A stretch of DNA of 64,000 nt from a bacterium (GTDB lineage: Bacteria; UBA8248): the NCBI GenBank assembly GCA_965204535.1, contig OZ241996.1:32001-96000 (forward strand), given 5' to 3'. The translations under genes and the position numbers were made by a program. A model generated the notes under the pieces. The model ran no database searches. It was not told the origin of the DNA and worked only from the letters and a program-made list of their open reading frames with translations. Shown piece after piece: positions 1 through 64,000 of this stretch. Position 1 is the first letter of the stretch, and every line of letters starts with the position of its first letter.

Positions 1-762
1 GTATACACGTGCAAACTTATCGCGGTTGTCTCTGTGCAATTTCATGCCACGAATGAATCCTCTCAAAAACTTCGTATACACATCTCTATCTTTCTTGAGG
101 GTTTTTCCGTTGGCCATTAAAATCCACAGGTTGTTTGCATATTTGCAAAAAGTTTCCACTGTGCGGGCATATCCCCTGTCGATGGCAATGGCAGCTTGCG
201 GGTTATTCAAAGCTATCATATCCACTGTCCGGGATTTAAGCGCCGCCATGCGGGTATCATTGTTCATGTTCACGGTCGTGAAATCTTTCACGGTTAAACC
301 ATATTCCGGCAAGATGAAGGTTGTCAGCGTGAAATAAGTACCCGTAGCTTTACCTACTCCAAGTCTTTTGCCCTTCAAGTCATGCAAGGTTTTCACAGGT
401 GATTTTGGAGATGTGAGAATTTTATTTGCTTTGCACCAATAATTTGCATTTCCGATTCCAGGGGCATTCGCTCTTTTCGATATGGCTGAGTAAAAAGCAC
501 GGTCGGCAGCGCCACCAATATCAAGAGAGTTCGCCAAAATCGCCTGACGCATTAATTTGCCCTGTGGGAATTGTTTAATGGTGTATTTTCCCTTGCCGAT
601 GGTTTGATTATAATAGCCCATCTTATGAGCAACGATGGTGACCGCTCCCATAACAGAGCGATGGTGGCCGATGCGGAATGGCGCTGCGTGAGCGGAAAAT
701 ACCGTCAACAAAACTCCCGCCATGGCCAGGGCGACAACTAGAAAAATACCTCTGCGATTCAT
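1..762 (-). CDS. ABC transporter substrate-binding protein, NitT/TauT/SsuA type (3' end runs off window)
   Basis: Manual translation MNRRGIFLVVALAMAGVLLTVFSAHAAPFRIG... with signal peptide and SPVKTLHDLKGKRLGV motif; AAGGAGG RBS upstream; absent from ORF track because it has no stop in the window. Confidence 0.8.
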   Translation of the reverse strand, partial: MNRRGIFLVVALAMAGVLLTVFSAHAAPFRIGHHRSVMGAVTIVAHKMGYYNQTIGKGKYTIKQFPQGKLMRQAILANSLDIGGAADRAFYSAISKRANAPGIGNANYWCKANKILTSPKSPVKTLHDLKGKRLGVGKATGTYFTLTTFILPEYGLTVKDFTTVNMNNDTRMAALKSRTVDMIALNNPQAAIAIDRGYARTVETFCKYANNLWILMANGKTLKKDRDVYTKFLRGFIRGMKLHRDNRDKFARVY

Positions 763-988
763 TACAAAATCCTCCTTGAGATTCATTGGCCCGAAGGCAT
801 CCATGGGTGAAACAGCAAGAAGAGCAACCCGTTACCGGGAAGCAAATTTCAATGTCGAAAATCCCATCAAATCAATATGAGAGAAACGTATCATACCTTG
901 TGACATAATTGCATCCTGCTTTGCCCCCGGAATTAATCTCTCATTTTCCATCCCGAAAAAATCTCCGACCTGTTTCGACTTGTTTTGA

Positions 989-2200
989 TCAGGCAGTGGA
1001 TTCCGGTTCAGGACTTCGTCTTTGCAAGGACAAAGCCAAAACAAAACCCACAAGCAAAACGATTGGAAGCGTCCAAAAAGCATTCAACATTCCGATTCTT
1101 TCCCCAAGAATAGAAAGAGGGAGCGCTGTTAATCCGGCCAATAATGTACCACCACCCAGTATCAATGAGCTTGCGAAGCCCCGATGCTCTGGCAAGTACT
1201 CTTGGGATAAGGCAACAGATACGCCCATTGGCACAAAAGCGCCTGCACCAATGATTGCCAGAGATATATAAGACCATTCCAAGGAAGATAATTGAAAAAC
1301 CAACATACCGGCCAAGGCGCATCCAACGCCGATTGTAATCACTTTAGGCTTCCCGTACCTGTCACCTAAAATACCACCGAGCATGACGCCTATAGCTCCT
1401 GAGATAAAAATGATCGAGTTAGCCATGCCACCTCGCCAAAGCCCAAAACCCCTTTCAACAAATATCGTAGGCAAAAAGCCCGATAAATTCATCAAGGTCA
1501 TCCCCCGCACAACCGCAATACCGAACAGGAGCAGTACAGGACCTCGTACATTTTTAAGCGCTATTATCAAACCCGTTTGCCCGCCTCCTGCGTAATTTTT
1601 TTTCTTTCTCTGGGGCGGAGCCGGCATCCCTAATTTCACACCCGCCATGGCGAGCACCGCCACAAGAATGAACACCCACAAATGCTCCATCCCTATCATT
1701 TCTGCGATAAAAATGGCGATCAACGGACCAATTGCGAAACCCAGCCTTCCCGCCGTAACGAACAAGCTGACAATAAATCCAGCATGTTCGGAACTCAGCC
1801 TGCCCGCACGCGCGGCCATATCCGGGTGGCATAGCCCAAAAAGAATTCCTCCCATGATTACTGCAGCGGCCAAACCATATACGCTCGTCACCCAACCAAT
1901 CGCTGTAAAAGCTATGGAACTTCCGATTAGGCCTACGGTTAGCCAGGGTAACCAAGGCCACCTGTCAATGACGATACCGGTGATGGGTTGCGTGATAGAG
2001 CCACTCACTGTCTGACAAGAAATCAAAAAACCGATTGTCGTGATACTGAGTCCTAATTTTTCTTTTAATAATGGGGCAAGGGGTGCGAAGAAATTGGCCT
2101 GGCTATCCACCACGAAATGCGCAAAGAAAATGAAGCCTGTTCCGGCCCAAGGTAAAGTGCGCAAGGATGGCTTTTCTGAATTCTTGGGGTTGTTATTCAT
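989..2200 (-). CDS. MFS transporter (Fsr-like)
   Basis: 403 aa, about 12 hydrophobic segments, motif-A-like GILGDRYGK. Confidence 0.85.
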   Translation of the reverse strand: MNNNPKNSEKPSLRTLPWAGTGFIFFAHFVVDSQANFFAPLAPLLKEKLGLSITTIGFLISCQTVSGSITQPITGIVIDRWPWLPWLTVGLIGSSIAFTAIGWVTSVYGLAAAVIMGGILFGLCHPDMAARAGRLSSEHAGFIVSLFVTAGRLGFAIGPLIAIFIAEMIGMEHLWVFILVAVLAMAGVKLGMPAPPQRKKKNYAGGGQTGLIIALKNVRGPVLLLFGIAVVRGMTLMNLSGFLPTIFVERGFGLWRGGMANSIIFISGAIGVMLGGILGDRYGKPKVITIGVGCALAGMLVFQLSSLEWSYISLAIIGAGAFVPMGVSVALSQEYLPEHRGFASSLILGGGTLLAGLTALPLSILGERIGMLNAFWTLPIVLLVGFVLALSLQRRSPEPESTA

Positions 2201-2202
2201 AT

Positions 2203-3201
2203 CTACCTTGGGGCCAGGGCTATTAGCGTACGTTCGACTGCTTCTTGATAACTCTCACCCGCCAACACGGGGTCTATCATCAAGGCTGGCATGTCCACTC
2301 CGGCATCACAGAAAGCCGCCAAGCGTTCCCGGCACCTCTCTGGCGGGCCGACAAGACAAAATTCATCGATGATAGCGTCAGTTATCCCATCTCTCAAAGC
2401 TTTTTGATCACCACGTTCGAAGGCTCGTTTTATGGATTCCGCCTCTTGTTCATAACCGCTTTTCCGAATCGAATTGTTGTATGCGGGAAGTCCCAACCAA
2501 TATGTCAATGTTTGGCGGGCAGCTTCTCTCGCGAAGTTGAGGTCGTCACATAAGAAGGTATGTATCCCAAGATCAATCTCTACATCACGGGGATTTCTAT
2601 CTGCTAGTTTCACGCCTGCGCCTCTCGCTTCCAAATATGCGCCCATTCTTGATAGCGGAACCATATACGGCAACAATCCATCGGCTATTTCTCCGCCAAG
2701 CTCTGTCATCTTTGGGCCGACGGCTGCTATGTAAATTCGGACCGGATAGTTTGAGCGCCTGAATTTCAACTCCTCTCCCTGGTAAGTCTGGACAGGAAGA
2801 GGATACACAGGCTCACCCTCCAGTACACCTTTCACCTCATTCACATATTTCCGCATATCTTCGAGAGGATTTCCGGGCTCTATCCCCATCGCTTTGACCC
2901 GAGGCGGGTGCCCAAGCCCGAGACCTAAGATATAGCGGCCGCCGGAGATTTCGCTGATCGCCGCCGCGCCTTGGGCCGCCATGGAGGCATGGCGCAAATA
3001 AATGATGGCAACCGAACTCCCGATCTCGATCCTGGACGTGTATGTCGCCATCAACTGATTGATGGCCAAGGTGTCCGTCAAAGATTCTGTCGTATAAACA
3101 CGATCATATCCTAATTCCTCCCCAAGCCTGGAAACCTCTCCTAATCCCTTCAAGGAAATGTCCGCAAACGTGAGAAGCCAAAACCCGAGGCGATGCGTCA
3201 T
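2203..3201 (-). CDS. LLM-class (luciferase-like) flavin/F420-dependent oxidoreductase
   Basis: EISGGRYILGLGLG, IYIAAVGPKMTELGGEIADG and C-terminal LVGPPERC motifs. Confidence 0.85.
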   Translation of the reverse strand: MTHRLGFWLLTFADISLKGLGEVSRLGEELGYDRVYTTESLTDTLAINQLMATYTSRIEIGSSVAIIYLRHASMAAQGAAAISEISGGRYILGLGLGHPPRVKAMGIEPGNPLEDMRKYVNEVKGVLEGEPVYPLPVQTYQGEELKFRRSNYPVRIYIAAVGPKMTELGGEIADGLLPYMVPLSRMGAYLEARGAGVKLADRNPRDVEIDLGIHTFLCDDLNFAREAARQTLTYWLGLPAYNNSIRKSGYEQEAESIKRAFERGDQKALRDGITDAIIDEFCLVGPPERCRERLAAFCDAGVDMPALMIDPVLAGESYQEAVERTLIALAPR

Positions 3202-3237
3202 ATCAAACCCTTCCGTAAACCATGTCCTTGGGCATAC

Positions 3238-3999
3238 TCATTGGCATAATCGACCCCCATCCATCAATATGACTGCCCCGTTCATATATGATGCTTCATC
3301 AGAAGCCATGAATACAGCGCAATCGGCGATTTCTTCCGGAGCAGCAAATCGCCCCAACGGTATATTACTCATTAGTCTCTCTCGTCTATCTGCTTGCGTT
3401 TCCACGCGGTGCTTCGTCCCCTCACTCAGAGTCGTTCCCGGAGCTATCGCATTCACCCGAATCCCTTTGGGCCCGAGTTCTGCTGCATGAGCCTTCGTCA
3501 TCAGGTGCATGGCCCCTTTCGTAGCACAATAGAGCGAATTATCGGGTACTCCTGCCTCGCCGGATGTCGAGCCGATGTTGATGATCTGACCATCTGCCCT
3601 GGGAATCATGTGCTTGGCTGCCAATCCACTCAGAAGGAACGAGGCCATCGCATTGACCTGAAAAAGCGCGACTACTTCGTCATGCGTAATTTCCTCTACG
3701 GGCTTGTTACAGCGCACCCCGGCGCAGTTCACCAAAATATCGAGATTACCCAGATGCATCAGGGCGCGACTCATCAAAGGAGCCGCATTCGCCAGGTTCG
3801 ACAAATCCACCCTCTCGCCGGCCGCCGATATTCCTTGGGCCTTGCAATAAGCGAGGGTCGACCCCAAAGCTCTCTGGTTTCTGCCACCCGCCAAATATAG
3901 TGAACAACCCTCTTCGGCGAAACGCCTTGAGATGGCGGAGCCGATTCCCACCGAGGCTCCGGTGATCAAGGCCGTCTTTCCTTGCAGTCGCAATCGCAT
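3238..3999 (-). CDS. Short-chain dehydrogenase/reductase
   Basis: TGASVGIG, NCAG, YCATK, IRVNAIAPG. Confidence 0.9.
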   Translation of the reverse strand: MRLRLQGKTALITGASVGIGSAISRRFAEEGCSLYLAGGRNQRALGSTLAYCKAQGISAAGERVDLSNLANAAPLMSRALMHLGNLDILVNCAGVRCNKPVEEITHDEVVALFQVNAMASFLLSGLAAKHMIPRADGQIINIGSTSGEAGVPDNSLYCATKGAMHLMTKAHAAELGPKGIRVNAIAPGTTLSEGTKHRVETQADRRERLMSNIPLGRFAAPEEIADCAVFMASDEASYMNGAVILMDGGRLCQ

Positions 4000-4013
4000 A
4001 TCGAATAGTTCCT

Positions 4014-4562
4014 TTACTTTAACGGAGGCTCTGTTCCTTCCGGCACTTGTAGTTCAAATGCGTTGAGCGTCATCGAGACGGTCGTGTAATGCCCGATAAG
4101 ACCGATTAACTCCACCAGCCCACGCTCTCCGAAATGCTCGAATGCATTCTGGTAAATCTCATCGCTCACGAAGTGATTTTTGTGCAATGCGATACAAAAA
4201 TCATAGACCGCTTCTTCATCGGCGGCCATTGTCTCGGGTCGCCTGTTCTCCTGAACCGCCTCGATAATCTCGGGGGATAAACCTCCCTTCCTGGCCAAAG
4301 GCTCATGGGCGTACCATTCGTATTGCGAACCCCAGAACCGGGCGGTGATCAAAATCGCAAACTCGCTCAGCCTGGGCTCGAAGAGGGTGTCATAGCGTAG
4401 GTAACGCCCCGTTTCTTCCAGCTTTTCAAGATAAGCCGGGCTTTTCAGCCACGCCAGAAACGGGCCGCGTACGCCTCCTCTGGGGCCGGAGTCGATTTTC
4501 TCATAGAGGTTTCTCTGCACCTCCGTCATCTGTTCCATTGGTGTCTCGGTCAAACGTGCCAT
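4014..4562 (-). CDS. Carboxymuconolactone decarboxylase/AhpD-fold protein (no CxxC)
   Basis: Start re-assigned to MARLTE after AGGAG RBS; GPRGGVRGPF, YEWYAH, FGERGLVELIGLIGHY motifs. Confidence 0.8.
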   Translation of the reverse strand: MARLTETPMEQMTEVQRNLYEKIDSGPRGGVRGPFLAWLKSPAYLEKLEETGRYLRYDTLFEPRLSEFAILITARFWGSQYEWYAHEPLARKGGLSPEIIEAVQENRRPETMAADEEAVYDFCIALHKNHFVSDEIYQNAFEHFGERGLVELIGLIGHYTTVSMTLNAFELQVPEGTEPPLK

Positions 4563-4781
4563 CGGTATGAGTTCTCCTATAGACTGAAAACGTGCGCGAA
4601 CATTCACCCTCCACCTGCTACATAAGAATTTCACAGGTTGCAAGGCGATGCTTAGTCTGATAAGCAGTTAACAAGGCTGCGGCCGGCGCGGCCAACTTGA
4701 ATTTCTGGAAATGTACTTGGAGTGAAGGGCCCCCACCTGTTTCACCTCTACCCATTTCCAAAATATGCAGGAGATCAGCAA

Positions 4782-4997
4782 GTGCCAGAAGGAACAGTGA
4801 AGTGGTTCAATGACGCGAAGGGCTATGGATTCATTTCGCAGACGGATGGTGACGATGTTTTCGTCCACTTCTCCGCCATCCAGGGAGAGGGCTTCAAAAC
4901 CCTGGAGGAAGGACAAAACGTGAACTTCGAAATTGTCCAGGGCCCGAAAGGGCTTCAGGCGGCCAACGTCACAAAGGGGGGTGACTCCGAAGAATAA
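4782..4997 (+). CDS. cspA: Cold-shock protein
   Basis: [15 protein letters not shown] and [12 protein letters not shown] motifs; GTG start after AGGAGA. Confidence 0.92.
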
Positions 4998-5018
4998 CCC
5001 TCGTATAGAGAAAACCCG

Positions 5019-5050
5019 AAACGACGGCTCACCCGGGCCGTCGTTTTTTT
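5019..5050 (+). terminator. Rho-independent terminator of csp gene
   Basis: AAACGACGGC...GCCGTCGTTT hairpin followed by T7. Confidence 0.8.
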
Positions 5051-5157
5051 GTCCGCCGATATGACTCTCCCCCGCTTGCGGGAAGGTTGAGCCTCCATGA
5101 TATAACCCCATCGGCAGGACATCCAGGCGATCGACAACATAGCAAGAAAGGCATTTC

Positions 5158-6261
5158 ATGCGCGACGTCATTATCATCGGTGGCGGCATCATGGGTCTCC
5201 TCACGGCGAGAGAACTCCGCAAAACGGGCAGGAGCGTCACCATCATCGAAAAGGGCCGGCCCGGAGCGGGCGCCACCTGGGCTTCCGCCGGCATCATTTC
5301 CGCACACGGGACGAGCGGCTCCGCCGATATCGCCGGCCCCCCGGGTCTCAAGCTCCGGACTGTCTCCTATGAAGAATGGCCCCTCCTCGCGGAAGCCATC
5401 GCCGAGGAAAGCGGAACGGACATCGAATACCGCCTCACCGGCGTATTGCTGATCGCCCTGGACGAGGCGGAAGCGCAATCCATACAGGAAAAAGCCCGTG
5501 CGCGCGAGTGGGGCGAGGCGGAGTGGATGCCGCCCGGCGTTTTGCAGGCCGAAGAGCCCTGCCTTTCAGATGAATTGTCGGGCGCGCTCCTTGTAACGGG
5601 CGGAAACCTTGAAGTCAGAAAGCTCGGGCCCGCGCTCGAGCTCGCCTGCAGGCGGGCGGGGGTGGAGATCATCACCGGATGCGCGGCCGAGGAAATCCTG
5701 AGCGACGGCGATAAAGTCACCGGCGTCCGCACGGATGGCGGCGTTCAAGAGGCGCCCGCCGTCTTCATCTGCGCGGGGATAGGCAGCCGCAGCGTGCCGG
5801 GCGCCGCTCCCCGGGCGCCCATCACCCCCCAGCGCGGGCAGATGCTCGCCATGGACGCCAGAGCGCTCGGGCTTGAGCGCGTGGTGCTGACCGTGAACGA
5901 CCCCTACCTCGTGCCCCGCGCCGACGGCCGCGTTCTGCTGGGCGCGACGAGGGAGTTCGCCGGCGAGGACCCGAGGCTTACCGTGGGCGGGGTGGCCTGG
6001 CTGCTGAGCGAGGGCATCCGTGTCGCGCCCGGAATCGCCTCCTGCGCCATCGAGGAGACCTGGAGCGGCTTCCGGCCCACCTCCTCGGACTACCTGCCCC
6101 TCATCGGAAAGGGAGCGCTCGAGGGCCTCTACTTCTGCACCGGACACGGGCCTTCGGGGATCGGGCCTGCGCCTGCGAGCGTGAGGCTGGCGACGGCGCT
6201 CTATCTGGGAGACGCCCCGCCGCTCGATCCGGCGCCCTATGACCCGATGCGCTTCGCGTAG
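5158..6261 (+). CDS. FAD-dependent oxidoreductase, glycine oxidase ThiO/DAO family
   Basis: IIGGGIMG, ATWASAG, RGQM, WSGFRP, TGHG motifs. Confidence 0.8.
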   Translation: MRDVIIIGGGIMGLLTARELRKTGRSVTIIEKGRPGAGATWASAGIISAHGTSGSADIAGPPGLKLRTVSYEEWPLLAEAIAEESGTDIEYRLTGVLLIALDEAEAQSIQEKARAREWGEAEWMPPGVLQAEEPCLSDELSGALLVTGGNLEVRKLGPALELACRRAGVEIITGCAAEEILSDGDKVTGVRTDGGVQEAPAVFICAGIGSRSVPGAAPRAPITPQRGQMLAMDARALGLERVVLTVNDPYLVPRADGRVLLGATREFAGEDPRLTVGGVAWLLSEGIRVAPGIASCAIEETWSGFRPTSSDYLPLIGKGALEGLYFCTGHGPSGIGPAPASVRLATALYLGDAPPLDPAPYDPMRFA

Positions 6262-6499
6262 CAAATGCGGGGAAATGCGGGCTTCAAAAAAACTTTTTTA
6301 ATTCGATAAATTTCCATAAAATCCTAATGTGTCACTTTAATATATGCCGGTAACTTGCTATACTAAAATCATATATATCGTTAGTTCGACTCCAAAACAA
6401 TTTCAGAAATTTATCGATATTTACGGGAATTATCAAGGAAAGTTGACAGAGCCGCCCTCCCGCCACGATTTAGACGGGAGGGGGTTTGTTGCGCTAATT

Positions 6500-6676
6500 C
6501 TAAACCTCTACTACGGGTGCGTCAGCGGAAGATTTCACAAGGCCGATCCCATGTTCACAATCGGCCTTGTTTTTGTAACCCTCGCCACTGCTTGCGATTA
6601 TATCAACATTGTTTCCAGACCTCAGTCGCCAGCGCCATTCGTTCCTTGCATCTTTATACATTTCATATCTCATCAT
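6500..6676 (-). CDS. YegP/DUF1508 family protein
   Basis: YEMYKDARNEWRWRLRSGNNVDIIASSGEGYKNKADCEHGIGLVK matches the family pattern; AGGAG RBS. Confidence 0.85.
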   Translation of the reverse strand: MMRYEMYKDARNEWRWRLRSGNNVDIIASSGEGYKNKADCEHGIGLVKSSADAPVVEV

Positions 6677-6914
6677 GAATTCTCCTAAATTCAAACCATT
6701 TGCTTGTAGCTATCGTTACAAGGGAAAAGAATGTGCCACGGAAATCATGGCAGAGAGCTTCGAAGATGCTGAAGCCCGTTTGTCTGCTCTCCATTTTGGG
6801 AAAGTAGATGGCGAAATCATGGCCGTAATTCCCGTGACACCTACTACTGCGCCCACCACAAAAATTCTTGTGCGGGCGATAACTTACATACGCAATCTCC
6901 TTTCCGGGCGTTGA
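6675..6914 (+). CDS. Small hypothetical protein (phage-like)
   Basis: 79-aa ORF MNSPKFKPFACSYRY...AESFEDAEARL..GKVDG; start overlaps the yegP-like start. Confidence 0.45.
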   Translation: MNSPKFKPFACSYRYKGKECATEIMAESFEDAEARLSALHFGKVDGEIMAVIPVTPTTAPTTKILVRAITYIRNLLSGR

Positions 6915-6951
6915 TTGTAGATTTTCCTATTTGAAAAAGGAGCATATAACT

Positions 6952-7047
6952 ATGCAAACCAAGCTAAGAGAAATTTTGATTGATATGATTTCCCCTATTC
7001 TTCAACTGGCCTTGGTCTTATTTGTTTTGTGGCACTTCAAAACTTAG
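6952..7047 (+). CDS. 31-aa single-TM peptide
   Basis: MQTKLREILIDMISPILQLALVLFVLWHFKT with AAGGAG RBS; below ORF-track cutoff. Confidence 0.4.
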   Translation: MQTKLREILIDMISPILQLALVLFVLWHFKT

Positions 7048-7391
7048 GTGGTTGTCTTGTCTATTTCTTTTTTGAACTCCCGCATTTTGTTCAGAGCGCG
7101 GAAAACTGACCCGCTTCCTCCAGCTAATAAAAAAGCCGTAATTACATATCCTACTTCAGTGGGAACTTGGCTTTTCATGCTCACTGCATTTAGACCCATA
7201 AACAATAAATCTATTTTCAGACCGAGGGTAATCGCTAAGCCGCCAGCTAAAATAAGTAGAGATTTGAACCCTAGCCCGGTCAAATATTTCTTGAACCATC
7301 TAGAGTTGAAAACAAACCCTGCGGCTTCTTCAAGAATGAGTGCCAAGAAGAACCATACCCACAAAAACTTCACCATTAAGGTCCAGTCCAT
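7044..7391 (-). CDS. Small membrane protein, holin-like topology
   Basis: 115 aa, 3 hydrophobic segments, GYVITAFLLAGGSG, charged C-tail; AGGAG RBS. Confidence 0.6.
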   Translation of the reverse strand: MDWTLMVKFLWVWFFLALILEEAAGFVFNSRWFKKYLTGLGFKSLLILAGGLAITLGLKIDLLFMGLNAVSMKSQVPTEVGYVITAFLLAGGSGSVFRALNKMREFKKEIDKTTT

Positions 7392-7620
7392 TTCAGTTTC
7401 TCCTATTTTAGGCGGGCGACCCGTTTGACATTGTTAGCACTCCATGATGACTGCTGTCAATACCCTTTTTCAGTGGTTTTCAGGGGGCGGAAAAAAAGCA
7501 TAAACGAAGAAGAGAAAATTATCAACAAAAGGAGAAATATAGGCAAAAATGCTTAAAAGAAGAGTTGACAAAATCATTATAACTCTGTATAATATCAGTA
7601 GTTTATATGGAGGATAAATA

Positions 7621-8568
7621 ATGAAAAGAGTTGCAGAAACAGTTGGTTTATTTGATTTAATGGAAGAGTATTCGACGGATACGAAGGCGAGGAAGTATTT
7701 TGAGCATCTTCGGTGGGGAGACACTCCAGTTTGTATTAAATGTGGAGGTTTCCAGAAGATTACGAAACAGAAGAAGTACCCTGGCCGTTACTGGTGCGGG
7801 GATTGCAGAAGCTATTTTACAGCACTTACCGATACTCCGCTTGAATACGCAAAGGTGAAACCGAGGAAATGGATTATGGCGGCTTATATTCTTATGACGG
7901 CGCGGAAAGGCGTTTCTAGTCTCCAGTTGAGCAAAGAGCTTTCAGTTTCTCAGCCTACAGCATGGTATATTCTTCATAGGTTGCGGCTGGCGTGTGAAGG
8001 AAGCATGGAGGCTTTGAGAGGCGAAGTCGAGGCCGATGAGACGTATCTTGGAGGCGTAGATAGGAATAGAAAGCACAGCAAGAAGATTAACCCCGGAAGC
8101 GGCTCCAAAAAAGATAAGGTTTCCATCGTTGGGGTAAGAGAAAGAGGGACTGGCCGGGTAAAGGCTCAAATGGTTCCAAATACTAAGGGCGAAACTCTAC
8201 AGAATTTTGTTCGAGAGAATATCATCCCAGGGTCTACCCTCTATACGGATGAAAATCGGGGATACACCTACCTTGGCGAAAATTATGGCGGCGAATATAA
8301 GCATGAGCGAGTGAAGCATTCAGCTAAGGAATTTGTAAACGGCATGGCGCACACGAATGGAATTGAAAGCGTGTGGGCTGTTCTCAAACGTGGATTCAAT
8401 GGTGTTTATCATAACTGGAGTAAAAAGCATTGCCGAGCCTATGTGAACGAATTTACTTTCAGGTTGAACGAAGGTAATTGTGAGATTGACACCAAGGATC
8501 GGCTGGATTCTTTGTTCAGAGCAATGGTCGGAAAGAAAATTACTTACGATGAGTTAACGGCGGATTAG
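7621..8568 (+). CDS. IS1595-family transposase
   Basis: Zn ribbon CIKC...CGDC, HTH (SSLQLSKELSVSQPTAW), catalytic EADETY / YTDE / HTNGIES, EFTFRLN. Confidence 0.95.
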   Translation: MKRVAETVGLFDLMEEYSTDTKARKYFEHLRWGDTPVCIKCGGFQKITKQKKYPGRYWCGDCRSYFTALTDTPLEYAKVKPRKWIMAAYILMTARKGVSSLQLSKELSVSQPTAWYILHRLRLACEGSMEALRGEVEADETYLGGVDRNRKHSKKINPGSGSKKDKVSIVGVRERGTGRVKAQMVPNTKGETLQNFVRENIIPGSTLYTDENRGYTYLGENYGGEYKHERVKHSAKEFVNGMAHTNGIESVWAVLKRGFNGVYHNWSKKHCRAYVNEFTFRLNEGNCEIDTKDRLDSLFRAMVGKKITYDELTAD

Positions 8569-8599
8569 GTTATTTTAGAAAAAGATTTGGTGGGATGGT

Positions 8600-9570
8600 A
8601 TGAGTCTAAATCAAAACTTGCATAAGGCACAGAAACAAAAGAATGACGAATTCTATACTCAGTTGACGGATATTGAAAAAGAACTCAAGCACTATAAAGA
8701 CCATTTTCGAAACAAGGTTGTTTACTGTAACTGCGACGATCCGACTATGAGTAACTTCTTTCAATATTTCTGGTTGAATTTCAATGTCCTTGGATTAAAG
8801 AAGTTGATAACAACTTGTTACAAAAGTCAGAACCATGAACTTTTCAGTCGCCATGATCAAGAGAAATCTCTTGGTATAATGCTTGCAAGAGAGAAGATTG
8901 TTTACCGGACATAAACGTATTTCGATTGCAGGGCGATGGAGATTTTAGAAGTCAGGAATGTATTGAGTTATTAAAACAATCAGATATTGTTGTAACAAAC
9001 CCTCCTTTTTCATTATTCCGCGAATATGTTGTTCAGCTAATAGAATATGAGAAGAAGTTTCTCATTATCGGGGACCAGAATGCGATTACTTATAAAGAGA
9101 TATTCCCGTTTATTAAAGAAAAAAGAATCTGGTTGGGTGTCGATAACGGTGGAACAAAATGGTTTGAGGTAAACCCTGATTATGAAATCAAAACAAAAAG
9201 CAGAGAAAAGTTTGAAAACGACAAGAAATACTTCAGTAAAGGCAGCATTATGTGGTTCACCAATCTTGACTTTAAGCAACGTCATGAAGATTTGATTCTT
9301 TATAAGCGATATACGCCGGAAGAATATCCCAAATACGATAATTACGACGCCATTAATGTAGACAAATACAAAGAAATTCCTATGGATTACGATGGAGCTA
9401 TGGGCGTGCCTATCACCTTTTTGAATAAATATAATCCAAATCAATTCGATATAATTGGTATGGATAGGCCTCTTGTAAAAGAATTGATAGGCAAACAAAG
9501 TAGATTCTTGATCAATAAAAAAGAAATTTTTGCAAGAATCGTCATCAGAAACAAGAGACTCCAAACATGA
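8600..9570 (+). pseudogene. Adenine DNA methyltransferase (EcoRI-methylase-like family), split by a frameshift into 8600-8914 and 8926-9570
   Basis: N-part has KNDEFYT and YCNCDDP; C-part has GDGDFRS and VVTNPPF in another frame; frames join near 8885-8895. Confidence 0.75.
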
Positions 9571-10649
9571 AAATTGAATTGAGAGAAATTCTGGTTAGAG
9601 AATTTGTCGAGGGTTATAGCGATGACGGCGAAGGTGGCGTTAGAGGCTATGGTGGCAGACTGGATATACGGCCACCATATCAGCGCGAGTTCGTTTATAA
9701 AGACAAACAGCGAGACGCCGTAATCGATACGATCAATAAAGGGTTTCCCCTGAATGTAATGTATTGGGCAGTTCGAAATAATGGAACTTTTGAAATTATT
9801 GACGGCCAACAACGCACAATTTCTATTGCTCAATACGTGATAGGAGATTTTTCATTCGAAGGCCGATATTTTCATAACCTTCAAGACGATGAGGAAAATA
9901 GAATACTGAACTATCCTCTTATGATTTATCTTTGTAGCGGAACTGATAGTGAAAAGCTGGAATGGTTCAAGACAATCAATATTGCGGGGGAGAAACTGAC
10001 CGATCAGGAATTGCGTAACGCGGTTTACGCTGGCTCCTGGGTTTCAGACGCCAAAAGATATTTTAGTAGGAGAGGGGGTTCTGCCTATGGCGTTGGGCAT
10101 GATTATCTGAATGGGAGGGAAATAAGGCAAGAATATCTTGAGACAGCAATTAAATGGATAAGTAGAGGCAACATTGAAGATTATATGGGGCAGCATCAAC
10201 ATGATGAAAATGCTGAGTCTCTATGGGATTATTTTCGTTCAGTAATTGATTGGATTGAAAAGGTCTTTACAAAGAAACGAAAACCAATGAAAGGTGTGGA
10301 TTGGGGAAGTCTCTACAACGAATATAAAGACGAACAACTCGACCCAAACGAAATTGAAGCTGAAACCGCAAGGTTAATTCAAGACGAAGATGTTACAAGT
10401 CAATCAGGCATATATCCTTATATCCTCACCCGTGAAGAGAAGTATTTGAGTATTCGTAAATTTAGTGATGCAATAAAGCAGAAAGTTTATGAGCGGCAAG
10501 GGGGCCAATGTAAGATGTGCTTTGAAACATTTGATATTGAAAAGATGGAGGCAGATCATATAACCCCTTGGAGTGAGGGCGGTAAAACGATTGAAGAGAA
10601 CTGCCAGATATTGTGCAAGGAATGTAATCGAAGAAAAACGAATAGGTAG
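9567..10649 (+). CDS. DUF262 (GmrSD-like ParB/Srx) plus HNH endonuclease
   Basis: PPYQREFV, IIDGQQR, F..IN..G; C-terminal CKMC...EADH...CKECN. Confidence 0.88.
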   Translation: MKIELREILVREFVEGYSDDGEGGVRGYGGRLDIRPPYQREFVYKDKQRDAVIDTINKGFPLNVMYWAVRNNGTFEIIDGQQRTISIAQYVIGDFSFEGRYFHNLQDDEENRILNYPLMIYLCSGTDSEKLEWFKTINIAGEKLTDQELRNAVYAGSWVSDAKRYFSRRGGSAYGVGHDYLNGREIRQEYLETAIKWISRGNIEDYMGQHQHDENAESLWDYFRSVIDWIEKVFTKKRKPMKGVDWGSLYNEYKDEQLDPNEIEAETARLIQDEDVTSQSGIYPYILTREEKYLSIRKFSDAIKQKVYERQGGQCKMCFETFDIEKMEADHITPWSEGGKTIEENCQILCKECNRRKTNR

Positions 10650-10655
10650 AGTGAA

Positions 10656-10832
10656 ATGAAAGCGCTAAATACAAAAGAAAAATTGGATAAATTATTTGGC
10701 TTGATGTTTAGCCGAGGGAAGCTAGACAAGGAACCACCTGCCCCTACGAAAGAAGACTTTGAAAGAAAATTCAGAATTGATTTTGGGCTGGATGGTAATC
10801 CTAAATTTGAAGAAGTAGAAGAAGAGGATTAG
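10656..10832 (+). CDS. Small acidic-tailed hypothetical protein (58 aa)
   Basis: MKALNTKEKLDKLFGLMF...EEVEEED, ends just inside the right IR. Confidence 0.4.
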   Translation: MKALNTKEKLDKLFGLMFSRGKLDKEPPAPTKEDFERKFRIDFGLDGNPKFEEVEEED

Positions 10833-11351
10833 AGAAGGTCTGTCAACTTTCCTTTATAATTCCCATATTTACCGCATTTTTCAGGTATTCCAAATCCGTG
10901 TGCGCGCTCGCGCCGTGCGAGGATTTCACCGCTCCGCCGTGATGGCGGACGTGCATGTAGCACGAAGGGTTCAACCGCTTCGAGCGCGTCGCCGCGTCCG
11001 GCCGCAGCGAGGGATTCTCCCGGTTCGCCGGGATGAAAGCATCGCCTGTGATTGCCTTCGTCATCGCCACTTCCTCATGAAGACCGCGCGGGTTCGACCG
11101 TCCGGGCCGATCAGCCGCCTCTCCCCCGTGGAGAGAGCGGGCCGCTTCGCCAATCTAGCGAAACCCCCGCCGCGCGCCCTAACGCCAATTGCGGGGAAAT
11201 GCGTACAAACTCGACTGAGGCGGGGCTGTTGAACAAGCCCTTCTCCGCCTCATCCTGAGTAGCGGCGGAGCCGCGTATCGAAGGATGTCCTCTCGTCCGC
11301 CTGGATTCGGGCGTCGTTACGGAGACGGCTGATGCGGTTCACCACGAAGCC

Positions 11352-11588
11352 GTCATTCCGGTGTCGGAGCCGACCAATGCGGGAGGATTGGACGGAATCC
11401 ATTTTGACTTTTCACCGGGCGGGGCGGCCACGACCTTGTTGTTGCGCGGCGTCCGGATGTGGAATTCAGAAAGTTCGCCTTTCGTTTTCGTGTTCGACTC
11501 CGATCCCCTCCGCCCGGGCGTAAAGCCGTCCGAACGAGGAGGCGAAAAGGCAAAAGCGAAAATGGATTCCGGCTTTCGCCGGAATGAC
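11352..11588 (-). repeat. About 210-240 bp MITE-like element with GTCATTCCGG...CCGGAATGAC ends (copy 1, inverted)
   Basis: Reverse complement aligns with 19081-19293 and 54288-54500. Confidence 0.85.
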
Positions 11589-11697
11589 GAACATCCAGGT
11601 TGTTCTCACCTTGGCAGGAAATGTATACCTCTCTGCAGGGACAGGCTGCGGCCTCCCCTACGGGTGAATCCGAACTTGCTTCAGGGCAACGCCACCC

Positions 11698-12861
11698 CTA
11701 CCTTACAGGCGTCATCCTGTAGACCGCTTCCCTCTCTTCCGAGAGAAACCACAGCGTCCCGTCGGGCGCTTCCTGGACGTCGCGCACGCGGCCCGTCTCG
11801 GGGAACGCGAGCCGTTCGACCTCTCTCAAGCCGCCTTTCGGGTCCAGGCGGGAGATATAATCGAACTTGAGGGAGGAGACGAAGAAATGCCCGCGCCAAA
11901 CCGGCCACAGCTTGCCTGAATAGATCGCCATCCCGCAGGGGGCGATGGAGGGGTCCCAGTAGAAATCGGGCTGTTCCATGCCCTCTTTCGCCACGCCAAC
12001 GCCGATCTTCCCGCCCCAGTAGTGCCGCCCGTAGGCGATGACGGGCCATCCGTAGTTCGCACCCTTCCTGACCCGGTTTATCTCGTCTCCGCCCCGCGCG
12101 CCGTGCTCGACGGCCCAGAGCGCGCCCGCCGCATCGAGCGCGGCGCCCTGGGGGTTCCTGTGGCCCCACGACCATATCTCGGGCCGCGCTCCCGCTTGTC
12201 CGACAAATGGATTGTCCTTGGGAACGCTCCCGTCGCGCCGGATGCGGACGATCTTGCCGTGGTGGAGCGAGAGGTCCTGCGACTTGTCGGGGTCGCCCCG
12301 CTCGCCCAAAGTGAGAAAGAGCGTCCCGTCCGGCGCCTCCACGACCCTGGAACCGAAATGCCGCCAGCCCGAGGCGGGCGCCGCCATCTCGAAGATGACG
12401 CGCAGGTTCTCGAGCTTTCGGTTGTCGCGTGAAAGCGCGGCGACGGCGAGCGCCGTGCCCGCCCCGCCAGGGTAAGGTTTCGAGTAGGTGAGGAAAATCT
12501 CGCGGGTTTCGGGGAAATCTTGTGCTGCGGCGACGTCCATCAGTCCGCCCTGCCCCCACGCATAGACTTGCGGGACGCCCGAAACTTTCATTCCGCGACG
12601 CGCGGAGTCAAAATGAAAAAGTGAGCCGCCGCGCTCGGTGACAAGAAACGCCCCGCCCGGCAGGAATGTAATCCCCCAGGGGGTGTCGAGATTTCCCGCC
12701 ATCTTCTCGACAGAAACCGGGCCCGCCGCCGTCTGGCGCACCGCCGCCCATCCCGGCGCGGCGGAGAGTGCGATGAGCAGCAAAGCGATGAGGCAGGACA
12801 ATGCCGCCGGACGCCTCTTTGACCCAAGGGCAAGCATTGCATTCATCCATAATGTTTTCAT
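11698..12861 (-). CDS. PQQ-dependent sugar (glucose/sorbosone) dehydrogenase
   Basis: Signal peptide; LDTPWG, GQGGLMDV, HFGSR, WSWGHRNPQG, NYGWP. Confidence 0.9.
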   Translation of the reverse strand: MKTLWMNAMLALGSKRRPAALSCLIALLLIALSAAPGWAAVRQTAAGPVSVEKMAGNLDTPWGITFLPGGAFLVTERGGSLFHFDSARRGMKVSGVPQVYAWGQGGLMDVAAAQDFPETREIFLTYSKPYPGGAGTALAVAALSRDNRKLENLRVIFEMAAPASGWRHFGSRVVEAPDGTLFLTLGERGDPDKSQDLSLHHGKIVRIRRDGSVPKDNPFVGQAGARPEIWSWGHRNPQGAALDAAGALWAVEHGARGGDEINRVRKGANYGWPVIAYGRHYWGGKIGVGVAKEGMEQPDFYWDPSIAPCGMAIYSGKLWPVWRGHFFVSSLKFDYISRLDPKGGLREVERLAFPETGRVRDVQEAPDGTLWFLSEEREAVYRMTPVR

Positions 12862-12989
12862 GATCTCCCTCCCGGCGGCCTGGAGGCGATTTTAACGCGG
12901 AAGAAAGGTTGGGTGCCAGTAGCGACAGGCCTATGCGCCTGTCGGAGGTCGCGACCTGTCCCTACAGATTCATGCTGAAATTCGCTTGC

Positions 12990-13018
12990 TTGACACAATA
13001 CATTTATGTAGCTACATT
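12990..13018 (+). promoter_or_regulatory. Sigma70 promoter with palindromic operator for brnTA
   Basis: TTGACA-17 bp-TACATT; perfect palindrome ATGTAGCTACAT (13006-13017) over the -10. Confidence 0.65.
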
Positions 13019-13044
13019 ATAGAAGCTACAAAGGAGCTGGGTCG

Positions 13045-13335
13045 TTGCGCTGGGAATGGGATGATGACAAGAATCGCGCGAACAGGCGCAAGCATGGCCT
13101 CGGCTTCGAGACGGCGAGGCTCGTGTTCGACGACCCGCTGATGGCCCACCGCCCGGACCCGAACCCGAACGAGGAGCGGTGGCACACCATCGGGATGATC
13201 GGGGGCGTGGTCGTCATCGTGGCGCATACATGGCCTGAACCAGAGGACGAAACCGGCGTCGAGACGGGCCGCATCATCAGCGCCAGAAAAGCCACGGCGC
13301 GCGAGAGGAGAGCCTATGAGCAAGGGAGCTTCTAA
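13045..13335 (+). CDS. brnT: BrnT family toxin
   Basis: WEWDDDKNRANRRKHGLGF, EERWHTIG, RIISARKAT..ERRAY. Confidence 0.9.
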   Translation: MRWEWDDDKNRANRRKHGLGFETARLVFDDPLMAHRPDPNPNEERWHTIGMIGGVVVIVAHTWPEPEDETGVETGRIISARKATARERRAYEQGSF

Positions 13336-13606
13336 AGAACTCACCGGGGAGCAGAAGGCGGAAATCGAGGCGCTCGCCGCCCTTCCCGAAGAAGAGATAG
13401 ACACGAGCGACATCCCTGAAATTCTGGACTGGACGGACGCCAGGCGCGGCCTGCTCTACCGGCCCGTGAAGAAGCAGATCACGCTCAGGCTCGACGCCGA
13501 CGTGGTGGCGTGGTTCCGGGCGAACGCCCCGAACGGACGGGGATACCAGACCGAGATGAACCGCGTGCTCCGAGAACACGCCACGAGGGTCTCGAAGCGG
13601 ACGTGA
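13316..13606 (+). CDS. brnA: BrnA antitoxin
   Basis: IDTSDIPE, KKQITLRLDADVVAWFR, GYQTEMN. Confidence 0.9.
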   Translation: MSKGASKELTGEQKAEIEALAALPEEEIDTSDIPEILDWTDARRGLLYRPVKKQITLRLDADVVAWFRANAPNGRGYQTEMNRVLREHATRVSKRT

Positions 13607-13873
13607 ACGGAGCGTCGTTGAGATTTTCGGCTTTGATTATAATTGCGGCAACATTTCCGACCGGGGGATCGCAATCTGTCGCACCGCCGTTCACCAGACG
13701 CGACGGAAAGCGCGAGGAGCAGCAAAGCGAGAAGCCAGATCGAGACCGCCGCACGCCTCCTGATCCTCCGAGTAGGCATTTTATGCTTTAAGATTTAAGA
13801 AAGATTTCATGCGCGCTCGCGCGGCGCCACATCAGACCTCCAGGCAAGATTTTGTCGTAGTATCGATCTCTTT

Positions 13874-14497
13874 TCAGATTTTTCCCTGGGGCGGAAACCA
13901 ATTACCGAGAATACTTTTGAGTTCCAGAAAAGCCGTGTCTTGGCATCGACGAAGGGAAACCCTTTCTGCAATCTGTAGATATAGAGATGCGCTGCGAGGT
14001 TTTTGCGCTTCCCGCAAGGCTGCTTTGAAAGCCTCTTTGGGCCGCCTGGGCTTGGCCTCACCTTCTTGTAAATATCCTTGTCCCGCCAACCAGCGGCGAA
14101 GGCCGGGCTCCCGGCCTCGCCATCCCGTCACCGCGTCGACGTGAGGAGAGTCGCCCCAAATCCATACCTCCAGTTCAGGAGCAAGCACGAGAGCCTTGGC
14201 CCGTTCGCCCCAAGCCGATCTGGCGAATTCCTCGTTGAGGCTCTCTTGCAACTCCAAGGGCGTCATATCCTCCTTTCCACTCCCTTTATGATCAAAGATG
14301 AGCAAACCGTAGCGATACTGTTTCGAAAAAATAGAAATGAGATCAACGCCCCGTACCGCGCATGCAGAATCGTGTTGCGGCTCTACAAAGATTTCCGCTT
14401 CGACGGTTCGAATGCCCAGCGCCTCCGGTCTTGCGAGCAATCCCCTCAGCGCGTATTCTAGGTCTTTGTCGGCGACGAGAATGACCAGGTCTTTCAA
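13874..14497 (-). CDS. MAD4/DUF4276-like TOPRIM-type partner of AAA ATPase
   Basis: TTG start overlapping ATPase stop; KDLVILVAD, LLIFD, PELEVW, PKEAF motifs. Confidence 0.6.
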   Translation of the reverse strand: MKDLVILVADKDLEYALRGLLARPEALGIRTVEAEIFVEPQHDSACAVRGVDLISIFSKQYRYGLLIFDHKGSGKEDMTPLELQESLNEEFARSAWGERAKALVLAPELEVWIWGDSPHVDAVTGWRGREPGLRRWLAGQGYLQEGEAKPRRPKEAFKAALREAQKPRSASLYLQIAERVSLRRCQDTAFLELKSILGNWFPPQGKI

Positions 14498-15753
14498 CCC
14501 AAAACTCCCGAAGCGAGCAACGTCCCCAGATCGGCCTCTCCATGCCACTGCTGCAGTTTGGGATGGTTGGAACCGAGAACGATATCCGTCGCTCCCGCAT
14601 CATCCTTGGCGAAGCACAACACGTCATTCATCTCCGCCGCGTTTAAGACTACCGGCGAATGAGTCGCCAGCAGGACTTGGGCCGCATACACCGAGGAGAG
14701 TGAATCATAAACCGTCGCCACGGCGCGTGGATGGATGCCGTTTTCCGGCTCTTCGATCAGATATATCCCCTTCAGATCATCAAGATACGCCGGCAAGGTC
14801 AGCGCCGTAAGCCGGAGCGTGCCATCGGACACCATCCAGGAAGGGACTTTCAGCCCGCCTCTATACTCATAGACCATGTAGCGATGTTTGTCCTCCGGCC
14901 GCTCAATGGTCGTGATGTCTGCGAGATCATCCAGCGCCGTCCGAAGATGCGCAATCCATTCGCCATACCTTTGCTCGTCTTCTTGCAGCAAGCGGTCAAC
15001 AACCCAGGGCAAATTCGAGCCGTCGGGCAAGAAACCCGTAACTCGGGTCGGCGGACTGGGTTGTTTGATCGCATGACTGTTAAGAACGAACTGCTGGACT
15101 CCGGTTTCCAGATATTCTCGAAACCACGTGGCCACCGGAAGTGACTTCTCGTCCGCCGGAAGGTTGCCGAGCGCCGACTTTTGCGGCCCCAGCTTGAACG
15201 ATGGGGCCCAGCCCTTTCCTCCCTTTGGGTAGGTCTCATTGTAAAAATTGTCATTCCCTCCCGGCACTTTATTGACCACGGTCTTGTAGTTAGGTCCGGT
15301 TTTTGTCAGGAGCGACGCCGGCGCGTCAGGAGACATGGGGAATAGCGAACGCTGGGATGGCTTGAACTCCCGGGTTTTCTTGAACAAGAACTTCTCCGCC
15401 TTGAACTCGAACTGGCGCTTTGTTTCATCGAAACCGATAGCCACTTCATACCGCGCGGTTCCCATCTCCGGTTTCGCCGTTCGCTCGCGCAACTCATCGG
15501 GTATACGGGCCTCGACGGCCAGTTCCAGCTTCTCTCCCTGACGCCGAAAGAGGAGTTCTTCCGGATTCGTGGTTCGGCTGGATAACGCCTCATCCAATCC
15601 CCCGGACACTAAATCCCGAAGAAAGCCGACGACGTCGAGAAAGGTCGTCTTGCCGCTGGCGTTCGGTCCGACCAGAACGTGAAACGGCTCAAGAGGTCTC
15701 GACACGTACCGCAAGCATCGATAATTCAAGGCTTCAATCAGTGTAATCATCAA
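14494..15753 (-). CDS. AAA_21/OLD-type ABC ATPase (MAD3-like)
   Basis: IEALNYRC, Walker A GPNASGKT, SDGTLR, Walker B LIEEPENGIHP, ATHSP. Confidence 0.85.
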   Translation of the reverse strand: MMITLIEALNYRCLRYVSRPLEPFHVLVGPNASGKTTFLDVVGFLRDLVSGGLDEALSSRTTNPEELLFRRQGEKLELAVEARIPDELRERTAKPEMGTARYEVAIGFDETKRQFEFKAEKFLFKKTREFKPSQRSLFPMSPDAPASLLTKTGPNYKTVVNKVPGGNDNFYNETYPKGGKGWAPSFKLGPQKSALGNLPADEKSLPVATWFREYLETGVQQFVLNSHAIKQPSPPTRVTGFLPDGSNLPWVVDRLLQEDEQRYGEWIAHLRTALDDLADITTIERPEDKHRYMVYEYRGGLKVPSWMVSDGTLRLTALTLPAYLDDLKGIYLIEEPENGIHPRAVATVYDSLSSVYAAQVLLATHSPVVLNAAEMNDVLCFAKDDAGATDIVLGSNHPKLQQWHGEADLGTLLASGVLG

Positions 15754-15807
15754 ATTGTTCCGTCTTAGATTTCTTGGGTGTGGCGTTTAGCATGGTCCGA
15801 TTCTCTC

Positions 15808-15835
15808 GTAGGGACAGGTCGCGACCTGTCCCTAC
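15808..15835. repeat. GTAG-type REP palindrome
   Basis: GTAGGGACAGGTCGCGACCTGTCCCTAC; related copies near 12941, 17683, 24320 and 43975. Confidence 0.75.
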
Positions 15836-15888
15836 CCATCACGGCTACGCAAAACTCGCTACGCCGTCTTCCCTGCCCCTACGAAACC

Positions 15889-16197
15889 CTACGCCGTCGC
15901 CTCCTCCCGCAGTGGCTTCGTATACGCGATGGCCGCCACGTCGAAGTATTCGAGGCTCGCGTTGTTCGCCCGGCGGAAGCTGCGCTGCTTTTCGGAGTTG
16001 AACCAGGCGTCGGCGGTGGCCTTGTCCTCGAAGTGGTAGACGGACGCCATGCGGCCCGTCTCCTCGTTCATGCCCCAGGTCTTGTCGATGAGGCCGGGCA
16101 CCTCGTTCTCGAAAAAGGCGGCGGCCTGCTCCTTGTCCGCGCGGACCTCGGCGAGCGTGGGCGCGACAGCGGGATAGTGTAGAATGACCATCATCAT
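15889..16197 (-). CDS. YdhR-like dimeric alpha-beta barrel protein (putative monooxygenase)
   Basis: PGLIDKTW..NEETGRMASVYHFED. Confidence 0.6.
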   Translation of the reverse strand: MMMVILHYPAVAPTLAEVRADKEQAAAFFENEVPGLIDKTWGMNEETGRMASVYHFEDKATADAWFNSEKQRSFRRANNASLEYFDVAAIAYTKPLREEATA

Positions 16198-16369
16198 GGT
16201 GGCGTCCTCCTCAGGATGTCTGAAAACCGAAACGGGTTATCTCTTGCGTTTATTTTGCGTGAAATGATAGCCCAGAGGGGCGATTCCGCCAAACGCAGGC
16301 GGAGCGAGCGCGCGGGAGCCGAAAATCCCGGAAAGCGGGGAAACCTCAAGCGAAAAGGAGTATGAAGCA

Positions 16370-17317
16370 ATGAGCGAGGCGGCGTATCGGGAGATGTACG
16401 AGAGGGCGCGGGTGAACCTCGAAAAATCGGGCGGGGGAAACCCCTACGACATTCTGGGGCCGGATCTGCCCGGCACGCAGACGGCGCTCGCGGGATTCAC
16501 GCGCTTTGGCCTGAAGATGCGCCTGATGCTCACCGATTCCGCCGACACCGAATTCGATTTTCTGGGCAAGAAGCTCAAAAGCCCCATCATGACGGGTTCG
16601 ATGAGCGCGAACACGCTGGCCGCCCACTGGGCGGACGGGTTTCTGCAGGTCGCCAGGGGCGCCGCGCGCTTCGGGACCCAGTACTGGATAGGCGACTGTT
16701 CGGATGACGCTTGGCGCGAAACGGCCGCCGCACATCCTTCCGCGATCCGCATCGTGAAGCCCTGGCGCGACAGGCAGCGCACGCTCACCTCGCTCAAACT
16801 CGCCGAAGACACCGGCGCCTTCGCCGTGGGCATGGATTTCGAGTCCGGCTTTTACAACCCCGAATGCGAACCCCAGAGAGCGGACGCGCTCGAGGGCTAT
16901 ATAAACGCCACCGGGCTTCCCTTCGTATTCAAGGCGGTGGGCTCGGCCGAGACGGCTCGCATTGCGCGCGATGCCGGGACCGCGGCCATCATCGTCACCA
17001 CGCACGGGGGCGCACACGGGTCCTCCTGGGCGCATCCCATGGAAATCCTGCCCGAAGTCGTGGACGCCGTGGGGGACGACATGCTGATCCTGGCCGAAAG
17101 CGGCGTCCGTAGAGGCGACGACGTTTTGAAGCTGCTCGCGCGGGGCGCGAAGGGCGTCACCTCGGGACGTGCGCTCGTGCTCGGCCTGTTCGCGAACGGC
17201 CCCGCCGGCGTGGCGGAGATGCTCGAACTCATGCAGGCGGAACTCGAAAAATCCATGGTGCTGGCGGGCTGTAAGGATTTGGCTTCGATTTCGGGGGATA
17301 TCCTGATTGAGAGGTGA
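16370..17317 (+). CDS. FMN-dependent alpha-hydroxy-acid oxidase-like protein
   Basis: FLGKKLKSPIM, FVFK, THGG, ESGVRRGDDVLKLLARGA. Confidence 0.8.
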   Translation: MSEAAYREMYERARVNLEKSGGGNPYDILGPDLPGTQTALAGFTRFGLKMRLMLTDSADTEFDFLGKKLKSPIMTGSMSANTLAAHWADGFLQVARGAARFGTQYWIGDCSDDAWRETAAAHPSAIRIVKPWRDRQRTLTSLKLAEDTGAFAVGMDFESGFYNPECEPQRADALEGYINATGLPFVFKAVGSAETARIARDAGTAAIIVTTHGGAHGSSWAHPMEILPEVVDAVGDDMLILAESGVRRGDDVLKLLARGAKGVTSGRALVLGLFANGPAGVAEMLELMQAELEKSMVLAGCKDLASISGDILIER

Positions 17318-17338
17318 AGCAAGAAAGATTCGGAACCC

Positions 17339-17757
17339 GTGGGGACAGGCCCCCGTGCCTGTCCTGATTTATCGACGAACAAAATGGACAACCACGGGGG
17401 GTTGTCCCTACCAACACCACAGCGACAATATCGAAGTGATGGTCGTTATTTTGTAGGGTCGCATATATGCGACCCTGTTTTTGCCTTCCAACGACGGGCC
17501 GCATATATGCGGCCCCTACATACGGGGAAGATAGGGTTTCATGGATCGCCAAGTGAAAAACAAATTCCCTGGATTCCGGCATTCGCCGGAATGACGGCAA
17601 TTTCCAATTCTGGCGTATGGGGAATACGAACCCGTAGGGACAGGCCCCTGTGCCTGTCCTCGTGTGTCGGTCATTATCACCCGTAGGGACAAGGTCGCGA
17701 CCTGTCCCTACAACAATAATGGGCACCTCGTAGGGGCGGTTCGCGAACCGCCCCTAC
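17339..17757. repeat. Mosaic REP cluster (BIME-like) with several palindrome families
   Basis: GGACAGGC..GCCTGTCC, GGACAACC..GGTTGTCCCTAC, GGGTCGCATATATGCGACCC, GGATTCCGGC..CCGGAATGAC, GTAGGGGCGGTTCGCGAACCGCCCCTAC. Confidence 0.8.
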
Positions 17758-17776
17758 GCCATCGCGTTCGGCCCCA

Positions 17777-18868
17777 TCACACCGCATCAGGCAGCAACGG
17801 CAAAAGATATTTAGCGAAATTGCGCGCCTCTTCGTCATGCGGCCAGCCGGAGAGGATGAACGTGGTCGCGCCCAAGTCAATGTATTCGCGCATGGCTTCG
17901 GCCACCACCTCGGGGCTTCCCACGAGCATGGTGCCCGCCCCCTGGCGCACGAGGTTGATGCCTGAGAAAAGCGCGGGCCCGTGCCAGAGCTTCCCCTCCG
18001 CCGTCATGGCGTTCATCCTCTGCTGGGAGACGGATTCCACCTGCCCCGCCACTTCGCCGGTGACGGAGGAACTCTCCCCGTAGGAGGCCGTGCCCGCGAT
18101 GATGGCCTCGGCCTCTTCCTTGGCCTGCGCGTCGTCCTCGCGCACCAGGATGTGGAAGCGCACGCCGAGCCTCAAATCGCGGCCATGCTCCTCGCGCGCC
18201 ATTTTCTTGACCTCTTCGTATTCCTCGGCGATCTGCCAGGGGGGTTCGCCCCATTTGAGGAAAACGTCGGCGTGCTTGGAGATGACCTTCTTGGCCGCCG
18301 GTGAGCTTCCCCCGAAATAAAGCGGGGGGCCGCCTGGACGCGCGGGCCCTGGGAAGACGAAGCCGTCCTCCACCTGGTAATGCGCCCCCTCGTAGTTCAC
18401 CCTCCCCTCGCCGTCCGCCCAGAAGGCGCGCACGATATCCAGAAACTCATCCGCCCGCTCGTAGCGACCGTCATGATCCGCCCAGTCCCCGTAACGCCTT
18501 GCGTCCACCGAGGAGCCGCCGGGCACGACGTTCACCGTCAACCGTCCATCCGAGATGAAGTCGAGCGTGTTCGCCTGCTGCACGGCGAAGGTCGGCGTGG
18601 TGAGGCCGGGCCGTATGGCGACGCAGAATTTTATACTCCGCGTTTCGCGGGCGATCGCAGAGGCCAGGAGCCAGCCGTCCGAACACGAGGTGTTGCACGG
18701 GATGAGCATGTTCGTCAGGCCGCTCGCCTCCGCCGTCTGCGCCACGTGGACGAGATAGTCGATCTCGGGCGGTATCTCCACCTCGCCCGTGCCGAGCCTG
18801 GTGGCGTCGCCCCGTCTGTTCGATGGCAGATACCAGGCGTATTCGATGGGTTGCTGGCCGTTATCCAT
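17777..18868 (-). CDS. LLM-class monooxygenase, SsuD/MsuD-like
   Basis: WYLP, FCVAIRPG, GRLTVNVVPG, HDGRYERADEFL, YFGGSS, FILSGWPH. Confidence 0.85.
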   Translation of the reverse strand: MDNGQQPIEYAWYLPSNRRGDATRLGTGEVEIPPEIDYLVHVAQTAEASGLTNMLIPCNTSCSDGWLLASAIARETRSIKFCVAIRPGLTTPTFAVQQANTLDFISDGRLTVNVVPGGSSVDARRYGDWADHDGRYERADEFLDIVRAFWADGEGRVNYEGAHYQVEDGFVFPGPARPGGPPLYFGGSSPAAKKVISKHADVFLKWGEPPWQIAEEYEEVKKMAREEHGRDLRLGVRFHILVREDDAQAKEEAEAIIAGTASYGESSSVTGEVAGQVESVSQQRMNAMTAEGKLWHGPALFSGINLVRQGAGTMLVGSPEVVAEAMREYIDLGATTFILSGWPHDEEARNFAKYLLPLLPDAV

Positions 18869-18964
18869 TGCGTGTGTGTCCTTTATTTCCTGTCACATCA
18901 TTTCGAAACGGAGCGGTTCTTCTTCCGGCGGACAAGTTTGCGAAAAAAAACGCCCCGCCCGCAA

Positions 18965-19522
18965 GGGGGTTGTTGAAAAAATCCTGTGGAGCGATTTTGG
19001 TTGAGCGCACGCTTTTGAAGTTCACTCCCCCCTTGAGGCGGCTGTTGAAAAACCTCTCCTCGTGCAGAATTGGCACCGCCGTCATTCCGGCGAAAGCCGG
19101 AATCCATTTTCGCCTTTGCCTTTTCGCTTCCTCACTCAGACGTCTTTACTCCCGGGCAGGGAGAATCAGAATCAAACACAAAAACGAAAGGCGAATTCTC
19201 TGGATTCCGCGTCCGGACGCCTCGCAACAACAAGGTCGTGGCCGCTCCGCCCGGTGAAAAGTCAAAATGGATTCCGGCTTTCGCCGGAATGACGAACAAA
19301 CCCACACCGCCTCATTCTGCGCGGCAGTGTTCCCATCCGCCTCATCCTGAGTAGCGGCGAAGCCGCGTATCGAAGGTCAAACGCGATTGATGAATGAGCG
19401 TTTGTTTTCGTCCCGACGCAAGCCCTCGCCCTTCGATACGCCGCCTTCGGCGGCTACTCAGGGTGAGGAAAGAGGGGTTGGCGGTTGCCAGGGGACGCAT
19501 ACGGGGCTTTTTCAACAACTCC
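18965..19522. repeat. Composite repeat island bounded by GGGTTGTTGAAAAA / TTTTTCAACAACTCC; contains MITE copy 2 (19081-19293)
   Basis: Inverted terminal motifs; internal segments shared with 56615-57035, 11251-11285 and 54288-54500. Confidence 0.7.
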
Positions 19523-19536
19523 GACAGGATGCGGGA

Positions 19537-21459
19537 TCAGCCGATGATGCCGCCGTCGTCGCGGGTGATGGCGACCACGGCCGAGCGTGGCGTGGTGTCG
19601 CCGCCGTCCGGGAAATGGCTGTCGCCTCCCCGCTCGCCGGGGTGCTGTATGCCCACAAACATGGTCTTCCCGTCCGCGCTCCACTCGATGCCGGTGACCT
19701 CGCACTGCCTGGGTCCCACCATGAAGCGGCGTATCTCGCCCGTGACCGGGTCGCCCACGAGCATCTGGTTGTTGCCCTGGCCCGCGAAGCCTTTTGCGTT
19801 CTTGTAGTTGCCGTCGGTCTGAATCCACAGCATGCCGTTCCTGTCGAACGCGAGGCCGTCGGGCGAATTGAACATGTTATCGGGCGTCACGTTCTTTGAG
19901 CCCGCGTTCGGACCCTTGTGGACGGCGGGGTTGCCCGCGACGACGTATAAATCCCACGAAAAGGCGTTCGAGAGGTGGTCGCCCCCATCCGGCGCCCAGC
20001 GGACGATCTGCCCGTAGCGGTTCTTCGCGCGCGGATTGGGGCCGCCGACGGGGGTGGGGTCGCCGCCCTTGTTGGGCTTGACGCCGCGATTTTTATTATT
20101 GGTGAGGCAGCAGTAGACCTCCGCCTTCCTGGGGTTCGCCGCCACCCACTCGGCGCGGTCCATCGTGGTCGCCTTGACGGCCGAGGCCGCGACGCGCGTG
20201 TGGACGCAGACTTCCGCCTGAGAGGCCAGGCCTGTGGATTTCGGCGTGAGTTCCACCCACTCACCCTGGCCGTTTTCCGCGAATTTCGCCGCGTAGAGTT
20301 TGCCGTTCTCCAGGAGATTCGAGTTGTCGCCACCCTCGGCGTAGCGGCCCTCGCTCACGAACCTGTAGATGAACTCGCCGCGCTCATCATCCCCCATGTA
20401 GACCACCACCTGGCCGTTCGCGGCGAGCACGACTTCCGCGTTCTCGTGCTTGAAGCGCCCGAGTGCGGTGCGCTTTTTGGGGGTGGATTCGGGGTCGAGC
20501 GGGTCGATCTCGACGATGTAGCCAGCGCGATGAGGCTCATTCGGGTGTTTCGAGATATCGAAGCGCTCATCCGTCATCTCCCAGCGATACCCCCAATTCT
20601 TGGGGCCCACGCCTTAGCGCTTGAACTCGGGCGAAACCTTCACCTCGGGGTCGCTCGATGAGAAATAGCCGTGAAAATTCTCCTCGCACGATAGATACGT
20701 GCCCCACGGCGTCGCGCCGTTTCCGCAGTTGTTCCAGGTGCCGAGGCAGCGGGCGCCTTCCGGGTCGGCCGCCGTCTTCATCAGGGCGTGGCCCCGGGCG
20801 GGGCCGGTGACCTCCATCGGCGTGTCGGGCGTGATCTTCCGGTTGTAGGAGGAATCCTTGACGATCGACCACTCCCCGCCCTTCTGCGCAATCTCCATGA
20901 TCGACACCCCGTGCGCCGCCTTGTTCTTTCGCACGTCATCGGCCGTCGCGGGCTTTCCGCCGCCCTTCCCGCCGTGGATGATGCCGATGTTCGTATACTC
21001 GTTGTTGACGGCGAGGACGTTCCTGCCGCCGGCGCGAAAGAGCGACATGCCGTCGTTGTTGTCGCCGAAGGCGAGTTCCTGGCTCGCGCCCGTGCCGCGC
21101 GTCGCGTGGTCGAACTCGGGCCCGCGTGTCCACATGGGGTCGCCCCACCTGGCGACGACGTGCCAGCTGTAGCCCCTGGGCACGGTGACCGTGTCGCGCG
21201 TGCCTGCGGGCACGGCCTCGAAGCCGAAACGGTTCGCGTTCGCGAAAGCCGAGAGCGGGTCGAGCCCGCCCGCGCTCATGACGAACGCCGCAGCAGCAAG
21301 CGCGCCGCGGCCCAGGAAGCCGCGCCGGGACATCATCTTCTCCACCAGCTTTTCGAAATCCGTCTCCTCGTGACGCGGATAATGGATCTCGTCGAACTCA
21401 TCCGGTGAATACTCTTCGTGCGCGGCGAGCTGCGCTTCGCGCGTTACATCCTCGTGCAT
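19537..21459 (-). pseudogene. phoX: PhoX alkaline phosphatase with in-frame TAA at 20614-20616
   Basis: Tat signal SRRGFL; NNDGM, NCGNGATPWGTYLSCEEN, GRFKHE, PDGL, GIQHPG; the two ORFs are in one frame, joined as EFKR*GVGPKNW. Confidence 0.88.
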
Positions 21460-21708
21460 CTCTCATCCCCCACTGTGTGAGATTCCAGAATAACGCATGG
21501 GCGCGCGAATGACGCGCCCGCATCATGCGATTTCGTCATCGGGGCGGATTATAACGGCCCGCCGTCGCGCGCACGTTACAAAATCGTGGAAAATTCATGA
21601 AAAACGGGAGGCGGCAAGAAGAACATAAGCGAGACTCACTATCCCCATGAAAGCCAATCGCAACTGATGAAGGAGCGATGGCGGAATGCCGATTGAAGAA
21701 TGGTGGGT

Positions 21709-21767
21709 TGTAGGGACAACCCCCCGTGGTTGTCCTCTCACGGACAGGCAAAGGGGCCTGTCCCTAC
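21709..21767. repeat. GTAG-type REP doublet
   Basis: Inverted counterpart of the 17339-17411 doublet. Confidence 0.7.
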
Positions 21768-21809
21768 GGGTTCCCCGCAGCCCCGGGGCGCCAGCCGCGC
21801 CAGAATTGC

Positions 21810-22847
21810 TCAAGTCGATTCGAGCGCCGCCTCGACTTTTTTCGCCACCTCGGCCGGAACCCAGCCCTTCCAGACCTTGTTGGTCTTCAGGAAATGGATC
21901 GCGGTGACCTTCGCGTCGCCGCCGGCTTCTTTCTCGAGATAGGAGAGCACCCCCGAGACGACTTTCGAGGGGAGCGAGTATTTTTCGAGGAAGGCGACGA
22001 TCTCCGGATGCCTGGCCGCGAACTTCGCCGTGACCGTTTTGGGCAGCTCCATCGTCCGGTAGGCGACAGCCTTCTCGGGATTCCCCATGGCCTCCACCCC
22101 GCCCTTCTTGAGCGCGTTCACGTGCTTCATCATCGCGTCCCAGTCGGCCTCGTTCCACTTGGGTTCTTCGAGCTGGACGAGGTCGAGCTGGCCGAGCAGC
22201 GGCGTCGGCGCCCAGTAATAGGCGAGCACGGGTTTTTTCTTGAGATACGCGCCCTTGATGGCCGCCGCGAGCGCGCCGCCCGAGCCGGGCCGGAAATTCG
22301 TAAAATGTTTTTCCAGCCCGTAGGCGCGCAGCTTCACCGTGTTGATGACCTCGCACGCCCAGCCGGGAATGCAGTTCACGAAGCGGCCCTTGGAGGGTTC
22401 TTCCGGGTCTTTGAAGAGGTGCTTGTACTTCGCCAGGTCGTAGACCGTCTTCAAGCCGGGGTTCGCCTTCTGGACGAAGCGCGGGATGAACCAGCCCTGT
22501 ATGCTGTCTGGCGTGTTCACGCTCAGCTTCTTGACCTTGCCCTCCTTCTCCGCGAGGTCGTACTGATCCTTCGTGCTGTCGTACCAGAGCTCCATGATCA
22601 GGTCGTTCTTGCCCTCGTAGTGGGCCGCCATGGTCGGCAGCGTGCCGCCGTAGATGAGCCGCACCCGGCATCCGTAGCCGTGCTTCAGGATGAAGGCGGC
22701 CACCTGGCCGTGAAAGTTGGCGCTGTCCCAGTTGAGGTCGCCGATGCGGACCCTGCAGGCGGCTTCGGCCCTTCCAGGGAGGGAGGCGAACGTCGCCACT
22801 CCCAAGGTGGCGACAAAAACAAATATAATCAATGTCTTGCGCTTCAT
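21810..22847 (-). CDS. Glycine betaine/proline ABC substrate-binding protein (ProX/OpuAC-like)
   Basis: Signal peptide; LNWDS, MELW, CIPGWAC, YYWAPT aromatic-cage motifs. Confidence 0.88.
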   Translation of the reverse strand: MKRKTLIIFVFVATLGVATFASLPGRAEAACRVRIGDLNWDSANFHGQVAAFILKHGYGCRVRLIYGGTLPTMAAHYEGKNDLIMELWYDSTKDQYDLAEKEGKVKKLSVNTPDSIQGWFIPRFVQKANPGLKTVYDLAKYKHLFKDPEEPSKGRFVNCIPGWACEVINTVKLRAYGLEKHFTNFRPGSGGALAAAIKGAYLKKKPVLAYYWAPTPLLGQLDLVQLEEPKWNEADWDAMMKHVNALKKGGVEAMGNPEKAVAYRTMELPKTVTAKFAARHPEIVAFLEKYSLPSKVVSGVLSYLEKEAGGDAKVTAIHFLKTNKVWKGWVPAEVAKKVEAALEST

Positions 22848-23142
22848 AACCTGTCTCCAAAGTTTAGATATTCAGGGCGGGATGATACGGGGTCTTGACC
22901 ATGAAAATATAGAACGCAGGCCCCGGAAGTCAAACCGGCGTGAGGAACAAGGGGGTGGCCTGCCGCAGAGGATAGGAGCGCTCCTCCCGCATGTGTCGAG
23001 GTCCTCCAAGCCGCCGGAATGACGAACCTGAACCACACTCCCCCTCCACGCCTTCCCAAGCGGGCGCGCAGGCTGTAGATTGGGTCTCGCCGAAAATTGT
23101 CGCGCACAACGCCATGAGAACGCCTCAAACCCCGGGAACCGG

Positions 23143-24027
23143 ATGAACCCCCAGCTCATCGCCGCATCCTACGCCATGTCCACCGCCGTGGTGTTCGCTA
23201 TCTTCAGCGTGTGCATCAGGAAGGGAGGCGAGCACGCCAACGCGCTCACGGGCGTCTTCATCGGCCTATTCACCTCGCTGCCCGTCATGCTCGCCGTCAC
23301 CTGGTACTACTGGGAGCCCGAGTGGTGGAACCTCCCGGCGTTTTTCTTCTTCTCGCTGGCGGGCCTCACGGGGCCGGCGATGTCGCGCGTGTTTCTCTAC
23401 TTGAGCATCTCCTATCTGGGCGTCGCGCGGGCGATGCCGTTCGTCTCGCTGACGCCCCTTTTCTCCACCTCGCTCGCCATCGCCTTCCTCGGCGAGCGGC
23501 CGGGCGCGCTCATCCTGGCGGGCACGCTCTTCATCGTCCTGGGCAGCGTTGCGCTCAGCTACAAGAAGACAGACGACACCTCATGGCAGCGAAAACACCT
23601 CTGGCTGGCGTTCTTCAGCGCCGTCGCCGCCGCGTTCTCGTTTCTGTTCCGAAAACTCGCCTTCGCCCACGTCGAGGCCCCCGTCATGGGCGCGACCCTC
23701 ACCACGCTGGCGGGGTTTCTCTTCCTCATCACCTTCATCCCCCTGTTTCCAAAAGACCAGAAACCGAACCAGTTCGACCGCCCCAAGGCCTGGTATATCT
23801 TCGGACTGTGCGGACTGCTGAACGCGCTCGGTTTTTTCCTGCATTTCACCGCCTTGAACATCGGCGATCTCTCGGTCGTCTCCCCACTCACCTCCACGGC
23901 GCCCGTCTTCAGCCTCATCATGAGCTACTTCCTGCTCAGGAGCGTGGAGCGCATCACGCCCGCCATCCTCGTTGGCACGGCCTGCATGGTGATAGGTGCT
24001 GCCCTCATCGGCTGGCGCATACGCTGA
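23143..24027 (+). CDS. DMT/EamA family transporter
   Basis: About 10 TMs in two repeats; FLGERP, SVVSPL..TAPVF, VERIT. Confidence 0.85.
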   Translation: MNPQLIAASYAMSTAVVFAIFSVCIRKGGEHANALTGVFIGLFTSLPVMLAVTWYYWEPEWWNLPAFFFFSLAGLTGPAMSRVFLYLSISYLGVARAMPFVSLTPLFSTSLAIAFLGERPGALILAGTLFIVLGSVALSYKKTDDTSWQRKHLWLAFFSAVAAAFSFLFRKLAFAHVEAPVMGATLTTLAGFLFLITFIPLFPKDQKPNQFDRPKAWYIFGLCGLLNALGFFLHFTALNIGDLSVVSPLTSTAPVFSLIMSYFLLRSVERITPAILVGTACMVIGAALIGWRIR

Positions 24028-24047
24028 GAAACAAGATATCGGAGAAG

Positions 24048-24346
24048 CGTAGGGACAGGTCTCCGTGCCTGTCCGGTGTTCGCTTTTGATTGTCATTCCG
24101 GCGCATGCCGGAATCCAGGGATTATGTTTTTGAATTTGTGTTTTCGCTCTATTATTTTTCATGGTTGTCCTGCGATTTGAAATCCTCATCTGTCCTGGAT
24201 TCCGGCATGCGCCGGAATGACGGCAATCTGCCGTATCCGGATCGTAAGGACAGGCACGGGGGGCAGGGCGACCACAGGGGGTCGCCCCTACGCGCATCTC
24301 GTGTATTGAAATGAAACTGCAGGGACGGGTCCGCGACCTGTCCCTG
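24048..24346. repeat. REP/MITE cluster
   Basis: GTAGGGACAGG units plus paired GTCATTCCGGCGCATGCCGGAATCCAGG / CCTGGATTCCGGCATGCGCCGGAATGAC. Confidence 0.75.
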
Positions 24347-24565
24347 CGGAAAGCGGATGGGTTTGCGGAGGAGAACCCGCGTATCGGCCTTTATTTCTCC
24401 CCGCGTCAGGCGCGAAAAAACATCCCGCAACGATAAAATTTCCGCTAGAATGGTTCATGCGCGCCGTGGGGGAGAAAGTGTGCGCGCACACAGGCCGCCT
24501 CTTGTCCCCCCTGTCTTGCGCGAAAAACCGGCGGGGCCGAAATTGAAGGGAAGGAGGGTCGGCCG

Positions 24566-25798
24566 ATGATGATGTTTCGATTCTCGCTATACGGCTTCCT
24601 CAAGAACCAGACCTATTTCGAGCCCTTCCTCATCCTCGCCTTCCTGGAAAAAGACCTCTCCTTCTTCCAGATCGGGATTCTCATCGGCTTCCGCGAGGTG
24701 TGCATCAACATCTTCGAGATCCCCAGCGGCGCGGTGGCCGACATTTACGGCAGAAGGCGCTCGATGATCTTCTCGTTCCTGGCCTACATCGCCTCGTTCC
24801 TCGTCTTCGCCTGGTCGACCTCCTTCGCCGCCCTGTTCCTCGCCATGTTCGCCTTCGCCCTGGGCGATTCGTTCCGCACGGGCACGCACAAGGCGATGAT
24901 CTTCGAGTGGCTGAGAATCCAGGGCCGCGAGAAAGAACGCACCCGCGTCTACGGGTTCACGCGCTCGTGGTCGAAGATAGGCTCGGCCGTCTCGGTCGTG
25001 GTCGCGAGCGCGTTCATCTTCACAGGGGCGCGCTACAGCGACATCTTCCTGCTCGCCGTCATCCCCTATGCGCTGAACGTCGTGAACTTCATGGGCTACC
25101 CCACCGAACTCGAAGGCGCACGCTCCCCGGACGCGAAAATCCCGGGCGTCTGGGAACACCTCAAGAACTCCATGCACACGGCGTTCAGCGACAAGCCGCT
25201 GCGCGGCATCCTGGTGGAAGCGATGAGCTACGAGGGCACCTACAAGGTCGCCAAGGACTACATCCAGCCAGTCATCAAGCAGGCCGCCCTGGGTCTCGCC
25301 CTCCTCGCCGCCTGGCAGCAGCACCAGCGCGTGGCGGTTCTGGTGGGGGCGGCCTACTTCGTCCTGCACCTTCTCTCGAGCTTCGCCTCACGCGGGGGAC
25401 ACCGCCTCGTCGCCTCGGCGGGGTCCGAGGAAGCCGCCGCGAAATCGCTCTGGGGCGCCACCGCCCTCGTCTACGCCACGCTCGCCTGGGGGCTCTGGAC
25501 GGGCTGGGAGTTCATCGTCATCGCGGGCTTCGTCGTTCTGGCCGTGCTGCAGAACTTCTGGCGGCCCGTGCTCATCAGCCGCATCGACGCCCACAGCACG
25601 CCCGAGGCGGGCGCGACGATACTTTCGGTGGAATCGCAGGGCAAATCCGTCCTCGCGATGGGCCTCGCCCCCCTCATCGGCCTCTGCGTGGACGCCTTCG
25701 GCCTCGTGGGGATGAGCGTCGTCGCGCTGCTGATCGCCGCGCCCTTCGCCCTCACGAGCCTCGGCGGCACGCGAGAACGGGCGGTTCACCAGCCCTAG
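24566..25798 (+). CDS. MFS transporter
   Basis: FEIPSGAVADIYGRRRSM motif A; FRTGTHKA. Confidence 0.88.
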   Translation: MMMFRFSLYGFLKNQTYFEPFLILAFLEKDLSFFQIGILIGFREVCINIFEIPSGAVADIYGRRRSMIFSFLAYIASFLVFAWSTSFAALFLAMFAFALGDSFRTGTHKAMIFEWLRIQGREKERTRVYGFTRSWSKIGSAVSVVVASAFIFTGARYSDIFLLAVIPYALNVVNFMGYPTELEGARSPDAKIPGVWEHLKNSMHTAFSDKPLRGILVEAMSYEGTYKVAKDYIQPVIKQAALGLALLAAWQQHQRVAVLVGAAYFVLHLLSSFASRGGHRLVASAGSEEAAAKSLWGATALVYATLAWGLWTGWEFIVIAGFVVLAVLQNFWRPVLISRIDAHSTPEAGATILSVESQGKSVLAMGLAPLIGLCVDAFGLVGMSVVALLIAAPFALTSLGGTRERAVHQP

Positions 25799-25915
25799 GC
25801 TCCATCTTCCCCGGACGAACCGAACCGCTCAAATGCTTGGATCCACCCGGAATGAAATGATAGAGTCCAAGGAAACACCACGGATTAGAAATTCCCTCTG
25901 GAGAAAAACACGGAC

Positions 25916-26653
25916 ATGCCCGGTTTGTTCGACGGCGCTGAAAGCATGGAGGACATCGGGGAAATATACGCCAGGATAAAGGCCAACTGCCCTGCTCCCT
26001 TCTCCAACTCCCAGAAACTCTGGGAGCTTCGATGCGCCTGTGACATTTCTTCTCATAGTGAAAACCAGGAGACAATGTTAGAGAAAGCCGTAGCCATGCT
26101 GGCTCACAACGGCTATATGCGCGGATGGTTCAACCAGTGTCCGACCGCTTCGGGGATTGGCGATTCGTCTCGAAACAGAAAAAGCAGCGTCGACCTCGTT
26201 CACTGGGACACAGTAAACGAACGTGTCCGTCTGGTCGAGTTGAAAACCACGAGCAATGACCCGCTCTATGCGCTAAGAGAAATTCTCCGTTACGGCACAG
26301 CATACGTCTTTTGCCGAATCTACAAAGATAAACTGCACCTGCAGGATCGACCCTTGATGAAGGCAAAACACGTCTCACTTGAAGTCGCCGCGCCCGCCTG
26401 TTTTTATCAAAATTCCCATGACCTTGAAGATACGCTCACGAGGATATGTGAATTTTTGGACAAATTCGACGTCGGCTCCAGGATCGATGGATTGACAATG
26501 TCTCTGGACGCGCTCGCCTTTCCAGAGGATTTCAAGTTACCGTTCAAGAATGGAGAAGAAGTCAAGCAAAAGTGCAACCCTTATTCCGAACGCTTGACGG
26601 CCGAGGGTCGGATTGTCCGGGACGCGTTCAATGGTTTAAGTTCGGTTGTATGA
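25916..26653 (+). CDS. Hypothetical protein, PD-(D/E)xK nuclease-like
   Basis: NQ.P...VDLV...RLVELK..SNDPLYA..E...Y pattern; lower GC than flanks. Confidence 0.5.
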   Translation: MPGLFDGAESMEDIGEIYARIKANCPAPFSNSQKLWELRCACDISSHSENQETMLEKAVAMLAHNGYMRGWFNQCPTASGIGDSSRNRKSSVDLVHWDTVNERVRLVELKTTSNDPLYALREILRYGTAYVFCRIYKDKLHLQDRPLMKAKHVSLEVAAPACFYQNSHDLEDTLTRICEFLDKFDVGSRIDGLTMSLDALAFPEDFKLPFKNGEEVKQKCNPYSERLTAEGRIVRDAFNGLSSVV

Positions 26654-26717
26654 GAAAGATACTAAATAACCGACGGATTTTCGCGCGGCGGCCTGCGCCG
26701 CCCGTCAGGAGCGCGAC

Positions 26718-27899
26718 GTGAACGACGCCGACAATCGAGACGATTTGGGCATCACCCTCGGGGTCGAGGAGGAATTCTTTCTCGTCGACCCCGAATCGCG
26801 CGACCTCATCGCCGACCCCGCGCCGGAGATATTCGAAGCCTGCGAAGCCCGGATCGGCCCCCACAAGGTCACGCGGGAGGCGCTTCGCCCCCAGATTGAG
26901 ACGAACACGCGGGTGTGCGCGTCGGTGGCCGAGGCGCGCGAGGCGCTGCGCGAGACCCGGCGGGTCGTCATCGAGGCGGCGGAGGCGCACGGGGCGGCGG
27001 TGCTGGCCGCCTCCACACATCCCTTCGCGCAGTGGCGGGAGCTGGCGGTCACGCCCAAGGAGCGATACAGGCGCTTCGAGGTGACTTTCCAGGAGACCCT
27101 GCGCCGCCTGGTCATCGGCGGAATGCACGTCCACGCGGGCTTCGGCGACCCCGAATCGCGCATCCGGGTCATGACGGCCATGCGCCGCTATCTGCCCGCG
27201 CTCCACGCGCTCTCCACCTCCTCGCCCTTCAACGGCGGGCACGACACGGGCTACAAATCCTACCGTCTGAACCTCATCGGCGGACTCCCGCGCACCAGCC
27301 TGCCCGGCCCGCTGCGCTCCCGGGTGGAGTATGAGGAGATCATCGCGGAGTATCGGCGAATGAACTTCATCGAGAACGGCAGCGAACTCTGGTGGGACAT
27401 CCGCCCCGCCCACGCCTTCCCGACGGTGGAGCTTCGCATCTGCGACATCTGCCCCAGGATCGAGGACGCCGTCTGCATCGCGGCGCTCTACGCCTCTCTC
27501 CTCAGGCGGCTCATGCGCCTGGACGAAGAGGGCGCGCTGCCACCCGAGCCGCTCACCGAGATCATCGCGGAGAACCGCTGGGTCGCCCAACGATACGGAA
27601 CGCTCGCCTTCTTCGGCGATACGACGCGTGAGAACGCGCGGGTGGACATCGACGACTTCATGCACGAACTCGTCGAGACGCTCGCGCCCGACGCCCGCGC
27701 GTTGGGTTGCGAGGCCGAAACCCGCCACGCGCTCGCCATCATCCGCGAGGGCAGCGGCGCGGACCGCCAGGTCGACCTCTACCGCCTGCGCCGCCTGGAA
27801 GGCGACACGGACGAGGAAGCACTCCGCCGCGTGGTGGACCTGGTGCTCGCCGAAACCAAGGAGGGGCTGTGGGAATCCTTCGGTGAAACCTTCGGTTGA
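26718..27899 (+). CDS. ybdK: Carboxylate-amine ligase (YbdK/GCS2 family)
   Basis: TLGVEEEF, GMHVH, SSPF, LWWDIRP, TVELRICD. Confidence 0.9.
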   Translation: MNDADNRDDLGITLGVEEEFFLVDPESRDLIADPAPEIFEACEARIGPHKVTREALRPQIETNTRVCASVAEAREALRETRRVVIEAAEAHGAAVLAASTHPFAQWRELAVTPKERYRRFEVTFQETLRRLVIGGMHVHAGFGDPESRIRVMTAMRRYLPALHALSTSSPFNGGHDTGYKSYRLNLIGGLPRTSLPGPLRSRVEYEEIIAEYRRMNFIENGSELWWDIRPAHAFPTVELRICDICPRIEDAVCIAALYASLLRRLMRLDEEGALPPEPLTEIIAENRWVAQRYGTLAFFGDTTRENARVDIDDFMHELVETLAPDARALGCEAETRHALAIIREGSGADRQVDLYRLRRLEGDTDEEALRRVVDLVLAETKEGLWESFGETFG

Positions 27900-28026
27900 G
27901 AAGACCGCGCCTGGCGCGGCGCAAGTCCGTCATGGATTCCGTCCCACAAAAGTGCATGTATTGACACGGATGACTTGACACACGACCAAATTCGTGTAAA
28001 TATATGCACGCACAAAGGGTAATGCA

Positions 28027-28221
28027 ATACCAATAGAAACCAACAGAAACAAAATCAAGCGCAGGTTGGAAAGGGACGGCTGGTATCTCTCACGCCACGG
28101 CTCCAACCACGATATCTATAGGCACCCGAGCAAAAGCGGCACGATTACGCTGCCGCGCCACCGGACGCTGACGCCAGGTGCCGCCCGTACGATTGCCGCA
28201 CGAGCCGGATGGATAGACTAG
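28027..28221 (+). CDS. hicA: HicA toxin lacking a canonical start codon (ATA)
   Basis: Manual translation (I)PIETNRNKIKRRLERDGWYLSRHGSNHDIYRHP...TLPRHRTLTPGAARTIAARAGWID; directly upstream of hicB. Confidence 0.8.
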   Translation: MPIETNRNKIKRRLERDGWYLSRHGSNHDIYRHPSKSGTITLPRHRTLTPGAARTIAARAGWID

Positions 28222-28233
28222 GAGGGCACGGCC

Positions 28234-28620
28234 ATGTCCCGATACCCCGCATTGATCGATGGTGAGGAAGGCGCATACGGCGTCATCTTCCCTGATCTTC
28301 CCGGCATTGCCGCCATGGGCAAGACCCTGGATGAGGCGCTCGTCAACGCCGAGGAAGCGTTGCGCGACTACGTGATTGAGGCGGAAAAGCACGACGAGGA
28401 GGTTGTCGCTCCGACCGCCATCGAAAACGTAGACACCCCAACCGGGTGCGCGCTCGTCTCCATTCCGATGATTCGCCTCTCGGGACGCAGCGTCCGCGCC
28501 AACCTGTCGCTCGATGAGGGTGTCGCCGCTTTTATCGACGGCGAAGCCGCCAGGCGCGGGATGACGCGCACGGCCTACGTCGAATGGATGGCGCGTCGCG
28601 TCGCGCAGATGGGGGGGTAG
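28234..28620 (+). CDS. hicB: HicB antitoxin with C-terminal RHH
   Basis: YGVIFPDLPG..AMGKTLDEA..NAEEAL; RANLSL...ID..A..RGMTRT. Confidence 0.9.
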   Translation: MSRYPALIDGEEGAYGVIFPDLPGIAAMGKTLDEALVNAEEALRDYVIEAEKHDEEVVAPTAIENVDTPTGCALVSIPMIRLSGRSVRANLSLDEGVAAFIDGEAARRGMTRTAYVEWMARRVAQMGG

Positions 28621-28917
28621 CGTCGCGCTCGAAAAGAACAGCCCGCATGGCGGATTCCCCACCCGTCATTCCAGCGCATGCCGGAATGACGAACCCAGGC
28701 AAAAGTTCTGTGATTCGGCGTAGGGGTCAGACATATATGTCTGACTATGTGTTCTCCCGTTTTTCCGAGTTCTCGTCCGATCGATTGGGCGGACACTTGG
28801 GTCCGCCCCTACGTGTCGCTCCCGATTGATGAGGCTTATTCGACAGACCCCGTTTCGCATTGACCGCTTAAGTCAAAACAAACTAGACTGACTCCATCCA
28901 CCAGACATGGCGGGCCT

Positions 28918-29444
28918 GTGGCCCGGTTCTCCGCGCAAGACGGGAAGCCAATCGTGCGAAACATCGAACGAAATCTCTCCTGGATTCTTCTCCTTTCGCT
29001 CACCTTGATGCTCACCGCCCAGGTCATCGCGCGCTACATCTTCTTCACCTCGATCAGCTGGATCGAGGAGTTCTCGCGCATCGTCTTCATCTGGTTCATC
29101 TACCTGACGATCAGCTGGATCATCCTGCAGGGACGACACATCCGCGTGAACGCGATCGCGATGATAACGCCCGCCTCCTGGGCGCGTCCGATAGTCTTTT
29201 TCTCCGACTGCCTGTGGATGCTCTTCAACGTCCTGATGACGTATTACGGCTATCTTTTCGTGAAAAGCGAAATCGACGTTTGGTCGGAGACCGACATTCT
29301 CCAGATACCCGAAGCCGCCGTTCACGCGATCATCCCCATCGGGTTCGGGCTGATGACCATACGCCTCGCCCAGTATATGTACCGCGTCTACGTGATAGGC
29401 GGACCCGAAGTGGTCTATGAGGTCGAAAAGCAGGAGGAAGAGCG

Positions 29445-29448
<4 letters not shown>
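28918..29448 (+). CDS. dctQ: TRAP transporter small permease
   Basis: QVIARY, SWIEEFSR, HIRVN; 4 TMs; start uncertain. Confidence 0.88.
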
Positions 29449-30731
<1,283 letters not shown>

Positions 30732-30756
30732 GGAGCTAACCCAAAGGAGGCAAGAC

Positions 30757-31770
30757 ATGCGACATCTGAAAAAAGGTTTTACGGTGATGGTGGGCGTCAT
30801 CCTCATCGCGGGACTCGTCGGCTTCGCCACTTCTAAGGCCGAGGCCGCCAAGTACGTGATGAAGTTCGCCCACAACAACCCGCCCAAGCCGCAGCTTCTC
30901 TATCAGGCCGCGGCCCTGACCATGCAGAAGAACCTGCAGGTCTACTCCAAGGGGAACATCGACATCCAGATTTTCCCCTCCTCCCAGCTCGGCAAGGACC
31001 GCGTCGCTGCGAAAAAGGTGCAGCTCGGCTCGGTGCAGATGCAGATCGTGGCGTCCAACAACATCACGGCCTTCGACAGGCGGCTCGACATCTTCACCCT
31101 GCCCTTCATGTTCGGCAGCTTCAAGGGCGCGGCGAAAGTGTTCAACAGCGACATCGGTCAGACCATCGGGGAGAATTTCCGCAAGAAATCGGGCATCCGC
31201 GTGCTGGGCTTCATCGCCACGGGCTTCCGGAACATGATGAACAGCAAACACCCCATCATGAAGCCTGCCGACCTGGGCGACCTTCGCATGCGGATCGCGA
31301 AAAACCCCATCATGGTGCAGACCTACAAGGCGCTCGGCGGCAGCACCATCGGCATGGCGCCGACGGAGCTGTTCAGCGCGCTCAGCACCAAGACGGTGGA
31401 CGGCCACGACGGCGGCTCGAGCTGGGCTTGGGCCATGAAGCTTTATGAAGTGCAGAAATTCCTCTCCATCACCCGGCACCAGCTCGTGGCGGGCGCGCTC
31501 ATCATGAACGACAAGTATTACAACAAGCTGCCCAAGGACATGCAGAAGGCCGTTCTGATGGCGGCGCGCGACACCATCGCCTGGGCGAACGCCTACGCGG
31601 AAGAGAACGAAAAAGACATCATGAAAGGGTTTTCGGCGAAGGGGCTCACGATCGCCACGCCCGATCTCAAGCCCTTCCGCGAGGCCGTACGACCCGTGCA
31701 CAAGATGTTCGCCGACAAGGTGGGCGGCATCGAGTTGATCAACCGCATCCTGAAGATGCAGGAAGGCTAG
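30757..31770 (+). CDS. dctP: TRAP substrate-binding protein
   Basis: Signal peptide; IFPSSQLG, LPFMF, GFRN, DLGDLRMR, LYEVQK. Confidence 0.92.
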   Translation: MRHLKKGFTVMVGVILIAGLVGFATSKAEAAKYVMKFAHNNPPKPQLLYQAAALTMQKNLQVYSKGNIDIQIFPSSQLGKDRVAAKKVQLGSVQMQIVASNNITAFDRRLDIFTLPFMFGSFKGAAKVFNSDIGQTIGENFRKKSGIRVLGFIATGFRNMMNSKHPIMKPADLGDLRMRIAKNPIMVQTYKALGGSTIGMAPTELFSALSTKTVDGHDGGSSWAWAMKLYEVQKFLSITRHQLVAGALIMNDKYYNKLPKDMQKAVLMAARDTIAWANAYAEENEKDIMKGFSAKGLTIATPDLKPFREAVRPVHKMFADKVGGIELINRILKMQEG

Positions 31771-31780
31771 TCAACCATAG

Positions 31781-31819
31781 GGCGCGCGGCGGCTTCCGGG
31801 TCGCCGCGCGCCGTTTTTT
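31781..31819 (+). terminator. Rho-independent terminator
   Basis: GGCGCGCGGCG...CGCCGCGCGCC hairpin plus T6. Confidence 0.75.
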
Positions 31820-31837
31820 CGAGAAAAGGACAAGGCA

Positions 31838-32593
31838 ATGAGCGGTTTCGAGGGGCAAAGCGCCGTCGTCACGGGCGCGGCGACGGGAATCGGTGAATCC
31901 ACGGCGAGAATCCTGGCCCAAAGGGGGGCGGAAGTCACCGTCATGGATTTCGACGCGGAAGGCGCCGAAGCCGTCACGAAATCCATCAACGAAAACGGAG
32001 GTGCTGCTCACTGCGCCGTCGTCGACCTCACCGACTGGGAGGCGACCGAAACTTCAATCAATGAGGCGCACCACCGGGCGGGCCGTATTGACGTTCTCGT
32101 GCACAGCGCGGGTGGTTTTCCGCAATACGTGAGCCTGCTCGATTGCCCCGTGGACGCCTGGGACGGCGTGGTGAACTCGAACCTGAAATCCATGTTCTAT
32201 CTCCTGAAAGCCGCCGCCCCCCTCATGGTGGCGGCGAACTACGGACGCTTCGTGACGCTCTCGAGCATGGCGGCGCGCAGCGGCGTGAACCCGAATCCGC
32301 CCCATTACACGGCTGCCAAGGCGGGCGTGCTCGGCCTTACCCGCCAGGCGGCGCGCGAACTCGGGCCGTACGGCATCACCGTGAATGCCGTGGCCCCGGC
32401 CAACGTGCAAACACCGAGAGGGCTCAAAATCAGGACGCCCGAGCGCATCGCCCACATCGAGAAGTCATCGCCCGTGGGCAGACTCTCGGAATCCCACGAG
32501 ATAGCGGAAGCCGTCGTTTTCCTCTGCAGCAGGGAGGCCGGCTACATCACCGGCGTCACGCTCGACGTGAACGGCGGCGCGACGATGGTTTGA
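31838..32593 (+). CDS. Short-chain dehydrogenase/reductase
   Basis: TGAATGIG, YTAAK, ITVNAVAP. Confidence 0.9.
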   Translation: MSGFEGQSAVVTGAATGIGESTARILAQRGAEVTVMDFDAEGAEAVTKSINENGGAAHCAVVDLTDWEATETSINEAHHRAGRIDVLVHSAGGFPQYVSLLDCPVDAWDGVVNSNLKSMFYLLKAAAPLMVAANYGRFVTLSSMAARSGVNPNPPHYTAAKAGVLGLTRQAARELGPYGITVNAVAPANVQTPRGLKIRTPERIAHIEKSSPVGRLSESHEIAEAVVFLCSREAGYITGVTLDVNGGATMV

Positions 32594-32724
32594 TAACGCC
32601 TGCGCTCTCGTTGCTCATGCGGGCTTTGGTTCGAACTGGCGGATACTCCGGCTTCCCAAAAAATCGCCCCCGGTTATAACCAGGGGCGATTGGGTGGCCA
32701 GGATTCACGAAAACGCATTCAGAC

Positions 32725-33144
32725 TTATCTGGCGCGATACTCCTCCAGCACTTCTCTCATAATGGTCCGAATCTGTTGCGGCGTGACGAGTTTTACCTTC
32801 AGATTGTCCAGGTCATCTCTCAGACGATTCAAGTCTTCCCTGGTGGCCAAGCTTTTCAGGTCTTCATGCATCTGGGCCTTGAAGACGTTCAGGTCCGCAT
32901 GCAGTTGCTTCAGTCTCTCGTCCAGACTCATTTTGACTTCGGTGATTTGCTTCTGGAGTTGCCCATCCACTCCGTCGAGCCTTTTGACTTCCCCATCCAC
33001 TTTCGCAATCACCGGCTTTACTTCGGCCTGGGCGATATAGAGCAATCCCCCGCCCAATATGGCGAATATCGCCGCAGGGGTCCCAATCCAATGCAACCAC
33101 CAATGAAGCGTTTTCGATATTGCCCCTGTTTTTTCCTTTTCCAT
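32725..33144 (-). CDS. Membrane-anchored coiled-coil hypothetical protein
   Basis: One TM then heptad-rich region with ATREDL; lower GC. Confidence 0.55.
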   Translation of the reverse strand: MEKEKTGAISKTLHWWLHWIGTPAAIFAILGGGLLYIAQAEVKPVIAKVDGEVKRLDGVDGQLQKQITEVKMSLDERLKQLHADLNVFKAQMHEDLKSLATREDLNRLRDDLDNLKVKLVTPQQIRTIMREVLEEYRAR

Positions 33145-33311
33145 ATTGAGTCCTCTACTCTATCTGTATCGTCGTTACCTACTTATGCTTCCCTCTTGCG
33201 AGCAAATATACAGCGAAATAACGTAAAGCTCAATCACGCCCTTTTTCCACGACTGCCAATTTCGGGGGAGAACGCCCCGACCGCTCTAAGTAGTTCTTGT
33301 CAGTCGTTTTT

Positions 33312-34211
33312 CTATGTCTGTCCGAGGGCTTGTTTCACGAGGGGCACGACTTGGGAGAATCGCTCTGCCACGAAGACGCCGGCTTCTTTCAATAGTTTCT
33401 TCTTTCCCGATGGCGCGCCGCGGCCCCGCTCGATGAGCGCGCCGGTGTGGCTCACGCTCGCGGGCGTGGGCGAGGTTTCCCAGAATTCGCCGGGTATCAT
33501 CGCCACGACGGGCTTCGTGAATCCGCCCGAGGCGATGAAGCGCGCCGCCTCCTCTTCCCTGTCCGTGCCCGGTTCACCGAACATCACGACGACGCGGGTT
33601 TCGGGGTCTTGCTCGAACAGGGCGAGCATCTCGACGAAGGCGGAACCGATGAGCAAATCGCCGCCCAGGGCCACGTAGGTGCTCTGGCCGATGCCCGCCC
33701 GCGTCAGAAACAGGCATATCTCCGCCCCCATGCCGCCGCTTCTGCTCACCACGCCCACGGGGCCGGGGCGGAACATGAGGTCGGGCACCTCGCCCCCTGT
33801 GCCGCCGAGCTTCGCTCTTCCGGGGCTCACCATCCCCTGGCTGTTGGGGCCAATGACGAAGGTGCCCTTCTGGGCCGCGCGCGTGAGCAGCGCGCAGGCG
33901 TCGTGGTGCGGCACGCCCTCCGCGAGAATGTGCACGGTGGGAATCCCCGCCTCGACGGCCTCTAAAGCCGCCTCGCGCACGAAGCGCGCGGGCACGAAGA
34001 GCACGGAAAGATCGACCTCGTGCTCCTTCAAAGCGTCGGCCACGGTGCCGTATACGGGCACGCCGCCCACGGACTCGCCCCCTTTACCGGGAGATACGCC
34101 CGCCACCACGCGGGTGCCGTAGTCCGTCATGGTGGGCAAAAGCCGCCTCGCCTCGGCCCCCGTGGCGCCCTGCACGAGTACGCGGGTATCCGAATCCAGC
34201 AGAATGCTCAT
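33312..34211 (-). CDS. SucD-like ADP-forming acyl-CoA ligase alpha subunit
   Basis: VLVQGATG, IGPNSQG, SRSGG, SHTGA phospho-His. Confidence 0.85.
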   Translation of the reverse strand: MSILLDSDTRVLVQGATGAEARRLLPTMTDYGTRVVAGVSPGKGGESVGGVPVYGTVADALKEHEVDLSVLFVPARFVREAALEAVEAGIPTVHILAEGVPHHDACALLTRAAQKGTFVIGPNSQGMVSPGRAKLGGTGGEVPDLMFRPGPVGVVSRSGGMGAEICLFLTRAGIGQSTYVALGGDLLIGSAFVEMLALFEQDPETRVVVMFGEPGTDREEEAARFIASGGFTKPVVAMIPGEFWETSPTPASVSHTGALIERGRGAPSGKKKLLKEAGVFVAERFSQVVPLVKQALGQT

Positions 34212-35434
34212 CTCTCATCCCGCCCGTAAGCGCGCGCCACGATTCGTTTGGCCAGGTCTTCTATCGACGCCTCATCCTCATGCCATTCCACGCCCGGCAC
34301 CTCGGCGATGAGTTTCCTGGCTTCTTCCACCCCCGGACCGGCGTAGCGGATGATGACGGGGAACTTTTCGAAATCAAGCGCCGCTTCCTTGAGCGCGCGA
34401 ACCACGCCCGCGACTTTAATATCCACCCGCGTGAAATTGCTCACGTTCCCCGCCAGGAGCAGCCCCTTGATGCCCGGTTTCGAGAGCACCGCCTTCACCG
34501 CGCGGCGCATCTTTTCCTCGTAGCGTCCGGGCGTGATGTCGAACGTGGTGGCGGGTTTTCCATCCTCGTCCAGAAGCGCTTCGAGGCTCGAAAGACCATA
34601 CCCCCCGCCGGTGACCATGAAGCCGATGTCGCCGTCCATTTCGCTGAAGCGGATCGCGCCCACGTGGGGGTCGACCGCGTCGATCTCTCGCATGCGCATC
34701 TCAAGCTCCGTGAAGGGCCGCCAGCCGTTTCCGCCCTCCACGCCCAGCTTGGCTTCAAGGTCCGGCTGGCGGAAGAGGGCCTGCGCGTCGAGCTGCACCA
34801 CGCCCGCCGCCGCCACCACCCGGCCGTCGGCCAACTCCGCCAGGGGGTTCACCTCTATCATCTCGCAGTCATGGGCGCAGAAGACCCCGTACATCGCGCA
34901 CACGGCACTTGCGACCTGCTCCGCCAGATCGCCTGTGAGACCCGCACGCTCCACCAGTGCAAGCGCGTCTTCCGCCTGAAGCCCTTCGAGGATATTGACA
35001 GGCCACTCAATAAGCTTGTCGGGATGGTTCTCGGCCAGTTCCTCCACGTCCACGCCGCCCTCTGCGCTGAAGAGGATGAGCGGGCATTTTCTCGGCGCAT
35101 CGAAGGAGATGGAACAGAAAATCTCGCGCTCTATCTCAAGCGCTTCCATCACGATGAGTTTCTCGACGGGAAAGCGCCGCACTTCCATGCCGAGAATGGC
35201 CTCTGCGCCCGCGCAGGCCTCTGACGCATTCGCGGCGAACTTGACCGCGCCCGCTCTTCCGCGCTTTCCGACCGGCACGAGCGCCTTGATGACAACGCGC
35301 CCGCCCAGGCGTTCGGTGGCGCGGGCGGCTTCGTCGGCATCTTCGCAGACCTCGAAACGGGGAACGGGGAGGCCGCCTTCGCCCAGAAGCGTCAGGGAGT
35401 CGTTTTCCAGAAGACGGGACAAGAGGGTCTCCAC
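34208..35434 (-). CDS. SucC-like ATP-grasp acyl-CoA ligase beta subunit
   Basis: VVIKA...GKRGRAGAV, GGVDVEE, EVNPL, DAQALFRQ. Confidence 0.85.
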   Translation of the reverse strand: METLLSRLLENDSLTLLGEGGLPVPRFEVCEDADEAARATERLGGRVVIKALVPVGKRGRAGAVKFAANASEACAGAEAILGMEVRRFPVEKLIVMEALEIEREIFCSISFDAPRKCPLILFSAEGGVDVEELAENHPDKLIEWPVNILEGLQAEDALALVERAGLTGDLAEQVASAVCAMYGVFCAHDCEMIEVNPLAELADGRVVAAAGVVQLDAQALFRQPDLEAKLGVEGGNGWRPFTELEMRMREIDAVDPHVGAIRFSEMDGDIGFMVTGGGYGLSSLEALLDEDGKPATTFDITPGRYEEKMRRAVKAVLSKPGIKGLLLAGNVSNFTRVDIKVAGVVRALKEAALDFEKFPVIIRYAGPGVEEARKLIAEVPGVEWHEDEASIEDLAKRIVARAYGRDER

Positions 35435-35630
35435 TCACAATACGTTCGGCGCGTTATCGCGAGAAAAACTGAAAGATGCGCACTAGCTAGCACTTGGGCC
35501 TTCGGGCGTCAAGATTTACGGGGAAAATGCGCGTATTCGCCCATGCGCCGCTTGCGAAAGTATGTTGATGAGATAGAATCAACCCATAAGCAAAAACTTG
35601 TTTCTCTGTCATTTCAACGGAGGGAATTCT

Positions 35631-36629
35631 ATGCGTACCCAAAAGAGATTCATCACAGCAATTGGCGTCTTTGCAGCGGCGGCTTTCGCCGTATCTGTTG
35701 CGAGCGCCGCCACCACCAACATCACCATCGTCGGCGCGGGCAAGGGCGCGGGCGCGTTCCGCATGGCGGCGGGCCTCGCCGAGGCGGTGAACAAGACGAG
35801 CAAGACCGTCAACGTCACCAACCGCGAGTCCAAGGGCTTCGTCGCCAACACGCGCCTCGTCGCCAGCGGCCGCTCGGAGATCGGGATGACGAACGGTATC
35901 TTCGTCGACTTCATCCAGCGCAAGCAGAAACCCTTCCACAAGGGCAAGGCGATGATGACCATCCGGGGCATCGGCCCGGTATCGACCTCCTGGTTCCAGG
36001 TGACGACGTTCCACAAGACCGGCATCAAGTCCTACCACGATCTCGCCGGCAAGCGGGTGAACATGGGTCCGAGAGGAAGCTCCACCCTGTTCATGATGAA
36101 GTTCATCACCGACAACCTGGGCATCACCGACAAGATCCGCAAGGACTACATGGGCTGGGCGCAAGCCGCCACCAACATGATCGACGGCAAGCTCGACGCT
36201 TTCGGCATCCCGAACCCGGTGCCCTCGCCCTCGATTCTGCGCGCCTCGCGCAGTGGGCCGCTCCGCATCCTGAGCATTCCCGACGAGGTGCGTGACAAGT
36301 TCGTCGCCCTGAGCTCGGGCTACTACAAGGACAACAAGGACGCCAGCCCCTACCAGGGGATGAAGGGCAAGAAATTCAAGACGGTCGCCTACACCATCTT
36401 CGCCGTGGCGAACGAGAAGGTGCCCAACGACGTCATCCACGAGGTGACGCGGCGGGTGTACGACAAGGCGAACCGCGACTTCCTGATCAACGTATTCAAG
36501 GGCTGGAAGATCGGGCTGGACTTCGCCGCCAAGTCGGATGAGTTCATCAAGCAGATGGGCAACTTCAACATGAAGCTCCACCCCGGCGCCGCGCGCTACT
36601 GGAAGGCGAAGGGTTACAACACCAACTAG
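35631..36629 (+). CDS. TAXI-family TRAP substrate-binding protein
   Basis: Signal peptide; ESKGFVAN, DLAGKRVNMGPRGSS, LHPGAARYW. Confidence 0.9.
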   Translation: MRTQKRFITAIGVFAAAAFAVSVASAATTNITIVGAGKGAGAFRMAAGLAEAVNKTSKTVNVTNRESKGFVANTRLVASGRSEIGMTNGIFVDFIQRKQKPFHKGKAMMTIRGIGPVSTSWFQVTTFHKTGIKSYHDLAGKRVNMGPRGSSTLFMMKFITDNLGITDKIRKDYMGWAQAATNMIDGKLDAFGIPNPVPSPSILRASRSGPLRILSIPDEVRDKFVALSSGYYKDNKDASPYQGMKGKKFKTVAYTIFAVANEKVPNDVIHEVTRRVYDKANRDFLINVFKGWKIGLDFAAKSDEFIKQMGNFNMKLHPGAARYWKAKGYNTN

Positions 36630-36716
36630 ACGATTCCCGGCTCCCCCGGAGGGCGGTGGCGCCTTCCGGGGGCCGGTGAAGCGCCTGTCATCGGCCTCGG
36701 GTGAGAAAGGGCGGCG

Positions 36717-39323
36717 ATGAGGAAGGTTTTCGATTCTCTCTGGGAGTGGATGCGGTTCATCTTCGCCCCGGAGTCGGCCACCCGCAGGGATATCGAACCC
36801 GGCTTTCAGAAACAAAACCTGCCCGTCTTCGTGTTCCTTACCGTTCTCCTTCTCGTCTACATCGTTTTCTTCGCCGGAAGAACGTACAACCTCTACCTCC
36901 CCTACGAGATCGCCTGGGACTGGCAGGAGGTGGAATTCCCGGCTCTCGATGCCTGGCTCTACGCCCTCATCTGGCTCTACGTCTCGGGCCTGTGCATCTT
37001 CCCGAGGGCGGCGATTCTGCTTTCATCGTTCGCGTTCGCCGCCTATTTTCTCTACGGCGCGGCGAACAAGGCACCCGTGGATTTAGGCCTCGGCTTCGGC
37101 GAGGTCATCGTCTACGCCCTCTCCCCGCTCCTCACGGAGGGGATGGAGAAATCCCTCTCGGCGATTTGGGAGACGCTCTACTTCCCGGGGCTGGCCATCT
37201 ATGCGTTTCATTTCTATCTGCCCTTGTACGTGATCTTCACCGCCATCCTGACGTTCGTCTTCTACCCGGCGCGCGCGGGCGCTCCGATGAGACGGCCCTC
37301 CGCCGTGGACCTCCTGCTCTGCGCGGGCGTGGTCGTGTTCACGGTGGAATACATCATGAACTTCGCCGACCGCGGAGACCGCGCGGGCCTCGTCCTCTGG
37401 ACGGACGTCGCCATGGGCACCATCGCCGTCATCGTTTCAATCGAAATGTGCCGCCGGGTGCTGGGCTGGGTGCTACCGCTGCTGGGTCTGTTTTTCTTCT
37501 ACTACGCCATGTACGGCAACTATTTCCCCGGACGGCTCCTGCACAAGGGGTTCTCCTACAACGAGGTCGTGAACTTCATCTACGGCACTTCGGGCATCTT
37601 CGGCGTCATCGCGAACGTCTACGCAAGCTACGTGTTCCTGTTCATCCTCTTCGGCGTCTTTCTGGAAAAAACGAAGGTCGGCGACGTGTTCATCGATCTC
37701 TCCTACGCCCTGGTGGGCCGCCTGCGCGGAGGAGCGGCCAAGGCCTCGGTCGTCTCGAGCGGCATGGTGGGTTCGGTGGTCGGAAGCGGGGCGGCGAACA
37801 TCGTCATCACGGGCACCTTCACGATCCCGCTCATGAAGCGCGCGGGCTACAAGGCCCACTACGCGGGAGCCGTCGAGGCGGTCTCCTCGATCGGCGGCCA
37901 CCTGCTGCCGCCCATCATGGGTTCGGCGGCCTTCCTCGTGGCCGCGTTCACCGAGACGGATTACGGGTGGATAGCGCTCATATCGCTCGTGCCCGCGCTG
38001 ATGTACTACTTCTCGGTCTACATGTCGGTGCACTTCCGCTCGGGGCTGGACGGCATCCACGGCCTCTCGAAAGAGGAACTGCCCGAACTGCTGCCCCTGC
38101 TCAAAAAAGAGGGCTATCTGCTCCTGCCGGTGGTGCTGCTCATCTTCCGCCTCATCATCGGGCGCTCACCCTTCGACGCGGCGCTCTGGTCCATCGTCCT
38201 GGCGATGGTTCTGGGATTTTTCCGTGAGGACACCCGCCTGCTGGCGCTGCCGCCGGTTCTTGCGCGCCTGGTTGGCAAACCCGGATGGAGCACACGCAAC
38301 GACAGGCTCGAATACCAGGCCGCGGCGCACCACAAGAAACTCATGGAATCTGGAAAAAGCCTGGAAGATGCGGATGCCGAGGCGGAAGTTTATCTCGAAG
38401 CGGCCAAGACCGAACCGCCCGAGAACCCGCTCATGGAGAACTGGCCCCTGCTCGCCGGACTGGGCCTGCTTATCGTGCTCCCGGTGGCGGGGCATACGTT
38501 CCCTGAGGCGATCTTCTGGTCGGCGCTCGCGGCGATTGTGCTCTCCTCCCCGCGCGTTTTGGACGGGCTGGAGCGAGGCGCCGTCAACTCACTCATCATC
38601 GGCGTGACGGCGGGCGTGATGGGCATCGTGCTCGCAGGCGTGTCGATGCCCGGCCTCGGCATCAAATTCTCCTCGATCATCCTGGGCTACGCCGCCATCA
38701 TCGACAACGCCTTCGGCATCACGGGAACGACGCTGCCGGTGGCGATACTCCTCTGCGCCATCGCCAGCTACATCATGGGGATGGGCATGACGATCACGGC
38801 GAGCTACGTGCTGCTATCGATCCTCGCCGTGCCCGCGCTCGTGGAGTTGGGCGTTCCGCTCCTCAGCGCGCACCTGATGATCCTGTGGCTGAGCCAGGAC
38901 GCCTCGCTCACGCCGCCATTCGCGCTGGGCGCGTTCATCGCGGCGGGCGTGGCGAGAGCCGACCCGATGCGCACCGGCTTCGCCTCGCTCAAACTCGGCA
39001 AGGCGCTCTACATCGTCCCCTTCCTGATGGCCTACACCCCGATCAACATCACGCAGGGTGCTGCGTGGTTCGACATCATCGTCGTCTGGGTGAGCGGCTT
39101 CATGGGCTTTTTCTGCACCTCGGCGTCGCTCGAGGGCTACATGCGCAGAAAGCTCGAAATCTGGGAGCGCGTCGTCTTCGCCGTGGCGGGCGGACTGCTG
39201 TTCTTCTACGTGCCGTGGATGAAGATAACGGGAACGGTCATCATGGCCGTCATGATCGCCATCCAGTTCATGAGCGCGAAGGACGAAGGCGCAGCCTCAC
39301 AAAGCCCTGCGGTGTCTTCGTAA
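36717..39323 (+). CDS. TRAP fused permease (4TM/12TM, TAXI-associated)
   Basis: GGAAKASV, ANIVITGTFTIPLMKRAG, PPIMGSAAF, LTPP. Confidence 0.92.
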   Translation: MRKVFDSLWEWMRFIFAPESATRRDIEPGFQKQNLPVFVFLTVLLLVYIVFFAGRTYNLYLPYEIAWDWQEVEFPALDAWLYALIWLYVSGLCIFPRAAILLSSFAFAAYFLYGAANKAPVDLGLGFGEVIVYALSPLLTEGMEKSLSAIWETLYFPGLAIYAFHFYLPLYVIFTAILTFVFYPARAGAPMRRPSAVDLLLCAGVVVFTVEYIMNFADRGDRAGLVLWTDVAMGTIAVIVSIEMCRRVLGWVLPLLGLFFFYYAMYGNYFPGRLLHKGFSYNEVVNFIYGTSGIFGVIANVYASYVFLFILFGVFLEKTKVGDVFIDLSYALVGRLRGGAAKASVVSSGMVGSVVGSGAANIVITGTFTIPLMKRAGYKAHYAGAVEAVSSIGGHLLPPIMGSAAFLVAAFTETDYGWIALISLVPALMYYFSVYMSVHFRSGLDGIHGLSKEELPELLPLLKKEGYLLLPVVLLIFRLIIGRSPFDAALWSIVLAMVLGFFREDTRLLALPPVLARLVGKPGWSTRNDRLEYQAAAHHKKLMESGKSLEDADAEAEVYLEAAKTEPPENPLMENWPLLAGLGLLIVLPVAGHTFPEAIFWSALAAIVLSSPRVLDGLERGAVNSLIIGVTAGVMGIVLAGVSMPGLGIKFSSIILGYAAIIDNAFGITGTTLPVAILLCAIASYIMGMGMTITASYVLLSILAVPALVELGVPLLSAHLMILWLSQDASLTPPFALGAFIAAGVARADPMRTGFASLKLGKALYIVPFLMAYTPINITQGAAWFDIIVVWVSGFMGFFCTSASLEGYMRRKLEIWERVVFAVAGGLLFFYVPWMKITGTVIMAVMIAIQFMSAKDEGAASQSPAVSS

Positions 39324-39373
39324 TACCTGAATTTCTAAAACCCATCTAAGAGATCGTGTTTTTTATAGTCGGA

Positions 39374-40306
39374 TTAAGCTGGTAAAGAACGCGCGAGACA
39401 CGCCTTGAGCGCGCCGCCGCAGTAGGAGCGGGCGAAATCCTCCCCGTGCGCGGAGGCGAGCCGCTCGGCGAAGTCCCCTATCCCCCAGATGCCCCTGAAT
39501 TCATCGAACAGGCTGCTGATGCCCGCGAAGTCGCTGCCCAGCACGACCTGGTGAGCGGCGATTTCGGCCAGGAACTCGATTTCCTCCAGGTGACGCTCGA
39601 ACTCTCCCACGAACCCGGGGAACGGCGTAAGACCGATGAGCCCACCCGTTTCCAGGAGCCGCCTCGCCATCTCGCGCGGGAGCCCCCGCTCGCCGTAGAC
39701 GGATGAAACCGGATCGTCCAGATACCCGTGGGAGTAGTGCATCTCCTGGCCTGTGACGAGGGCCAGATCGATCATGTCCGATTTCGTCTGGTGGTTCGCG
39801 TGCGCGCAATCCACCATGAATCCCATCCGCCAGGCCCCCATCAAGAAAGCGCGGCCCAAGGCGGTGAGGCCGCGCCCGGCGTCTCCCTTGGCACCGCCAC
39901 CCAGCGCGTTGTCCTCGTTGTAAAGCGGCGCGACGCTCCGCACGCCCTCCTCCCACAGCCATTCGAGGCCTTTGAGGTCGCTTTCCTTCCCGATGAAATA
40001 GATGCCTTCCGCGTGGATTAGCTGCCTACCCACGCCTTCCAGGTCCCCCCGGGTGAGGACGACGTCGAGTCCTTCCGATCCACGAATCAGCCCCAAATCA
40101 CGCTCAAGCTCTTCTTTTTGCGCTTCTTGCGGCGCGTCCGCCAACCTGCCCAGGGCCGAGAACACCCCGCCCAGCTTCGCCGCCGTAGGGATGTCAATCT
40201 GCTCGAGAAGGTTGGCATCCTCATCGGATAAATCCGCCAGAAAGCGCAAATCGGTGTGAAAATCCCAAACGTCCTTGAACTCTATCGGCATCCGAGTTTT
40301 CTCCAA
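39374..40306 (-). CDS. Membrane dipeptidase (M19)-like amidohydrolase, divergent
   Basis: DFHTD, HAEG, GLTALGR, VDCAH, YSH, LGSDFAG. Confidence 0.7.
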   Translation of the reverse strand: MEKTRMPIEFKDVWDFHTDLRFLADLSDEDANLLEQIDIPTAAKLGGVFSALGRLADAPQEAQKEELERDLGLIRGSEGLDVVLTRGDLEGVGRQLIHAEGIYFIGKESDLKGLEWLWEEGVRSVAPLYNEDNALGGGAKGDAGRGLTALGRAFLMGAWRMGFMVDCAHANHQTKSDMIDLALVTGQEMHYSHGYLDDPVSSVYGERGLPREMARRLLETGGLIGLTPFPGFVGEFERHLEEIEFLAEIAAHQVVLGSDFAGISSLFDEFRGIWGIGDFAERLASAHGEDFARSYCGGALKACLARSLPA

Positions 40307-40431
40307 GTATCAGCGTCAGATAATTCTCTCGACGAAAACGCCATCATAACACGCGATAACAGGGGTTCGCCTTTGCGCTGCGCCGCAAGCTCGCATAGTC
40401 TGTCGGCTTTGTTTTTCAGGGAGGACGTTCC

Positions 40432-41220
40432 ATGTCGACAACGAAACCTTTGGTGCTCGTCGAGCGCGACGGCCCGCTCGCCACGCTCACGCTCAACCGC
40501 CCCGAGAAGCGAAACGCCATGAACACGGGGATGACCCGCGAGGCGAAATCGGCGATTGCGAGGCTTGCGGGAGCGGATGACCTTCGCGTCCTGATCATCG
40601 AGGGCGCGGGCAGCGTGTTCTCCGCCGGGGCCGACGTGGTAGAGATGGGCGCGCTCACGGAAGACAATGCGCGCGATTTCATCTCGAACCTGCACTCCCT
40701 CATCCACAGCGTGCGCGAGTTTCCGCACCCCGTGGTCTGCAAGTGCCGGGGTTACGTTCTGGGCGGCGCGCTGGAGTTGATGCTCGGCTGCGATCTCCGG
40801 GTCGCGGCGGACGATACGAGGTTCGGCATGCCCGAGGTGCGGGTCGGCGTGCCCTCCGTCATCGAGGCGGCGCTGTTCGTGCCATTCTGCGGCCTGGGCG
40901 CAGCACAGGACTTGCTCTTGACGGGCAGAACGTTCGACGCCCGGGAGGCGCATCGTCTGGGGATCCTCCAGAGGATATGCCCGTCATCCGACCTGGAAGA
41001 AACGACGCAAGAAGCCGTAATGGAGATTCTACAGGCCGCTCCCGGCACGCTCAGCGCCCAGAAGACGCTATTGAGGCGATGGATGCAGGCCTATCTCGAA
41101 GCCGCGGTTCCGCCCTCCATCGACGCCTTTGAGGCTTCCTTCCGAACCGGCGAACCCCAGGAAGGCATGGCCGCGGCGCACGAGAAGCGCTCCCCCTCCT
41201 GGGCGCCCGGAGAGAAATGA
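40432..41220 (+). CDS. Enoyl-CoA hydratase/isomerase
   Basis: LNRPEKRNAM, FSAGAD, LGGALEL, FGMPE. Confidence 0.9.
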   Translation: MSTTKPLVLVERDGPLATLTLNRPEKRNAMNTGMTREAKSAIARLAGADDLRVLIIEGAGSVFSAGADVVEMGALTEDNARDFISNLHSLIHSVREFPHPVVCKCRGYVLGGALELMLGCDLRVAADDTRFGMPEVRVGVPSVIEAALFVPFCGLGAAQDLLLTGRTFDAREAHRLGILQRICPSSDLEETTQEAVMEILQAAPGTLSAQKTLLRRWMQAYLEAAVPPSIDAFEASFRTGEPQEGMAAAHEKRSPSWAPGEK

Positions 41221-41304
41221 AACAGCGCATCCCTTTGCGGTGGCGTTCGCCGTTTCGGTGTGGCATCTTCACTCATCCCGCCGGAATGAGACAGGAGAGC
41301 ACCG

Positions 41305-41634
41305 ATGACGGAAGACGAAATTTTAATCGAACGCATCCGCCCGATTCTCAGGCGCCGCAAGGGGTATTCGGAAAAGCGGATGTTCGGCGGCGTGTGTTTC
41401 ATGATCAACGGCAATATGTGCGCCGGAACGTGGAAAGGCGCGCTCATCGTGCGTCTCGCCAGGGAAAACCACGAGGCGACGCTTGCAGAACCGTATACCA
41501 AGCCGGCCGATATGGCGGGCCGGGTGATGAAGGGCTGGGCGCTGGTCGAACCGGCCGGGATTTCGACCGAAGACGACCTGAAAGCGTGGGTGCGGCGGGC
41601 GGCGAAGTTCGCAGGCTCGCTTCCGCCCAAGTAA
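41305..41634 (+). CDS. TfoX N-terminal domain protein
   Basis: EKRMFGGVCFMINGNM, MKGW, SLPPK. Confidence 0.85.
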   Translation: MTEDEILIERIRPILRRRKGYSEKRMFGGVCFMINGNMCAGTWKGALIVRLARENHEATLAEPYTKPADMAGRVMKGWALVEPAGISTEDDLKAWVRRAAKFAGSLPPK

Positions 41635-41683
41635 TAGCAACTCCATTGATCCTACGTGGATTCATTCTCATGAGGGATGAACG

Positions 41684-42679
41684 ATGAAAGCGATTACCGT
41701 TCAGGGAGACGCCGGAATCGAGGGACTGGTGTACGGCGAGGTTCCCACGCCGGAGCCGGGAGAAGGCGAAGTGCGGGTGAAACTCCTGGCCTCAGGGATC
41801 AACCACATCGACGTCTACCAGTGTACCCCCGCCATGGTGAGGCATGAAAAACCCCACACCATGGGCGCGGACGGAGCAGGCGTCGTGGATAAGGCGGGGC
41901 CGGGTGCGGCCTTGAAGCCGGGTGTTGAGGTGGTCGTCGACCCCAATCTGGGCGACCCCACTCAGCCGGACTATGGCCTCGTGGGCGCGCAAAGTGCGGG
42001 CACGCACGCGGAATTCATCGTCCTGCCGGAGAAGAATTTCTTTCCCAAGCCCGAAAACTTGACGTTCGAGGAGGCGGCGGCGCTTCCCCTCGCTCTCACC
42101 ACGGCCTACCGACAGCTCATCAGCCGCGCACGACTAACAGCGGGAGAGAGCGTCCTCATCCACGGTGTGGGCGGGGGCGTCATGCTCTATTGCCTGCAAC
42201 TCGCCGCCCATGCGGGCGCTTTCAGCATCGTCACCTCATCGAGCGACGAGAAACTGGAAACCGCCAAGAGCTTCGGCGCTAACGTCTGCATCAACTACAA
42301 GACGCAAGACGTCGCCAGTGCCGTGATGGACGCCACCGCTGGCCGTGGGGCCGACGTGGTGGTCGACAACGTGGGCGCACCCACATTCGCGTTGAGTGCC
42401 AAGTGCGTCGCGCTCAACGGCCGCATCACCATCGTGGGCGGGGCGGCGCACCACGTGATACCCGAGGTGAACCTGCGCGATCTCTACTTCAAGCAGGTCG
42501 ACATCCACACCTCCACCATGGCGACACCCGAGGAATTCCATGCGGCGATGGCCCTCGCCGCAGAGGGCAAAGTGAAGGCCCACATCGACTCCACCTATCC
42601 GCTTTCGCGCTTCAGAGAAGCCATCGAGCGCGTGGCGGGGGGCCGGCAATTCGGAAAAGTGGTGATAACGAGAGATTAG
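41684..42679 (+). CDS. MDR-family NAD(P)H:quinone oxidoreductase/alcohol dehydrogenase
   Basis: GINHID, GADGAG, HGVGGGV, FGKVV. Confidence 0.88.
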   Translation: MKAITVQGDAGIEGLVYGEVPTPEPGEGEVRVKLLASGINHIDVYQCTPAMVRHEKPHTMGADGAGVVDKAGPGAALKPGVEVVVDPNLGDPTQPDYGLVGAQSAGTHAEFIVLPEKNFFPKPENLTFEEAAALPLALTTAYRQLISRARLTAGESVLIHGVGGGVMLYCLQLAAHAGAFSIVTSSSDEKLETAKSFGANVCINYKTQDVASAVMDATAGRGADVVVDNVGAPTFALSAKCVALNGRITIVGGAAHHVIPEVNLRDLYFKQVDIHTSTMATPEEFHAAMALAAEGKVKAHIDSTYPLSRFREAIERVAGGRQFGKVVITRD

Positions 42680-42747
42680 GGACGAGGCATTTGCGCCGCA
42701 TGCTGCTTGTTCGCGCAAAGCCCTCACATTTGGGGAATCCATAAAGC

Positions 42748-43896
42748 ATGAAAAGACGCCTCGCCAAAACCGTCGCCGCGACCGCAGGCGGAGAGCGCGC
42801 CAATCACATGACGGCCAAGAAACCGCCGGGCCTGGTGCCGCTCGATTCGGGAACGCCCAACTTCCCCACGCCGGAGCACATCACGAACGCCGCCAAAGAA
42901 GCGCTCGACCAAGGCCTCACGGGCTACGCCCCCGGACAGGGAGACCCTGAGTTTTTGGATGCCGTCTGCGAGCACGTCGAGCGCGAGGCGGGCGCGAAAT
43001 ACACGCCTCATTCCGTCATCGCGACGAACGGGGCGAGTTCGGGCATCTACGCCGTCATGACGGCGTTTTTGGACCCCGGCGATGAGGCCATCCTCATGGA
43101 CCCGACGTTTTCGCTCTACGCCCACGTCGCGCTGCAACTGGGGGCCGTCCCCGTCTCCGTGCCGCACGACGCGGATTATCAAATCGACGTAGAAGCCGTG
43201 CGCCGCGCCGTCACGCCTCGAACGCGCCTCATCCTCGTCAACAACCCGAACAACCCCACGGGCGTGGTCTACCGCCGCGAGGATCTGGCGGCTCTCGCCG
43301 AACTCGCAACGGAGCACGACCTCATGCTCGTATCGGATGAGGCCTATGCGAAAATCCTGCAACCCGGCTTCGAGCACGTTCCCCTGCTCTCGTTCACCGA
43401 GCACCGCGACCACCTCATCCTGCTCGACACCTTTTCCAAGACCTATTCGATGACCGGCTGGCGGCTGGGCTTCATGGTCGTGCCCGAGGACCTGCCCCAG
43501 CCGATGTTCAGCGTTCACCGCTCCATCAACGGGCCGATCAACACCTTCGTCCAGCGCGCGGGCGCAGTGGCGCTCAGAAGCTCGCAGGAGTGCGTGGAGG
43601 AGTTCGGGCGCGAATACCACAAGCGGGGCCGCCTCATGAACGAGTTGACGCGCGACATTCCAGGTCTCGCTCCCATCGAGCCCCAAGGCGGCTTCTACCA
43701 ATACTGCCGGTATGAATACCCCATTCCTTCGAGCGAGGTGCGAAAGCGCGTCTGGGAGGCCGGGGCGGCCATTCGCAGCGGGTCGGAATTCGGCGCTTCG
43801 GGCGAGAACCACCTGCGCTTCACCTATTCGGTGGATGAGGAAGTCATCGAAAAGGGCATGAAGATTGTGCGCGAGGTGTTCCGCCACTTAGGCTGA
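42748..43896 (+). CDS. Class I/II PLP aminotransferase
   Basis: NNPNNPTG, SDEAY, FSKTYSMTGWRLG. Confidence 0.92.
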   Translation: MKRRLAKTVAATAGGERANHMTAKKPPGLVPLDSGTPNFPTPEHITNAAKEALDQGLTGYAPGQGDPEFLDAVCEHVEREAGAKYTPHSVIATNGASSGIYAVMTAFLDPGDEAILMDPTFSLYAHVALQLGAVPVSVPHDADYQIDVEAVRRAVTPRTRLILVNNPNNPTGVVYRREDLAALAELATEHDLMLVSDEAYAKILQPGFEHVPLLSFTEHRDHLILLDTFSKTYSMTGWRLGFMVVPEDLPQPMFSVHRSINGPINTFVQRAGAVALRSSQECVEEFGREYHKRGRLMNELTRDIPGLAPIEPQGGFYQYCRYEYPIPSSEVRKRVWEAGAAIRSGSEFGASGENHLRFTYSVDEEVIEKGMKIVREVFRHLG

Positions 43897-43932
43897 GACT
43901 TGCCGGTTCCACGCCTGAAAGCCGTCCTTTGG

Positions 43933-44501
43933 GGGACTGTTGAAAAAGTCTAATGAAGGAGGGTTGCAGGTTTTGCAGGGACAGGTCGCGACCTGTCCCT
44001 ACGGACGTGCGTGGTTATCCTTCGTCATTCCGGTGTCGGAGCCGACCAATGCGGGGCTGTTGAAAAACCCCTGTAGGGGCCGCATACATGCGGCCCGTTC
44101 TGTCAGTGAAAGAAAAGGGGAAAGGTTCGTCATTCCGGCAATCAATGCCGACCGGGGAGGGAGGGATTGCCCGGAATCCAGAGCCGATGAGAGAAACCGC
44201 GGTTCAGGGAATCCCGCCACCCGTATCGGTTCGCCGCATTCCAGTTTTTCTTCCATTCCCGTCCGCCTGGATTCCGGCATTCGCCGGAATGACGGCGGGG
44301 TGGTGCGATCTCGAATGATGCGGGAGGATGATTTCGCGCCCGATATGGGACGATCCCGAAATGCGCCGGAATGACGAGCGAATACCGCGCCCGTTGTATG
44401 GGCGGTTCGCGACCCCCCCTACGGTCGGTAGCACTCCGATGAAGATGGCCCTGACCGGCTACATACGTCGAATCTCGGAATCAGGGCTTTTTCGACAGCC
44501 C
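43933..44501. repeat. Composite repeat island bounded by GGACTGTTGAAAAA / TTTTTCGACAGCCCC
   Basis: Contains GTAG REPs and GTCATTCCGG units shared with 11352, 17453-17519 and 17570. Confidence 0.7.
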
Positions 44502-44522
44502 CTCTCCGAACGGACGGCCGCT

Positions 44523-45461
44523 TCAATAGACGGGCAGGATGTCCTTCTCGTAGGTCTCGTCCACGCCCCGGGCGGCGGCGTAGAAGATCTCCTGCAGCCT
44601 GCGCGTGATTTCGCCCGGCTTCCCGTCTCCCACCTCGATGCGGTCGAGCGAGAGCACGGGCGCGACTTCCGCGGCGGAGCCGCATATCATCGCCTCGTCC
44701 GCCACGTAGATCTCCGTGCGATCCATGGGCCGCTCTACGGGTTCGGGACCGATGTGCCTGCCGAACATCTCGATCACGCTGTCGCGCGTGATGCTCTCGA
44801 GAATCGAAGCCGTCACCGGCGGCGTGATGAGCTTTCCCTCGCGGACGATCATGATGCAGGTGCCCGTGCCCTCGGCCACCGTGCCGTTCTGGTTGAGCAG
44901 AAGCGCGTCGTCATACCCGTTGATACGCGCCTCGACGCCCGCGAGCCTGCCGTTCTGGTAATTCGCCGATGCCTTGACGCGCGGCGGTACGGTATCGTCC
45001 GAGATGCGCCGCCAACTGCTCACGCACAGGTTCACGCCCCCCTCCTGACGCTTGCGGTTGCTGTTCGGCCCTCCGCTGATGAAGACGCAGGTGTCCACCT
45101 CGTCCGCCGCATAGCCCTTCATGTCCAGGGGCCCCGAATCGTCGAAATACACGTTGAGGCGAAAGTGGAGGTCTTCTCTGAACTCGTTCGCCCGTATCCA
45201 TTCGATCACGGCGTCCTTGAATTCTTCCGCCGTATAGGGCGGCGTCATCCGCATCACCCGCATCGAATCGAACAGCCGCCTGATGTGCGGGTCCATCTTC
45301 CAGAGGAAAAGGTTGTTTCGCTCCTCGCTCCAGTAGGCGCGAATCCCCTCGTACACGCTCGAACCCCTGAGGACCGCCTGGCTGAAAACGCTTATCTTGG
45401 CGTCTTCGGGCGGAACTACCTCTCCGTTGAGCCATACCTTGGCATGATCGTAGCTGGGCAC
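44523..45461 (-). CDS. ilvE: Branched-chain amino acid aminotransferase (class IV)
   Basis: GTG start after GGAGG; YEGIRAY, KASANY, AEGTG, ILESITR, GSAAEV. Confidence 0.85.
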   Translation of the reverse strand: MPSYDHAKVWLNGEVVPPEDAKISVFSQAVLRGSSVYEGIRAYWSEERNNLFLWKMDPHIRRLFDSMRVMRMTPPYTAEEFKDAVIEWIRANEFREDLHFRLNVYFDDSGPLDMKGYAADEVDTCVFISGGPNSNRKRQEGGVNLCVSSWRRISDDTVPPRVKASANYQNGRLAGVEARINGYDDALLLNQNGTVAEGTGTCIMIVREGKLITPPVTASILESITRDSVIEMFGRHIGPEPVERPMDRTEIYVADEAMICGSAAEVAPVLSLDRIEVGDGKPGEITRRLQEIFYAAARGVDETYEKDILPVY

Positions 45462-45627
45462 AGGAACCTCCCATGTGGAAGTAAAAATGGCTACCAATGT
45501 GGGAAACACGGCATGATGAACAATTTTAGCCTTGCTTGACAAGGGGCGTCCCCGCCTTGACGCTCGGGCGCGCTTGGGCGTAGCGTTGTCCCGGACAGAT
45601 TTCAAACCTCCCCTCTTGGAGATTTTC

Positions 45628-46998
45628 ATGCAGCAGCCCACGGACACCCCGAAACTGGCGGACGCCTACGCCGAATCCCTGCCCGCCTCGCGCGCGCTAT
45701 ACGATCGGGCGCAAGAGGTTTTCCCCGACGGGGTGACGCACGACAACCGCAGGATGCAGCCGTTTCCCATTTACGTGGAACGCGCCGAGGGCGCATATAA
45801 GTGGGACGTGGACGGCAACCGCTACATCGACTACTGGATGGGCCACGGCGCTCTCCTTTTCGGGCACAACCCGCCCCACATCCGGGACGCCGTGAGCGAG
45901 GCCGTTCTCAAAGGCTCGCACTACGGCGCAAGCCACAGGCCGGAGGTGGAATGGGGTGAATGGGTGCAGCGACTCGTGCCGTGCGCCGAGCGGGTGCGAT
46001 TCACGGCTTCGGGCACCGAGGCCACGCACATGGCGCTCCGTCTCGCGCGCGCCTTTACCGGCAGAAAGCGCGTCGTCAAGTTCGCGGGCCATTTCCACGG
46101 CTGGCACGAGGGGCTTGAGATCGGCGTGCGCGCCCCCTACACGAACGAACCCGAAGCGGGCCAACTGGAAGTAGTAACCGACCTCGTGGCCGTATGTCCG
46201 CCGGGTGATCTGGAAGCCGTCCGCAGCGTACTGGCATCGGGCGATGTCGCGGCACTCATTCTGGAACCGACGGGCGGGCACTTCGGTACCATCCCGATGA
46301 AAAAGGATTTCGTGGCCGCGCTCAGGGAAGAGACCCGCAAGGCGGGCGCGCTCCTCATCTTCGACGAGGTGGTGACGGGCTTTCGCGTATCGCCGGGCGG
46401 GGCGCAGGCGCACTTCGGCGTAACGCCCGATCTCACCAGCCTCGCCAAGATACTCGCGGGCGGCCTGCCGGGGGGAGCCGTCGCAGGCCGGGCGGACGTG
46501 CTCGAATATCTCGCCACCAAGCCGGACCCCGAGATGAACAGGCACATGAAAATCGCCCACCACGGCACCTTCAACGCGAACCCCATCTCGGCATCCGCAG
46601 GCGTCGCCATGCTCTCCTCACTGGCCGATGGCCGGGCGACCGAGCAGGTGAACGCGCAGGCACAAAAGCTCAGATACGGTATGAACGAGATTCTCGCACA
46701 GGAGGCGGTGGCCTGGCGTGTGTATGGCGAATACAGCGACTGGAAGATTCTCTTCGATGCCGACGCCCCGCCACGTGACGGGGCGGATCAGGACGTGAGC
46801 GGGATCGACTGGCGGCGCCTCGATTCCAAGAACGCCCAGAAAAGCCGCGCGCTGAGACAAGCGCTCATCTTGCACGGGGTGGATTTCAACGGCGCACGCG
46901 CCCTCGTGGGAACCTGCCATACGGACGATGTGATCGAGGAAACGCGCGCCGCCTTCAAGGCGGGCGTGCAGACCATGAAGGAAGAAGGGGTCGCCTGA
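45628..46998 (+). CDS. Class III aminotransferase (GSA-aminomutase-like)
   Basis: WDVDGNRYID, SGTEA, FHGWH, IFDEVVTGFR, AKILAGG. Confidence 0.88.
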   Translation: MQQPTDTPKLADAYAESLPASRALYDRAQEVFPDGVTHDNRRMQPFPIYVERAEGAYKWDVDGNRYIDYWMGHGALLFGHNPPHIRDAVSEAVLKGSHYGASHRPEVEWGEWVQRLVPCAERVRFTASGTEATHMALRLARAFTGRKRVVKFAGHFHGWHEGLEIGVRAPYTNEPEAGQLEVVTDLVAVCPPGDLEAVRSVLASGDVAALILEPTGGHFGTIPMKKDFVAALREETRKAGALLIFDEVVTGFRVSPGGAQAHFGVTPDLTSLAKILAGGLPGGAVAGRADVLEYLATKPDPEMNRHMKIAHHGTFNANPISASAGVAMLSSLADGRATEQVNAQAQKLRYGMNEILAQEAVAWRVYGEYSDWKILFDADAPPRDGADQDVSGIDWRRLDSKNAQKSRALRQALILHGVDFNGARALVGTCHTDDVIEETRAAFKAGVQTMKEEGVA

Positions 46999-47043
46999 CG
47001 TTTTCCAGGAAACTCCGCCAGATATCATGAAGGAGAGCCGCAC

Positions 47044-48294
47044 TTGCACAGCGCGCTGAAAGGCCTGTTGAGCCTCGAATCCGGACGCATCGTGGACGAC
47101 ATGGAACACCCCTTCACCTGCCCCGACACGGGCGGGAACCTGCAGGGCAGCTACGACATCGAGTGGATAAAGGCGAACGTGGACAGGGACGAGATCGCCC
47201 GCAGATCCCGGGGCATCTGGCGCTGGCGCGAGCTTTTGCCCGTGCGGGACGAAAAGAACGTGGTCTCACTCGTGGAAGGCGATACCCCCCTCATCCACGC
47301 CGCGAGGCTCGGGGCGTCGCTCGGCTACGAGAACCTCTACATCCTGGATGAATCCAGAAACCCCACCGGCTCGTTCAAGGACAGGGGCGGGTCGGTCACC
47401 ATCAGCAAGTGCAGGGAAGTGGGCGTGGACCGCATCGTGCTGCCCTCATCGGGCAATGCGGCGGCCTGTTTCAGCGCCTATTGCGCGCGGGGCGGCATCG
47501 AGTTCATCGGCTTCGTGCGCGACGACAGCTCCGCCGTACACTGTCTCCAGGTTGGCGCTTACGGGGCGTTTACGCTCATCATCGAGGGCGATCAGGGCAC
47601 GGGCGGGCGCTTCGCGGAAGAAGTGTCGAAAGAACTGGGCTGCCTGCACGCCACCCTGCCCCGGAATCTCTACAGGATCGAGGGGAAAAAGACGGCCGCC
47701 TACGAGATCGCCGAAAAACTCGGCTGGCGCGCGCCCGACCGCGTCGTCTGCCCCACGGCGGGCGGCACGATGGCGCTCGCGATGGACCAGGGCTTCCGCG
47801 AGTTGCTGGCTCTCGGCTGGATAGACAAGATGCCGGCCATCGACGTCGTTCAGGTAGACGGCTGCGCGCCCATCGTCAAAGCCCTTCACTCAGGCGGAAA
47901 AGTCGAACCCTGGGGCGAAGTGCGCACGAAATCGGCCGGCCTCACGAGTCCCTCGCCCGGCGCGGGCGAGCGCGTGGCCGAAGTCGTGCGTCGCTCGGAA
48001 GGCCATGGCGTGCTCGTGAACGACGCGATGAACCTGGAAGCCGAGTTTCTCATCGCCGGACGCGAGGGGCTTTTCCTGCAGCCCGCATCCGCGGCGTCCG
48101 CCGCGAGCCTGATGGAGGGCGCCGAGCGGCCCGGAAGGCCGGAAACCGACGAGGTAATCGTCTGCATCGGCACGGGCACGGGCAAGAACGCGGCGGAGGT
48201 GGCGGGCGAAGCCCTCGGCAGGCCGGGGCGCATTCCGCCGGACATCGACGCCTTCAAGCGGGCGCGCGCCACCTGGCGGGTGGACGGCGTCTGA
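47044..48294 (+). CDS. Threonine synthase-like PLP enzyme (fold type II)
   Basis: GIWRWRELLP, EGDTPL, NPTGSFKDRG, SSGN, EGKKT. Confidence 0.85.
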   Translation: MHSALKGLLSLESGRIVDDMEHPFTCPDTGGNLQGSYDIEWIKANVDRDEIARRSRGIWRWRELLPVRDEKNVVSLVEGDTPLIHAARLGASLGYENLYILDESRNPTGSFKDRGGSVTISKCREVGVDRIVLPSSGNAAACFSAYCARGGIEFIGFVRDDSSAVHCLQVGAYGAFTLIIEGDQGTGGRFAEEVSKELGCLHATLPRNLYRIEGKKTAAYEIAEKLGWRAPDRVVCPTAGGTMALAMDQGFRELLALGWIDKMPAIDVVQVDGCAPIVKALHSGGKVEPWGEVRTKSAGLTSPSPGAGERVAEVVRRSEGHGVLVNDAMNLEAEFLIAGREGLFLQPASAASAASLMEGAERPGRPETDEVIVCIGTGTGKNAAEVAGEALGRPGRIPPDIDAFKRARATWRVDGV

Positions 48295-48558
48295 AGCATC
48301 TGAATGTATTCACGCAACTCCCGGGAATCCAGCACGCCACTCCCTGGCGCGCTTTCATCTCACAACAGCATTCTTCACACAGATAAAAACGAAAATCAAT
48401 ACTCTTTTTCTCGCTTTTTCATGATCTATTACTTCAGTATAATCCCTGTAACCGTCTATAGATAAAACCATTACATGGTTTTCAAAAAACTTCTTGATTT
48501 TCGTATTATTTTCGTATACATTTTCTCCCTCACGCCAATCCATACAGGGAGAACGACC

Positions 48559-49803
48559 ATGGTGACGGAAAAAACCCTCCACAAGCTGGCCATTCTCGGC
48601 GGACAATCCTTCGACGACAGGGAGGGCCCGCCCGGGGTGCGGAAGAAGCCCAAATACCGCCGCAAGTTCCTGGCCTCGGACACGCCGGCGATATTCCCCG
48701 TCCCCTTCAAGGGCGGGCGCATCATGCCGCTTCTCTCCACCATGATGACCAACGCATGCAGCTACGACTGCCACTATTGCCCCATGCGGGCCTCGCGCGA
48801 CATGCCACGCTACGCCTTCGGCCCCGAGGAATTGGCCGACACTTTCATGGCGTTAAAGAAAAGAAACCGCGCCGAGGGGCTTTTCCTCACCAGCGGGGTT
48901 CCGGGCAGCGGCGTAACCGGCGTGGACAGGATGATAGCGGCGGCCGAAATCCTGCGCTTCAAGCATCATTTTGGCGGCTATATTCACCTCAAAATGCTGC
49001 CGGGGGTGGAGGATTCCCAACTCAGCCGCGCCGCGCAGATAGCCACGAGGCTTTCTGTGAACCTCGAAGCCGCCACCCAGCGGGGCCTTCACGCCATGGC
49101 GCCCGAGAAAAGCCTGGAAACAGACCTGAAACCCGCCCTCGAATACGCGGGGGAGATGGCGCGCGAGTCGTATTTCGAGAGAACGGGCCTCATCGCCGAC
49201 GGCGTGACGACCCAGTTCATCGTCGGCGCAAGCGGAGAGAGCGACATGGACGTCCTCGCTGCCTCCCACGCGCTCCAGAAGAAGGGTCTTTTACGCCACA
49301 CCCATTTCAGCGCCTTCAAGCCCGTGGAGGATACGCCGATGGACGGGGTGCCATCGGTCTCCAAGACGCGCGAGCACAGGCTTTATCAGGCGGAGCACCT
49401 CCTGCGCGAATATGAGTTCGGGCTGGATGAGATCCCCGCCGCAGACGGCAACCTCGTGCTGGATGAGGACCCGAAAACGACGTGGGCGAGAAGAAACCTC
49501 TCGCAGTTCCCGGTGGAGATCATGACCGCCGACCCCAGGACGCTGATGCGCGTGCCGGGCATCGGCCCCACATGGGCGAAGCGCCTGGTGGAAGTGCGCA
49601 GAAAGGCGCACATACGCGATTTCAGGGATTTGACGCGCCTCGGCCGCATCCGCAAATCGGCGGCGGGCTGGCTCGCGCTGCGCGGAAAACGCCTGGGGCC
49701 CGAACCCGTTCTCGCCACGCAGATGAGCCTCGACCTCCGGCACAGGGGCAAACGGCGCGTCCACCCCTCGATGAGCAACTTGCCGCCGTGTTCTTTTCGC
49801 TGA
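48559..49803 (+). CDS. Putative DNA modification/repair radical SAM protein with HhH domain (TIGR03916-like)
   Basis: TNACSYDCHYC, GLFLTSG, GYIHLK, REHRLYQA, LMRVPGIG. Confidence 0.85.
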   Translation: MVTEKTLHKLAILGGQSFDDREGPPGVRKKPKYRRKFLASDTPAIFPVPFKGGRIMPLLSTMMTNACSYDCHYCPMRASRDMPRYAFGPEELADTFMALKKRNRAEGLFLTSGVPGSGVTGVDRMIAAAEILRFKHHFGGYIHLKMLPGVEDSQLSRAAQIATRLSVNLEAATQRGLHAMAPEKSLETDLKPALEYAGEMARESYFERTGLIADGVTTQFIVGASGESDMDVLAASHALQKKGLLRHTHFSAFKPVEDTPMDGVPSVSKTREHRLYQAEHLLREYEFGLDEIPAADGNLVLDEDPKTTWARRNLSQFPVEIMTADPRTLMRVPGIGPTWAKRLVEVRRKAHIRDFRDLTRLGRIRKSAAGWLALRGKRLGPEPVLATQMSLDLRHRGKRRVHPSMSNLPPCSFR

Positions 49804-49925
49804 TGAGGCTGCCGAAACAAGCGTATGGATTGTGCGCCCCCGCTTGACGGGGAAATGCGATGGGACTACCCTTCCCGTCTCTCGCCACCGCACCTGTTGG
49901 CGCGATACGAGCGACGCCGCTTCAT

Positions 49926-50000
49926 GGCCCCTTCGTCTAGCGGTCAGGACACCGGCCTCTCACGCCGGTAACAGGGGTTCGAGTCCCCTAGGGGTCACCA
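49926..50000 (+). tRNA. tRNA-Glu (anticodon CTC)
   Basis: GGCCCCT/AGGGGTC acceptor stem, anticodon arm CCGGC-CTCTCAC-GCCGG, GGTTCGAGTCC T-arm, encoded CCA. Confidence 0.96.
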
Positions 50001-50038
50001 GACAGACGAAACCCGCCAGAAAGTAGGTCAACTGTCGC

Positions 50039-50683
50039 TCAACCCCAAGTGTTCACGTGCACGATCTCTTCGAGCGGGCGCCGCACGGCGGGCCGGAAAT
50101 TCGTCCCCAGCGTCCAGGCCACCGGAACGAGCGCCGCCTGCATGAAATCATCCGGCACGCCGAGAAGCTCCGCGGCTTCCGCCTCACAGCGCAGGTGCAG
50201 GGTGGTGAACACCGAACCCAGCCCGCGCGAGCGAAGCGCCAACTGAAAACTCCAGACCGCCGGGATGACGGAGCCCATGAGGCCCGCCCACATGAACCGC
50301 GGCGGGTTTTCGGGCAGGAAATTCTGGATGCACGGAATCACGTGCACCGGGGCGCGCTCGATGTTTTCCGCCAGATAGATAGCGGAATCGAACACCCGCT
50401 CGTCCTGCGCGGCGCCGCTCTCCCTTGCCTGCGCCAGACCATCCGCGAGGTATTCATCCCCTCCCTTGCGGTAGAGCCGCCCGAGTTCGCGCCTCAAACC
50501 CTCATCCGTCACCACGAGCCAGCGCCAGCCCTGGCGGTTCGAGCCCGTCGGAGCCTGCAGGCCGAGTTCCAGACAATCCATCACGACCTCACGCGGCACC
50601 TCACGGTCGAAATCGAGCCGCTTGCGCACCGAGCGCGTCGTGGAGAGGAGTTTGTCGGTCATTTCCAGATCAAAATCGGCCAT
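50039..50683 (-). CDS. Nitroreductase family protein
   Basis: TTRSVRK, APTGSNRQGW, LALRSRGLGS. Confidence 0.9.
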   Translation of the reverse strand: MADFDLEMTDKLLSTTRSVRKRLDFDREVPREVVMDCLELGLQAPTGSNRQGWRWLVVTDEGLRRELGRLYRKGGDEYLADGLAQARESGAAQDERVFDSAIYLAENIERAPVHVIPCIQNFLPENPPRFMWAGLMGSVIPAVWSFQLALRSRGLGSVFTTLHLRCEAEAAELLGVPDDFMQAALVPVAWTLGTNFRPAVRRPLEEIVHVNTWG

Positions 50684-50846
50684 GCGGCCCTCCTTTCAGT
50701 TTCGTGTACAAGTACATTTCACGCGAGATGTGCGCCATGTTATCAGAACGGCTTCCCGCTCGTAACGCGTCGTGCTCCCAGGTTCCCAAGGGTGAATGGT
50801 TTGCCTATAATCGCCCCAAACTCCCATCATCAAAACGAGGAAAACC

Positions 50847-51530
50847 ATGACGAACCAGGCAAGCGAGACGAGCAAAATCCGGCTGCTGAACCCCGATGAG
50901 GCGGCGGGCGATACGGCGCGTTTTTTCGAGGCGACGCGCGAGTTCCTGGGCCGCATCCCCAATTCCGCGCTCGCGCTGGCGAACACCCCCTACATCGCGC
51001 GCTTCTACCTCCCCTTCAACGCCACGCTCCAGCGCGAGGGCATGGGCGGGCTGCTGACGTGCAAGATCAAGGAGATCGTGGTCTTGAAGACGAGCTTCGT
51101 CAACGCTTGCGCCTACTGAATCGCGCACAATACGGCGCTTGGTCAAGCGACGGGAATCACGGATGAGCAGATTGAGGCCATCGCCTCGGACGACTACATG
51201 ACCTCACCGCTTTTGAGTCCCCGCGAGCGCGCCGCCTGCCTGTGGGCGGAGCATTTCACGAGAAACACCGCGCGCGAGAACCCCGAAGTGCTCGAAGAGG
51301 TCAAGCGGCATTTCACCGACGGGGAGATCGTCGAGATGTCCCTCATGAGCGGCAAGCAGGGCATGATGAACCGCTTCATGGACTCGTTCGCCATCCCGAT
51401 AGAGAACGAGGGCGAGGTGAACAAGATCAAAAAATCCGTGCGCGGGAATCCCGAGAAGATGAAGGCCTATCTCCAATCGCTCATCGACAACTGGCCCGAG
51501 GAGTTCCCCGAACCCAACCCGGATAACTAG
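50847..51530 (+). CDS. AhpD-like/CMD-family selenoprotein (Sec at TGA 51117-51119)
   Basis: Two in-frame ORFs joined as SFVNACAY-U-IAHNTALGQATG, the CxxC position of AhpD; SECIS-like hairpin follows. Confidence 0.88.
51133..51152 (+). promoter_or_regulatory. Putative bacterial SECIS hairpin
   Basis: CGCTT-GGTC-AAGCG stem-loop; G-led apical loop 21 nt after the UGA. Confidence 0.7.
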
Positions 51531-51545
51531 GGGTGCTTCCGAGAG

Positions 51546-51900
51546 GAAATGCGGGCAAATGCGCGGTCCGGAAAACTTTTTTTAATTCGATAAATTTCGA
51601 GAAATTATTGACTGTCCACTTTATATTACCCGTGTAACCAATTGAATAAATGCTGAATATGACGTTAGTTCGACCCATGAACCTTTTCAGGAATTTATCG
51701 ATATTTACCGAATTGTTCATCAATTCGAAATTCAGGGTTCCCGTCCTGGTTCCAGGGAATTTCATCGCTTGAACACCCTCTTCCGTCTCGCATCGGCCGT
51801 GAAGACCCGATGACGCCACCGGGTCTGCCCGCATGAACGGGCGGTTCGAGCATAACGCGGAAGCGGCGGGGAGAAGGTCCGGCAAATGCGGGGAAATGCG
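51546..51900. repeat. Copy B (uninterrupted) of the AT-rich non-coding element
   Basis: Direct repeats at 51546-51563 and 51883-51900; homology to 6262-6424 and 10865 onward. Confidence 0.65.
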
Positions 51901-52379
51901 CGATCAGCCCTCCCTGTCCCGTCAGCCCGCTCACAGATAATGGGAATTATAAACTTGACTATGCAAAGAATTGGGAACAATTTTGAAGATGCCGTTAAGC
52001 AGATGTTATTGTCTAGTCCTGAAAAGAAAGGATTGCTTGAAAAACGTATGCCGATTCGTGAAGAACTTAAAAAGAAATGGAAGTTGGAAAAGAAAAACAA
52101 AAATTTCTAGTTTAATCTATTGTCATTTCGAATCTCCCGATTATTTCCTCTTGACACATTTCAATATCACAACCAAAATGCTCCTCGCCAGATAACGTGC
52201 AGATCGACCTGCTTTCGGGTCGCCTGCGAAATACAAGACCGCATCCTTGCGGGAATACGCGGGAACCCACCGAGCAATCTGTGCGTTGTCTGGCAACCGA
52301 CCCGATCTTGGGATCGTGAGAGGTTGAAGCACCCATTTCGAGATTCAATCTAAAGGGAGCCGCCAGAGGAGGAGAAGCG

Positions 52380-52835
52380 ATGAAACTGTTGACTGCAATC
52401 GCCGCGACGGCCTGTGCCGCCGCACTGCTGGCCCTGACCACGCCTGAGGCGTCGGCCTTCTACAACGATGCGTACGCGAAGAGTCGTTGCGAGAATGCCG
52501 TGAAGATCGCGCGGAGTAACACAAAGATAACCGACGTGAACTATGCCTCATGGAAGGTGAGACGCGTCGTGTATGAGAAAGACAACAACCCGAATGACTG
52601 GGAATACGACCGGAGCAAATGGGTCAACTACGACCAGATCCGTTGCATCATCGTGGCAAAGTGTCCGGAGACTTCCTGGCCGACCTCCAGTCCGGCCGGA
52701 CGGGCTTGGTTGCCCGGCACGACCAACATCGCTTACTACGACGACCCGAGGAGAAAGTGGTTCTCGACCGAGTTCTACGGTTCCATCGCGCAGGTCGAGA
52801 AGGTGAGCTGTAAGGGCGGTTATCTGATGCAATGA
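52380..52835 (+). CDS. Secreted hypothetical protein (cassette passenger)
   Basis: Signal peptide MKLLTAIAATACAAALLALTTPEASA, GGAGGAG RBS, 4 Cys in the mature part. Confidence 0.75.
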   Translation: MKLLTAIAATACAAALLALTTPEASAFYNDAYAKSRCENAVKIARSNTKITDVNYASWKVRRVVYEKDNNPNDWEYDRSKWVNYDQIRCIIVAKCPETSWPTSSPAGRAWLPGTTNIAYYDDPRRKWFSTEFYGSIAQVEKVSCKGGYLMQ

Positions 52836-52845
52836 CCGGAAGCCG

Positions 52846-52883
52846 AAGGATTACGCGGGCGAACAGCCCGCGTAATCCTTTGT
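52846..52883 (+). terminator. Terminator hairpin of passenger gene
   Basis: AAGGATTACGCGGGC-GAACA-GCCCGCGTAATCCTT, perfect 15-bp stem. Confidence 0.75.
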
Positions 52884-52957
52884 CTGGCATCGTATATAAG
52901 CCCCATATAATTCCTCAAAGTTAAGAATGCAGGACTCCGTCAGGTGTTTTTGTTACT

Positions 52958-54034
52958 TCAAGAATTGGTTTTTTCTTTGTCATCGTCAAGTTTATAATTC
53001 CCCAAATAATCCCCCACCTCCACCGTTTTGCCCAGCCGCGAGCTCGCGTCCGCCGCGTAGACGACGGCCAGGTTCTCGTGCGCGACGCGGCCGTCGACTT
53101 CGGGCGTTCTGTCCCCGCGCACGCAGTCGGCGAAGTCTTCCAGCGCGTCGCGGAACATGTCGCCCTCGGGCATGTCGTATACGGCGTCCTCGCCCAGCGG
53201 GTCCCGGTCGACGCGCAGGCGGATGGGTTCGGGCGCCTTCGATGGGTCGCGCCACTGCTGGCCCGTGATGCGGAAGTGCGCGACGCCCTTCGTGCCGTGC
53301 ACGTTCATGTGAAACGCCCAGGGGCACGCCCAGCCGCCGCCGACGTAGGAGAGCGCGCCGCTATCGTGCTCCAGGATCATCATCGAGGTGTCGTCCACGT
53401 CCTCGGTCGCGTAGGCGCGCTTTAACTTCGCGGTGACGCTCCTGATTGGCCCGTGCAGGTAGCGGAACGTGTCGATGTGGTGGATGGAGAGCTGGATGAC
53501 GACGCCGGTGGGGTTGAGTTCGCGGCTCGAGCGCCACTTCTCGGGCGTGAGTTCCAGCCCGCGCTCGGTGCAGAAGTTGCTCTCGCTCATCGAGATTTTT
53601 CCGATTTCGCCCGCGTCTATCAGCTCCTTCATGCGGCGCGACACGGCCAGTCGGCGCGCACTGTGACCCACCGCCAGCTTGACGCCCGCGCCCTCGACCG
53701 CGTCCACGATGGCCCTTGAGTGCTCCAGGCTGTGCGCGATGGGCTTTTCGCAATAGACGTGTTTGCCCGCCGCGGCCAAGGCTTCTATGTGCTCCTTGTG
53801 GTTGTGGTTGGGCGTCGTGAGGATGACGGCCTCGACCTCATCGTCATTCAGGAGCGCTTCCAGGCTATCCGCCTCGCGCGCGCCGTAGCGCTCCATGAAG
53901 GCGCGGCGTTTTTCCGCCGTGCGGCTGAAGCACGAGACGATCCTGATTTTACCTCCGCGAAGTGCTGCGTCGGCGAGCACGCCTGCCCAGCGGCCCAGCC
54001 CCATCGAGGCGACGCGCACGGGTTCGAACGACAT
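52958..54034 (-). CDS. Gfo/Idh/MocA oxidoreductase (C-terminus extended by IR sequence)
   Basis: GLGRW, TPNHNH, KHVYCEKP, SIHHID; start MSFEPV after AAGGAG. Confidence 0.9.
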   Translation of the reverse strand: MSFEPVRVASMGLGRWAGVLADAALRGGKIRIVSCFSRTAEKRRAFMERYGAREADSLEALLNDDEVEAVILTTPNHNHKEHIEALAAAGKHVYCEKPIAHSLEHSRAIVDAVEGAGVKLAVGHSARRLAVSRRMKELIDAGEIGKISMSESNFCTERGLELTPEKWRSSRELNPTGVVIQLSIHHIDTFRYLHGPIRSVTAKLKRAYATEDVDDTSMMILEHDSGALSYVGGGWACPWAFHMNVHGTKGVAHFRITGQQWRDPSKAPEPIRLRVDRDPLGEDAVYDMPEGDMFRDALEDFADCVRGDRTPEVDGRVAHENLAVVYAADASSRLGKTVEVGDYLGNYKLDDDKEKTNS

Positions 54035-54183
54035 GTTGTTTCTCCTTGAGCAGTTATAAAAGGGAATTACATACTTGATTATGCCCTTGTCGTTAGAGGC
54101 TTTTTCGGCCTTGGACCCCCTTGCCCCCTGACAGGGGGGTAAAATGAAAAATGCACTCCTCGACGGCGAAGCCTCCCTGACAA

Positions 54184-54771
54184 GGCGTCGTTGAAAAACC
54201 CTGCGCACGACCCCTGCCATTGCAGGCGGCGAATGCGGCGCAATCCCCCTCCTCATCCTGCGCCGCCGCCCGGTTTCGGTTTTGGCCGTCATTCCGGCGA
54301 AAGCCGGAATCCATTTTCGCCTTTGCCTTTTCGTTCCCTCGTTCGGATGTCTTTACTTCCGGGCGGGGAGGATCGGAATCGAACACAAAAACGAAAGGCG
54401 AATTCTCTGAATTCCGCATCCCGACGCCGCGCAACAACAAGGTCGTGGCCGCCCTGCCCGGTGAAAAGTCAAAATGGATTCCGGCTTTCGCCGGAATGAC
54501 GGCTTCGTGGTGGACCGCATCAGCCGTCTCCGTAACGACGCCCGAATCCGGGCGCACACGAAATGCATCGTCAATTCCTACCGAGGAGGTTTATCAACAG
54601 CTCCTTGAAGGGTTGTTAAACCCGGAGAGGGAAAAGTTATGTGTGTAGGGGTCGCATATATGCGACCCGTTTTTTCACCCACTACGAGGGCCGCATGTAT
54701 GCGGCCCCTACACTCCCTTCGGCAAGGAAGAATCCTATTGCCGTCATTGCAGGGGTTTTTCAACAACCCCC
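54184..54771. repeat. Composite repeat island with MITE copy 3 (54288-54500) and REP doublet (54645-54710)
   Basis: GTTGAAAAA / TTTTTCAACAACCCC ends; shared internal units. Confidence 0.72.
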
Positions 54772-54803
54772 TCAATGAGGGGTTGGCTTCATCTCGGTCA
54801 ACG

Positions 54804-55262
54804 CTAAATACTCACCTGGAAATTGGGCAGGCGCACGCCTCCTCCCGCATCGGCCGGGGCCGCGCTCAACTCCTCGAGCGTGGTTTCGCGCAGCGTCTTG
54901 TCGATGGCGTCTTCGAGTTTTTTCCAAAGCGCGCGGCTTCCGCACACCGGAATGTTCGGACACGGCGCCGAGGGAGGCTCATCGCCGCAATCGACGGGCT
55001 GAATCGTCTCGCCCACCGCGCAGAGAACGTCGCGCATGTTGATCCCGGAGGGCGGCAGCGCGAGGATGTAGCCGCCTCCCGGCCCCCTCGTGCTGCTCAC
55101 CAGAGAGGCCCTGCGCATCTTCACGAACAATTGTTCGAGATAGTGCTGGCTGATTCCGAGCTTGCCGGCAATCTGCGGCAGGGGCACGGGATGCGTCTGC
55201 GAATGCCGGGCCAGCTCAATCATGGCGAGAACGGCGTATCGCCCCTTGGTCGATATCTTCAT
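54804..55262 (-). CDS. Rrf2-family transcriptional regulator (IscR/CymR-like, 3 C-terminal Cys)
   Basis: MKISTKGRYA, ISQHYLEQLF, STRGPGGGY, VDC..(8)..C..(5)..C. Confidence 0.9.
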   Translation of the reverse strand: MKISTKGRYAVLAMIELARHSQTHPVPLPQIAGKLGISQHYLEQLFVKMRRASLVSSTRGPGGGYILALPPSGINMRDVLCAVGETIQPVDCGDEPPSAPCPNIPVCGSRALWKKLEDAIDKTLRETTLEELSAAPADAGGGVRLPNFQVSI

Positions 55263-55300
55263 CGGCGGCATCCTCTCATCGTCTCTCCCTGCCCCGAACG

Positions 55301-56110
55301 CTAAACGAGCGCACCACGCCCTGAGGGAATCTTCGTCTGTCCACTCCCGGCGATCGCGCAGGCAGGACAATCCGGATCCTGTGCCACGCGCACGCTCCCG
55401 ACGGCGTTTTTCCGTAAATCGGCCGTCATCAGCCTGTTCGACCAGGCCGGCGCAAGCCCCCTGAGAACACGCAGCGCGTCTGCGGCCTGCGCCATGCCCA
55501 CGAAACCGGCCACCGCGCCGAAAACCCCCGCATCCCCGCAGTCGAGGCCGCGGGCGTCCTCGCCCTCCTCGCCCACCAGACACCGCAGGCACGCGCTCCG
55601 CCCCGGCAGAATCGTCATCATCTGGCCGAAAAAGCGTAAAATCCCGCCCATCACCCACGGCTTGCCGGCTGCAACGCAGGCGTCGTTCAGCGCGAGTTTG
55701 GCGGCCAGGTTGTCGCTTCCATCGATTACTACGTCATAGGGCGCGATGATTCTGGCGGCGTTCCGGCGCGTGAGTTTCTGGGGAATCATGTCCACCGCTA
55801 CCTCGGCGGAGAGCCTGAATATGGAATCGGCGCCCGAGTCCACCTTCAGGCGGCCGATGTCCTCGGTCCGGTGGAGAATCTGGCGGGCCAGGTTGTCGAG
55901 CGTCACCACATCGTGATCCGCAAGGCCGATGCGGCCCACGCCCGCCGCCGCCAGCGCCAACGCAGCGGGACAGCCCAGGCCGCCCACCCCCACGATGAGT
56001 GCGGATGAGCGCGCCAGAGCGCTTTTTTCGCTCATGCGCGCCGTGGATGCGCTCACGGACGCCGGCGGCGCTTCACCGGGCAACCCCGCGCGAGGATTAT
56101 GAAGGCTCAC
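55301..56110 (-). CDS. ThiF/MoeB E1-like adenylyltransferase, catalytic subunit lacking the N-terminal RYSR motif
   Basis: GVGGLG, DHD..NLARQ, DGSDN, CLRC, LDCGDAGV, CPAC; start at GTG 56110 (GTGA overlap) or ATG 56035. Confidence 0.85.
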   Translation of the reverse strand: MSLHNPRAGLPGEAPPASVSASTARMSEKSALARSSALIVGVGGLGCPAALALAAAGVGRIGLADHDVVTLDNLARQILHRTEDIGRLKVDSGADSIFRLSAEVAVDMIPQKLTRRNAARIIAPYDVVIDGSDNLAAKLALNDACVAAGKPWVMGGILRFFGQMMTILPGRSACLRCLVGEEGEDARGLDCGDAGVFGAVAGFVGMAQAADALRVLRGLAPAWSNRLMTADLRKNAVGSVRVAQDPDCPACAIAGSGQTKIPSGRGALV

Positions 56111-56601
56111 GCGCTTGTCTCCTCGAGAATTTCCAGATCGCTCTCGATAAAGGTCTTCTGCTCCGCATCCCAGGAATACACCTTCTGCCCGAGCACCATG
56201 CCTTCGCGCACGCTCATGACGACGTGCTCGGCATCGGGAAACGCCGGGATATCCCCGAAAGGAACCGCCGCATCCACGTCTTCCTGCGAGAAATAGGCAT
56301 CCTCGTCCGGGTGGCTGTGGAATATGCCGCGAACCACCTCGCCCGCCTTCTCCGCTTCTCTCACGATGCGCTCGAACTCGAAGGGATCGATCAAGAATGC
56401 GCGCCGCGCCGTCCGCGGATAAAATTCGGGGTCCTTCTCGTGCATCTCGTTCTGCACGTTCTTGCAAGGCAGGAGGGCGAGAGTTTCTTCCGCACCATCC
56501 CTCCCGCGCGGAGGCCCGATTATCAAGCCACAACACTCGTCGGGATACGCCTCGCGCGCGTGGCGGTGCATCGTCTCCACCTGTTCACGATTCAGACGCA
56601 A
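56107..56601 (-). CDS. JAMM/MPN+ metalloprotease (Mec/CysO-cysteine peptidase-like)
   Basis: YPDECCG and FHSHPD..AYFS.ED JAMM motif. Confidence 0.9.
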   Translation of the reverse strand: MRLNREQVETMHRHAREAYPDECCGLIIGPPRGRDGAEETLALLPCKNVQNEMHEKDPEFYPRTARRAFLIDPFEFERIVREAEKAGEVVRGIFHSHPDEDAYFSQEDVDAAVPFGDIPAFPDAEHVVMSVREGMVLGQKVYSWDAEQKTFIESDLEILEETSA

Positions 56602-56614
56602 GTCAAGTCCCCTT

Positions 56615-57035
56615 GGGGTTGTTGAAAAAATCCGAAACCCTGGATTTGTCGTATGTAACCGACCGACGAGAGAGAAAAATCACTCCCCCCTTGAGGGGGA
56701 GTCGAAGAGCTGAGGGCGTAAGCCCGAAAGCGATTCGGTGGGGGGTATAACTCGGATTGGCGATAAAACGCATTTTACCCCCCACCGCATCAGCCTTCGC
56801 AAAAAACGCTCGGCTTCTGCGACTCCCCCTCAAGGGGGGAGTGAACTTCAAAAGCGTGCGCTCAACCAAAATCGCTCCACGGGACTTTTTCACCTCCCCT
56901 TTTGTCAGGGGGGTATAAAAAGGCGATGCGCCCCCCGCCGGGCTGAGAGGGTTTTGCTTTTTCTTGCCCCCCTGACAAGGGGGGGTAGGGGGGGTTGCCT
57001 TTGTCCCCTGAGGAGAGAGACTTTTTCAACACCCC
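56615..57035. repeat. Composite repeat island inside the cys operon
   Basis: GGGGTTGTTGAAAAA / TTTTTCAACACCCC ends; paired CTCCCCCCTTGAGGGGGAG units; segment shared with 18985-19036. Confidence 0.72.
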
Positions 57036-57039
57036 CTCC

Positions 57040-57978
57040 TTAGCGCGCTTCGCTCAGGTACCTGTCCCCACCGTCGGGAAACAGGGTGACGATAACGCCC
57101 TTGCCTATCTGCTTCGCCACCTCGCGCACGCCCACGAGCGCGGCGCCCGCCGAATGCCCGATGAACAGGCCCTCTTCCTTGGCGATGCGCTCGGCGAGAT
57201 CGTAGCTTTCCTCGGTGCTCGCCAGAATCAGATTGTCGTGCACGCTCTCATCGTAAATCTTCGGGCGAATGGCCGTGGGGATGTGCTTCATGCCCTCCAG
57301 CCCGTGAAACGATTCTGACGGCATGACCGCATGCACCACGACGTCCGGTTTTCTCTCTTTCAGGCCGCGTCCCGTGCCCACCAGGGTGCCCGTGGTGCCG
57401 AGACCCGCAATGAAATGCCCCACGCGCCCGCCTGTCTGCTCCAGAATCTCGGACGCCGTGGTCTCGACGTGGGCGAGCGGGTTCGCCGGGTTGTCATACT
57501 GACACGGCAGGAAATACTTCTCCGGCTCGTCCTGATACATCTTCGCCGCGAGGCGCTGCGCGCCGTCCGAACCCTCCAGGGGATCCGATAAAACAATGTC
57601 GGCCCCGTAGCCTTTCAAGGTCGCCTTGCGCTCGTCGCTCGCGTTCGCAGGCAGGACGAGGCGGACCGGAATCCCGAGTGCCGCGCCGATCATGGCGTAG
57701 GCGATGCCGGTGTTGCCGCTCGTGGAATCGAGCAGAATCCTGCCGGGGCGCAACTCTCCCGTTTCCAGGCCGTCCTTCACCATGAAGAGCGCCGGCCTGT
57801 CCTTCACCGAGCCGCCCGGGTTGAACCATTCCGCCTTGGCGTAGACCTCCACGTCCGGGAATTCGCTCTCGAACATCTTAATCTTGAGCAGGGGGGTGTT
57901 GCCGATACACTTGATGATTGGGGAATCCCCTAAATTTCTGAACGCGCTCGCGGGATTCTCCACCGTCGATTCGACCAT
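57040..57978 (-). CDS. cysM: Cysteine synthase B / CysM-type PLP enzyme
   Basis: IGNTPL, NPGGSVKDR, TSGNTG, QYDNPAN, GLGTTGT, PDGGDRYLS. Confidence 0.85.
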   Translation of the reverse strand: MVESTVENPASAFRNLGDSPIIKCIGNTPLLKIKMFESEFPDVEVYAKAEWFNPGGSVKDRPALFMVKDGLETGELRPGRILLDSTSGNTGIAYAMIGAALGIPVRLVLPANASDERKATLKGYGADIVLSDPLEGSDGAQRLAAKMYQDEPEKYFLPCQYDNPANPLAHVETTASEILEQTGGRVGHFIAGLGTTGTLVGTGRGLKERKPDVVVHAVMPSESFHGLEGMKHIPTAIRPKIYDESVHDNLILASTEESYDLAERIAKEEGLFIGHSAGAALVGVREVAKQIGKGVIVTLFPDGGDRYLSEAR

Positions 57979-58011
57979 TGATATGGCCCTCGCACTTAGC
58001 TCCTGAAAATC

Positions 58012-58662
58012 TCAGGAAAAATTCGCACGCGCCTCCATCAGGCCGTGCGAAAAATCGAATCGGGCCTGCGCAGTCGACCCCACTGTATCCATTTCATCCA
58101 CCAGATGCCGCAAGGCTCTCGCGGCCAGCCATGCGCCCAAGGCGCCCTGGGCCGCCACTGTCGATGCGCCCCCTGGAGATGGCGTCACGTCCGGCTTCCC
58201 GAAACCGCCGGGTCCCTCGAGAATTTCTCCTGACTCACCACGTGAGACGCCTCGCAGCGTGACTTTCGCCGAAGCCTCGAATCTCTCATCAACCGGGGCT
58301 CCTTCACCGCCCAGCCGGATGAGGACGTCGAAAACCTCCCCCGCTCCCTCGCCCGGGCGAACGGAGACCAGCCTCGAATCGGGGTTGAGCCTCTTGAGGC
58401 CACTCCCCAGGCTGCCGCCGAAGAAGGCGGAGAGCGGCGATTTCGGCTTGATCCCGTCGCTCTCATCGAGCGGACACCAGCCGATGCGTCCCACGCCCGC
58501 CGCCGCCAGATAGACCAGGGCGGTGAGCGCCGCGCTCTCCTCATCCTCCGAATATGCGATGAGGACGGAAGACGCCAGCAGGCGCTCCTGGCCGGCTCCC
58601 CCCACTTCGGGGAGAAGAATGTGGCGGCTGTAGCGCTGAATCTGCTCTTCGCTCAAGCCCAA
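58012..58662 (-). CDS. Degenerate ThiF/MoeB paralog retaining the RYSRH arginine-finger motif (putative inactive E1 subunit)
   Basis: TTG start after GAGGAG; LSEEQIQRYSRHILLPEVGGAGQERL, YLAAAGVGRIG, LNPD; no GxGxxG, no NLxRQ, no CxxC. Confidence 0.75.
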   Translation of the reverse strand: MGLSEEQIQRYSRHILLPEVGGAGQERLLASSVLIAYSEDEESAALTALVYLAAAGVGRIGWCPLDESDGIKPKSPLSAFFGGSLGSGLKRLNPDSRLVSVRPGEGAGEVFDVLIRLGGEGAPVDERFEASAKVTLRGVSRGESGEILEGPGGFGKPDVTPSPGGASTVAAQGALGAWLAARALRHLVDEMDTVGSTAQARFDFSHGLMEARANFS

Positions 58663-58693
58663 GGGGCGAATCTCCTCTCGGGGGTGCGGACGA

Positions 58694-58972
58694 TTACAGG
58701 CCGCCCGCGATGGCCGGCACGATGGAGACCTCATCCCCATCGCTCACCGCCGTTCCCTCTCCCTGCAGAAAGCGGATGTCCTCCTGGTTCACATAAATGT
58801 TCACGAAACGCCGCAGCTTGCCCTCCTCGTCATAGAGGCGCTGGCCGATGCCCGCGAACTGGCCCTCGAGGTTCGCGAGCACTTCCTTCACGTCCGCGCC
58901 CGCGATCTCCACGGCGTCCTGCTGCTGTGTGAACTCCTGCAAAGGTGTCGGAATACGAACCGTTACCGCCAT
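58694..58972 (-). CDS. MoaD/CysO ubiquitin-like sulfur carrier ending in GG-L
   Basis: VRIPTPL, RRFVNIYVN.EDIRFL, SIVPAIAGGL*. Confidence 0.92.
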   Translation of the reverse strand: MAVTVRIPTPLQEFTQQQDAVEIAGADVKEVLANLEGQFAGIGQRLYDEEGKLRRFVNIYVNQEDIRFLQGEGTAVSDGDEVSIVPAIAGGL

Positions 58973-59025
58973 TTCTCTCTCCTGATCTGAAAACCCCGCC
59001 CTCCGGGGATGTTGAAGTAAGATTC

Positions 59026-59985
59026 CTAACGAAAATGCTGTTCCAGACTATAATATCTCTCCCAGCCGTCGGGAATGACGACCACCACGTTTTCCTCGGG
59101 ACTCATCCGCCGCGCCACCTCAAGAGCCGCATTTACCGCCGCTCCCGCCGAAATGCCTGCGGCCATGCCCTCCTCGCGGCTCAGGGCCTTGCTCATCTCG
59201 TAGGCGTCCAAGTCGCTCACCGGCATCACCTCGTCGATGATCGCCCGGTTCAACACCGCAGGCACGAAGCCCGCGCCGATTCCCTGAATCTGGTGCGGGC
59301 CGGGTTCCCCGCCGGAAAGAACGGGGGATGCGGCGGGCTCCACGCCGATGACGAGCGTTTCGGGCCTCCTCTCCTTCAGGACCTCCCCCACTCCCGTGAT
59401 GGTGCCTCCCGTCCCCACGCCCGCCACGAAGGCGTCTATGGATTCCGCGCCCATGTCGCGCAGAATTTCGCGCGCCGTGGTTCTTCGGTGGATCTCCGGG
59501 TTGGCCGGGTTGTTGAACTGCTGGGGCATGAAGTAGTCCGGGTTCTCCTCCAGGATGGCTTCGGCCAGCACGAGCGAGCCGTACATGCCGCCTTCGCTGG
59601 AGCTGAAAACCACCTCGGCCCCGTAGCCCGTGAGCAGGGAGTTGCGCTCGTGGCTCATGCTCTTGCTGAGCACGATGATCGTCCTGTAGCCGCGAATCGC
59701 GCCGATGAGCGCCAGGCCTATCCCCGTGTTGCCGCTCGTGGGTTCGATGATCGTCCCGCCGGGCTTCAGGAGACCGCGCCGCTCGCCGTCGAGCACCATG
59801 CTGAGCGCGATGCGATCCTTCACGCTTCCACCGGGGTTGTATTGCTCGAGTTTCGCGAATACGCGCGCGCCGGACGCATCGGGCAGGCGTTGCAGCTGAA
59901 CGAGGCTCGTGCCCCCGATGCGATCGATGAGCGAGGGAAGCGCCCTCAGAATCTGGGGCGGGCGACCCCGTGTTCCCAATGCCAT
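59026..59985 (-). CDS. cysK: Cysteine synthase A
   Basis: NPGGSVKDR, EPTSGNTG, QQFNNPAN, GVGTGGT, HQIQGIGAGF. Confidence 0.9.
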   Translation of the reverse strand: MALGTRGRPPQILRALPSLIDRIGGTSLVQLQRLPDASGARVFAKLEQYNPGGSVKDRIALSMVLDGERRGLLKPGGTIIEPTSGNTGIGLALIGAIRGYRTIIVLSKSMSHERNSLLTGYGAEVVFSSSEGGMYGSLVLAEAILEENPDYFMPQQFNNPANPEIHRRTTAREILRDMGAESIDAFVAGVGTGGTITGVGEVLKERRPETLVIGVEPAASPVLSGGEPGPHQIQGIGAGFVPAVLNRAIIDEVMPVSDLDAYEMSKALSREEGMAAGISAGAAVNAALEVARRMSPEENVVVVIPDGWERYYSLEQHFR

Positions 59986-60038
59986 GAAAGTGTCCTTCCA
60001 GTTCTTTTTACACGGACCCAGACGAGCGTGAGCCTATA

Positions 60039-60063
60039 ATTCCCAAACAAATTTGTCAAGAAT
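60039..60063 (-). promoter_or_regulatory. Putative Rrf2 (IscR-type) operator overlapping the -35 of the cysK promoter
   Basis: Minus strand ATTCTTGACAAATTTGTTTGGGAAT; TTGACA-17 bp-TAGGCT. Confidence 0.55.
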
Positions 60064-60190
60064 TCCATCTTAAAGAGATTTCCCGTTTTTTCTCCTCTTC
60101 GACATATTCCCGACATACTCCCAATATATTCTCGGTGTGCTACATTTTCATGCCGCATCGCCTTATGATGTGACGCAAAAGGAGAAAGAC

Positions 60191-61006
60191 ATGGCGAAAC
60201 CCGAGAGCCTGCCCCCCATTGCCCTCACGATAGCGGGCTCGGATTCGGGCGGCGGAGCCGGGATTCAGGCCGACCTCAAGACTTTCAGCGCTTTCGGCGT
60301 CTACGGCGCCTCGGTCATTACCGCGCTGACGGCGCAGAACACCGTGGGCGTACAGGGGGTGCACGGCGCGCCGCCCGATTTCATCGCAGCGCAATTCGAC
60401 TCGGTGTGTACGGATTTGGACGTGGCGAGCGCGAAAATCGGTATGCTCGCCACGGTCGACGTCATCGAAGTCGTGGCTGCGAAGCTCAAAGAGCACGCGC
60501 TCGCGCGCGTCGTGCTCGACCCGGTGATGGTCGCCAAAAGCGGAGACCGCCTGCTCGCGCCCGACGCGAGAGAGGCGCTCGTCGAAAAACTTTTTCCGCT
60601 GGCCGAGGTCGTCACCCCCAATACGGAAGAGGCGCGCGATATCCTGGAGACCAGAGAAATCGAAAACCTCGCGCAGATGAGAGACGCCGCCCGGGCTCTT
60701 TATGACCGGGGGGCGAAATGCGTTTTGCTCAAAGGAGGCCACATCACCGACGGGGCGATAGACGTTTTTTTCGACGGCGAAAATGAGGTCGCGCTCGAGG
60801 GCAGGCGCATCGACACCCCCCATACCCACGGTACGGGGTGCACGCTTTCCTCGGCCATCGCGGCGGGGCTTGCGCTGGGGGAATCGACCACCTCGGCGGT
60901 GAGGCGGGCGAAAGATTTCATACAAGGCGCCATCGAGAACGCGCTCGCCATCGGAAACGGCAGGGGCCCGCTCAACCACATGTACCGCCAACGCGAGGAA
61001 AAATAG
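60191..61006 (+). CDS. thiD: Hydroxymethylpyrimidine/phosphomethylpyrimidine kinase
   Basis: TIAGSDSGGGAGIQADLK, TAQNT, DPVM, TPN, KGGH, THGTGCT. Confidence 0.95.
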   Translation: MAKPESLPPIALTIAGSDSGGGAGIQADLKTFSAFGVYGASVITALTAQNTVGVQGVHGAPPDFIAAQFDSVCTDLDVASAKIGMLATVDVIEVVAAKLKEHALARVVLDPVMVAKSGDRLLAPDAREALVEKLFPLAEVVTPNTEEARDILETREIENLAQMRDAARALYDRGAKCVLLKGGHITDGAIDVFFDGENEVALEGRRIDTPHTHGTGCTLSSAIAAGLALGESTTSAVRRAKDFIQGAIENALAIGNGRGPLNHMYRQREEK

Positions 61007-61096
61007 CCATGAGCCGCGTATTCTCGCGCAAACGGATTTTTCATATGACCGGCCACGATTTCACAAGCTGCGATTCTACAAACCGAAGGAGCCGTT

Positions 61097-61501
61097 ATGA
61101 GCGATAGTAAACCATTGCGCGTGCGGGAGAGCGAAGCCCTGAGCGGGGAATTGCCCGTGCCCGGGGGCAGGAGCATGTTCCGCATTCTGCTGGACGAGGA
61201 GACCGTGGGCGCCAGGCAGTTCGCCCTGCTCATCAACGAATTCGACCCGGGCCTTACCTCCACCGCTCACAAGCACGACAAGGAGGAGCACGCCTTCTAC
61301 ATCATCAGCGGAACGGGGGTGATCGACATCGAAGGGGAGAAGATTCCCGTCGAGGCGGGCGATGCGGTTTTCGTGCCTCCGGGCAAGATGCACCAAATCA
61401 CGAGCACGGGTGACGCGCTGTTCAAATATATGGTTTTATACTCGCCTCCGGGACCCAACGTCGCGCTCCGGGAAAAAGGCGGCTATGGACTCGCCGAATG
61501 A
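61097..61501 (+). CDS. Cupin domain protein
   Basis: HKH..EHAFYIISG and GDAVFVPPGKMH. Confidence 0.85.
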   Translation: MSDSKPLRVRESEALSGELPVPGGRSMFRILLDEETVGARQFALLINEFDPGLTSTAHKHDKEEHAFYIISGTGVIDIEGEKIPVEAGDAVFVPPGKMHQITSTGDALFKYMVLYSPPGPNVALREKGGYGLAE

Positions 61502-61578
61502 TTCGGGTCCGACGCGTGAAACCGTCTTCATGAAATCGGTATAATGGACTGACTTAAAATCCTTATCGGGAACAGAAA

Positions 61579-64000
61579 ATGACAACCGTGCTTTCGTTTC
61601 AGGTAGTGCCCAGCATTCCTCCGGAATTGAAGGGGCTCGAGGAAATCGCAGACAACATCGCCTTCGACTGGGACCATCGCGCGCGCGCGCTTTTCAGCAG
61701 GCTGGACGACGCCCTGTGGCAGGATTGCCACTACAACCCCGCGCAGATGCTGCGCTCCGTCTCTCAGGAGCGGCTCGATGCGGCGGCGCGCGACGCGCAT
61801 TTTCTCCGCGATATGGAGAGCGTGCTCAAAGAGCTTCACGCATATCTCCACAAACCGTCCTGGTACCAGAACCTGCCCGAGAGCGAAAAGAACGAGAACC
61901 AGCGCATCGCTTATTTCAGCATGGAGTTCGGGCTGACGGAATCCGTGCCCAACTACTCGGGCGGCCTGGGCGTCCTGGCAGGCGATCACATGAAATCCGC
62001 GAGCGACTTGGGGCTCCCTCTCATCGGCGTGGGCCTCGCCTACGGCCAGGGCTATTTTCGCCAGCATCTGGGGGCCGACGGCTGGCAGCAGGAGCGCTAC
62101 CCGGACAACGATTTTCATCACACACCCTTCCATCTCGAACACGATGAGAACGGAGAACCCGTCACGGTGGAAGTCGATTACCCCGACGGCCTCCTCACCG
62201 CCCAGGTCTGGCACGTCCAGGTGGGCCGAAACCCCATCTACCTCCTGGACGCCAATGTTCCCGGAAACGCGCCCTCGCTGCGCGAAATCACCCTGGCCCT
62301 CTACGGCGGGGACATGGAGACGCGGATTCGCCAGGAGATACTGCTCGGCATCGGCGGCGTGAGGCTGCTCCACGAGCTCAACCTCCCGCCGGTCGTCTGC
62401 CACATGAACGAGGGGCATTCCGCCTTCCTGGCGCTCGAGAGAATCCGTTATTCGATGGGGAAATTCGGCATCGACCCAGGCGCGGCCCGGGAGTTGACCT
62501 CAGCGGGAAACATTTTCACGACGCACACGCCCGTCCCGGCGGGCATCGACATCTTTCCGCCCGACATGATGGAGAAATACTTCCGCGACTATGCGGAATC
62601 CCTCTCCATGGAATGGGACGACTTTCTGGGTCTTGGCCGGGTGAACCCCGAACAGGGAGACGAGCCTTTCAACATGGCCGTCCTCGCGCTGCGCCTCTCC
62701 TCGGCGGCGAACGGCGTCAGCAAGCTGCACGGCGAGGTTTCGCGAAAGATGTGGCAGTCCATGTGGCCGGAAGTCCCCGAGCAGGACATTCCCATCGACT
62801 CCATCACGAACGGCGTCCACTTTCCCACCTGGGTATCGCCCGGGATGAAGGAGCTGTTCGACAGGCATCTGGGCGGCGCCTGGGTGGACGAGACGGACAA
62901 ACCGGAGATATGGGAGAGAGTCACTTCCATCCCGGAGAGTGAACTCTGGGGCGTCCGGGAGAACAGCCGAGAGCGGCTCATCGAATTTTGCCGCGCGCAC
63001 GCGCTGAAGCGGCCGCTGGGAAGCGTCACGCGCCCCAACGTCACCATCCTCCCCGACCCCGGGGCGCTGACGATCGGCTTTGCGAGACGCTTCGCCACCT
63101 ACAAGCGCGCCACTCTTTTGCTCAAGAGGCCCGAGCGCCTGGTCGCGCTCCTCACGAACGAGCAGAACCCCGTTCAAATCATATTCGCCGGCAAAGCCCA
63201 CCCGAGGGACATGGAGGGCAAGAGTTTCATTCGCGAGCTCCTCCATTTCGCCCGGAGGGAGAACGTGCGGGACAAGCTCGTATTCGTGGAGGATTACGAC
63301 ATCCACGTCGGGCGGCAACTCGTGCAGGGGGTGGATTTGTGGCTCAACAATCCCCGCCGGCCGCAGGAAGCGAGCGGCACCAGCGGCATGAAGGCCGCCG
63401 CCAACGGCGCCCTGAACCTGAGCATCATGGACGGCTGGTGGGCGGAAGGGTATGCGAGCCATCTGGGGTGGGCCATCGGCGGCCTCGAGACCTACAACGA
63501 CCCCGGCTACCAGGACGAGATGGAGTGCGAGAGCCTGTTCAACACCCTGGAGCAGGTCGTGGTTCCCCTTTTCTATGAACGGGGCGATGCGGGCATTCCA
63601 TACGGCTGGGTGGAGATGATGAAGAATTCACTGCAATCCCTCTGCCCCTACTTCAACACGAATCGAATGGTGCGCGAGTACGCCGAAAAATTCTACCTGC
63701 CCCTGGGAACGCACCATGCCCGCCTCATGGCGGAAGAAAGGGCGCCCGCCAAATCGCTCTCCGAATGGAAAGAGCGCGTGCGCCGCGCCTGGCCCGGGGT
63801 GGAGATCACCCGGATATCGATGGCGCAAAACGGCGTCGTTCCGCTCGGCGCCAGGATGCGGGTCGAGGCGGAGGTGGCGCTCGGGAATCTCTCCCCCGAA
63901 GAAGTCCGGCTCGAGATTTACGAAGGCCCCCTGAAAGAGGAAAGCCTGCTGGCCGGCGAGATCGTCTCTCCCATGCACTACGCGGAAGACCTCGGCGGCG
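61579..64000 (+). CDS. glgP: Alpha-glucan (glycogen) phosphorylase, runs off window
   Basis: Manual translation: AYFSMEFG, YSGGLGVLAGDH, HMNEGH, GFARRFATYKR, EASGTSGMK. Confidence 0.93.
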   Translation, partial: MTTVLSFQVVPSIPPELKGLEEIADNIAFDWDHRARALFSRLDDALWQDCHYNPAQMLRSVSQERLDAAARDAHFLRDMESVLKELHAYLHKPSWYQNLPESEKNENQRIAYFSMEFGLTESVPNYSGGLGVLAGDHMKSASDLGLPLIGVGLAYGQGYFRQHLGADGWQQERYPDNDFHHTPFHLEHDENGEPVTVEVDYPDGLLTAQVWHVQVGRNPIYLLDANVPGNAPSLREITLALYGGDMETRIRQEILLGIGGVRLLHELNLPPVVCHMNEGHSAFLALERIRYSMGKFGIDPGAARELTSAGNIFTTHTPVPAGIDIFPPDMMEKYFRDYAESLSMEWDDFLGLGRVNPEQGDEPFNMAVLALRLSSAANGVSKLHGEVSRKMWQSMWPEVPEQDIPIDSITNGVHFPTWVSPGMKELFDRHLGGAWVDETDKPEIWERVTSIPESELWGVRENSRERLIEFCRAHALKRPLGSVTRPNVTILPDPGALTIGFARRFATYKRATLLLKRPERLVALLTNEQNPVQIIFAGKAHPRDMEGKSFIRELLHFARRENVRDKLVFVEDYDIHVGRQLVQGVDLWLNNPRRPQEASGTSGMKAAANGALNLSIMDGWWAEGYASHLGWAIGGLETYNDPGYQDEMECESLFNTLEQVVVPLFYERGDAGIPYGWVEMMKNSLQSLCPYFNTNRMVREYAEKFYLPLGTHHARLMAEERAPAKSLSEWKERVRRAWPGVEITRISMAQNGVVPLGARMRVEAEVALGNLSPEEVRLEIYEGPLKEESLLAGEIVSPMHYAEDLGG

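Follow-up and report, generated by a model that had tools for sequence, protein, structure and literature searches.

A degenerate ThiF/MoeB paralogue and a beheaded ThiF in a bacterial cysteine-synthesis operon: a candidate two-gene, one-site E1

Why should a bacterial operon of the CysO–CysM–JAMM type hold two E1-like genes, each of which has lost what the other retains? Both genes are found on the minus strand of the window, by which we mean the whole 64,000-nucleotide stretch of DNA analysed, in a Nitrospinota locus that runs along that strand as cysK, cysO, a degenerate E1-like gene referred to here as psE1, cysM, a MITE-like insert, a JAMM peptidase gene, thiF and the gene of an Rrf2-family regulator. 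The original prediction read the two proteins as an obligate heterodimer of a pseudoenzyme and an enzyme that activates the adjacent ubiquitin-like carrier. The reciprocal losses on which this reading was founded are real and are conserved across loci: psE1 has only the RYSRH motif, and ThiF has only the catalytic motifs.

The catalytic copy, a ThiF/MoeB adenylyltransferase lacking the N-terminal arginine-finger segment, is encoded at 55301..56110 (minus strand). It contains the motifs GVGGLG, NLARQ, DGSDN, CLRC, CPAC and LDCGDAG and scores 212.9 bits with the Pfam ThiF model (PF00899; cut-off 28.1) over profile positions 14–238 of 238. The GxGxxG loop, NLxRQ and the lysine that follows it, DxxDN, the two CxxC pairs and the crossover-loop cysteine are all present and are invariant across 22 orthologues and eight canonical MoeBs. 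The crossover-loop residue is the only cysteine of catalytic type, and the protein has no catalytic-cysteine domain insertion. Read from the GTG at 56110, which is preceded by a GAGGAG ribosome-binding site and lies 40 codons upstream of the P-loop, ThiF has 269 residues; it has 244 if the ATG at 56035 is the start. Overall, the distance from start to P-loop is 11–40 codons, and many relatives start 11–15 codons ahead of it. As first proposed, neither start yields an RYSR motif, and the thiF frame has no RYSR-like motif upstream, whether in the window or among the 24 relatives' loci that have the gene.

The degenerate copy (58012..58662, minus strand) starts with a TTG at 58662, with GAGAGGAG in front, and encodes a 216-residue protein identical to database protein P0007. 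Its motifs, profile matches and AlphaFold2 (AF2) model mark it as a dead ThiF/MoeB paralogue that keeps the arginine-finger segment. It contains RYSRH and GALGAWLAARALRHL, with IAYSEDEES at the expected P-loop site; the ATP-binding motifs are missing, YSEDEES replacing GxGxxG, and NLxRQ, DxxDN and CxxC are absent. NCBIfam MoeB models match the 242-residue reading of psE1 at residues 26–93 only, equivalent to MoeB positions 8–72 (E 1.6e-13), and Pfam ThiF gives 13.7 bits, below the cut-off of 28.1, over approximately the first 47 profile positions only. The psE1 family profile aligns at positions 5–186 with 5–210 of ThiF (E 1.5e-10) and at 2–187 with 3–212 of MoeB (E 6.7e-8), and it matches Uba4 with an E-value of 1.5e-14. 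The AF2 model of psE1 (pLDDT 71.8, pTM 0.77) finds Uba4, ThiF and MoeB as its top Foldseek matches (TMq 0.59–0.66), followed by the inactive subunits SAE1 (1y8q_A) and APPBP1 (1r4m_A). Residues 169–188 are predicted to be helical, and the C-terminal helix aligns with the GVLGxxxGxxQAxEAxKLL helix of canonical MoeB. Judged by these profiles and the model, psE1 is a full-length homologue of the E1 adenylation domain with the whole fold kept.

A gene in this state might be a functionless, decaying duplicate of thiF. The sub-threshold Pfam score would fit such an origin, as would a rate of evolution two to four times that of the neighbouring genes; in the deepest loci psE1 is 40–46% identical, compared with 57–79% for the other five genes. 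However, dN/dS measured against the window copy is 0.23–0.47 in all 26 loci, psE1 contains no internal stops (two copies flagged as having stops inside proved to end in natural stop codons), its length is nearly constant, mostly 213–234 residues, and its position and the gene order are kept in all 26 loci. Eighteen columns are invariant in an alignment of 27 sequences and 11 in an alignment of 67. In both alignments R10, Y11, S12, R13 and H14 each occupy at least 90% of rows, and RYSRH is still kept where overall identity has fallen to 34–45%. We conclude from the codon comparisons that purifying selection acts on psE1. Within the limits of sequence evidence, dN/dS, stops, length and position refute decay, which we regard as extremely improbable.

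The co-occurrence of RYSR-only and P-loop-only paralogues envisaged at the outset was borne out in a survey of 51 Nitrospinota genomes: psE1 is present in 30, and 29 of these also carry a beheaded ThiF, counted as an orthologue at 55% identity or above. In the one exception (G022), psE1 lies on a 3,353-nucleotide contig that ends after cysM. The psE1 of a 31st genome (G009) has degenerated less: it has two CxxC pairs and adjoins a beheaded ThiF. This co-occurrence is not independent evidence of pairing because the genes share one operon, and a mirror-tree comparison of distance matrices gave no specific psE1–ThiF signal (partial r 0.23, not above other pairs). The latter result favours a reading in which ThiF is an active beheaded homodimer on its own and psE1 is a non-catalytic accessory working elsewhere, for example in holding CysO, in docking it to CysM or CysK, or in regulation. 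The same reading draws on the location of the psE1 gene between cysO and cysM rather than next to thiF, on the retention by ThiF of every other catalytic motif, and on a 2026 report (PMC13139853), the accessible text of which states that MoeB and ThiF have arginine fingers that are non-essential and that there is none in E. coli TcdA. Since these fingers are described as dispensable, a beheaded ThiF homodimer could be active alone, and the word 'obligate' in the original prediction is doubtful. Nevertheless, psE1 is best conserved in exactly the segment that is missing from ThiF, the two types of domain occur joined in two separate families of natural fusions, one of them predicted to form an E1-type pseudo-dimer, and the known dead E1 domains (SAE1, APPBP1 and the N-domain of BilD) are dimer partners of an active domain. 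Overall, we consider separate roles for the two proteins unlikely; the conserved reciprocal losses, the whole E1 fold of psE1 and the fusions argue for a heterodimer, if not for an obligate one.

In the first fusion family, P0143 and P0274 (448–449 residues) carry a psE1-like N-domain joined to an active domain. The second comprises 37 clusters, mostly of about 460 residues (433–490), several of which are named Clostridia by their sources, and its N-domain is matched by the psE1 profile with an hhalign probability of 99.2% (E 6.3e-20). The N-domains of the fusions keep the arginine and have no P-loop, and the active domains have no RYSR segment of their own. Neither family is closely related to the window pair, the active domains of the fusions falling in other clades of a quick tree. 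A model of the Clostridia-type fusion (pLDDT 81.8, pTM 0.87) superimposes through both domains on the bacterial BilD chain 8tz0_A, with a Z-score of 32.9 and an rmsd of 3.0 Å for 377 residues (model residues 12–462), and on Uba1, UBA6 and UBA7 with Z-scores of 28–30 for approximately 400–420 residues. The fold predicted for this family is thus an E1-type pseudo-dimer with one inactive and one active half, like that of BilD and Uba1. Residues 1–18 of the model, which include the arginine, have pLDDT values below 50. Such low confidence would suit a psE1 that is a structural half only, making a one-site enzyme with ThiF in which the arginine is non-catalytic and RYSRH is kept as an interface or lid, and the accessible part of PMC13139853 lends weight to this by describing the finger as non-essential in Tcd1 as well as in MoeB and ThiF. 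Against it stand the retention of R10 and R13 in at least 90% of the 67 psE1 sequences, that of R10 in at least 90% of the 37 fusion sequences, and the invariance of RYSR in 30 degenerate relatives. We would argue that a helix serving only as an interface would not need conservation this tight, and we judge a purely structural role to be quite improbable.

The reading that we prefer, with a probability of roughly 0.7, is that psE1 and ThiF pair 1:1 in an asymmetric heterodimer that has one ATP site and adenylates CysO, psE1 lending the arginine. The motif division of heterodimeric E1s, with one subunit bearing only the finger and the other the ATP site, is found here at the level of sequence motifs. 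From the motifs, the fold and the fused forms we infer that psE1 binds ThiF, that its arginine acts in trans and that the enzymatic steps are as follows. psE1 would stand where the usual homodimer has its second subunit, lending its N-terminal helix and arginine to the active site of ThiF; in ThiF (Arg11) and MoeB (Arg14), according to the text available from PMC13139853, the finger is supplied by the neighbouring subunit. The proposed substrate is a CysO/ThiS-family ubiquitin-like sulfur carrier of 92 residues (58694..58972, minus strand; Pfam ThiS 63.9 bits, cut-off 22.5) that ends in AGGL, that is, in Gly-Gly and one further residue, Leu. The JAMM/MPN+ peptidase (56107..56601, minus strand; 164 residues; Pfam Prok-JAB 70.8 bits, cut-off 25), which carries an HSHPD motif, is predicted to trim the residue following Gly-Gly and would first remove this leucine. 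The heterodimer would then adenylate the Gly-Gly end, sulfur loading would give the CysO thiocarboxylate, and a CysM-type synthase would use the thiocarboxylate to make cysteine. The candidate synthase is a cysM-like protein of 312 residues (57040..57978, minus strand; Pfam PALP 217.7 bits) with a score of 345.9 bits for TIGR01138 cysM, below the cut-off of 394.2. The conserved block opens with a cysK-type cysteine synthase of 319 residues (59026..59985, minus strand; TIGR01139 cysK 394.2 bits, cut-off 350.95), which lies upstream of cysO in all of the 26 loci with a contig that reaches that far.

This candidate enzyme can be compared with several known systems. E. coli MoeB–MoaD and ThiF–ThiS (PDB 1jw9/1jwa and 1zud/1zfn) belong to the same superfamily, their E1 chains are matched by both window proteins, by sequence or fold, and they share the predicted chemistry, in which a Gly-Gly carrier is adenylated. 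However, MoeB and ThiF each form a symmetric homodimer that has two active sites, finger and ATP site being present in each subunit, whereas the window divides these between two gene products. The same gene set of carrier, E1, JAMM peptidase and cysteine synthase is seen in the mycobacterial CysO–CysM–Mec+/MoeZ pathway and in the type 4c ThiS/MoaD–E1–JAB–cysteine synthase operons of Iyer, Burroughs and Aravind (2006; PMC1779556). The type 4c E1 is described as fused to a rhodanese domain, whereas the window E1 is unfused, neither E1 gene of the operon encoding a rhodanese domain, and is accompanied by a second, dead E1 gene. The word 'inactive' is used five times in PMC1779556, always of E2/RWD domains. 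A further E1 of the same genome, of 399 residues and on a different contig, does carry a rhodanese domain.

The division of labour predicted for the window pair is that of SAE1–SAE2 (SUMO) and NAE1/APPBP1–UBA3 (NEDD8), in which an inactive and an active subunit share one ATP site. Unlike these, the window operon has no catalytic-cysteine domain insertion, and Pfam and NCBIfam scans named neither an E2 nor a ubiquitin-fold domain among its seven proteins; its carrier, moreover, most likely ends as a thiocarboxylate rather than as a protein conjugate. A quick tree suggests that the pair is of independent bacterial origin. In yeast Tcd1–Tcd2, a ThiF-like heterodimer acting in the formation of ct6A in tRNA, an impaired paralogue gives its arginine finger to the site of the active one (PMC13139853). 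That system is eukaryotic and acts on tRNA rather than on a ubiquitin-like carrier; its Tcd1 retains nucleotide binding, and the accessible text describes neither subunit as beheaded. A bacterial parallel is BilD, the E1 that serves the Bil antiviral ubiquitination system. It combines an inactive and an active adenylation domain in a one-site pseudo-dimer (PMC10557695; PDB 8tz0/8tyz), and the model of the fused relatives finds its best structural match in it. According to the accessible text, it is a single chain with a cysteine-bearing helical insertion and an E2 partner, and its ubiquitin-like protein is conjugated to proteins in phage defence; the window system consists of two genes, and its operon is one of cysteine synthesis. 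Every known E1-like protein of bacteria other than BilD forms homodimers, as stated in the accessible part of the 2023 BilD preprint (PMC10557695). The original prediction's remark that it knew of no characterised bacterial example is weakened by this solved one-chain case; a two-gene form, with a dead and an active E1 encoded in a sulfur-carrier operon, was found nowhere in our literature searches.

Eukaryotic E1s are thought to descend from MoeB/ThiF homodimers through duplication and loss of one active site, and we know of no intermediate forms described in ordinary bacterial metabolism. Tentatively, and at somewhat less than even odds, we suggest that a one-site E1 made of a dead and a live half is a recurrent outcome among ordinary bacterial sulfur-carrier E1s rather than a speciality of eukaryotes or of defence. 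It would have arisen separately at least three times, in the Nitrospinota two-gene pair, in the Clostridia single-chain fusion and in the P0143-type fusion, while in other phyla the same task would fall to ThiF-like proteins of a large, unnamed RYSR-only class. Were this the case, the window pair would be a living model of the step from a MoeB-type homodimer to a heterodimeric E1 of the eukaryotic kind. A conserved two-gene pair with reciprocal losses in an ordinary cysteine-synthesis operon would allow simple proteins to be used to test what selects for asymmetry, how much the arginine finger contributes to catalysis and how a dead subunit comes to be kept. The pair also draws attention to the many database proteins that are now named adenylyltransferases yet have none of the ATP-binding motifs.

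Two further features of the locus may be recorded. The Rrf2-family regulator (54804..55271, minus strand; 155 residues; TIGR00738 rrf2_super 123.2 bits, cut-off 73.3) lies 30 nucleotides downstream of thiF; it is IscR/CymR-like, with scores below the cut-offs of both the IscR and the CymR equivalog models. The gap between cysM and the JAMM gene holds the MITE-like insertion (56615..57036), which has inverted GGGGTTGTTGAAAAA ends. A gap is also present in loci L001–L003 (245–325 bp), and L008 has approximately 460 bp at this site with no JAMM match kept; in the remaining loci with both genes, it measures about 10–30 bp. Finally, a CysO relative from another family has AGGC at its C-terminus.

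The operon lies on the minus strand and opens with a cysK-type cysteine synthase gene (59985–59026), followed by the gene for CysO, a ThiS-family ubiquitin-like carrier with the C-terminal sequence AGGL (58972–58694), and by that for psE1, a 216-residue degenerate ThiF/MoeB paralogue with a TTG start behind GAGAGGAG (58662–58012). Next come a cysM-like synthase gene (57978–57040) and, beyond a non-coding stretch of approximately 440 bp with a MITE-like element inside, the JAMM peptidase gene (56601–56107), which is upstream of the catalytic ThiF/MoeB gene, thiF (56110–55301). A gene for an Rrf2-family regulator (55271–54804) lies 30 nt beyond thiF. The order cysK–cysO–psE1–cysM–JAMM–thiF is found in 26 of 26 loci from species-representative genomes, wherever the contig extends. 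The carrier ends in Gly-Gly and one further residue, Leu in the window (58694–58972) and Cys in a genome of another family of the same order (G009, locus L108), which agrees with the predicted trimming by the JAMM peptidase of the operon. Metatranscriptome contigs from four runs (three sponge, one coral), with a similarity of approximately 90–96% to the window, match portions of psE1 and span the psE1–cysM and cysO–psE1 junctions, and none lies over 55301–55915, a part of thiF; because the contigs belong to relatives and DNA may be present in such libraries, they do not demonstrate transcription of the psE1 operon.

The psE1 protein scores 13.7 bits on the Pfam ThiF profile, under the cut-off, and NCBIfam MoeB models match its first ~65 residues only, RYSRH included (E = 1.6e-13). 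Its P-loop position reads YSEDEES, and NLxRQ, DxxDN and CxxC were sought in psE1 and not found. Against solved structures, a 67-member psE1 profile aligns to E. coli ThiF over positions 5–186 (E = 1.5e-10), to MoeB over 2–187 (E = 6.7e-8) and to Uba4 (E = 1.5e-14). The AlphaFold2 model of psE1 has a mean pLDDT of 71.8 and a pTM of 0.77, with the last 26 residues below 50. Foldseek with this model places Uba4, ThiF and MoeB at the top (TMq 0.59–0.66), followed by SAE1 and APPBP1, the inactive subunits of the SUMO and NEDD8 E1s. Profiles and model together show psE1 to be a complete but degenerate E1 domain.

The psE1 family comprises ~65 clusters, mostly of 213–234 residues with identity down to ~38%, the few named members being from Nitrospinota/Nitrospinae. 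Standing out in alignments of 27 and 67 sequences are the N-terminal EEQIQRYSRHILLPxVGGxGQERLL, YLAAAGVGRIGW, LNPD, a GALGAWLA helix and VGSTxQARFD, in which G195, A200, F202 and D203 are invariant across the 27 sequences. The VGSTxQARFD segment (residues 191–216, window 58012–58092) is among the best-conserved parts of the family, yet its pLDDT in the monomer model is below 50; its folding may depend on the presence of a partner.

Of the six genes, psE1 evolves fastest, with 40–46% identity at the deepest loci versus 57–79% for the other five. The original prediction had set itself against the possibility that psE1 is a decaying duplicate, with dN/dS near 1 and stop codons. This possibility is rejected: dN/dS against the window is 0.23–0.47 in 26 of 26 loci, and two matches flagged with a stop proved to be intact genes read beyond their natural stop codon. 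The comparison values, from which two partial matches at contig ends are omitted, are 0.02–0.20 for cysK, cysO, cysM and JAMM and 0.12–0.42 for thiF.

The thiF product scores 212.9 bits on Pfam ThiF and carries GVGGLG, NLARQ, DGSDN, CLRC, CPAC and the loop Cys, but its match begins at profile position 14; it is 'beheaded', without the N-terminal arginine-finger segment. An RYSR-like motif was sought in frame upstream of the thiF P-loop in the 24 loci holding the gene and found in none. At that place, the canonical MoeBs of the same alignment have LSxxQIxRYSRHILLPEVG. A frameshift or a missed N-terminus could in principle account for the loss, and this was rejected, as the upstream frame overlaps the JAMM gene and has no RYSR-like motif in any locus. 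Across L001–L026, the loci of relatives, many genes have a short form with a start 11–15 codons before the P-loop; others, including that of the window (56036–56110), have a long form starting 32–40 codons before it, with the same GAGGAG site in front of the start codon in either form. The extra residues of the long form are a 25-residue low-complexity insert (SLHNPRAGLPGEAPPASVSASTAR) directly after the start codon and not the canonical helix. The other E1 of the genome, on a different contig, is an ordinary rhodanese-MoeB of 399 residues with both RYSRH and the P-loop. The reciprocal losses first noticed in psE1 and ThiF are right in every particular checked.

Full-length psE1 occurs in 30 of 51 Nitrospinota genomes. 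A survey of co-occurrence had been proposed with the original prediction and, run within this phylum, it found the two genes together: 29 of the 30 also have a beheaded ThiF orthologue (55–100% identity), and in the sole exception, G022, the contig with psE1 is only 3,353 nt long and breaks off beyond cysM. As the genes share one operon, co-occurrence shows no interaction by itself. In G009, the operon is split across two contigs and ThiF is again beheaded; psE1 of this genome is degenerate to a lesser degree, as GLGGVG and two CxxC pairs remain and NLxRQ is absent. Among the remaining 20 genomes, 18 have only matches of 35–41% identity in frames of ~400 residues or more that resemble rhodanese-MoeB, the ThiF search of G043 gave no match, and G040 has only a 100-residue fragment of ambiguous class at a contig end (48% identical). 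Both genes are absent from G023 and G034, two complete genomes that belong to the same genus as the window. G029 has two copies each of psE1 and beheaded ThiF on different contigs (C6, C8), and with a contamination estimate of 16% these may stem from two organisms.

From these sequences and models, we consider it probable, at about 0.68, that psE1 and ThiF form an asymmetric heterodimer that would activate CysO. The best indirect support appears to come, by analogy, from single-chain fusions, counted as indirect because these are not closely related to the psE1 and ThiF of the window. P0143 and P0274 (448–449 residues) join a psE1-like N-domain to a complete active domain without an RYSR segment of its own, and a second family of 37 clusters, mostly of ~460 residues (433–490) and several named Clostridia, has the same build. 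Judged by sequence, dead and active domain types are joined in one chain at least twice in nature. The fusions, those of the 37-cluster family (P0260, P0393–P0427 and P0270; alignment A5) as well as P0143 and P0274, bear the source name 'ThiF family adenylyltransferase', and a cysteine domain and a ubiquitin-fold domain are absent from them. At least 90% of alignment rows retain the Arg in the fusion N-domain, which has FSEDxxKAS instead of a P-loop, and it is with this domain rather than the active one that the psE1 profile aligns (probability 99.2%, E = 6.3e-20, 31% identity over 144 columns).

The AlphaFold2 model of the fusion (pLDDT 81.8, pTM 0.87) superimposes through both domains on the bacterial E1 BilD (8tz0_A; Z 32.9, rmsd 3.0 Å, 377 residues, model 12–462) and on Uba1, UBA6 and UBA7 (Z 28–30, ~400–420 residues), and MoeB and ThiF chains cover its second half only. 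The fusion product is thus predicted, from the model, to be a minimal inactive/active pseudo-dimer. Residues 1–18 have a pLDDT below 50, so that the position of the arginine is not fixed by the model. In a quick tree, with SH-aLRT support only, a midpoint root and the careful search unfinished, the beheaded ThiFs of Nitrospinota, 23 in number, group in a single clade (95), and both sets of fusions fall among other canonical MoeBs.

By descent, psE1 and ThiF are members of the MoeB/ThiF superfamily; closest by mechanism are SAE1–SAE2, NAE1–UBA3, BilD and yeast Tcd1–Tcd2. A 2009 study by Burroughs and colleagues reportedly deals with the E1-like superfamily and could bear on precedent for a two-gene bacterial E1. 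Such an E1 with a dead subunit was not found in full-text literature searches, which covered papers outside subscription journals. The operon is of the carrier–E1–JAB–cysteine synthase type, 4c, of Iyer et al. (PMC1779556), whose accessible portions describe the type 4c E1 as fused to rhodanese and do not mention a second, inactive E1. MoeB and ThiF are homodimers with ATP bound by both subunits, according to a 2025 review of E1s, and the BilD preprint (PMC10557695) states that the bacterial E1-like proteins known apart from BilD are all homodimers. The words 'heterodimer', 'inactive' and 'arginine' are absent from a 2025 review of ThiF-like enzymes (PMC12596934).

The proposed pairing is supported in part; 'obligate', as the original prediction had it, is the weakest word. 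According to PMC13139853, ThiF Arg11 and MoeB Arg14 are supplied by the neighbouring subunit, but these fingers are reported to be non-essential; in Tcd1, the R59A change reduces the product ratio by just 26%, and E. coli TcdA is without an arginine finger. In a mirror-tree analysis of six gene-distance matrices (21 loci and the window), all pairs correlate at 0.92–0.97, and the partial correlation controlling for CysK and CysM is 0.23 for psE1–ThiF versus 0.64 for CysO–JAMM, which is uninformative as to pairing. The reported dispensability of the fingers and the low pLDDT at the arginine weaken the heterodimer reading, and 'obligate' above all.

A psE1 profile search of 1.84 billion representatives gave only eight matches at E ≤1e-30, so the Nitrospinota family is itself small. 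Among 57 next-best matches printed by a motif script covering the listed proteins P0127–P0273 of 185 residues or more, 49 have an RYSR-type motif with the P-loop or NLxRQ missing, many keeping two CxxC pairs in the alignment, and eight are without the RYSR pattern. Dozens of metagenomic proteins of 190–260 residues (P0133–P0266; alignment A4) keep RYSR, GQ, YLAAAGVG and LNPD, frequently with both CxxC pairs as well, are without P-loop, NLxRQ and DxxDN, and are annotated at source as adenylyltransferases. A scan of 1/64 of a metagenome collection used patterns from an alignment of 28 degenerate ThiF-like proteins with psE1 of the window and a single canonical MoeB, patterns that canonical MoeB shares; of the 78 loci obtained, one (L068; 1,058 nt, too short a contig for neighbours) has a degenerate gene. 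The ESM Atlas clusters nearest psE1, offered as a lead only, are unnamed proteins of 190–210 residues, commonest in Binatota and Myxococcota (scores 0.94–0.95).

The element within the operon (56615–57036, in the cysM/JAMM interval) belongs to a MITE-like family of ~420–590 bp with inverted GGGGTTGTTGAAAAA ends and G-rich palindromes nested inside; further copies lie at 18966–19522, 44053–44502 and 54184–54770, and the end motif, with an expectation of 0.16 copies in the window, is present in 11. L001–L003 have a gap of 245–325 bp at the cysM–JAMM position, which may or may not be the same element. The very high summed metatranscriptome depth over the MITE-like stretch is as expected for a multi-copy repeat. 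Within the second MITE-like element downstream of the Rrf2 gene is an inverted repeat (54285–54503) with 40-nt arms, 93% complementary and 139 nt apart.
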